A DNA stretch of 63,752 nt, counting the filler, from Parasitella parasitica NRRL 2501 (lineage: Eukaryota > Fungi > Mucoromycota), in NCBI GenBank assembly GCA_025201805.1. It is 10 parts of 10 records of this genome, joined end to end, with 100 filler letters (N's around TTAATTAATTAA, not from the genome) between each part and the next. Parts side by side here need not be neighbours in the genome. Positions count along the whole stretch, not along the records: positions 1 to 19,156 come from MU619347.1; 9 more parts are not named here. One strand, 5' to 3'. The notes under the pieces are model-generated. The model worked only from the letters and a program-made list of their open reading frames with translations. It was not told the DNA's origin and did no database searches. A program made the position numbers and the translations under genes. Of the stretch, positions 1 to 63,752 are shown piece after piece (within the stretch, counting starts at the first letter, position 1; each line of letters opens with the position of its first letter).

Positions 1-43
1 ATAAAGAACAGAATAAACAATGTCTTTTGCGCCATAAGAACAC

Positions 44-138
44 GCATGATCATCGCTATCTGAGCATAGCTTGATTTCCACTAGGCAATGTCTCTATCAA
101 AAGTTATCTGCAAAAACAGTTTTATTTTTCAATATTTA
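44..138. repeat. Dispersed repeat family A (second copy at 61910-62004)
   Basis: Near-identical to 61910-62004 (GCATGATCATCGCTAT...TATCAAAAGTTATCTGCAAAAACAGTTTTATTTTTCAATATTTA). Confidence 0.85.
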
Positions 139-652
139 TCATAAATACCACATATTTGCTCATAACTTGTGCTAAAATGACAGTAGAACCGAGGTCTAAC
201 TTGGAAAACTTAGTAATAACTTGGCGCTATCTGGCAACAGCATTGATATCCATGTTTTCAACGATATCTATAAAATTATCAGATGATATCCTAAATTTTC
301 ATATCAGAATTTCATATAAGCGCAACCATCGGTCGCCCAAATTGCCAGTGGCAAAATTTTTGGAAATTCGGAGTTTCAAAATTTAAACACCGCAATTTTT
401 TTTAATTGTTTCTCTACATCTGGTTGTACTGTAGTTTTTTGACGTTTATGAATATAAAATAAAAACGCAAAGAAGATAGGAAATGGTCTACTTAAAAAAA
501 TTAATATCTTGTGATAGTTTAAAATAGGAATATGTTAAGCAGCAGAGCACTTGAGAATTGATATACTTTAAATATATTTGATAAGTCCTTACCTTCATAA
601 TGAAAATGTGTCCGACTATTTATTTTTTTGTAATTACTTTGATATATTAATC

Positions 653-940
653 TCCTAACCCGAAAACTCAAACTCAAGTAAACTGAATAATACTGAGACA
701 TATCTCAGAAGATGATGTTCCTTATTTATAACTCAACCTGACATGTTCATGGACAATAGATACAATCTATCGTCGCATACTCTAAATAACACCATGTCTC
801 ACGCTTACACTTTATATCCCCCAATCAGTCTACTTAGATTCACTAGTATATAAATCATCATATTTTCAACGTAATAAACAGGATCTTTGCCCGGTTAACT
901 CACAATCGTTTTATTTGAATGATTTCTCATTCTGATAAAT
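653..940. repeat. Dispersed repeat family B, probable non-autonomous TE (copies at ~58727-58929 and ~62190-62490)
   Basis: Shared blocks such as AAACTCAAGTAAACT, CATGTTCATGGACAATAGATACAATCT and ACTTAGATT.ACTAGTATATAAA. Confidence 0.8.
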
Positions 941-1241
941 CATTGAGTTCTGAGTTTAGTTGAAGTTGGCTTCAGCAATTAAAAAATACTCCTTTGTACA
1001 CTTGAATAGTGTAGCCTAACAAATCTCGTTGTCCACTGGAAGAACACCATTACGGTAATATTTTAAAAAAAAGACATATTTAATAATATCAAAATATCAT
1101 TATCACAATACATTTGAAATTTATTCACATATGACAAAATAGTGCTAACTTTAATATCTGCTTGCGGTGGTTCATGTCTCTTACATCAAAATCCTCAATC
1201 CTAATTTTCAAATAAGTGAGTTTGGCCTTGTCAAGAAAATA

Positions 1242-2572
1242 TCAGTTATTTACACTAACACTACGGCTGTTACTAGGACTGCGGCTACGGCTACTACTAG
1301 GACTACGACTACGGCTACTACTAAAATCTCTGCTATCGCGGCGATTACGACGATATTGAGGTGATCTGCTACGGCTATAACTGTGACTATAGCTACGCCC
1401 TCTACGACGAATAGAGGATCTGCTACGACTGACACTATGACGATGCCTAATAGGTGATCTGCTAAGGCTCATGCTAGATCCAAGAGAGCGACGACGACTA
1501 ACAGGCGATCTACCACGGCTGACATAGCTTTGGCGACGACGAAGAATAGGCGATCTACTGTAACTTCTATTGCGAGGACTACGGCTGCGACTGTAGCTGG
1601 ATCTTCGACTGCGGCTACGGCTACGGCTATCACTATCACTTGAGTGGCTACTGATGCTGCTATTGCTACTACTACTACGACTAAGGCTACGGCTGACGCT
1701 GTAGCTAGGACTACGCTTACGAGATTTGCGAGGAAGTGGAGAGGCGCTCAAATCTCTAGATCTCTTCAAAGGTTTCTTTACGTCAACACTGGATTGCTCT
1801 TTCTCTGTTTTACGATTGCTTGCTTCTTTTTCTTTAAGACGCTTTTCTTCTGCCTTTTGCCGTTGGCGCTTTTGTTTTTCGATTTTTTCTTGGCGAGCAA
1901 TCTTTGCTTCGATTTCTGCCTCTCTCCTAGCCTTTTTTTCCTCTTTAAGCTTTGCCTGTAGATCGCGATCAAAAGCAGCACCTTCGACGTACTCTGATTT
2001 GATTTTAAGCGCTTTTTTCATCTTTTCATTTGCCTTTTCTTTTGCAGCGGCCAATTGATGTGTCTCGTATTCTTTCAGACTTTTCAACAGATAAGTACAA
2101 CCGACCATGGTACGTAAGCATAATGTTACTTACTTTCTGCTATCGGTTTGACTTTCCTTTTCAATATCTGCCATTAGTTGATCCCTTAAAGCCTGCACTT
2201 TTTCCTCGATTGCCTCCTCATCCAAGCTATTGGACATAAAGTGTTAAGTTGATTGAAGGGAAATAAGTGTGATGTAATTTACCCTTCATTTTCTAGTTTG
2301 ATAGTAAGCTCCATACATTTAACTTCGACTTTACGCTTGCGATCATGATCCAAAATGGCCATATTAGCCTTCTTTACCTTGGGATTTGATTTAAAATCAT
2401 TAATATTTCTATCTCTATCGGATGGAGGTGGTTTGACAAAAGACAAGTTGCGAATAACATATCCGTTGGTCCCTTTCAGTAAACATGGCTTTAATACACT
2501 CTACATGATATATGAATGCTAGCTAAAATTACCAGAACCACGAGGAGTGCTCAAGCCAATACCGTTATACAT
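1242..2572 (-). CDS. CWC21: Pre-mRNA splicing factor Cwc21/SRRM2-like, RS-rich C-terminus (multi-exon)
   Basis: Exon 1 from ATG at 2572 reads MYNGIGLSTPRGSG, then TNGYV. Later exons give a cwf21-type segment (LDHDRKRKVEVKCMEL) and a long RS-repeat tail. Confidence 0.93.
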
Positions 2573-2743
2573 GGTAAACTAAACAAGTGATATAAAGGGG
2601 AACGAAAAGCTTTAGCAAGCCTCCATTGCAGAAAGCTCTCAAATACTTGTTAAATCAGAGTCACATTAGATTGCCATGGCGAGCCCCTCATGTCGAATTG
2701 AAGCCCTTTTGCTTCCATAAAACTAATACAACTTACTTGGATA

Positions 2744-4965
2744 ATGAATATTGATGATATCTTCAAGGTAGCAAGCGCTTAGTTGAATTAGACTATCTCT
2801 TTAACGCGTTTATTGTGTTATAGGTTCCAGCTATCCCAACTGGCCGCAATAAAAGGAAAATGCCTGCTACTCCAGATATGGAATTCTTTGACAAGTACAA
2901 AGAAGCATCTAGTCTAGCTGCTGAACAAGCCGATGGCGAGCCTTCCTCTAAAAGAAGAAATATCGAAGAAGATCATGTTGAAAATGAGGACGAGCCATAC
3001 ATAGCTGAAAAATACCAAGACGAAGATGCCGCATTAGAGGACGAAGAAGGTAGATTTTTCGGCGGTGGATTGACAAGTGAGCAAAGCAACATCCTCGATT
3101 TAGTAGATGAATACGATGTAGATGAAGTAAGATAAATTTGGCTAGCTAACTTACATGTGTAAACTCTGATGCACTATGGCAGACTGAAGCATTGACAGCT
3201 ACCAATGTCAAAAAAATGATCCTCAAATTTGAGAAAGCCATTAACAAAAACCAAGAAATGCGAGTGCGTTATGCAGATCAGCCAGAAAAGTTTATGGAAT
3301 CAGAGGCCGATTTAGATGAAGAAATCAAAAACCTCTTAACACTGACTGAAGCGCCTCAGATGTATCCTGAGTTTGTTAAACTTGGAAGTGTTTCTTCTCT
3401 CATGTCACTTTTGAGCCACGAAAATACAGACATTGCTATTGACACAATCGACCTCATCAATGAACTCACAGACGAAGACGTTGGGGTTGGATCGTCTGAG
3501 GAGGAGATGGAGAGATCTGAACAAGTGCAGGTTTGCATCAAGGCTTTTGTTGATGCGATGGTAATTAGGAATTTGACGACTAATGAATTTTACTAAAAAA
3601 TTATGACTTAGTTGCAAAATGAACTCTTGCAACTGCTAGTAGAAAATTTAGGCAGAATGAACGAACAAGAAGAATCGGATCGCCAAGGTGTTTTCAAGGT
3701 TTTGGGTATTCTGGAAAATGTTATTTCATTAGACCCCAAATACGCACAGGATATTGCATTGAAAACTGATATTTTACCTTGGTTGCTCAAAAGATTACAA
3801 GTCAAAGAATTTGATGCCAACATTGGATATGCCAGTGAAATACTTTCAATACTTTTACAAGACGATAGAGGTAAATCAAGTTGTTTGTCCGATAGAAACA
3901 TATCATTCAATTGCAATTTGGCTAGATATTCGTTTAAAAGTGGGTGAATTAGACGGTATAGATATCCTTTTGAGAGCGTTATCCGTAAGTCCTTTTTTGT
4001 ATTACAAATTACTTCTAATCCAGCATTCTTAATAGGCATATAAACGTAAAGATGCTTCATCCGAAGATGAGACTGAGATGGTCGAAAACTTCTTTAATGC
4101 CATCTGCTCATTACTTAACGAACAAGAAAATAAGCAACGTTTCTTGGATTCTGAGGGTATCGAATTGATGGTAATTATGATCAAGTAAGTATCTTGGGGT
4201 TTTTTTAAATGAATAACCGTACGCTAATAAAAGTGCGTAGAGAAAAAACGCTATCTCGCATCAGAGCTGTCAAGGTGCTCAATTATGCACTCAGTGGAGA
4301 TGAAGGTGGCAGAGATAGGTGTATTCGGTTTGTTGATGCTTCTGGTCTCAAATCCTTATTTCCTTTATTTATGGGAAAGGGAAACAGAAAGTTAAAAAAA
4401 TCACACCACTCTGCATTTAATGAGTCTGAAGATGAAGGTAGATGCTTTCTCAACGGTAGCAACTTCAAGTACTAATTTTTTCTGTCTTTTAGAACACATT
4501 GCCTGCATTATTCTATCACTGCTGAGGTATCTCACCCAAGAAGATGTGCAAAGAATGAGATTACTGCTCAAATTCACCGAAGATGATTATGAAAAGGTTG
4601 ACCGTCTTGCTGAAATGAAGGAGCAGTACGAAAACAAAGATGATGCCGTCAAAAAAGAGCTTGAAGATGCAAGGGGCCATTTAGACGAAGAAGATCTTGA
4701 AGATTTCGAAGCTGATTTCTATGTCAGAAGATTGGATGCAGGCTTATTCACTTTGCAGCGGGTTTGTTTATTGATTGCAGCTTTAAGTGAAGAGAACAAG
4801 GGTGTGCGTGATAGGGCAACCATGTTGCTGAAAAGAAAAGGACAAGATATGTTAGGTGTGTTTAAGATTATTGAAGAAGAAACTGCCCTCATGGCAGACT
4901 TTATCTCATTAAGACGTATTGCAAAAGGTAATGATATCAAACCTTCCAAAGAAGAAAGCAAATAA
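2744..4965 (+). CDS. CTNNBL1: Beta-catenin-like protein 1 (Prp19/NTC-associated), multi-exon
   Basis: Motifs EEGRFFGGGL, KFMESEADLDEEIK, LLSHENTDIAI and RRLDAGLFTLQ. ORF pieces are joined by GT-AG introns. Confidence 0.93.
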
Positions 4966-5331
4966 TAAAAATATGTGCACATCATTATGGTGGGACACTG
5001 CAACGTTGACGTTAGAGGAATTACAAACTTCAAATATCGCAATACAATGCACCCTAACTTAAATAATATACAAACCTTGTAGTTTCATAAAACTTACATG
5101 ATTATAATGCTCGAGTTCACTATAACCGCTATACCCAAAATAATGATGCCGATGCTGCGCACACAGATGCGCGGCATCACGGAGAGAGTAATAAATAATT
5201 GGCATTTCATATTGAATATACCCAACAAACAATCCCTAGCCACTTCAACTGCACATTTCTACAATCAACTCTATTTCATCTGTTCCCTCACCCAAACATT
5301 TAGGCCACCAAGAGGCTGACAAATACAAATT

Positions 5332-5610
5332 TTATTTAACTTTATGTGGTACTTCAACAACCAAGTGTTCACCTGTAGTATACATTTGACTGATTGCAGC
5401 TTGACGTTTTACGACGGCTAGTTCTTGCTCTGCTTTGGCTACGAATGTTGCAATTTTTTCGGGTGATGTTTCTGTCATGTTGGAACGGAAAGAATCTCTT
5501 GAACGGCGAAGAGTATAATCTCGGAAATTGTAGGACGAAAACTTGTTTCCATGACGGATGAAATTACGATAAAGGGAAAGGACTTTTTGTGAGGACGCAG
5601 CAGTGGCCAT
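5332..5610 (-). CDS. ISD11: LYR-motif protein 4, Fe-S cluster assembly factor
   Basis: VLSLYRNFIRHGNKFSSYNFRDYTLRRSRDSF...ELAVVKRQAAISQMY is the LYRM4 signature. Likely start MATAASS at 5610. Confidence 0.92.
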   Translation of the reverse strand: MATAASSQKVLSLYRNFIRHGNKFSSYNFRDYTLRRSRDSFRSNMTETSPEKIATFVAKAEQELAVVKRQAAISQMYTTGEHLVVEVPHKVK

Positions 5611-6439
5611 TGTGAGTTGGTTGCGTTTATAAGAAAGTACCAAGTTTTCAGCAGGTGATGGGGTCATTTTAAGTGATTGACCTGAGGTGCGCCATAACCA
5701 ATCAACCTGATTAGTGACTTTCATCTCATCATCTCTATTACTATAACAAACTATTCATCCACATTTTGTTTAGGCCCCTTTTACTTGTTTTGTTTCCATT
5801 ATCATATTATTTCGTAAATATGATTAAAAAGCGTCGCTATATCCTGTTGATGAATCACGCTTGAGAACAAAAAAATACTAAACTGGTGTCGACAATAAGC
5901 AGTAATTGTGGACTCGTCAAAGGTTTGATCTCATTTTTCATTGTTAAAAAATGTCTCATTATTATTCCAGAGCTACGGTATATTAGAGGAAGTATTTTCG
6001 TCACTCTACACACAAAATAGGCACCAGCTGATTACCATATGAGTAGCACTGTGTATCATTTGAAAAAAAAATAGCAAATTTAGTCAGATCTGCGAGTAGG
6101 TTACCATAACAACTGAATGCAAATTTCACATTAAATTTCCATAGCAACTAAATAACTTGCAAAAGAAGCATGATTCCTTTCAACTTGTTCCTTCGAAAAT
6201 ATACAAACAAACCTGAATTAAGCGGATTTCCGATGACACAAAAGCAATAGCATTACCACCACCAGCGAAAACGCTTTAACTAATATCAAATGTGCGTATT
6301 TAACAGTCTTGAAGAAACCCAACGAATGAAAGTTTTTTTTTTTTTTTTTTTTTTTTTTTGGTATATTTTATGTTCATTTATTTTTTTATTTTTTTCCTCT
6401 TTCTTCTTCTTCATACTTACTTTTGTATATATATTTTTG

Positions 6440-7144
6440 ATGAAGGATACGATATTTGAAATGAAACAGGCAACGACGAGGGAAAATATTACCTATCACT
6501 TTCAGCCCAATGATCAATTAAATGCTATCAAAGATGCCATTGTAAAAAAATTTAACAGTAAACGAAAGTTGTCAACATCGTTATCCTCAATAGAAGAATC
6601 TCCCATAAATTTACAACACCATATTGGTGGATTGCCTTCACCGCCAGTCGAAGAAAAAAAGGTTATCTCTAAGCTACCTTCCCCAACTCCCACACAACCA
6701 TCATTAACTAGCCAAGAGATTCGAGAAAAGATTCAGCATTTAAAGGATGAGAAGCACAGGCTTTTCCAATTGATCAAACAAATGATGATGGAAGAAGAAA
6801 ACAAAAAGCGACAAGCAAAAACCCAGGAATTAGAGAAGAAACAACGAACATTACCACAATCAACTTCAACAACACTAGCACCGCAACAGCAAACCAAAAA
6901 GAGAAGTAGATGGGGAGCTCCAGCAGTAGATACATCTCCTTTCTACAGCAGCAATTCTTACTTTTATTCTCGTCCTCCATCACTTTCTCGATACAATTCT
7001 GGTTATCCTTATTCCAATGTAAGTATAGATGAACACAATTACCTTTTTTTTTTCTAAATGTATACTTTATAATAGCAACAGAGATCTAGACAACATCATT
7101 TACAGCAGTATTATCTACCATCCCGACCTCCTTATTCAAGATAA
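6440..7144 (+). CDS. Hypothetical protein with coiled coil and Pro/Ser-rich segments (one intron)
   Basis: ORF MKDTIFEMK...LPSPP...EKIQHLKDEKHRLFQLIKQMM. GTAAGT donor near 7019, acceptor at 7075, stop 7142-7144. Confidence 0.65.
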
Positions 7145-7733
7145 ATGAATCTAGCATGTCTGCCAACTGTTCCTTTTGTATAAGACTCCTCCTCAAAACC
7201 AAATCTTTTCTATATATTGTACAATACACTATTATCTTCTTTCTTAGTACCACCCTTTTGATCCACTCTACTCCACTCTCCCTACTCACTAAAAAACCAC
7301 ACCCGCCCATAAACACATATATATATATTACATTATCACTTTCCCCTCCTTTCTTTTATTACTATTACTTAATGTTTAATCTTAATCTGATAATAAAAAA
7401 TAACATCAGTAATCTTTTGTTTCAATAGGACAAATGAAAAAAAAAAAGTGATTGAATCTTTGCCACGTTTAACCAGTAAAATTAGATTTGTTTATTAGGT
7501 GAATGATTTGAGCATAATATTAAAAGGTAAAGGAAAAGGGACGAAAGAAATACATAAGAAATATAAGTCTATAATGTATAAATATATACTGATTCTATCA
7601 TATAAAAAATTGTTCTATAAATCTATAAGGGTTCACATATGACTTTGCAAAAGTCTGAGCATATAATTAAAATAAAGTAGTAGTTGTAAAAAAAAGGGGA
7701 GGGGGGTCGAAAGTAATTATTAATGAGCTTGCT

Positions 7734-8970
7734 TTAAGATGTTGGCTTCTTTGCAAGCCAACAATTAAAGCGAGAAAATCCGCGGTATTCTTCGAATTCT
7801 GCTAAAACTTCCTGCACAGCCATCTCATAATCCTCAGGCGAAATTCCCCATTTCGACACATAGAAGCTTTTTCTGTTACGTAAAAATGCCTTCTGAATTT
7901 CCTTATTGATAAAGCCGAATTGCTTTAATTCTAAAATCATATTAGCTTACAAAAAAACATGACACTTATCTTATTCAAATACTTACCAGAATCTTGGGGC
8001 CATTCACCAATGGGTATATCTATTGTTCGATGATCTAATTCTAAAAATCCAATCGCCTCGAGCTCCTTGGAAACGATACCAGTGAATGCAAAATCAAGAC
8101 CGTCCTCTACGCACTGATTTTGGTAAAATTCGTCAAACGCTCTTTGCACTGGGCCGGGATTATGGTGAACTAAATCAGCTTCCAGTAATTCAATCGTTCC
8201 TCCAGGTTTTAAAACTCGAAGCATTTCACTCAAGACATGAGACCATTGATCTTTTTGAATGCTTTGTCCCATATTACGTTGAAATATACTAGATGTAATA
8301 ATAAAAAAGTAAGTTACATACGTCAAATAATGCATTATATAAAATCTTACAAATCAACCGAATTAGATTCAAATGGCCATATTTCAGTAATATCTGCTTC
8401 GTGATAGTTTAAATTTTTTGGTCTTCCCTGCTGTTCGACAGGAGGGCGCAGATCAAGTCCAATGACTTTACAGTCGATCTGTTCAGAAGCCATTTCAAGG
8501 GCCCAAATCCCATTACCCGTGCCAACGTCTACAATTGTCATTGAACCTCCAATCTCACCCCATGTGTTGGATTTACGAGCGCTTTTCAACAAATAGTGCT
8601 ATTATATTCGATACATCAAAATATATTTACACACAAAGATTGACACCATGCTTACCAGTCTTTGAAGTCTGTCACTTTCTCTAAAATCTTCTTGGGCAAG
8701 GCTCTTTTTTCTACCAGAGAAAAATTCAGTAATGGATTGGCGTCTTGATTTTGTTGAAGCAGGCAAAGGCGGGATTGTGTGAATTAGAGTTGGATCTTGC
8801 TTTTCGTCGATCCAGTCATAGTTGGCTTGAATACTTTTTGTTGCCGCCATAATAAGAGAAGAATGAGAGAGACCACTCAAGGTAATCGTACTTCTGCGAC
8901 GGTTATTCTTTGAGCGTCTCTCTTTTCTTTCTTTTGATTTTTCAATCACTTTGCTTGCTTGATTTCCCAT
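7734..8970 (-). CDS. Class I SAM-dependent methyltransferase with putative N-myristoylation site (multi-exon)
   Basis: IVDVGTGNGIWALEMA (motif I), EMLRVLKPGGTIELLE and IPIGEWP. Starts MGNQAS (MGxxxS). Confidence 0.85.
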
Positions 8971-10540
8971 TATTATTGTGTTAAACTATAAAGAAGAAGA
9001 GAAAAGGGTAAAAAAAAAGAAATAAATGAAAGAATGAATTAAATACGAATAAAAAGAACGTGTAAATAAGGTTATAAAAAAGGGTTTTTTTTTCTCAGGA
9101 AAAAAGAAAAAGACAAGGAAAAAGGAGAAGAAAATGAAGCTATCGACAAAATTATACAAATTATATATTATCGGAATAACCAATCCGAACAATGGAATCT
9201 ATTATGTCGTACAGCTTAGAAACGATAGAATCGTACTGTTACAATTCTTTTGAGCTGCTGCACAGTAAACATTCATTCTCTTTTAGTTTAGTTACCATGG
9301 TAACTGAACTTTAGTCAAATAGCATGATCTGTTACTTTTATGTTTCATTCTGTTGCCATATGTCAAGTAGACAGCCGAATAACGAAATCTGATGAGCAAT
9401 TTTGCTATAGTAACCACCAGACGGCAATATAATATAAAAGGTATTTTACTAACGACGATCCGAGATTATGATTAGATGCATTAATTATATATATAGCAAT
9501 TCAATTTATCGTTTGGTTATAATTTGATTATATTCATTTATGAAAGATTGCCGTCCTGCAGGGAAAAAAGTATATATAATATATAGCGATGCATCATTTC
9601 AAAGTGAACTTGAAAATGCGTCATATGTGTGAAATGCCTTGCTTATATAATTTGCAAGTTGAACCTGTATCTAAATCAAGTTCCTTGCTTAATCAATATA
9701 AAATACAGTGCCACAGATGCTTTGGTTTTCTTTTCTTATTCTTATAATCAGGATTGTTAATCTCTGTACATTACACATTACAATAAAGAAAAAGTGAATA
9801 GGGAGAGAAAGACGAACGGATCCGAAATAAATGATAGTAGTTACCCAGCTGCATGGATTGTTCTAGGGCAACTTGGACAATTTATTGTATATTCGCGTGG
9901 CATGGTTAAAAGCTTTTTTAGGTGATACTTGGTAACTAAGATCGCCACGTTTAGATATATCCTTCTTGTTTACATCAAATATTACCTGCATCAATTATCA
10001 TCTGACAATCAACTGTTGTTTAACAACTATCCTCAGGTATACATTCATAGAGACATAAGTGGGTTCAATTCATTGTGATGTTTGTTTATTCAAATCTCAT
10101 TATTAAATTTAAATCCAACATTTGAGGTTTTGTTTGAGTCTTGAATCATTTTGCAGTTGCATACATGAGCTTATATGCCAATAAAAAGGCACTTGAGCAA
10201 TTATGCTCATAGGCCATTATTATGTGCAGTCTTCTTTCTGCTGTTATAGATTCTTCTCCGCACCTGCATAAGTTTTCGTATTAATATTGTTTCAATATGA
10301 AAAAAATGAGGTGTTTATGAACACGATACATGAGAATGACCATCAGATGCCTCTCTTTTCAATAGTAATTTTAATTTTACGATTCATTGGGATATTAAAA
10401 TGTAATGTTAAAGTATATCTGATGGCCAGATATTACACCACTGCTTGTGGGTTGATGCGTGGACTAGGGTTTTGCAATACTGTAACCATCGAACGGAAAA
10501 GGGTATTTTGACTTATGCTTAATACGCATAACAATGGCCT

Positions 10541-12236
10541 CTATCCCGAATTTTGGTTAAACAGTTTGACCAAGATTTCTTTGTATTGGTTTTGCCACGT
10601 ATTATCCTTGTATTCCTTGGCAACATTTTCACGTAGATAATCCAATTTTTTGGGATTTTTAACAAATAATTCCTAAGTAAAAATTGTCAAGATGTTTGCT
10701 TGTATTATGGCAATTGATTTTTTTTACCACAAATTGTTCTGATAAATCTTCGCTGTTCTCAAATATCAACCCGTTCTTCCCATCATGAACCAATTCATCC
10801 AAACTAATAAATGTAAGCATATCAGCCTTTGTGTCCGCCTCAACAACTTACCATGGAAAATTAATGGCGCAAACAGGAAGGCCGCAGCCAAACATGTCAA
10901 CGACCTTCATTGGAAGATCCATCCCGCTAGAACTGGTATGTAAAGAAACACCCAAATCTGCACTACCTAATAGTAATGGGTAATCTCCTGTCTCCAACCA
11001 AACTGTAATAATTCTGGTCTTTCTCAAGGTCATTTGTTTGATTTTTTCCTGATAAAGTTTCTTTTGTGGACCACTGCCAGTGATTACATATAATAATCGA
11101 GGATCTGAAGGCTTGGCTGATGCTTCGTACAATTCTACAGCCTTCAACAGGGCTGAAAAGTCTTCATCTTCAGTCCAACTAGTAGAGGATACAATCAATT
11201 TAGGTCGATCCTGTCTCCAAATCAAGTGTCCCTCTTTCGTGGCGTCGGTCAATAGTGTTCCCAATTCAGGATCATTGTATTTTCCCAGAAATGCTTCTCC
11301 TCCAGCTGTTTCCTTCACTAGATCTTCTATTACTTTGAGCGAATATGTGAATTGCCGGTGCGTTTGCTCAATACCCAAACGCTTGAAATCAGATTGAGGC
11401 TTATCACGCACTGTCAGAACTTGTCCTTCCACTTGCCAATTGTCTTTTAATTCTTTATGCATGGCTTCAGTGACGCACATGTGGGCAAAAGCGGTCTTGC
11501 CATAGCGTTGTTCGTACCATTTGGCCAAGCGCACCACTTTATGGTTCATGCCTAATTTTATGCCAAGAATGGAATACCCAAAATTATGCCAATCAATAAT
11601 AAACCACGATTTACGCATGTAGGCAACGAATTTAGCGATAAAGAGAGTGGGAATTGATGGTGGGTTCTACTTGCTGTATTAATATGCATTTTGAAAGACG
11701 AAAATTACACTAGTAATATAGTTTCGTACCTGGACGATAATAAAATCTGGTTTCTGTGAGATGCAACCCATAATCCAAAATAGCTGTACTGATAAAAATA
11801 TTGCCTTGAAAGGGGCCCATAGTAAATAGAAAGTCTTTGGAAAACCTTCGGGAATAGACCAAGCTTGGCGGATGGGTCGAACGCGGATATGCCGATTAAC
11901 ATTGACTCTGGCGCCTGGATTTGTTTCTATCATATCCTGAATTAATTGCCACGAATACAACTTGATTGAGTTAATTCAGTCTTTACCTGTATAACCTATC
12001 AAATCTACTGTACATCCTGAGTCTGCTAGTGAGGTAGCGTGATATCTCATACGTGGCGAACGCCCAATATCGCCCAATACAACCACTTGTACCATGAGTC
12101 GTCTTCGAAGTCCAGTACTTCCAGAGTTTTCAAATATGTACATTCCCAATAATCGGCCAAATATAACATAGACACAAAGGACAGCCATTAATGCGCCCGT
12201 AAGTGTAAAGTATTCACCTTCTGCTATCATCCCCAT
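10541..12236 (-). CDS. ALG1: Chitobiosyldiphosphodolichol beta-1,4-mannosyltransferase (multi-exon)
   Basis: [39 protein letters not shown] and [27 protein letters not shown]. Last exon ends ...KLFNQNSG*. Confidence 0.95.
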
Positions 12237-13029
12237 CGTAATTAATTCGTGTGAAGACTAGAGAAAAGAGGTTAGCGAAAAGAACTGGTTTGGTGCACGA
12301 ATTTCATTACACGAAAAGGGAGGTTGAAATCCAGTTACTTGGTCAAATTGCGAAGGCTGGCATACTGCCCATGCAGAAATTTTCATAGAAGGTTTTTATC
12401 CGCACATCTATTCAATATGCACATCCGTCAGATGCTGTTGAAGTACTTTCTTGGAGGTTATATGAGTACTGGGTACAATGGAAACACTGGATTATTAAGT
12501 CAAATTTAAGCAGCTATTGAAATTGTCTGCAATCTCTCAACATTAAAATACAGTTCGTATTGGAAACTATCCTATTGTTCAGAGCTATACTTTATTTAAG
12601 TTTTTTTTTTTATTCTGATACCAAATCCTCATTATGAGGTATATTCTATTCTTTTACCAGTAGGTTTTTTACTGGAAATCTCGAGTTTCCTGTGACTAAT
12701 GGAAAATGTGTTTTCGGCCGTAAATGCATATTTTTTTGTAATCATATGTCAATGTGATAAAACGAAAAAATTTCGAGTAATAACATTCTAGAACCCTTCA
12801 AAATTACATTTGCGTAGAATTTGATATTCGCATTTTATAGTGTCTTTTGTGGTAATAATAATATCCTCTCTCGGGAAACAACTTGAACGTTTTCTCAAAA
12901 TGATGCGATACTGGGGCATTTGAACGAAGTGATACCTCTTTCTAATGTGACCTTGCAATTGTGGCTTGATATAAAAAAATAATACCATTATCAATTGTAA
13001 ACCTTCTTTGATTTATCCAGATCTAGATC

Positions 13030-14175
13030 ATGCCAATCACTTCTGCCCGAGACGTTGATGATCCTTGCTATCAAGAGATTGTATCCAGAATCTATCTCGG
13101 TTCCTGTGAAGCTTTTAAAAAAGAAATTATCACCGAAAAAAAAATCACACATGTTCTCTCACTTGGTGATTTTGACAATGATTTAGATATTGAACTTGAA
13201 TATAAGGTACGAACAAATGAAATCATAAAAAAACCAAAAAATTAACTTATAAACAAGTAGAATATCAATATTATGGATATCGATGAGCAAAACATTATTC
13301 AATATTTTGATGAGACCAACGAATTTATTCAAGAGACGTACAAAGCAGGGGGCAGAATTTTGATACATTGTCAAGCTGGTGTGTCGAGAAGCCCTGCTGT
13401 GCTGGCTGCTTGTTTAATGAAATCGAAAAAGATCAATCATGATGAAGCTCTTGAAATCATCAAGCGAAAACGACCCAATGTTGCTCCCAATGCTGGGTTT
13501 TTGGAGCAACTTATACTATACTTTGATCTGGGATTCGATGTCGATGCCAAGCATGTAGAATATAGACGTTTTTTGGTAGCCAGTATGGCAGAAGAACAGA
13601 AAAGTTAGTGAAAGGGATGAAAATTGGGTGCAACTAAGTCTAATAATTATATAGATTATGGTTACATTGAACATGTTGCACTGGCTGCTGATCCAGAATA
13701 CACACCTTTGACATCAGCAAGCGACAACAAGGAATTCAAAGCTCTGAGATGTAGAAAATGTAGACGTATGTTGGTTGGATCAGAGCATGTGGTAGACCAT
13801 AAAGCAGGACAAGGCCAGATTTCATTTTCATATCATAAACGCAATTCGGACATCAGTGTTACCACTGCTGCAATATCTACTGGGGAGTCAGAAGTCAATG
13901 CATCTCTGAATAAAGTCAATGCCTCGTTAAACCCTCTGCTAGCATCATTAGCTATTCAAAATAACACATGCTCATCATATTTCATTGAGCCTATGCAGTG
14001 GCTAGAAGGGTTGATTGATGATGTGCAAGGGAGGATTGACTGTCCAAAATGTCAATGCAAACTGGGTGCTTATAATTGGTCTGGAGATCAATGCTCTTGT
14101 GGTCGTTGGATCACTCCAACTTTTATGTTGCATCGTAATAAGGTTGACGAGGTTAGAAATGTTACAAGGAAATAA
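13030..14175 (+). CDS. YVH1: Dual-specificity phosphatase Yvh1/DUSP12 with C-terminal Zn-binding domain
   Basis: Catalytic loop IHCQAGVSRS, then LRCRKCRRML and CPKCQCKLGAYNWSGDQCSCGRWITP. Confidence 0.93.
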
Positions 14176-14469
14176 ATATGCTTTTATCCGTCATTATTTG
14201 TACATAAAAATTTGAAAATATAAAGAAATTACACACTTGAGTATACATCATAAGGACGCTCATGAGATTTATTTTCAATAAACGAAGATTCTGACTAAAA
14301 ATTCCATCTCAATTCAAAATGCTCGCACAATCCTGGTAAGTAAGCATCTTTGTTGCCAATTAAAACTTACTCATCAAAATTACAATTTGTGGGGTAGAAA
14401 AAAATAAATAAAACCTCAACACTACACAAACATCCAATTTCTTTTCCTTGCTTACATTACAAAGAAGAT

Positions 14470-16325
14470 ATGAAATCCTACACTATTGAACAAGTAAAAG
14501 CTCATAATAAACCCAACGATTGTTGGATCATAATTGAAGGAAAGGTATTTGACGTTACAAACTTCTTGTCCGAACATCCTGGCGGAAAGAAAGTTCTTGC
14601 TAAAGTGGCTGGCAAAGATGCAACCAAATCCTTCAAAATGTTCCATAACGACTCTATTATGCAACGTATTGGTCTTCCTATGCAGATTGGAGTTATCGGA
14701 ACTGATAAAGCCGCTGAAGAGAAACCTCAAAAGAGCACGGTTACAACCATTAACCCTAGCTCCATTCGTAATGCCACTACTGCTGTATCCAATAGTTTGA
14801 CGAATAATCAAGTAGCTAAATTTGGCGAGGGCATTCCCTATGGTGATCCTTCGTGGTACCAAGAATGGAATAGGTATGTTGAATGGCAATTTTTGCATGA
14901 TCTTATCTGACCTAATTCCATGTATAGCCCATATTATAACGAGTCTCACATCAAAGTTCGTAATGCAGTGCGTGAATGGGTTGAGAAAGAAATCACCCCC
15001 TTCTGTCATGAATGGAGCGAGAAGAAAGAGATTCCCAAGTCTGTTTTGAAGAGTGCTGCCAAAATCGGGTTTCTTGCTGCTGTGTCTGGCGCTGGCACTG
15101 ATCCCAAGATGGCCCATTTATTGCCATATGGCTTGCCTGGAGGCGTAGATCCTGCTGAATTTGATATCTTTACTGAATTTGTTTGTATGGATGAATTGGC
15201 TAGATGCGGTTCTGGTGGACTTATCTGGGCATTAGAAGGAGGCCTTAGCATTGTAAAGTTAATCAAACAGTTCACGATACTACATAAATTAACTTTATAT
15301 GTATAGGGTCTACCTCCTGTTATCAACTTTGCCAACGAAGAATTGAAAAACAGAATTGTCCCTGAATGTCTTGCTGGTGATAAGGTCATTTCTTTGTGCA
15401 TCACTGAACCTTCTGCTGGTTCTGATGTTGCAAACCTTGCCACCACCGCTAAAGATATGGGCGACTATTTCCTTGTCAATGGCGAAAAGAAATGGATTAC
15501 TCAAGGTGCTTTTGCAGACTACTACACTGTTGCGGTCAGAACTGCGGAAGGACAAGGTATGGAAGGCATCTCGCTTTTGCTGATTGAGCGTACGTTTCCT
15601 GGTGTAAACGCTAGGAAGATGGACTGTCAAGGCATGTGGGGCTCAGGTACCTCATACATTACATTCGATGATGTCCGTGTACCAAAAACACATTTAATCG
15701 GCGAATTAAACGAAGGATTCAAGTATGTGATGCACAATTTCAATCATGAAAGATTGTCTATCGTTATGCAAGCGAGCCGCCTTTCTCGTGTGTGTATTGA
15801 AGAAGCATTAAAGGTAATATTCTACGACAAAGTTACACAAGTGTTTAGAAATCTTACGTCAAACACGCTATTACACAGTACGCATTGAAGCGCAAGACTT
15901 TTGGACAGCGCCTTGTTGATCATGCAGTTTTGAGAAACAAGTTTGGACATATGATCCGTCAATGCGAGGCTACACATGCTTGGCTAGAATCGATTTTGTA
16001 CCAGTACAAAACTCTTCCTCATGAAACTCAGGCTACGATCTTGGCTGGTCCGATTGCCTTGTTAAAAGCGCAATCTACTCAAACATTTGAATACTGTGCC
16101 CGAGAAGCTGCCCAAATATTTGGTGGCCTCGCGTACACTAGAGGTGGGCAAGGTGAAAAAATTGAGAGACTGTACAGAGAAGTCCGAGCATATGCGATCC
16201 CTGGTGGATCTGAAGGTAAACAAAGCTTAACTTGAAATATTTAACCATGCTAAACCCTCTTTGATTTAGAAATCATGCTTGACCTCGGCGTTCGTCAAGC
16301 CATAAAGAAATGCTCAAAATTGTAG
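14470..16325 (+). CDS. Cytochrome b5 / acyl-CoA dehydrogenase fusion protein (multi-exon)
   Basis: b5 motif FLSEHPGG, then ACAD motifs LCITEPSAGSDVA, VNGEKKWIT, NFNHERL, QIFGG and AIPGGSEEIMLDLG. Confidence 0.92.
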
Positions 16326-16723
16326 AGTTATATAATAACAAAGCAAATATAGAAATTATTCACTTGCATATTATCTTAAGCTATAAATTCCCAGTACTTG
16401 TGCCTTGTGTTTGTTGAGATACGTAATTAATCCATTACGCATAAAATACCATTTTTTGGTAGATGCCCGAATATCACAGCTACTGAGCCAACGCTACAAA
16501 CTTGATACATGTAATTAATTGTGGAGGTTAAATCACGTGCGCCTGCTTATACATTTCACGATTTTGTGCATACTTGGGAGAGTTTTTTTTATTATGCCAC
16601 AAGATGTGTGTAGAGTGAGACCCAAGATCGTCCTGTGGTAGTGCCAGTGTGTGTGTGTACCATCATCAAATAAAAACTATAATGCACTGTTTTGCAAGCT
16701 CAGCCGTTTTTTCTTCAATCAAA

Positions 16724-18419
16724 ATGCTGTCATCTTCTAAACTGACTTAACTGGTGTTAAGGCCTCATGTTGGTAGCGACGGCAAGCATATCAATGTTAG
16801 AAGCAACTTTTACCGAGTCAAGGCTATTCCTACATGCAATATTTATCATTATAATATTGCCTTTGAGCCAGTTGTTCCTGATAAAAAGTGCCACGCGATT
16901 TGGGATGTCTTCCAAAAGACTATTGATCAAGAGCATTGTGCTGATGCCAAACCTATCTTTAATGGACGTAAGAATGTCTTTTCTGCGGTATCATTGAATT
17001 TCGGCAAAGAAGAAGCTTAACAGTTTACGGGTAAGTCTGATATGATGAAAAGATATTATTTATACAAGCCAGTATACGATAAACAACAGGTTGACCTCAC
17101 TTCTTATCCTGCGTTTGGTCATAGCTCCAAGAACATCTTCAAAATACGTATCAAGCTCGTCAATGTAATAAACATGAGTGAGTCGCAATTGTTCTTGGAT
17201 GGAAAGGCTGAATGTACTCCCAACTGTCTTACGGGTTCGTATCAACAATTATTCAGTTATTTTATGATAATGTTTGTTTACCAAACACAAAACAATAGCT
17301 ATTATAGTTTTGAATATTCTTGTTCGTTATTTACCATCATGTATTCATTATACGTTTGGCCGCACAATTTTCACAACTGATCGCAGACAGCCTTTCCAAA
17401 CGGCGCTGAGATATGGCAAGGATTCTATTAATCCGTTCGTCCCGCAGAAGGTAGACAGTTTGATTCGTTTCAATACAAAAAGTAAAAAGCTAAAGTTTGT
17501 GTTATCATGCAGGCCAACTCTTTGTCAATATTGGTGTGTGTGTGCTACTGCTGTTTACGAGTCTGGCCTAGTGCCTGATATTGCCCCCAATATCCTCAAT
17601 AAGCGTCATCTTGATGAATTGAGAAACGAAATTAGCCCTCAAGATTTACAATTGATCACCAAAATGCCCAAGGCATGCATCATTCAGGTCAACCATTGTG
17701 GGGAACGAAAGGGCTTCTTTAAAATTACAGGACTAGGCCCTTCTGCCAATCAGTTGAAGTTCACTAATGAGGAGGGTGTAGAGCAAACTGTGGCTGCATA
17801 CTTTATCAAAAGACATAACAGTCTTTTAAACTGTCCATTCCTGCCTTTGCATCCAGGTAAAGAAGGACATTTTTTTGCCGATGAAGGCGTGTGAACTAGC
17901 TGCTGATCAACGCTACAACAGAAAACTGAATGCAAAGCAGACATCTGAATTTATAAAGATCACCTGTCAACCACCCAATGTCCGTGTTAATAAAATAACG
18001 AATAACCTGAAATTGTTAAGCCATGAGTAAAACACATTCTTTAAAAAAGTCGGTATGGAAGTTAACCAAGAAATGGAGGTTATCAAGGCACGCGTTCTGA
18101 AGCCTCCTTCATCAAGTATCTCGCCACGCAGCCTACTTTTATTCCACAGGATGGCTCTTGGAGTTTGGGAGGAAAAAAACTAGCAGAAACTGCCACCTTG
18201 AACTCTTGATCTGTCACCAACTTTGCTGCTCCTCTCAATATACAAGCTTTAAAAGTTCTCATTAAAGAGATATGTGGAACTATGTTTACCTTTGGATTGG
18301 GAGTCGTGAATTGTGAACCACTTGTGCTCAGCGCAGACCTCTTGGGAGACATGGAACGTGTCCTGAAAGAGGCTTTTCTGAAGGCAGGCAATGCCGCTAA
18401 ATCTAAACCCCAAATAAAT
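16724..18419 (+). pseudogene. Argonaute pseudogene (N, L1, PAZ, L2, start of MID), no PIWI in view
   Basis: RPHVGSDGKHINVRSNFY, YHY, PIFNGRKNVFS, ATAVYESG, LKFTNEEGVEQTVAAYF and PQDGSW. In-frame stops at 16748-16750 and 17018-17020 plus frameshifts. Homology stops just before the transposon end. Confidence 0.88.
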
Positions 18420-18611
18420 GTAAGAGAATTACTGATACAGTCTAATACAGTTGACGAAACTAGGTTGGGCCAATGAAAATAAATTTTGGTCATTTCCAAA
18501 AATGGGCCACGAATACGAAAATGGGACAACAAGATGAAAATGGGACGTTTATATGAAAGTGGGACATGAGTACAAACATGGAGACAATGTTAGTATCTTT
18601 CAGAAGAATCA

Positions 18612-18700
18612 GAATTGTTACAGCTTCTAACCTGCAATATCTTTAAGTTGCTGACTCACCGGAGTGAGCAGCAACAACCACATTGGAGGTGGCGGTATGT
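18612..18700 (-). ncRNA. Candidate Fanzor omegaRNA scaffold overlapping the ORF 3' end (boundaries uncertain)
   Basis: Hairpin GTTGCTGCTCAC-TCCG-GTGAG(T)CAGCAAC (18675-18647) with a cUCCGg tetraloop, flanked by weaker stems. Confidence 0.5.
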
Positions 18701-19156
18701 CTTTTGAAGACCTGGGGGCGGCCATTTCCACACCAAATTGATGTGGCAATGGTGAGCATGTTCTTCGAGGCCACGACATCGCGATTCCAGTAAATATTGC
18801 AAGTTTTACACTTCAATAACTGATAAATTTTGGTTTCTTCGTTGTCATGGCTTATCTTGAAATTCTCCAGATCTTCTTTGAGACAGTTGTTGCAGATCTA
18901 TGAATAATCGGTTTTAGCTGAAAGTGCAATATGTGAATTATGTGTGTTTTTTCCTTAATAACCTTCGATGTTTTGAACTCATTAATATCTACAAGTAATA
19001 GTTCACCAATTCTTTCTCTTGCTTGTAGTTACTTGTATATTGTGTTCGAAACACCATATCTTAAACCTCTGAACTTTATATGATCTTTGTTTTTTAACCC
19101 GTCACCAAAGACCACCAGAGGCATCTTACTTTTGTCACCTACTTCAAAACAAGCCT
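18643..19156 (-). pseudogene. Fanzor1 (TnpB-like RuvC nuclease) C-terminal part, one intron, one premature stop
   Basis: Manual translation: MPLVVFGDG...IYK*LQARERIGELLLVDINEFKTSK / intron 18962-18898 / ICNNC...LLKCKTCNIYWNRDVVASKNM...GRPQVF. This gives a RuvC-II Glu, a CxxC...CxxC zinc finger and the RuvC-III NRD motif. Confidence 0.88.
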
Positions 19157-19256
19157 NNNNNNNNNNNNNNNNNNNNNNNNNNNNNNNNNNNNNNNNNNNN
19201 TTAATTAATTAANNNNNNNNNNNNNNNNNNNNNNNNNNNNNNNNNNNNNNNNNNNN
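19157..19256. other. Artificial contig spacer (also 37953-38052, 44021-44120, 47016-47115, 49377-49476, 51210-51309, 53341-53440, 60107-60206, 62005-62104)
   Basis: Identical 100-nt N44-TTAATTAATTAA-N44 blocks with stops in all six frames. Confidence 0.97.
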
Positions 19257-19891
19257 ATTCTAGGCTTGAGGTGCCATTCATCAGATGAAGACACTAGTCG
19301 TATCAACGGAAAAGCCCTGAGTAATACCACTAGATCTGATAACAGCTAATGTCGCTACCTGCTGTTTTTGCCCTTCGGATCTCTATGTACACTATTACAA
19401 CATAAATTAGCGCCTCTAGGAACAAAGACAATAGGTATAACTATTGCAATACGCTTGCATAGATGCAGCCACTTTCGTAATAAAAAATAAGCTTGCTATG
19501 CCATAGGATTACCGCTATGAAATAAACAGTAATTCCAATACTATATCGCAATAAAAGAAATAGAACTACTGATTAAACATGCAGCAATATTAGCCTGCAT
19601 TAGTGGATTCGTAGCTTTGAGCACTAGATACACCATTGGGAAGAAAGAATGTTAATAGTTACTTTGATATGAAAGGAAAAAGAAAATCAGGTAGAAAAAT
19701 AATACTGGTGGCGCTTATATTTATGACGTCATAAGAAATTTTTTTATCCAGTAACTGATTTTGCATGAAAATGACGCAATTCTCCAAGGACATCCTAATG
19801 GAAGCTTCATAGACTATGCTAAAAGTGATTTTAGAAAAAAAAGCATCTGTTATAGCTGTTAGCTCTTGTTTCTTAATCTTCACTACTCAAC

Positions 19892-22055
19892 ATGACATCA
19901 GGTTTGAATTAAAGGAAATTTGGTATTAGGCACAGCTAATCATAAGTCAATGTTTATTTGTTTATTTAGATACGTTCTCAAGTTCGTTGGATTACCTGCT
20001 CGAAGCAAATTTGAAGTTTCAATACAATATCTATTATGATAATTTTTGTGCTGGTTATACTCGTGAACAAACAAAGGCCAAGCTCAAACACGACCTGAAT
20101 GAATGCGTATTTGATATAAGATCTGTAGCAAACCCATCAATACAACGATGGCTGCAAGAGCAGCTCGAAAATGATATACCCGTAAGGCTATCGATGAATA
20201 TAAAATAAATGATAAAGTATATTTATTAATTTTAATATATGGTAGTTGGCAAGTAGCACTCAAGTAGATGCTTTTTGGGTTCAACTCGAAGAGAAAAAAC
20301 AGGTTTTAGAGGCAGCAAAAAACGAGATGATAAGAAAAAAACGTCATCTCGAAAACATGCACTCTTTGATTATGGCAGAACAGGCTGAATCATCTACTTC
20401 AGCGACGCCATCAATTCAACTAGAAGAACAGCATGATCATGTAAGTTACAAACCAATAGGCAGCATATTTTAAAGTTTATTAATCCATGACAATATAGAA
20501 CGTTATCGAAGGTGATACTCTGTTATTATTCAATGGCAGATCAATCAGTTCAATACTGAAATCAAAAGGCAAGCGACTGTTCCAAAATTATCAAAAATTA
20601 AATGCTTCAGAAAAGATACTTTGTGCCTATTGCCTCAATGGCATTCTCGACTTGTCACGAACGTCACTCCAAAAACCTTTGTTTACCGAGGAACAATGGA
20701 CTTTCTTATACAAGACATTCACGTACAACGAAGCGAAGCATCTCCCACATTTACAAGATCCAACAAAATCAATCCTTGCAAAAGTAAAAAAAGTAAGAAA
20801 TATAACTCAAGCGCTAAATAAAATACATCTAACTTCTTTGTTATACCAAATAGCTTGTGGAATCTGGACAATACGTAGAAGCCTATCATGCAATTCTTCT
20901 AAAAATTCCTGCCGCTCCCTCCGATGAAAAGTATCTGTACAAAATCCTTGGCCACATGTACGGGAAACTGGTGATGAAAAAGAAAAGTACGAGATGAATT
21001 CTGATTGTTTTTTTTTTTTTTTTTTTTTTTTTNNNNNNNNNNNNNNNNNNNNNNNNNNNNNNNNNNNNNNNNNNNNNNNNNNNNNNNNNNNTTTGCTTTT
21101 TTTCAGATTGAATTGCTATGTGGAGAGAACAGAAATATTCCAAGTAGTACCTGGCCAGACAGAACTCAATTACATGTCAAAAGTTTGGTTCGAGTTGTTT
21201 GAACTCACGTTTGGAAATTCTGATCTATGTCTCAAATGGGGAGAGTCGGTGTCTCCTACCACCACTTTAATCAAACTTGTAAATAATGGAAAAAAGCCAA
21301 ACACCATCGGGTGTAAAGTGGACGGGCGTATACTGGTGAAAGCATCTGAGACTCTGGATTTGTGCCATATTGAAGCATCGAAAGCAATAAGCCCAGCTCA
21401 AAAAACACTTCAAGACAAAGCAAAGCTAGCCATCGAAACAAAATGTACTTTGGACGACATCTTGTCAAGAACATCGATCTCAGCGTCTCCCAACTGCCAT
21501 ATTGTTCCTAATATGCAGTTATCTGGTCTCCTTGCGTACGTTCATTCCTTAAAACTTGTCGATGCTGGCCTCTATACGTACTCTCATGGATATGATTTGT
21601 CGCTGCCAACAGACGTTCTCCAGTTTTCTGACATTATGGTCTCCTGGTGTAGAAAATTGAAATTGTTCAAAGCAACTTGCCAGCGCACAGCAACCATCCA
21701 CACGTCAGCAACAGGCACAGAGAAGTCTCCAGCAAGCCAGCACTTGCAAATGCGCAATTGGGTTCGTGGGACCTTCATACCACCAGCATCTGGCCCTCCA
21801 CATTTCCCAAAAAACTTTCTGAGCAGCCCCTCGCCCGCCATGTGTACAACAAGCACATTGAATATAGTAGATGATTACGAACTAGATACCCTTCAAGATG
21901 GCACAATAGTTCAAAGACGCAAACGCCAGCAAGTAAAAGAAAGTTCGTCCGAAAAACGCAAGTCGTCCACCAGCGAGAAAGCCGAAAAGAAGCACGCAAG
22001 ACACAAGAAAGACAAAAGTATTAAAAGAGACAAAGGAAAGTCCAAAGCCGAATAA
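19892..22055 (+). CDS. Multi-exon protein with C-terminal PD-(D/E)XK restriction-endonuclease-like (Crinkler REase-type) domain
   Basis: Exons splice in frame from MTSDTFSSSLDYLLE. Last exon has LKWGE...GCKVDGRIL...LCHIEASK...DKAKLAIETK...LKLVDAGLY and a Lys/Arg-rich tail. The gap at 21033-21091 lies in an intron. Confidence 0.62.
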
Positions 22056-22227
22056 AATAGTTGTATTATCGTCTCGAACATTCCAAAGTTATTATGAACC
22101 TTGTCTAACTTGTCCTACCTCCAGCAGGGTGTGGTGACGTTTGGGCAATCAACATTCAGATCCCACCTCTTGCGTCTGTTGATACTCCTTTGCCTGTCAT
22201 TTGAATATTATCCATTACCTCGTCAAC

Positions 22228-23456
22228 ATGTCTGCACCATTCGCCATTGTCTCTATGCTGAAGCGAGTGCCATGTCGAGTCGCTTTCAGTCCAGCGGTAC
22301 ATGCCCGTAGCTTCCAATCTCTCGCTTTCACACATGTCAAATTGAGCCATGTCGCTCGACCACAGTTGTTAAAATCCACACCACGCCTCTTGTCGGCTTC
22401 CTTATGCCACAAATATCAGCGACAGCATTGGACTTCCACAGCCTCCAGCACTACTACAGCGACAACTACCGAGAAAAACAAACAGCCGCTCATTTACAAC
22501 AATTGGCTCGACCATCTGCCCAAAAAAGTGGCACCCTATGCCTTTTTGACTCGTATCGACAAACCTATCGGTACCTGGCTGCTGTTCTGGCCCTGTGGTA
22601 AGTAGCGCACCCGACTTTATAGAATAAGTTACTGAATCCGTGTCCAGCTTGGAGCATCTCTATGGCTGCTTATAGCACAGGCGCCACAGTCGTGGATGCC
22701 GCCTCCATGATAGTCCTGTTTGGTACCGGCGCATTAATCATGCGTGGCGCTGGCTGCACCATCAACGATTTATGGGACAGAGATATCGACGACAAGGTGG
22801 AGAGAACCAAGATTCGCCCCATTACGTCCGGCGCCATTTCCCCAAAGCAAGCCATCGCATTTTTAGGCGTGCAACTGACGGCAGGTTTGGCAGTCTTGAC
22901 GCAACTCAACATGTACAGTATCCTGCTCGGCGCCAGCTCCTTGTCTTTAGTGGTAACCTATCCTCTGATGAAGCGTATTACTTACTGGCCACAAACAGTG
23001 TTGGGCCTGGCGTTCAACTGGGGTGCGTTGCTGGGGTGGTCTGCCATGACGGGATCCCTCGATCTCTCTGTTGCTGGTCCTCTTTATCTCGGTGGTGTTT
23101 GCTGGACACTGGTGTATGATACCATCTACGCCCACCAAGATAAAAAGGACGACATCAAGGTCGGTGTCAAGTCGACTGCGCTTCGTTTTGGAGAAAAGAC
23201 GCCACAATGGCTTGCAGGATTCTCGTCTGCATTCATTGGCTTGACAGCTGTAGCTGGCTATATGAATGGCCAGGGATTACCGTTCTATGCCATCAGTGTA
23301 CTGGGCACAGCAGGTCATTTGGCATGGCAACTAAAGACAGTAGACTACAGTAGCACTTCCAGCTGCTGGTCTAAATTCAAGAGTAATACGTGGGCCGGTG
23401 CCATTTTGTGGTCTGGCATCGTAGCTGATGCTGCCTGGTCCTCGGTTGCAGTTTGA
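22228..23456 (+). CDS. COQ2: 4-hydroxybenzoate polyprenyltransferase, mitochondrial
   Basis: [32 protein letters not shown] and [13 protein letters not shown]. One intron. Confidence 0.96.
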
Positions 23457-23460
23457 TTTA

Positions 23461-25140
23461 TTACAATTTTACTTTATAAAGAAAGGGGGGGTAGCTAGGG
23501 TAACCGTACTGATCATGCTGGCTCTGGTTGTTGTTGGGTCTGTTGCCAGGCAACGGAGGTGGAGGTGGATATCCTTGATTGGGCTGTTGGTAAAATTGGT
23601 TGCCTCCTCCGTCTTGTGGTGGTTGAGGGGATCTAGGCGCTCCCTGTCCGCTTACTGATGCTGGTGGATATTCAGAGTTTGCGTTGCTGGGAGGATAAGA
23701 TGGATAGCTTGGAGGAGAGGTAGGAATTTGGATGATGGGAGCAGGAGGGTAGCCAGATGGGCTGCTTGGATAAGCATTGTAGTTGGATGGAGATGAAGGG
23801 GGATATCCACTGCCAACTTGCTGGGAAGGATAGCTGGGTGGGTAATTGGAGGGAGACTGAGGTGAGGGTGGATAGTTTGGAACAGATGGATAGCCGCCGC
23901 CAGTACTAGCAGGTGGTGGAGGTGGAGGAGAGAAAGAGGATGTGGCATTAGCAGGAATAGGCTCGGGGAAACAGGATGGAAAGGGCGCCTGTCCTGGTTG
24001 AGCAGTGGAAGGAGGGTAATTGTCGTTTCGAGGCGAGGGTGAAGGTGGATAGCCGCCTGCAGAGGGTGCCTGGCCTGGCTGGGTAGCAGGAGGAGCAGTG
24101 GAGGTGACACCGTAAAAGGAGTCGTAGTTGGCTAATACGGAGTCGATGCGAGAATCACCAGCAGCATTCGTAGTGGAGCTGGGCGATACATTGTTTCCAG
24201 CGCCAGCAATCTTGTTGTTCTCTGGCACCGTTTTCAACTCTGGAGGCATGCCGAGTTCAGCAGCATAGCCAGGTCTTGGCTGACAAAAGCCTTCCTTTTT
24301 ATGCAGCGGTACATTTGATATGGCCATGTTCAATGCATTCTCAAACTGCTGGTAAGGTTCAAATTGCCACAGCTGATTCAGATTGTCCGTGTCCTTTCTC
24401 TTGTACAATAACATTTGAGCTCCACCTTTGGGACTATCGCCCTACACACACAAGCCGTGGGTCAGCATAGGGGATTGATGGGCGAGGCTCTGTACACTTA
24501 CTCCGATATCAAGCACAAGGCTGGTATACTCCTTGGAGCAGAGAAGCCTTGGTCGTAGATCTACTGAGTTGTGTGCATTAATAACAGACACACTGCTCAG
24601 CCAGCCAGCCAACCTTACCTCTTGAGATTGCTTGCTAGCCTTACGCTTCTTTTGCTCAATTATTTTATCAGATTTGAAAGCGTCTATCCAAAGAGACATG
24701 AAAAAAACGCAATTCAACTCGAGCGGCAGTTTCACTTACTAGAGCTAATGTCCATCACTATGGCATGTGCGATGCTTAGTACATGATATCATCCTTGTTC
24801 ACACACAACGCTTTACTTACCATGACCAGACTACTTGTTGGTCAGTCTGCTGCTATAAAAAGACCATAATTTAGACGAGGAATTGTCAGCATAGATACTG
24901 CACTGCACCGCTTGCTGGACTTACTGGTGATCACTGTCTCGGAATTTCTGAGGCCATACAATCAAGTCGGCTCCTTCCTTTGGCAGAAAAAAAAAAGTTG
25001 ACTTCTTAGCAAAAAAAAAAAAAAAAACGTTTGCAAATGGAGACTACCTTTGTTTGACCATCATATACATCGAGAGCAAAACCGTGCTTGCGAGACAAAA
25101 TGTAGAAATAGCCTTCGGAAAACATACTTGTGTTACTCAT
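23461..25140 (-). pseudogene. Ricin B-type lectin domain protein with Pro/Ser/Tyr-rich tail; lectin exons appear disrupted
   Basis: MSNTSMFSEGYFYILSRKHGFALDVYDG, LIVWPQK, SLVLDI and NQLWQF. Apparent in-frame TAG codons near 24826 and 24562, a frameshift and a missing AG acceptor near 24871. Confidence 0.6.
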
Positions 25141-25850
25141 TTACATAAGAATAAAAGAAAAGAGGAAAAAAAAGAATAAATCTTGATACTGGTGTCTGAC
25201 CTGATTGCTATTCTGAAATGCTTTTCACAGCTAAATCGTATTTAATGAGCACTAAAATGAAGCAGATTGGGTAGATGCACCTCGTTTTCATGTCTTTTGT
25301 TAATGTTATTTGAGATGCTCTGTGTGATTCCTGATTATACAAGGGCGCATTATAACAATAAGTGGAAACTACAAAAAATAAAGAAGTGACATGTAGTCTT
25401 GCTACTTTTTGAGCATTTGTAGTAGGGTCGATGGAAAATCTGGAATACATGTTCATAATTAGAATTAAATCCAGTCCAAAGTTTCATATTACTCCTGAAA
25501 AAAAAGTATTTAATAAGAAAAAGAAATGTTATTTTGATGCTAGATTCAAGTTTTGAGTCAAGGGAGGCATACTTGTAAAGAAAGGTACAGCAACAGCATT
25601 TTAAGATTTAGCTGAAAAAAGGTCGATATAATAAGTCCATACTAGATTGCTCATAAAATTCAAGACTGTCACCGAGCACCAGAAAACTTGAGTAATTCAA
25701 TACCATATATAAAACTTACAAGACTTGACTATAGACCACGGCTGTTGTAAATTAAAATGTTATAAAGTTTGTTAATGTCCGTATTGAGGGACTATAAAGC
25801 AATGTTATTGATCAATTAAGAAAATGGAAGACGCTCTTGTTTTATTCATT

Positions 25851-26970
25851 TTATCCTGCTAGGCCAGCTAAAGCAGAAGAATACCCAGACGGGATTAAAC
25901 TTGTTAATTCGGTAGGTACAGAAGAAGGCGCATTTGATGGCAGATTATTCACAACACTACTGGCAGACCTTGCAATACTCGAAGAATCACCGCTGCCAGA
26001 TAATGCAGACAATAAGGTTGAAATCTCTTGCAACGCCGTTGATGATTGGCCATTGATTGGGCAAGCAAAAGAAACAGAGCTCGAAAAGGGTACACTGATA
26101 GGAATGCCAATAATGCTCACAGTTGCGACCACTTTATAATCCAAGTTTATGTCTTTTGTCGCACTTCCATCTATTCCGCAATCTGACATGAGTCTAGTCA
26201 CTACGGATTTAGTTGTATCAGCCATTAGATCCATTGCAATGGTAAACGGAAACGATATATTAGTGATGGAATGCGAACCAATATGAAGATCATTCAATGT
26301 ACCACCACCCAATTCCGTATCATCGCCATGATAATAAGCCTGCATATTTGTATTAATATCTGCAGTATTTATACCACACTATCCGAACTGTTCTTACTGT
26401 TGCAACTAGTGATTTAAACGTAACGCTTTCAATGTTTGGATTGCTCACAGTAAAGCCCAAGGAAACATTCATATTGGCTGTCGTTCCCGTTAAACTGAAC
26501 GAAGGCTCGCCTTTTACACCGGTAAAATCAACTGAAGGTGTCTTGAACAAGGCAGCCAATACGCCCACCACAATACCAAGGGCAATGATAATGAGCAACA
26601 AGATACAGGAAATCCAACGACACCAACGTGGACAACAAGTGCAGCACCCACAACATATTTTATCACAGCATGATCTTTGATGATGGTTATTTGCTCGAGA
26701 GTATTTGTCATTGAACTCTGCTGCTACCTGACTTAGCCGTTGGTGCTTTGTTAATGAAGGCTGGAGCTCCTTGTTGTAGTAACCATCTGCAGTTGCCGGT
26801 TGTGGTTTTGCATCATACTGCGGATAATAACCTGAATTTTGACGCTGCTGTGAATGCATCATGTCAGACATGGCATATGCATCATGCTGAAAGTTGCTAT
26901 TATATTGCTGCTGTTGTGGCTCGTACTCATAATGCGCTTGTTGCTGTTGATGATGATGATAATTTGACAT
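25851..26970 (-). CDS. Single-pass membrane protein with LEA_2-like domain (one intron)
   Basis: Cys-rich juxtamembrane CCDKICCGCCTCCPRWC, a TM helix, then FTVSNPNIESVTF, AYY and LGGG. Confidence 0.75.
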
Positions 26971-27489
26971 TATTAAAAACGGAAAAATGAGGGGTGAAGA
27001 AAGAAGGAAGGAAGGGGCTGTATATCAGTCTATGAAATGATAAAATATTAAGGGCAGATTAATTTAAGTAAGAATGAGCTTTTTTCTGGATCAAACCAAT
27101 CAAACATATGGTGCAGTATTCTGAATAAATGGCCTGTGGAACTGGATTTTCTATGATTATACGGTATATATTGTTTTAATTTGTATGTTGCACATTATTG
27201 TGTTGATCAACCGCACACTAAAATATTCCAATTAGCTTCAAATAAAAATAGCGTCGCATATCTAATTAAAAAAAAAGAATCCAAAGATTTATGGTAGAAC
27301 ATGAAATTATCAGACTGAGAAGAAAGCCTTGTAGTGCTACGTATGATATCAGTTTTAATCTGGCAGTTTTACACATGCGCTCATCTCTGGGTAAAACGCA
27401 TTCTTCTAGATGTCCTGGTCTGGATATTAATCCAACAAAAAAAAAACAACTAGTTTTGCTTGCTCTTTACAAAGTGCTTTCGCGTCTAT

Positions 27490-28429
27490 TTATTTTTCAT
27501 GAACAGCATATTGCGGAGGCATAGTGATGCCCAGTTGTTTACGAAAGTCGTCGAGAGGTGTATGAAAGTGTTCTTCGAAATAGACATTCATCAGAGGAGT
27601 GCAAGATGCACCACATTGTAAAGCCCATGGCACATATCCAGTATAGAGACGTTTGCGCTCAGGCCATGTCATTCTCAACGGACCAAATACAGATGCGAGC
27701 ATGGTCATGGGGAGACCTGTCTGAGCCCATTCAAACCATTTGAGCGCGATTTCCTCTTCTACAGTTACACCTAATCCCGTGAGTGTGTGGAAAAAGTCGT
27801 GGATTTCACGATATCGCTTAATCACATAAGCCAGTTCCTCGTCATCCACGTATTTGACCTCACATCGAGTGTCAGGAGAGACACCTTGTGCTTCTAGCCA
27901 GCTAATGTAGGTCTGACCAAAAGTGCCTGGGGCGCATGTCTTTTTCAAGCTGTCAAAATCTAAGGCCTTTGTGTTAATAATGGGACGCTCACGTAAAATA
28001 CGACGGCCAACGTCAGAGGACAGCATTTGATCCCTCATGCGAGCTAAAAATACACGGCCTGTAGCCTCGCCCAATGTGGCTATCATATCTGGAGAAAAGC
28101 AAGTTGTTGAGGGTTTCATCTTGGCATTTTTTTGCATGACATCTTACCACCGCGCAATGGATTTTTCAAGGCGGCAACAGCCGAAGCAGCTGTCAGAACA
28201 GCTCTTTCAGTTTTGGAGATGGGAACATGTGCATCGTACAGTTTTCTGCCTTTAGCAGGATGATCTGTAGCTTTTGACGTTAGTTTTTGTGTCAATGTGT
28301 CCAGCTGTTTTTACCTGGCTCAGATGCTCCTGCCGCGGTCATTGATCGAGACAAGACACGAGCATCCGATGCGTGTAAGAGCTGGACTCTCCATGACGTG
28401 AAAGGGCGTGCTGCTCTTTGCATAATCAT
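27490..28429 (-). CDS. COQ4: Ubiquinone biosynthesis protein Coq4 (two introns)
   Basis: NPLRGDMIATLGEATG, GRRILRERP, RYREIHDFFH and EIALKWFEWAQTGLPM. Confidence 0.95.
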
Positions 28430-28969
28430 CCTTGTTTTTTTTGTTTTTTTTTGTTAAAAAAAAGAGTAGTTTGCAACAGCCAGAAAAAGAATTAAACGTC
28501 AACCGAGGGGGTTGGTATCTCCTTTGACACTTGATTCTCTGTCTTGTGAGGGCGTTCGGACACTCTTGTTGTATTGCAAAACTAGGCCTGATATAATGTG
28601 CGTATGCTGAACACGATTGCTAAGAAAAAAAAAAAAGGAAACGCTTAATAGCATAAACGCATGGAGCTAGCAAGCCATCATCATAAGCTTGTTCCGTCAT
28701 TCATTCCCTGAAACTGCCTGATAAATGTTGTTGTTTAAGACGGCAAAATGTCACCAGCTCGAATGGCTTCTGATTTCAGTTCAGTTGAATTGCCTTCTGC
28801 TCCAATTCGCTCGCTCCAATAATCATAAACATCTCATCTCGTGGCACAACGCTGGCGATGCACATCTTCATGGCTGTTAACTTGCTCCTCAGCACAGTCA
28901 CTTGAACATCCCACTGGGTATAAAGTTCATAGAAGAGATTAGCCTTTTCTTCCATCTAGACACACAAAA

Positions 28970-30705
28970 ATGAACGCTTCCACAACCAATTCTACCCCAA
29001 TACCACCTGCTAAAAAGCGAGTTATTCGCCGCAAAAAGAAGCAGCTTACTGCCAAACAAAAGCTTGTCAAAGAGAGTGCTGAGCAACGTTTCAAAACCGA
29101 AAAGCTTGTATTTGTGTGGCAAGAAAAGCTATTTTCGCAGCCCAGAATTCCAGCCAACACTTTACAGTGCGCAGTAGCCTATCTCCAGCCAAAGACTTAC
29201 AAAGAAGTTGTTGAAGAACGTGTAGTTCAGTCATGGTGTGGTTATCCACTTTGCGATGATGCACCCAAATTACAAGAGCTCCAAAAATTCAAGATTTCTC
29301 TGTCTAGGCGCAAAGTATACGATCAATCGGAACTTGCCAATTACTGCTCAGATGCTTGTTATCACAAGTCCAAATACTATGCATTGCAATTGTCAGATGA
29401 GCCTGTTTGGTATCGTGATTTTAATCGGGCATCTACAGCGCACGTTATACTGAAGGACGAAGATTTTGAGTAAGTTCAACTGTTTTAATTAACGTCAAAA
29501 TCTGACATTTTGATTCTAGGGCTGCGGTACATCAGGAGAGAAAAAAGACACAAATACAAAAGTCAGGACAGGAGGTGCGAGATGAATACGTTCAGCATCT
29601 ATTAGGCAACATTCCCAAGAATGTAGATGGAGAACTTCAAGTTATTGAGAAAACGACGGAAGCACCTCCAATGGCACTTTTTAATTCACAAACAGATGTC
29701 TATGATACTATTGAAGGCTATCGTATCGAAATCAAAAGAGACGGAAAAACACCTACTACCATGGTATTGAATAAAAAGAGCGAGCAACAAGAGCTAATGC
29801 AACAAAAGCACACTGTGGAGAGCGATGATGGTATTGATCCAGAGGATCCCGACGCATTATTTGAAACTATGATGATGCTTAAAGACATGAATATGGATAA
29901 GGACAGTACGCCCAATGCACGCGTTAATAAGGATAGGGTTGAACTAAAAACAGTGGAGGCTCTTTCAACACTGAAAGATGAGACAAAACCAGCACCGGCA
30001 CCCGCACCGGCACAGCCGAAACAAGCAGTTACTCCTTCAAAATCAACCGTTAAGCCCGCTTTAAAGCAAGCGGTAAAAGAGCAAGACGAGCAAGATGCCA
30101 ATGTTATCAAAGTGACGACACCATCGGCACAAAAGCAAAAGAAACCTGCTAAAAAAAAGAAAAAGGTGCCTGAATTATCTCTGTTTGGCACTATTTGGAC
30201 CATGCTGGATCACATGACAACCAAAGCGACTCGAATGTACTTGAATGAGCTACAAAACAATCACCAGAGAGCGGATGTGGGTCATTTATTAGCATCAGAA
30301 AATGTCTTGATGGATGAAGCTGCATATCTGAGAGGTCAAATCTTTAGCGAACGCATCTTGGATACGTAAGTTTTTTTTCTTTTTTTCTTTTCTTAAACGC
30401 CTGTGGTTTTAACAGTAACTTCTTTTAGCTATGGCATTATCCGTGCTCAATTAGATATCAAGGAGAATTTAGAAGATGATATTGTTAATGTCATCAGAAC
30501 TTTCAAGCTATCGGATGCTTCCATGGTGGCACTGAACCCTGCTCAATGCTACATGATGGCTCTGGTTTTGATAAAATCGTTGGCTGATATTGTGTCAACA
30601 GATTCTAATTGGAAACTTCAGTTTGAGAACTGCTGCAAAACCGTCGATCAATCTACTGATATGGTAGATGCGTGTGTCCGTGTACTGAAGGTGGCGAGCG
30701 TCTAA
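28970..30705 (+). CDS. RTR1: Rtr1/RPAP2 RNA polymerase II CTD phosphatase-like protein
   Basis: YKEVVEER....WCGYPLC...KVYD...YCSDACY zinc-finger signature. Two introns. Confidence 0.88.
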
Positions 30706-31789
30706 ATAAAGTTATATCAACTAGAGCGGTATACCGAGGGCTCAACCTATGCATTCGTGACATTTTTGTTTCCAGGAAAAGGCTTTCACTTTTTTTTTGT
30801 CCGTTTTATTTAAAACTCTTGTATTTAATCTGTGTGTAGAATTTGATCAAATTAAAAGATGTCATTGTATTCATGTGTAAAAATCCTCGAAGTTGGCATG
30901 CTTTGTAAAGCAAATGTTCAGCGGGCTAACTTAATTAAACTTGTATTTAATTATTATTGTTGTAATCTGGGGGGTACATGCGCATTGATGGCAATATCAA
31001 AAGGATTTTCGAGTTATCATATATCCGCAAACTTTTATAACAAAGAAGCGGATAAATAACGCCCTAGTGTCGCTTCTGTTCAAGACAGAAAAGCTTGATA
31101 GTTGGAAAGTAGACTGTACTTTGCTATGCAATCTATTACCTAATTTCCAATATTCACCAAAATCTAAGGGTTTTTCTGCTTTTTTCTAGGATAAATATTG
31201 CTCGGGCTAGATTGCTGATTCATCTAGGTGTAATTAGTACTTCAGCTCTGTATTTTAGCTAAATCTCTCATACAAGCATTTCATATAACAAAACCACGTT
31301 TTGGAGAAACTTTAATGGAAGACGCAGCTTTATATACGTAATTCATGCGTATTTACTTTGTACATAGGCCGTGTTTACCATTTATTAATGTTATCATAAT
31401 CAGAAATCACTAATTAGATTCGGGCCGATAAGTGGATAGCGAAGGCCCTTTGGATGCTATCGTCTAGTAAAAAGTCTGTAGCAATAATAGGCAGCTGCAA
31501 TGGCCTCCGCTCAGTGACCCGAACGCAGCCTTCAAGTATCTATTCAAAGCAGAAATGTATTTTTTATCCTTGATAAAAAAAAATGCATACGTAGTGTTGT
31601 GTTTCTCCTTAATTTGTTATTGAATTTAGGGTTTTTATTTCTTAATACTTATGGACACATTGGCATGTTGACCAAGCACTATCCACAAAAAAAGGGAGAG
31701 AGGAGGTCATTTATCAAAATGTATTTATGTATAGTTTTGACATTGACAATAAACCAGGTCTTTTCCACGTCTTTCACTTTAACAAAAAC

Positions 31790-32563
31790 ATGGCGCCTGG
31801 CAATGCTCCTATATCACAGCTAAACGGGCATTATGCAAACCAGTATCCCAACCACAACAATAAGTTACCACCGACACATTTGACACAGAATAAAGCTTAC
31901 ACTCACTATATGCCCAGTCTGATCATTGCATTGTCAGCACTGTACGTCCTTGCTTTTGTACTACACTATCTATTCAGAAAATGTCGAAAATATGGAGACA
32001 GGAAGCAACAACGAGAAAAACAAGAGTTAAAGCTGGTTTGGACAAATGCAATGACTAAATTTGAGCTACTGCGATCGAAACGCAATTCAAATATGCTGCT
32101 GTATCCGCATTCTGCATATAATAAGCAGGAATCTTATAATTCGTCTGCTTCTTCATTTACATTAAACAATTATCCATCTCCGTCGACAGTTACTGCTACT
32201 CATATTGGCATCGATAAACAACATCAATCACTGTCTCCTTATTCGTCGGTTTCCAGTTTTGCAACAGCTACTACAACAATAGGTAACTCTGTCAATCACA
32301 ATCAACACGCCTCAGTTGCAGTGGAAAAACCGGGTTGCTCATCATGGTATATGATTTTCAAGGACAAATTAGTCAACTATTGGAGACTAACCAGGAACAA
32401 AAAATTGACTCTACTGTGGCAGTGGAGTGTGGCTATGGGGTATTCCGAGTATAACCATGCAAAAAATCTCGATGATATGGTGCTACGATTGCAGAGATAC
32501 CAAGAATTTGATGATGACAAGCATACAGTCAACGAAGATGATATCGCATTTGTTGATGAATAA
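31790..32563 (+). CDS. Hypothetical single-pass membrane protein (start uncertain)
   Basis: Long ORF with one hydrophobic segment LIIALSALYVLAFVLHYLF followed by basic residues. Confidence 0.6.
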   Translation: MAPGNAPISQLNGHYANQYPNHNNKLPPTHLTQNKAYTHYMPSLIIALSALYVLAFVLHYLFRKCRKYGDRKQQREKQELKLVWTNAMTKFELLRSKRNSNMLLYPHSAYNKQESYNSSASSFTLNNYPSPSTVTATHIGIDKQHQSLSPYSSVSSFATATTTIGNSVNHNQHASVAVEKPGCSSWYMIFKDKLVNYWRLTRNKKLTLLWQWSVAMGYSEYNHAKNLDDMVLRLQRYQEFDDDKHTVNEDDIAFVDE

Positions 32564-34111
32564 TATAAAAAATATACAGTGAACATTATAAATAAGAGAC
32601 TTGATATCTTAGCTGGAAATCGCTTTCCTTTCTGTAAATACAATTCTGGGCACGCAGCCATAGTTCCAAATAAATACTATTTCCGTAAAGCTTAATAATA
32701 AAACATTTACGAAACCACTCTAGTCAACAGCATACCTAATTTTTAGAGTGAGACAAGACATGGTATATGTTGGTGGTTTGAGGTTTAGCATGGCAAAGAT
32801 CTTTTTAAAAACATTGTAAGACGTATATCAGCTTAAATATTCTTCTAGTTGATGTGGAATGGGTAATCAACGCTTAATTTTGAGATTATGCTAATCGATA
32901 TATATATTTTTAAGCATTCTATACAACTTTAAAGATTTGTTGGTCTCTAACATTGTAGTATGTTTTAAAGGGGGGGTTTGTAGGTGGTGCAATCAGATCA
33001 ATATGATGATACAAAAATTCATGGTATGGACCAGATAAGACAAATAGTAAGCGATTGAGTGTTTGTTGTTATGTTTCTACGATATCGATTAATCCATTCA
33101 GTATATGCACCTTTTTTTCTCTAATAAAAGACATTTGTCTTTTGTTCATCATGTTTGAAAAATATTGTTTTGGAATATTATTTAAATTTGCCATATGTAA
33201 ATCTTTGATTCTATTACTACATCGATTGTTATTCAATGTAAAGATTGATTCAGATTCTATTGAAATAAAAAAAAACAAAAAACGAAATGGTTCACCAGGT
33301 GAAATACAAGCAATGAAAACAACAAAATGATTCTATAGAAAACAATCGATGATGAAATGCATTCTTTACTCCTTCTAAACATTACGGCAGTATAAACTCC
33401 CAGATGATGATACCCTGCACTTTATGTATCGAAAACATTGTTGGCAGAAAAATAGTTTAGTCCTATTTTGTTTAAATAAAATTGAATCATTGCCAAATCT
33501 TGATTTAATAGTCGCCTATGACGAAGGGCTGTGATATATATTCTTGTATTGATATAGCTTGGAAATGAAACAGCTCTATTTTAGCAGATATGAATGATCA
33601 CAGCAACAGAAATATAGAAGTGGAATCCATTCATACCACACAATAACGCCATAACACCAATTGCTATCGAGAAAATAAAAGTAAGAGCGAAGGCCAGTTG
33701 ATGTCCATTCGATATAATTCTATATTTATGATAGAATGTTTATAACTGATATTGTCATAAAAAAAATTGCTTGATTTTGATGTTCTTTTACAATGACGCA
33801 TATGAAATCTACATGAGTCATTTAAAAAAAAAAAAAAATCTTCTCGTATGCGCCAGTAAGCAAGGGTCAAAATAAAGGATACGATCCTCTACTAATAAGT
33901 TACAGACAATACATAAATTCATTCATGGGGGTGGAACACAGAAAATTATGTGTCAAGTTCTATCTTGATTTTCAAGGACAACTTCCAGCAATGTATCTGT
34001 ATATGATGTCATTTGTAAAAGTAAAGGAGACGATTATTAGGGAGAAGGTATGACAAATGATGTTGTGTAAAAAAGCTTTTTCAGATATTTATCAAATTAT
34101 ACAGAAATCCA

Positions 34112-35311
34112 TTAAAAAAACCTTCGAAATAGATTATTAAAACCGGAATCTTTGACTTTCCATCCTTCAACCTGATCTGTCAATGTTGTTTCTTCTATTT
34201 TCTGATCCACCGCCTGCAATGGAACCGCCGGCTGTTGCAAAATAGTGATTTGAGAAAGGCATTCAGTTGATGGCGTAAAAAGAATCTACGTATTACAAAT
34301 GTTGGGATTGATTTACCTTTTCAACATCCTGTTCCTCATCCTCCATGTTTGCGTCGTCTGCTTCTGTGTATTCCTCAGGTCTCATTCTCAGCCATTGCAT
34401 TCGAGGACCTGCACGAGATCTTTCATTTACTCTGAATCCAAAAATACGTGGTTGATATATATGAGGTTTAGGTTTAGGGATTAATTCAGAGTACGTTTCA
34501 AACAATAAATGTGCAAAAGTTGTTCCAAAATGTGAGCCTATTTGGGTTTGTTTAGTGTGCAAATATTACATTGAAATGTAATGATTTTACCGTCAACGTT
34601 CTGGAATACTGGATTGGGTGGACAGTAAAGGTCCATGCAAGACGGACAATATAACCTAACACTTTCTCGAGCGACTTCATCGTATCGACCGCATGGAATG
34701 ACTGGGCATTTATAACAATAATAACGAGGGCAAACACCAAATTGTTCATTTGAGAATCTTTCTGCCATCACTCGTAATCCATTCCGAGTAACCAAATAGC
34801 GCTGATGGATCAAACCGTACAGCATTGCTGCATAAGGTTCAACAACATTTGGATCAACCCAACCTGAATGACGCGGTCGGCGTGGTGATTCTTTCCAAAA
34901 TCCATCATCCTCTTCTTCCTCTTCGTCTTCTTGCTGTTCATTATTATTTTTTCCTTCTTGTCCCTCCTCTTCTTCTTCCGATATGTCTTCAGGTTCAATA
35001 TCCAAAATCATCTCCAATGCTTCATTATAATATGGCACAATTGCTGAGAGCCCGGTTAAATTAAATTCGTCTTCAATAAAATCTTCAGGTACTTCCAAGT
35101 AAAATTCATGGCCTGACAGAGAACAAAACCAACTTATCCAGCTTTGTAATGAACCATCTGAATTTGACTGGGAATCATCGTTTTCTTTAGTAAGAAACTG
35201 AGTTTAGATCAACTAAATTACATAGACAACATGCTGAACGCGCAAACGACTATTACCATCGTATTCCAAATCTTCATTCTCGACTCGAGTAGTATTAAAT
35301 ATTCTATCCAT
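34112..35311 (-). CDS. CKB1: Casein kinase II regulatory subunit beta (multi-exon)
   Basis: SWISWFCSLSGHEFYLEVPEDFIEDEFNLTGL, LYGLIHQRY, FGVCPRYYC, LYCPSC, HFGTTFAHL and PRIFGFR. Confidence 0.93.
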
Positions 35312-36246
35312 CAAAGTTATGCAGATATTCGATCTTTCAATAAAAAATTTAATAGAAAGTATGTGAAAAGGTGGCAATAAAAAAAAAAAAAAGAAAGAAA
35401 AAAAACCAAATCTCACACTTTAATGCTTCAGCGTCATTCGTCAGTTAATTTGAATGTCCATTACATTTTGAATAAGCTTTTTGCTACACCTTATTGTCAC
35501 ATTATGGAAACAGAGTAAAAAAAACATTAGCATTATAGCGCATGATCTGGGTATCATGGATTAATTATACAAGATTAAGAATTTTGCTCAAGAAGCAATA
35601 TCATAACACACAGTATTAGAAAAAGATCGACATTCTTTAGGGAAAAGCTGATCTGCGGAATTTTTGTAACTAGGTTATAAACAATTGGGTGCAATAGCAA
35701 TTAAATTGTATGTAATTTAGCAACGAAGTATCTCTTCCTTTATATATTTATATAATACTAAAACGTCAGTTAGTTGTTATGTAATTACCTATGTCTGAAA
35801 CTATATGGTTGTGTCTTATTAGGATGTCTCTCAATATGAACATATACAAAATTTTGAGGAGAAGGAGTGCAAAAGAAACGCTAACGTCAAACCTTACGTA
35901 TGTGGGCAAAAATTATTATTATAGGATACACAAAACGAAAGGTTTGGTGCAATCTCAAACCAAAGAGGTTATTTCCGAATGAATATTTCATACTAAAAAG
36001 CTCCTCCCCCAAATTATTTTCTAATCTCCCTATAATGCTAAGAATTGATACTACATGTGTATTTGCATATGATGTCAGTGGCATCAATGCACAAAGCTAC
36101 AACCAATCTTAATTACTCCAAGTACCTGGGATTTTAACTCAACAAAAAGTATGATCTAAAAAAGGGTATATAAAGAGGGTAAAGTAGCTAAATCTTCATC
36201 TATTCTTTTTCTTCTTCCCCATCCTTATCAACAAAAAAAAAAGAAA

Positions 36247-36747
36247 ATGGATGATTCTAGAAAATTTATGTCTATCGAAGCTATTGTTGATCACAATACA
36301 TGTTCAACACTACCTTTATCGCCTCCGGATTCATTCAAAAGTAGATCACCCACATTATCACCCAACGTGGAATACATGACATGTTCAATTCCAACACCAT
36401 CAGAAAGAAGAAGCAGCATCCAATTACCGATGTCAGTCGATGAACGTCGATACAAAAATAAACTTGCTTCTGCGAAATATCGCGCTAAAAAGGTTTGTAT
36501 AATGAGAAGGCATTTCCGCCGCAGAAACTAACTTATCCTAAAGCAAGCTAGTATGAGATCGATGACTAGTAAAGTATCTCAACTGATGACAAGTAACTCT
36601 TCCCTTCAAAGAGAATTATCGAAAGTCAAGCAAGAAAACGAAATGTTGCGGGCCATGTTGATGAGTAAACAGCAACACAATGCCACTTTAGTTGTGGAGC
36701 CACCTCCGCCACAAACGCAGCTTTCAACATCCCCACTCTACCATTAA
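36247..36747 (+). CDS. Small bZIP transcription factor (one intron)
   Basis: Basic region ERRYKNKLASAKYRAKK followed by a zipper ...NSSLQRELSKVKQENEMLR. Confidence 0.85.
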
Positions 36748-38112
36748 GCATGACATTCCTATCATTTATCGTACAATATCATTGCTGCTTTCACTGTAAA
36801 TCTCTTTTCTTTAGTATACCTTTCTTCTATATAGCTTGATTTTTTATGAAATACATGTTAAAAAACACTACTCATTTTTGTACAAACTCAATATTTTGGA
36901 GAAGCCTATTCAAGTTTTGTTGTATTTAAGGATCAGTATGAGCCGCGCAGTAGACAGTGAGACTCATACGCATTACTTCATTTTTGTACAACAAATAACC
37001 CGATGTCAAGGGATATGTTAGTTCTAGACTTACAACATCATTGTATGTACTACAATGCCATCGATAGTCATTCTCACAATTCCCGTATTGTGTTGAACAA
37101 CTTTGAAAGGAGGATTCCGTGTATTCGCGTTTCTTTACGACAAGAGTTTGCTTAAAAACAGCAGTTTAAATCATACCACAATGACGCCACCATTCTCTAG
37201 TGTTGATTTTATCATGACCACATAGCATAACCTTGAAATGTCAGGTTTTTCGTTCTGTTCTGCTGATTAAAGTTTTGGTTTCGTACTCCCAATGTTTTGC
37301 AAACAACCCTCACTCGTGAACTATACCAAAGTCAAGGTAAAGTACATTCTTTTGTAATCTCTATTCTCTTGAGCATATCACTAGTGTAAGTATAGTGATT
37401 TCATTGTACGCCGAGCACTGAAGCTTGTGGGAGAATAATGCATTCCGGATTGCCTTACATGGCTAAAAAGGTGGATCAATATTTTATTATATCTTGATAA
37501 CAGCAAATTATGCTTTTATGTGCAAGAGGTTAAATATAAACAAATGTGGGTCTGCATTGCGATGACATTAGTTGCTTGATTTTGCTATTAATTCTATTAA
37601 TTCGGCCTAAATCCAGAAAGATTTGAATATTTCATTCTGTCATCATCATACTAGAAAATTCATATTTAGATTTATTATATACAATTGAAAAGAACTTGAT
37701 AGAACAAACACTAAAAATATTTTGTTAATTCATGTATCTAAGCTTGTATAAATGATTGCAGCATTTAAGTCTTTGACACGTCAATAGATTTAAATTCTTC
37801 TTTAGCAGATGTCTCTGAAAATTTTCTAATTGATTATTCTCGATTTTAAAATGTTGCTTTAGTGATTTCATAGCTAGTGACGAAACAAACGAGTAATTGG
37901 GTTCATTTAGATAATCTAACTTAATCTCATAATGGCATTAGTTTTTTTTTTTNNNNNNNNNNNNNNNNNNNNNNNNNNNNNNNNNNNNNNNNNNNNTTAA
38001 TTAATTAANNNNNNNNNNNNNNNNNNNNNNNNNNNNNNNNNNNNNNNNNNNNAAAAAAAAAAAAAAAAAAGAAAACAAATAAGAAAAATTACCAAAAAAG
38101 GAAAAACATAAC

Positions 38113-40551
38113 CTACCATGGTCATCAGATCCCACATCTGCATTTTCTAGATCACCACCCTCTATATCTCGACATTCAGAAGCATCAACATTGACCCCTA
38201 AGGAACTTGATGCCATGTTCAAACTGGTTTCCAAAGATTTTTTCCGCATTAACTCCTCCATTTTCAAACGCCTCAAAATATCGTTTTGTCCATCTACGAA
38301 AAAAAAAATCAATTAAACCGCTTGAAACTACAAAAACTTGATAACAAAAAAAAATATACCAATGTAAGCTTTGTATTTGCCTTTTTTCAACTTTCTTTCA
38401 TACTCCTCTAACAAATTAAAAAAATTGAATTAACAAAAATCCATATGACAAAAACCAAAAAAAAAAAAAAAAAGGGTCCTCTAAACTCACCTTTTTCACG
38501 AGCAAAATTCTTTTCCTTCAGTTTCAATTGCTGCAAATATTGAGCGTTTACTTTTTTGGTAGTTCTCAACATCTTGCCCAAACTTTTCACACCTTCACCA
38601 GCAATTGAAGTCAATTCGTTACTAGTCATTATGTTTTTTGCTTCGCCAGCCAAATACTCCCCTATTCTATCAACTACAGCCATATTCTCTTCCGTATCCC
38701 TTGCATCAAACTCTTGTCTAAGTTGGTCCTGATATTTTGTAATTTTTTCTTTAAAGTATTCTTCATGTCTTTGCTCAACCAGTCGGTCATGTTCTTGCAG
38801 TTGTCCTTCAAGCTTATTCACTTCAGTTGTCATTTCAGTAGCAATATTTTGGGAATGATGATGATTTAAACCACCAATCTCAACATTACAAGATCTCATT
38901 ATATCATTACAACTATCGTTAAACTTTTTCACTTCCTCTTCATATTTTGAATGAATTTGTGATCTAGCATCAAAGAGATCTTGTATTTGCTGCGGCAACT
39001 CCAAAGTCAAATCGTTAATGATTCCATAAATCACAATCTTGTCGTCTTCTCGAATACACTAATATATAGATATATGAATTACGCCTTGAACAATATCGAT
39101 TCTACACATATTAACATATAAACGTAAAATAAAACTCACTTTATCATTCTCAGTGGCATAATCCGTAAGCTAATAAATACTATCCGTCAAAACCATACAA
39201 CTATGGCAGAATTGTAAACATTAAAACTAACCTTCTTTGCTAAACCAAAATGATTATCCCCAATTCTAGCAACCGTTTTTCCAGGATCTTCCGCTTCATC
39301 CACAGCATCAGTGTTCAACTAGATAACAAATACATGCATAAACATGATCATTCACTCGAATAAACAAAAACAAACTACTTTTTTTTTAAAAACAAAAAAA
39401 ACATACATACCTGATGTTCAATTGTAGCCACAGCTTCACGATCCAAACAAGCAACATCATTTAACCTACCCATAATTGTTGCATTTCTATCTTTTCTATA
39501 GATATTCAGACTATTGTTAATGTTCAACCTATTGTTCTGCTCAAACTTGTTATATTGTAATTGCGTTGAATTCCATTCATTCTTGACTACATTTAAATTA
39601 TTTTGAACAGCTACATTCAAATTGTTTTGCATTTGGAAATTAATGTTAGCATTAAAATTATGTTGATGTTGGTTTTCTTGCCACAAGGACTTTTGATTGT
39701 GCACAGTTAATTGATTTTGATGGTAATGATTATGATGGTTATTAATATTAATAGGTGGTAAAACAACCGTTGCAGGAATCTTTGAGTTAGCTTTTTTAGT
39801 TTCCCTACTGTCCTCAATATCACTTCCTTCCGAGTCAATCTTCACCGAAGAAGAACCAGAAGAGCTAATACTACTAATACGAGTGCGCTGTCTTCTTCTT
39901 CTAAAAACTTCACCAACATCAGAATCATAATCAGAGTTTTCATTCGATTTTTCATCAGATTCCATCGCTTGATCACTATCGTTTATATCAGACAACGCCG
40001 AATTATCTTGCTGTCCTCTATTGACCTGTTCATTGAGATTGACATTCCTACAGCTATGACAAAAATTAACTATTTCATCATACGACACTGTACCACCTTC
40101 AGAAGCATAAATAGAAAACAAATCCGTAGGTAATTGACATCTCCAAATGTCAAAAGTGAAGGCATTAACATGCATTCTGGCATGATTACCAAATGGCTCC
40201 AAAGGGCGTACAGGATCCACAACTGCAGCATCAAAATTGTGCCCCATAACATGAACAAAATAAACCTTATCTACATCGGGACTAGCAGGATCCGGTAAAT
40301 TCAAAGCGAGACGACCAGGAATCACCACTCTAACACCATACGGCCTGGATGAAAAATACAACTAAATTTACAAAGTACAAAAAAAAAAGGAAAAAAAAAA
40401 CAACTAACTTGCCGTTTGTATATACTTCTGTTAAGACATCAAACATGGTGTTTTCTTCCTCATCATCGTCGTCTCCACGTTCAATAGGTCTGACTTTAGA
40501 TGGGAAAAAATATCCAGTCAAGCTAACTACAGTACCACAACCAAAACGCAT
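38113..40551 (-). CDS. Large unknown multi-exon protein (beta-rich N-terminus, acidic and Asn/Gln-rich middle, coiled-coil C-terminus); 3' end in gap
   Basis: ORFs 39375-40361, 38408-39034 and 38001-38312 can be linked by GT-AG introns with poly-T tracts. One small exon near 39140-39210 is ambiguous, so this could be two genes. Confidence 0.55.
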
Positions 40552-52427: not shown

Positions 52428-52500
52428 ACACCTAGTCAGGGTTCGAACCGACGACCTCGACAGTTGAAGAGCTACGATCTACGAACTGCGCTACCGTTGA
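52428..52500 (-). other. tRNA-like sequence with Pol III A and B boxes but an unpaired anticodon stem
   Basis: GGTAGCGCAGTTCG...AGGTCGTCGGTTCGAACCCTGAC followed by a T run. Confidence 0.55.
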
Positions 52501-52586
52501 AGTATATACTTTGTCACAAGTAAAATTTAATACTAGCTAGGCAGTAAGTATAATATGGAGAAAAAAAAACACATGACATACACTAT

Positions 52587-52880
52587 CACTATGGTCGAAG
52601 TAGTATGCACATTATTACCTTATCATGCACAAGTGGGCATAACACTAAAGCCTAAGCTATTATGTACAGTGAATATGGTTAATAACTCATTAATATGCGC
52701 AATGTGCATAGTAGACAAAACAGCACATGTGCTTATTGTTAAGCTCATATGTGCTCTTCATTTATTCAGCCCGTTTACTTAATACTATGCTTAAAAGTGC
52801 ATAATATTTGAAATGGTTATGTGTACGACATTATGCCCATTTGTGCACAATATAGAATATAGAATCACTATATCCGCATA
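52587..52880 (+). mobile_element. Second CACTA-like end with GCACA/GTGC subterminal repeats
   Basis: Starts CACTATGGTC, followed by repeated ATGCAC/GTGCAT/GTGCTC motifs. Confidence 0.5.
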
Positions 52881-53440
52881 ATATTTATCTCTCATAAATC
52901 GCTCTAGCGTATAAATCAGGGTTTCAAATTGCAGATGGATTTATTTCAATAGATAACACCATGGATAACTTCAGTGCTATTTTTTTTTCGTCACATTTAT
53001 CATCAGTTCTAATGACTAGTGATTAGGTGTATTACTGGATAACTGGTGATAAACCATTTTATCACTAGTGATGCTTTTATCACAAAGACTAAATTGATGA
53101 CCAGTGATAAATCAATTAATGGTAAAACATCAGTAATTTTGGCTATATATCAATCACCAGCACTAAGACCTCTGCGATGTTCAGATGAGAATATAGAAGA
53201 GTAAGGATGAGAAAATAAAAGAAAGATGAAAAGAATAGAGTAAGGGTAAGAAGAGAAAATAGAAAAGTGTAGTGTCTCTTTTGTCCTGCCCGGTTAGAGC
53301 TTCGGCTTATGACAGGGAAGGTCAATAGTTCGAATCCCTGNNNNNNNNNNNNNNNNNNNNNNNNNNNNNNNNNNNNNNNNNNNNTTAATTAATTAANNNN
53401 NNNNNNNNNNNNNNNNNNNNNNNNNNNNNNNNNNNNNNNN

Positions 53441-53912
53441 TTTTTCAAAGCAGAAGTATCTGCAATATCAGTAATTTCGATCAAGGTACTGTTGGGTTCC
53501 TTGGCGACGATGTAGGGAGTAATGACATCAACAAATATATCGTTTTTTCGAGTGGCATACTTGGAATCCTGGGTCGAAGAGCGGGGTGCTAGGCCACTTT
53601 TAGGCTTCGAGGATGTAGGTTTGGATCCGTTGGCAACTGTTTGTTGAGAATTGTGGCAAGACAGGATCTTTCCCGCGGCTACATAAGACCATGAGCGGTG
53701 GGGATCAAGTGATTTGGTACCCGAGGCTTTAGGGTTTTTGCCCAAGGTAAAGGTCTGTTTGGTTGTGGAAGAAGACATGATCGACTACGTTTGAGATTTC
53801 TGGTGCCTGGATTTCTAATGAAACTCAGGAGTCATACATCTAGGTATTAAAAGCATTGAAGGATGAAATCCGGAGCGAAGAATTCGAAAAAAACTATTCC
53901 TCAGCCCTCAGT
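53441..53912 (-). mobile_element. 5' end (UTR and ORF1 start) of an L1-like LINE
   Basis: MSSSTTKQTF...RSWSYVAAG...NSTLIEIT resembles fungal LINE ORF1 N-termini. The putative 5' end ACTGAGGGCTG recurs at 59060. Confidence 0.6.
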
Positions 53913-54215
53913 TTTTATTACTGATAATGAAACTTCTCTCAGAAACGCTATTGCTTTGATGTTCCCTACGTCACGAAACATACTCTGCTATATTCATTTG
54001 TAAAATCAATCTTTTAAAACACGTTGCTGAAAAAGAAAAGAACAGAAGAGATACGATCAAACCACAAATTGATGAAATGTTCCAAGATCCTGCTTCACAT
54101 GCAATCACTGAAAAAAAAAAAGATGCAGACTTCAATTAAAATTTAAGGCTTTCTCTGTACCTGACGTCTGCTCTGATAAAAGTTCTGCGGAAAAAGCAAT
54201 TAATTACATCATCAA
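53911..54215 (+). pseudogene. MULE/Mutator transposase fragment (not in ORF track)
   Basis: Manual translation VFITDNETSLRNAIALMFPTSRNILCYIHL* contains the second catalytic Asp and the CxxH motif. Confidence 0.8.
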
Positions 54216-55272
54216 GTAAGTCGTTTAATTGAAATACTCACGTACACATGTGGATGTGTACAGCTAGGATTTCCAAATAACACTTGTCTTTTTCTTTAAT
54301 TGATTAATTTTAATGAAAAACTATTCAAGTACATACTTTTTTTTTTCTGGTGAATAAATAGAAAGCATTATACCAACTGGTGTTAAGAAATAAATATTCT
54401 AAAATAAGATGACTAAAATGAAATGCATTTATGAAATCAAGTTCATCTCTGAGATGTACTTTATTGTTACAGATGTAAATTGTTTTTGGTGGTGCTGATT
54501 GATCACCCGCACGTGATCAGAGTCTGAGCCAATTGAAGCTACGTTCCTGAACCTGATGTTGAATTCTGGGAACGTCTCATCTTAGATATATATATGGAAT
54601 TATGCTTCATACTTGAAATAAATCGAACTTTCTTACGTTTAAAATTCTGTCATTTATACTAATTTGCTATTCTATCGCTGAGATACCATACCATCTTAGT
54701 TATTCGACATAATATACACTTAAACAACAGCAAAACAGTCTAATTAGTCTCGGTATTTACCTGTTTACTGCAAGATCTTTCCAAAACATCGCTACCAATT
54801 TCACAAACCCGCACCGCAGAGTATCATTATTGACAGCTTTCCCAAACTTAAAAAAATAGTATGATGTCATCCCAATTGAAGTTGGAAGTGCATTTTGAAG
54901 TGCCAAGTGAGGTCCTTTTTTTTTTTTCTGCTTTAAAAACGTTATCAAAATCTATCAAAAAGTACATAAACAATTTTGAAAATCGCCAAATAATGTATTT
55001 ATAACTAATTTCTCTGTTTTTAATGTAAAAGTATCTTCGATAAATTATTATACAATAGCTTATGCCTGCCACCTCTGTGAATGTCCTTAGTTTGCTAATT
55101 CTCGAAATCTAAGAGATCACTATGAAATCTGTGAAGGTTTTTAGAAAGCTCCCTTTCAAATCAAGTCTTTGCTATAACATGCTTGTTATTCTAGGAATTA
55201 AATATCCAAGTACAAAAAGTAAAAGATATAACACAAAGACGTAAGTATAACTATATTTTCCTGTATACCTGA

Positions 55273-55274
<2 letters not shown>

Positions 55275-55320
<46 letters not shown>

Positions 55321-56178
55321 TGATTGCTCCGTGCAAAGCACAGTAGTGAAACTGGCTCAAGAGGCGGGCGCAAATATAGATTTAGTCAGACGGAGATAAA
55401 ATAATACTGAGGGACAGAGACTGAGAGATATTAAATAGAAGGTATAAAACATATGAAAGCAAAAGATAATAATATAAAAAGGTGTTCAGTTTACCGACAG
55501 AACTATGACCCTACCAGTATGCTACAGAACGGAATGAACTGAGTCTTCCTCAATGCGTTTTAAAACATCGATTCGGATGTTGGCCAGAACCGCGGCTGTA
55601 GTGAAAGGAGTGCCATCAAAGATAAAGCGAAAGTGAGCTCTCCAGATGTTAGCCAAGGCTATGAAAACTATGAGAGACGCAGGTACAGAACTTGTTTAGC
55701 TATAGCGAATGTCATAGAAATCAAAAGAGCGAATAGCTTGAATAATATCATGAATAGATACTGTTGGCCAAAGGAATTCGAAAACAACAGCCTGCCAAAT
55801 GTTGGCTTTGGCTGGACAATAGAAGAGGAAATGCGAAGGAGAATCAACTGTTAGTGAGCAAATAGCACATAGTGGGGAAGGGTGCTGTCCCGGGAACAGT
55901 CGATGTAGAAGAGACTTATGTGGGATTTTGTTGTTGATGAAGCGGTAGACTACATTTCTTTGTAGCATAGTTAAGGCTAAAGCCCAAAACAATGTCCAGG
56001 AGTCAGAACTAATTGATGATAGACAGGTAGGTACAAAAGTATCAGAACCACGCCTGACGAAATGTTTTGGTGGAAATCTTGGAGAGGACGGTCGCCCCTT
56101 TAGGAAATTCTAATTGTAAGGCTAAGGGAGTGAAGTCAATTGTTGATGACGATGCTGACGTTGAACTGGATGAAATAG
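55275..56178 (-). mobile_element. 5'-truncated L1-like LINE (ORF2 zf-RVT end, 3' UTR, poly(A)) with TSD
   Basis: CAICSLTVDSPSHFLFYC. AATAAA plus A44 tail (T run 55275-55318). TSD TACCTGACC at 55266-55274 and 56179-56187. Confidence 0.92.
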
Positions 56179-56448
56179 TACCTGACCTTTCGCACCAGCA
56201 AGAAATACATTTCTGCTTTTTCAGCTCAGCTAAATCAAGAGTAAATCCCTGTCATTGAACAATTTGGCTCGTTAATTTTTCTCTAACAGCTTTTTCCTTG
56301 ATAGCAAAATGTGTTCGTAAACTTTGGTTGCATAAGCTGCACATCCCACTACGACACAATAGTTGAGCTTGGAACTCACCTGGATGAAAAGCATAGTAAG
56401 TAATAAAGCGTAATTATATTTTGATATTTATCTATATATCTTTTGATA

Positions 56449-57957
56449 GCCGTAAAAGAAAGAGTCGAAGTAGAGAAAGGCTTCAAATTACTAAAGAATG
56501 ATGACAAATGGATGCTGTCTACCAGAAAAATAGTAGAAGACAGCCTTTATACTTTTGAAAAGTCGCAAATTGCTGATCATCCTTCTCAGTCATTGATATA
56601 TGATGCTGAAAATGCCGCTTCATATATCGAGAACAACGTGTTTACTCTCGAAGAAACACAAGAAATCGAGGCATTTAAGCCCCACGAGTTTGAACGTTTA
56701 CCTGACGAAGTAAGGGAATATCTCAACAAATTCAATTGTCAATCGACAACTGATTTTAGGTCAGTTCTATACGAAAAACAAAGTTGGGAAGAAAACTATC
56801 AACGAGATCAGCATTTTGACCTGGACTGGATCAAACATTCTGTCTACACTTTATTGAGACAATATGAAAGTGGCAGTCTAAAGAATGATCACCTCGAGAA
56901 TTGGTACAATGTTCATATCTGGTCAATCATTGATTCTGCTTTTGATAACTTGCAAGAGCTGGAGATTGTTAGGTAAGCTTTGTTATACATACATGTGTAA
57001 GTGTACATTTGTTTTTTTGGATTAACAAAAGTCAATTATTTCCAGGGGAGAAGGAATTTCGTTGGCTAGCTCAATCAGAAAAAGTCGCAAAAGAACGATC
57101 CAAGATGTCAACAGTAAGGTTCGAAAGCCCTTGGGTCGTCGCTTTGACTTCCTTATCCGAGAAAATATTCCAAAGAGCACTTGTAGTCTGGAGTATGGAG
57201 CAGCAGAAGTTGCAAAAGATCTTGGGCTAAATGGAAACAAAGTTCTTAAAGAAGGAGGGGAAAAACTTCCTAAAGTGTTGAAAGATATGCTTGATTTATT
57301 GATCAAAAGAAAACAAGGTGATTGCGACGACTTGAGCACTGTGGGCATAGTTCACTCAGGTAAAAATAAAGTTAACTTAACAGTATGTCTAATGATCGAC
57401 TGATATACACTAAATGGTTGCTAATTCATAGGTCTTCACTTGAGAGTAATTTTAGCTGATAGACCAAAGGGATATGTTACAACAATTACCAGTTACAAAA
57501 AACTTAAGCTTTCTACGGAGATTACTGGTTTTGGAGAGCAGGTTTTACCTGTATGTAATGTCTGAGATAGGATAATTATAGAATAATCTCGTTTTACTTA
57601 TTGCTATACTAAGAGTATTTATACTAGTTTGGTCTAACTAAGAAGTATCTGATTACTAAGTATCAAGTACCAATTGATATCAATATGATTATGCTAGAAG
57701 CATTCATATTGATATCTTCTATAGGATTGGGTACTTGATCTTATCTAAGCTTTCTACAAGCTTCCAGCATCCTCCGTAGTTATCGACCTATTCAAGCTCC
57801 GGCTATGGTTGATCCCACTACACTGTACTAGTCCAAATTTACAAGGTTAAGTAAAAAAAAAGCCAATGACCCCGATTGGTTGGATAACTGCATCAAGAAT
57901 ACACCAGGAATCATAATCCCAGTTACTTCTACTTCAACGGAAACTTCATTTCAATAA
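56449..57957 (+). pseudogene. PD-(D/E)XK REase-like gene, 5'-incomplete, interrupted by a solo LTR
   Basis: HLENWYNVHIWSIID, VRGE, GRRFDFLIR, EYGAAEVAK, KLPKVLKDML and DRPKGYV. The frame QVLPV/LVQIYK is restored on removing 57554-57827. Confidence 0.68.
57554..57822. mobile_element. Solo LTR (269 bp) with 5-bp TSD
   Basis: TGTAATG...CACTACA termini. CTGTA at 57549-57553 and 57823-57827. Confidence 0.88.
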
Positions 57958-58325
57958 AAAACTGCGAGAACATAAATGCTTTACCAACATATTAATCACA
58001 AACACAATGTCAGGGACAGAGACGGGTTAACAAATAATTTACTTTACGGATAACACAGGGAGATGCTAATTGAATATATAACTCTACCTGAAGTAAGAAA
58101 GAAAAAGGGGAACACAATATTAAAAAGGTTTCAAGAACAAACTTTATTATTGACATCTTTAGAGTTTGTAATATAAAAATCATCTTCCTTTTTATTCCAA
58201 ACTTCCCCAGAGCTGAATATATAAAAGGCAATTTTCCAAATATTTGAAATCAATTATTATAGGGTAAATTCTAAAGAGTAATTATGCAAAAGGCAGCACA
58301 GCTTCTTATAATTCATGACACTCAA

Positions 58326-58443
58326 GCATAAACGCAGGCATAAACGCAGGCATAAACGCAGGCATAAACGCAGGCATAAACGCAGGCATAAACGCAGGCA
58401 TAAACGCAGGCGTACATCCGTACAGTTGGTTAATTTGGGAGTG
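58326..58443 (-). repeat. Seven perfect 12-bp tandem units (GCATAAACGCAG) plus putative transposon terminus
   Basis: Array 58326-58409, followed by GCGTACATCCGTACAGTTGGT...GGGAGTG. Confidence 0.85.
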
Positions 58444-59187
58444 ACTAACTGTTTTTGCTCCCCTTTCAACACTGTTGACTATAATTCGTTTTTTGTTTTA
58501 GACTTTCTGAACTTCTTTTTAGTTCTAAATGCCACATTTATTGTTTATCTTCAAGACAACTTGATTAGCTTTGCTAAATGTTTAGTATGATTTTATAGAC
58601 ATCAAAACCAAAATACTAATGATAATTCTTATTTGCTTACACTGATCTAATGAATAGAAATTTTGAGTAAGTTTTATTTTTCTACAGGAAAATTTAACTT
58701 GCAGGAAGATTATCGGATACTCTGTGTTGATGTGTCAATTTCCAACCGGAAGCCAAATTCAAGTAAACTCAAACCTGAACATAATTCAGGAACATATCCC
58801 AATAGCAATGGATCATGTTTCTTATTTAAAACTCAACATGACATGTTCATGGACAATAGATACAATCTTTCGATCCATCCTCTAAATCACATTATTTTTC
58901 CATGAAATGATTTCTCGTTCTGATAAATTGTGTGTCATCAAGTCGATACGCCCTAACTGGGGTATTTTGTTATAATAAAATCTTACTTTGATGTTTCATG
59001 AGATCGTACTATTCTTAAGTCATGCCTTAAAGGATACTGAGAATTTGACAACAAGGATTACTGAGGGCTGTGAAGCTGTTCTCCTGGAGCATCTGCAGAA
59101 CTTCATTCGACATTTCATTAAAAAGATTTGAAAACTGCAAAAACAAATAGCCGATCTAATAAAGTCATCTGTCTCTACCACTTTGTA

Positions 59188-59322
59188 CAGTTTTGACACT
59201 GACCAACTTAATTCCAGAAAATGACCAATTGGTATTCAAAAAGCCGACCAATTTATATTTTAACAAGATGACCAAACAGGCTTCAAAAATTCGACCAATT
59301 GGGTCGGTAAAGTGACCAATTT
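59188..59322 (+). mobile_element. Putative TA-CAG DNA transposon end with GACCAA subterminal repeats
   Basis: TA followed by CAGTTTTGAC and six spaced GACCAA motifs. Confidence 0.5.
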
Positions 59323-59466
59323 GAGAGTGGAAATAGTAAAAGTTAGTAAACAACACTGCTGTGAGCACTGCACAGTGCTTACGGTTTCAATTGGCGCGTT
59401 TTCAAAAGTCTAAAAGATACCAACCAGCGGCTTCTTGCAATGGAAAATTGAAGGGTGTGATTCTAT

Positions 59467-59564
59467 CACTCCCACCAACTGAACGGATGTACGCCTGCGT
59501 TTATGGCTGCGTTTATGGCTGCGTTTATGGCTGCGTCTATGGCTTCGTTTGTGCCTGCGTTTAT
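59467..59564 (+). repeat. Inverted counterpart of 58326-58443: terminus plus about six degenerate 12-bp units
   Basis: CACTCCCACCAACTGAACGGATGTACGC followed by (CTGCGTTTATGG)n. Confidence 0.85.
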
Positions 59565-59884
59565 AAATATCGCCATGTTAGCAATTTGCTGTTGCAGCTA
59601 AACGCAGTAAAAATAACGACGAAATACGTCTATAGCCCTTCTTTATTTTTGAAGTATTATCCTTCTACTTTAATTAATATTATTCATGTTATCTGTTAGA
59701 CGCCCTATTAACTTTCTACTCAATAGTCTTTGCTGCTGGGGAGTCTCTTTATTCACACGGATCCCCTTATTTTCTGTCGTCGGATAAATGTTTGAAGAGG
59801 GTGTGGCTTCGAGTGGCTTTTAAGTGTCATTTATAAATATTTGACGATCTTCAACCAGAATAATATAAGATAATAACTCTAATC

Positions 59885-60106
59885 ATGTCTGAAACTCCAC
59901 CTATCGTATATAGTGTAGCTAATATCAAAAATGCGTTGAGCATAATGCCATCGAATCAATCAAGGAAACTACCATTGGATGTAGTAATTTATGTTAAGAC
60001 CTCAGTATGGGAAGCATGTCTATTAAAGATAAACGAATACTGCGGTACCAAATGGACAAAACTAAGAAAATGGAAAAGTAGTGACAAAGTCGTATTTGGA
60101 GAAACA
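59885..60106 (+). CDS. 5' fragment of an unknown, possibly transposase, gene; runs into gap
   Basis: Open frame MSETPPIVY...INEYCGTKW starting ~420 bp inside the putative terminus at 59467. No catalytic motif visible. Confidence 0.4.
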
Positions 60107-61273
60107 NNNNNNNNNNNNNNNNNNNNNNNNNNNNNNNNNNNNNNNNNNNNTTAATTAATTAANNNNNNNNNNNNNNNNNNNNNNNNNNNNNNNNNNNNNN
60201 NNNNNNCTTTCACCATTGATGGAGATTTGCGTAACATTGGTTGGCCGTGTTAAGATGGCTATCGTCATACTTTAGTTATTCTGTTAAATATATCCTTATC
60301 TAGAATGATGGGAAAAACTCATTGAATGTCGAGCTGCCATAATTGATATCTTTGTCATTATTATTCTTATTCTGAATGTTTGTTGTGTAAGTGAAAGCAC
60401 TTTGATTAGGGGTGTTTTCTTTCACACGACATTCATTGATAAGGTCTTAAATTGTATTTGTAATTCGATTTGATTCATATGACTTTATATGTTATGCGAA
60501 CTCGAATGGCATGAATTAACTATGCGTGACATTTGAGTCTTATTTTTTCAGTTATGCGCTTTTAGTTATACCATTCGATTGCACCTGGGACCTTGCAAGA
60601 GGTCCAATTACAACTTGTAGCTTATTTCTTATTTGTAAAAGAACTACCAACAATTAATATCATGATCTGTGCATTATGACTAAGTTATTATATATGACAT
60701 ATTTAACCTTTATATATGGATACAACAAGTTGGATACATAAAAGTATAAAACGAAAGGTCAACGGGATACAAAACCATAAAGATATATCGCGCGCGCGAT
60801 ACTTTATTTAAATTTGAAATTGCATCAGCTATTTATGCCTTTTTTAAATCTACAATACGTAAATTTATGGTGACTTATTTAGATTACTAATTGCCAAGAC
60901 TAATTTCCAGTAACAATCTACTTGACAGGGTATAGTTTAGGATCATCATGCAAGAGAAGGGCTACCTGTCATCTTTGAGATCTGACAGTACTGATACGTG
61001 CAAGTAGACGTTGTGTACCATTTAAATTACACTTCTTTATTTATAAATTGATCTTACTGCAGGTTGCATATGCTTTGAATATGTGTGAAAATACTAGTAA
61101 AATATATAAAAAAAAAATACTTTTTAAAACTTGATGTATATTTCAGATATTTCAATACAATAAAAAGAGACTTGTAATAATTCACAGCTTTCAACTGTAT
61201 CCGAACAATAAAAGAAGTATCTCGTTTATTATGATATAAATACAGGGTATTTATATCTTCAATTATTTACTAC

Positions 61274-61639
61274 AACTGAGATGGTAGCTGTAATAACCAA
61301 TAGATTAATGGGATAGTATGTTGTCACTGTTGATGAACGAATAGAAAATACACCGCGTTATCATTGTCAATTGGTTTGATATGTTTTATTGTTGAGATTG
61401 ATCCCAGAATATGAGCTGATGTAACATATCAAATAGTTTGTTCCCACCTTGACATTTGAGAGCAAGTCCGCATATCTTGTTGATGTCATGGCAGCCGAGA
61501 CATTGCGATATCCAGTGACCGTTGAGATATTATACTGATTCGTATCTGATACAATCATATAATATATTTGCAGTAAATCAGCAAGCGTAGTACTTGTAGG
61601 AATTGATATAGTGCAGATGTAGCAGTGCGTATACATCAA
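61274..61639 (-). repeat. Dispersed repeat family D (inverted copy of 63387-63752)
   Basis: Near-identical reverse complement. Both copies yield nearly the same 90-aa ORF. Confidence 0.9.
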
Positions 61640-62496
61640 AACTGTTATATAATTTCTTATGTCAAAATATGTCAGTAAAATGAATCCGCAAAAGAGTTAA
61701 ACTTTTATTAGAAATACATCCTCTGGATGCATTCACATAAACAAACATTATGTGCTAACGTCATTATACCCGACTGTAACCAAGATTTATATATAGAGCA
61801 TACGGTGTAAACCCATGATTTACCACGCATATTGGTTTTAGCACCTTGATCTTGCTACAAGCTCTATCGCATCTTATTGATATAACAACATTATGCATCA
61901 TCCAGTTAAGCATGATCATCGCTATATGAGCATAACTTGCTTTCCACTGGGCGATGTCTCTATCAAAAGTTATCTGCAAAAACAGTTTTATTTTTCAATA
62001 TTTANNNNNNNNNNNNNNNNNNNNNNNNNNNNNNNNNNNNNNNNNNNNTTAATTAATTAANNNNNNNNNNNNNNNNNNNNNNNNNNNNNNNNNNNNNNNN
62101 NNNNAAAAAAAAAAAAAAACAGAATTAAAAAATACATAATCATCTTCCCATTTATTTGAACATAAGCAATGAGCATTGATGTGCCAATTTCCCAACCGGA
62201 AGTCAAACTCAAGTAAACTCAATCCTGAACACAATTCAGGAACATATCCCAATGGATCATGTTCCTTATTTATAACTCAACATGAAATGTTCATGGACAA
62301 TAGATACAATCTATCGTTCCATTCTCTAAATCACACCATGTCTCACACTTGTACAGTATCTTATCTTCCCATCAGTCCACTTAGATTTACTAGTATATAA
62401 ACCATCATTTTTTCCATGTAATAAACGAGATCTTTACCTGATTAATTCACAACCGTTTTATTCGAATAATTTCTTCTCATTCTGATGAATCAGCTA

Positions 62497-62764
62497 ATTT
62501 TACTTTTTTGAGCACATTTTTTTGAGTGTACGGGCAGATTTTTTCAAGCATTTTGAGCGTAATTTTAAGCCTATAAAACTAGTAATTTATGTGCTCATTT
62601 GAGCATAAAAATGTGATCATTTAAGATGTTTCGATTTTTGTCCTCGCATGATCACAAATATCGCCTTAACCTCTAGCTCAATAAGCACTTTTTTTGGCTC
62701 TAAAAAATGTTCCAGTGCATGCACATATCTATATTCTCATGAGAGCATTGGGGTGGCCATAGTG
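62497..62764 (-). mobile_element. CACTA-like end inserted into LINE ORF1
   Basis: Copy of 47345-47625 ending GGCCATAGTG, directly abutting the ORF1 zinc-knuckle codons. Confidence 0.75.
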
Positions 62765-63386
62765 GACAATTCTTTTTGAGATGCTCAGACTTACGACAAT
62801 AGTGGCAAAAAACTGGAGCACCCTTAAAAGAAGCAGACACGTAACGACCACACCAGTCAAGGTAGACATTACGGACTAAAGACAGGTAGGAAACCTCGGT
62901 GTCACTGATATCAAGCAGTGCAGAAACTTCTCCCTCGAAAAAAAAACCACCAGCGCCGGTATGTTTGCGCAGTTGGCACACTCTACCGTGGTGTCTAAGC
63001 AATTCGACCATTTGATGAGCAAATTCTGTGGCTTTTATACCAGCGGACCAAGGGACATTGTTCAACAGAAGCTTGAAAAGAGTATTACTAGTGCCGACGC
63101 TGATTGGAGTGCCTTTGTAAACTCTCTCCTTGTAAATGACTCCAATGGTCACAGCCCTTGTATAATATCGTCAGACTGATCAAATTGGACCTCGACAATT
63201 CGAACTTGACGTTGTTGTGAACCCATCTTGCTGATGGGACGTACATTGTTGATGCGGCCGATCTGTTCCTCCTGAATTAAAGAGTAAATAGTCGTACGAT
63301 TTGGGAAAGTAAACAAAACCGAATCTTGATACAAAATATCTTGAGCAATGGCTGCTGCAAGCCTTCGACTTCAAAGAGGGTTGTAA
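62765..63386 (-). mobile_element. L1-like LINE ORF1 fragment (frameshifted)
   Basis: DSVLFTFP, IVEVQF, HGRVCQLRK, FFEGE and ASFKGAPVFCHYCRKSEHLKKNCP. Confidence 0.82.
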
Positions 63387-63752
63387 TTGATGTATACGCA
63401 CTGCTACATCTGCACTATATCAATTCCTACAAGTACTACGCTTGCTGATTTACTGCAAATATATTATATGATTGTATCAGATACGAATCAGTATAATATC
63501 TCAACGGTCACTGGATATCCCAATGTCTCGGCTGCCATGACATCAACAAGATATGCGGACTTGCTCTCAAATGTTAAGGTGCGAACAAACTATTTGATAT
63601 GTTACATCAGCTCATATTCTTGGATCAATCTCAACAATGAAACATATCAAACCAATTGACAATGATAATACGGTGTATTTTCTATTCGTTCATCAACAGT
63701 GACAACATACTATCACATTAATCTATTGGTTATTACAGCTACCATCTCAGTT
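63387..63752 (+). repeat. Dispersed repeat family D copy
   Basis: Reverse complement of 61274-61639. Confidence 0.9.

Follow-up and report, generated by a model that had tools for sequence, protein, structure and literature searches.

Identity of the window gene

A minus-strand gene piece at positions 18643–19156 of the DNA stretch analyzed here, which comprises 63,752 nucleotides of Parasitella parasitica NRRL 2501 (hereafter, the window), raised three questions: whether it encodes a Fanzor1 RNA-guided nuclease, what kind of element carries it, and how such an element would make its guide RNA. As a whole, the locus was interpreted as a decayed Tc1/mariner-type Fanzor1 element of a family for which homing, a spliced guide, and transfer between species are proposed, and we rate this full account slightly better than an even chance.

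The first-pass annotation had described a hidden, spliced Fanzor1 gene absent from the ORF track. The gene is missing from that track, and the NCBI annotation already models it as BD408DRAFT_423041, a TNB-domain protein with a PF07282 match. Translation of the minus strand reproduced the proposed peptide, PLVVFGDG...DINEFKTSK, ending at 18963. The visible part of the second-last exon occupies 18963–19156 (−) and contains the RuvC-II Glu codon (18980–18978), the translation aligning with DEYKTS of SpuFz1. The GT–AG intron is exactly 65 nt long, as had been claimed (18898–18962, −), and its junction was spliced identically in models predicted independently for three other Mucor assemblies and for other P. 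parasitica copies (NCBI models P0158, P0159, P0153, and P0402). The last exon, stop codon included, spans 18643–18897 (−) and reads ICNNC...CKTC-NIYWNRD, with a C4 zinc finger (TNB) and the RuvC-III Asp of NRD at codon 18780–18778 (−). The C4 finger was found as described, but the spacer between its CxxC pairs has 24 residues instead of the claimed 23. The PF07282 profile matched this exon with an E-value of 5e-4, below the cut-off. The gene piece is not truncated by a contig end, the left end of the element being readable farther along the contig.

Fanzor1 proteins are defined by a Glu near a C4 zinc finger followed by RD (PMC3627910, PMC13565253), and in the window gene the catalytic Glu is located a few residues before the C4 zinc finger, with RD after it. 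SpuFz1 was the top PDB sequence match of the window last exon (E 1.5e-4), and the only one of a sibling RuvC-I exon (E 1.2e-3) and of an 821-aa full-length relative (E 5e-10). For spliced genes, the queries were single exons or proteins taken from databases. The AlphaFold model of this relative had a pLDDT of 85.6, and a fold search with it matched SpuFz1, PpFz1, and GtFz1 with E-values of 4e-20 to 1.5e-15. These three proteins held all of ranks 1–7 (E 1.5e-15 or better), the next match had an E-value of 1e-5, and Cas12f, Fanzor2, and TnpB lay far behind. Two outcomes speaking against the assignment had been named beforehand, namely, a lack of alignment to TnpB/Fanzor and a lack of the RuvC-I Asp in fuller copies. 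The SpuFz1 sequence matches and the structure prediction both fit Fanzor1; RuvC-I is not readable in the window copy and is known from relatives, appearing as VDPG in siblings C185 and C99 and as D515 in the 821-aa relative. Judged by sequence matches, RuvC motifs, and predicted fold, the window gene is a Fanzor1, as the first-pass annotation had proposed.

The 821-aa gene models, among them CAO0791515.1, are uninterrupted, have six exons, and were found in M. circinelloides strains; two of them have an intact D-E-D. One 821-aa M. circinelloides copy, P0404 (L062), has NRN in place of NRD, a change that is natural in GtFz1 and activating in SpuFz1 (PMC11423790). The dN/dS between this family and related families was approximately 0.2, which indicates that the protein was maintained by purifying selection, and that among close copies of the family was 0.4–0.8. 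Identity with PpFz1 was rejected because the two share 14% identity and no PDB sequence match was obtained, and a transposase fusion, considered for long frames of 900–1200 aa, was rejected because those frames were N runs. The P. parasitica genome also contains several further Fanzor1 families with 33–55% identity.

Element structure, insertion site, and decay

The suggestion that the gene rides on a DNA transposon was borne out by terminal inverted repeats (TIRs) and a TA duplication. Approximately 30 P. parasitica sites share the same TIR tip, and all 19 copies with two ends had TIRs with TA on both sides. In the window, the right TIR (18448–18570) is approximately 120 nt long with subterminal repeats, has its partner at C111:20946–21064, and adjoins the TA target-site duplication at 18446–18447. 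From the TIRs and the TA duplication, we infer a non-autonomous element of the Tc1/mariner type with the window gene at its 3′ end. In a complete M. flavus copy, Fanzor was the sole gene and no transposase ORF lay inside. In the search for a cognate transposase, none of the listed DDE_3/DDE_1 matches lay between TIR pairs (150 of 388 DDE_3 candidates scored; interiors partly N).

The element splits an Argonaute pseudogene, whose 5′ half lies at 16724–18447 (+) and whose Piwi half runs from C111:21067 onward. Removing the element and one TA restored the Argonaute frame, giving IQSN-NVPNPKRQY against IKSNNVLRPNKQY in the M. circinelloides ortholog. The pseudogene (window 16724–18447 with L031 3567–4470) has five stops, four frameshifts, and deletions of its own, while the syntenic M. 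circinelloides Argonaute is intact, with 846 aa, three introns, and an ago-2 or ago-3 type. Elsewhere in the P. parasitica genome, a single further Piwi gene was found (C3, open frame of 695 aa). A loss of RNAi through the insertion was not accepted, since the Argonaute decayed independently, a second Piwi gene is present, and ago-1 alone is needed for silencing in Mucor. Upstream, window 1242–16235 contains host genes for an SR-rich protein, ISD11, a methyltransferase, ALG1, and a dual-specificity phosphatase, with beta-catenin-like 1 and cytochrome b5/acyl-CoA dehydrogenase identified by eye; the gene order is largely common to M. circinelloides.

The premature TAA reported earlier is present at 19029–19031 (−), and its origin from CAA fits the siblings, which read KQLQARE with CAA. 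The accompanying view of a recently inactivated copy with one lesion had to be abandoned, as the window copy was the most diverged of the ten P. parasitica copies in the tree, with the longest terminal branch (0.035 vs. a tree median of 0.017). It measures 2617 bp compared with 3.6–3.9 kb in 15 of the 19 measured copies (assuming that N runs keep their length), being approximately 1.2 kb short, and it was the only copy whose 3′ donor was mutated. Of the copies measured, this one has decayed furthest. Lesions were present in all P. parasitica and M. flavus copies readable at length, except in the visible part of C185.

Other elements were observed in the course of this comparison. The right TIR of the C185 copy is interrupted by a Tc1-type transposon that has a transposase frame (L007 2110–3440). 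A sister TIR family with a CAGTCG tip occupies approximately 10 sites, mostly of 4.4 kb (C9, C39, C42, C56, C61, C64, C72, and C162 of G000), and a 180-bp miniature of it lies on C6 of the same assembly. Near the left end of the window element, L031 3245–3270 resembles window 18610–18630 just past the 3′ donor (14/15 nt), possibly as a relic duplication.

Predicted target motif and proposed homing

Oriented along Fanzor, the left flanks ended in TTA in 20 of 20 cases and in ATTA in 16 of 20. T at −3 was found in 20/20 left flanks against 5/22 mirror positions on the right (Fisher p 1e-7), and A at −4 in 16/20 against 8/22 (Fisher p 0.006). ATTA also preceded seven of seven Mucor copies, including one copy of the sister family. 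In the case of SpuFz1/SPu-1, a one-sided upstream motif proved to be the measured TAM (PMC10432273, PMC11423790). By this analogy, 5′-ATTA is the likely TAM of the window family. A one-sided ATTA TAM would imply that the right flank serves as the guide; following the SpuFz1 architecture (PMC10432273), the guide segment was predicted at 18431–18445 (−), where it would target the empty Argonaute allele.

What Fanzors do biologically has been described as an open question (PMC10432273). For intact copies of this family, a homing role appears reasonably probable by analogy with TnpB and Fanzor work. The TIRs and TA duplication suggest that a transposase acting in trans would have moved the element into TA sites. 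Fanzor would then bind RNA from the element 3′ end, recognize 5′-ATTA, and cut empty alleles, after which repair would copy the element back. As uninterrupted M. circinelloides copies and a predicted TAM are available, homing could be tested in a native host, and gene knockouts are established in M. circinelloides (PMC3720535).

Organization of the 3′ end

The 3′ end of the element shows the following order of features on the minus strand: stem-loop 1, a short linker, UGCAG, a GTAAG donor, TACTAAC 37 nt on, and then AG. Donor, branch box, and acceptor are thus ordered as in a U2-type intron. Stem-loop 1 of the predicted omegaRNA (18647–18675, RNAfold) overlaps the last codons, and UGCAG (18632–18636) was predicted from folding and pairing to be the 5′ strand of stem-loop 2. 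The candidate 5′ splice site past the stop codon (18626–18631) reads GTTAG here and GTAAG in the other 26 ends examined. An internal CUGUA (18619–18623) can close the same stem in unspliced RNA. These are followed by the candidate branch box TACTAAC (18589–18595) and by a candidate 3′ splice site, TAG (18460–18462), which is the first AG after the branch box and lies 12 nt inside the element end.

Donor and branch box were found together at 13 of 14 right ends and 0 of 14 left ends, against a background frequency of 0.03–0.04 per kb. The donor block had a substitution rate of 0.003 and the branch box one of 0, compared with 0.024–0.032 nearby, although these counts are not independent because the copies share ancestry. 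A 7-bp stem can form between the candidate exon ends, with UG at its base set against the duplicated UA, as in SpuFz1 (computed on separate pieces). The distance from branch box to acceptor is 133–137 nt, which is long for a fungal intron. An AG-poor tract is also present at the left TIR; since the tract belongs to the TIR, it does not count separately in favor of an intron, and AG depletion was dropped as evidence. Earlier AGs occur in a single sister copy and in a single Cokeromyces copy, and in Cokeromyces it is the internal CUGUA pairing that is kept. Covariation of the predicted omegaRNA, stem-loop 1 included, was not above shuffles in our own alignment, and Rfam gave no match for the region.

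Similar layouts were found beyond this family. A ghost element of another family in M. circinelloides (L058) has a 7-bp first stem, UACGG, a donor, a branch box, and the same acceptor; it is a 930-bp internally deleted Fanzor element (17702–18635) whose TIRs are related and whose predicted omegaRNA region is complete. Soil contig L065 shows the layout in part, with UACAGU ahead of the donor. Sequences from paper supplements were compared by eye and not computed: in this way, the donor/branch/AG pattern was seen in ROr-1, ROr-2, ROr-3, MCi-1, PBl-1, and PBl-2 (PMC3627910), with 2–24 nt between the AG and the element end in those elements whose end is defined, and PBl-1 was seen to change both stem strands (UACC with GG+UA). 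According to Saito et al., the yeast-derived RNAs of two different P. parasitica Fanzors share approximately 25 nt after UGCAG|GTAAGC, and one of them ends in the branch box and pyrimidines. Sharing of this kind is unlike a flank-derived guide, which would not be common to two Fanzors. PpFz1 cut DNA in vitro, and its scaffold sequence and numbering appear to match the unspliced form (PMC11423790).

Proposed spliced omegaRNA and alternative explanations

Based on these features, we consider the chance that the omegaRNA is spliced in the window family to be even or marginally better. Because the right TIR is approximately 120 nt long, the scaffold would be placed 190 nt inside the element end. 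A spliceosomal intron would remove the stretch between scaffold and end, including the long TIR. After splicing, UGCAG would pair with the last bases of the element and the duplicated TA, and the flank would become the guide. Spliced and unspliced RNA may also occur side by side, in which case the latter would be a precursor or a decoy.

Alternatively, the omegaRNA could be left unspliced, with the scaffold closing on the internal CUGUA, a fixed guide encoded by the element, and splice-like signals that are relics or serve to trim the mRNA 3′ UTR. The internal stem has 6 bp in every copy, with both bases of a G-C pair changed, to A-U, in Cokeromyces; in other families, hairpins containing the donor can be drawn by eye; and PpFz1 is active with a read-through scaffold. 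However, a fixed guide cannot target an empty site, and the one-sided ATTA bias would be left unexplained. Moreover, the donor lies in the loop and the pairing needs no GTAAG, yet donor and branch box are conserved. This alternative was considered unlikely.

We also doubt, more strongly, that a long unspliced omegaRNA uses the flank as its guide, either by pairing UGCAG with the end over a loop of approximately 170 nt or, like SpuFz1, by having the whole scaffold in the last 75 nt. The terminal pairing could form in unspliced RNA, and the GtFz1 omegaRNA has 150 nt, but donor and branch box would have no explanation. For a contiguous SpuFz1-like scaffold within the final 246 nt there was no support, as this stretch folds no better than shuffles (z −0.45).

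It seems improbable that Fanzor is carried as inert cargo and that an asymmetric preference of the transposase causes the ATTA bias. The lesions in the P. parasitica and M. flavus copies readable at length (the visible part of C185 excepted), the dN/dS of close copies, and subterminal repeats that differ between the two ends fit this explanation, whereas the dN/dS between families and the D-E-D kept in 821-aa models do not. The TIR tips are nearly identical, and a strictly one-sided preference is not expected from a mariner dimer with such tips.

If the omegaRNA is spliced as preferred here, splicing would be a eukaryote-specific way for a compact guide RNA to coexist with long transposon ends. 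It would follow that PpFz1 natively uses another guide than the one published, and yeast screens of Mucorales Fanzors may have supplied them with RNA that was not processed. No description of a spliced omegaRNA was found in a search of papers on Fanzor and splicing that covered only a minority of subscription papers.

Probable horizontal transfer among Mucorales

The element, TIRs and introns included, is 92–97% identical in M. flavus, M. circinelloides, and M. atramentarius. The pooled element dS was 0.041 against M. flavus, 0.069–0.145 against M. circinelloides, and 0.051 against M. atramentarius, while the corresponding host exons, calibrated on four host genes, gave 1.35 to saturated, 0.82–1.26, and 0.79–1.40, respectively. 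The dS among Parasitella copies was 0.02–0.05, and the pooled cross-species element dS was described as no more than that. The Mucor copies occupy TA sites of their own, and the genes beside them are 67–77% identical to their Parasitella orthologs.

As the element dS of 0.04–0.15 is far below that of host genes, which is 0.8 to over 2, recent horizontal transfer between Parasitella and at least three Mucor species is very likely, to judge from these sequence comparisons. The copies form one star in the tree, which gives no direction of transfer. Vertical inheritance or assembly contamination is a most improbable source of the identity: all hosts are Mucorales and the calibration comprises only four host genes, but the M. 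flavus element and host dS differ so widely, non-coding parts are as similar as exons, and the Mucor copies have their own sites and host neighbors. Since Parasitella is a mycoparasite of Mucorales (PMC11423790), mycoparasitism is a plausible transfer route, and the near-identity across species would be a concrete case of the transposon transfer speculated for Parasitella in the same paper. The assembly G6F42 ('Rhizopus arrhizus', P0289 and P0403) was not counted as a host because it groups with M. circinelloides in both ALG1 and Fanzor; it is probably misnamed or mixed.

Taken together for the long-TIR Mucorales Fanzor1 elements, a spliced guide freed of the transposase-binding repeats and completed on the target-site duplication, an unspliced look-alike whose guide is fixed and does not target and which corresponds to the PpFz1 yeast form, and recent transfer between mycoparasite and Mucor were given an even chance.

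Comparison with known systems

The gene itself is one more Fanzor1, and its closest counterpart is SpuFz1/SPu-1 of Spizellomyces punctatus (PMC3627910, PMC10432273; PDB 8GKH). SPu-1 is likewise a Fanzor1-only element with TIRs, a TA duplication, and a one-sided upstream motif including TA, and its scaffold stem closes on TA, as predicted for the window family. SpuFz1 is the best sequence and fold match, yet the identity is only approximately 17%. SPu-1 has a single exon, a 33-bp TIR, a contiguous omegaRNA at its end, and the motif CATA, whereas the window family has six exons, a TIR of approximately 120 nt, a scaffold predicted 190 nt inside the end, and the predicted motif ATTA.

PpFz1 (PMC11423790; PDB 9CF0-1) comes from the same species and has the same fold as the window family (E 6e-18). 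It shares stem-loop 1, the short linker, and UGCAG|GTAAG, but it belongs to a different family (14% identity, no PDB sequence match); its published omegaRNA runs through the donor, and its TAM was reported as ATN (PMC11423790). The Mucorales elements ROr-1/2/3, MCi-1, and PBl-1/2 (PMC3627910) are mariner-type or unassigned, mostly with a TA duplication and with intron-containing Fanzor genes, and by eye they have the same donor, branch box, and terminal AG at the 3′ end. The TIR sequence of the window family was not found in the examined part of the supplements of PMC3627910, the main text of which does not mention introns.

Splicing and guide formation also overlap at the 3′ end of IStrons, which are TnpB transposons that are group I introns (10.1101/2023.11.20.567912). 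The whole IStron is reported to self-splice from host RNA, and splicing competes with the guide. In the window family, by comparison, the guide would arise through a spliceosomal intron that lies within the element.
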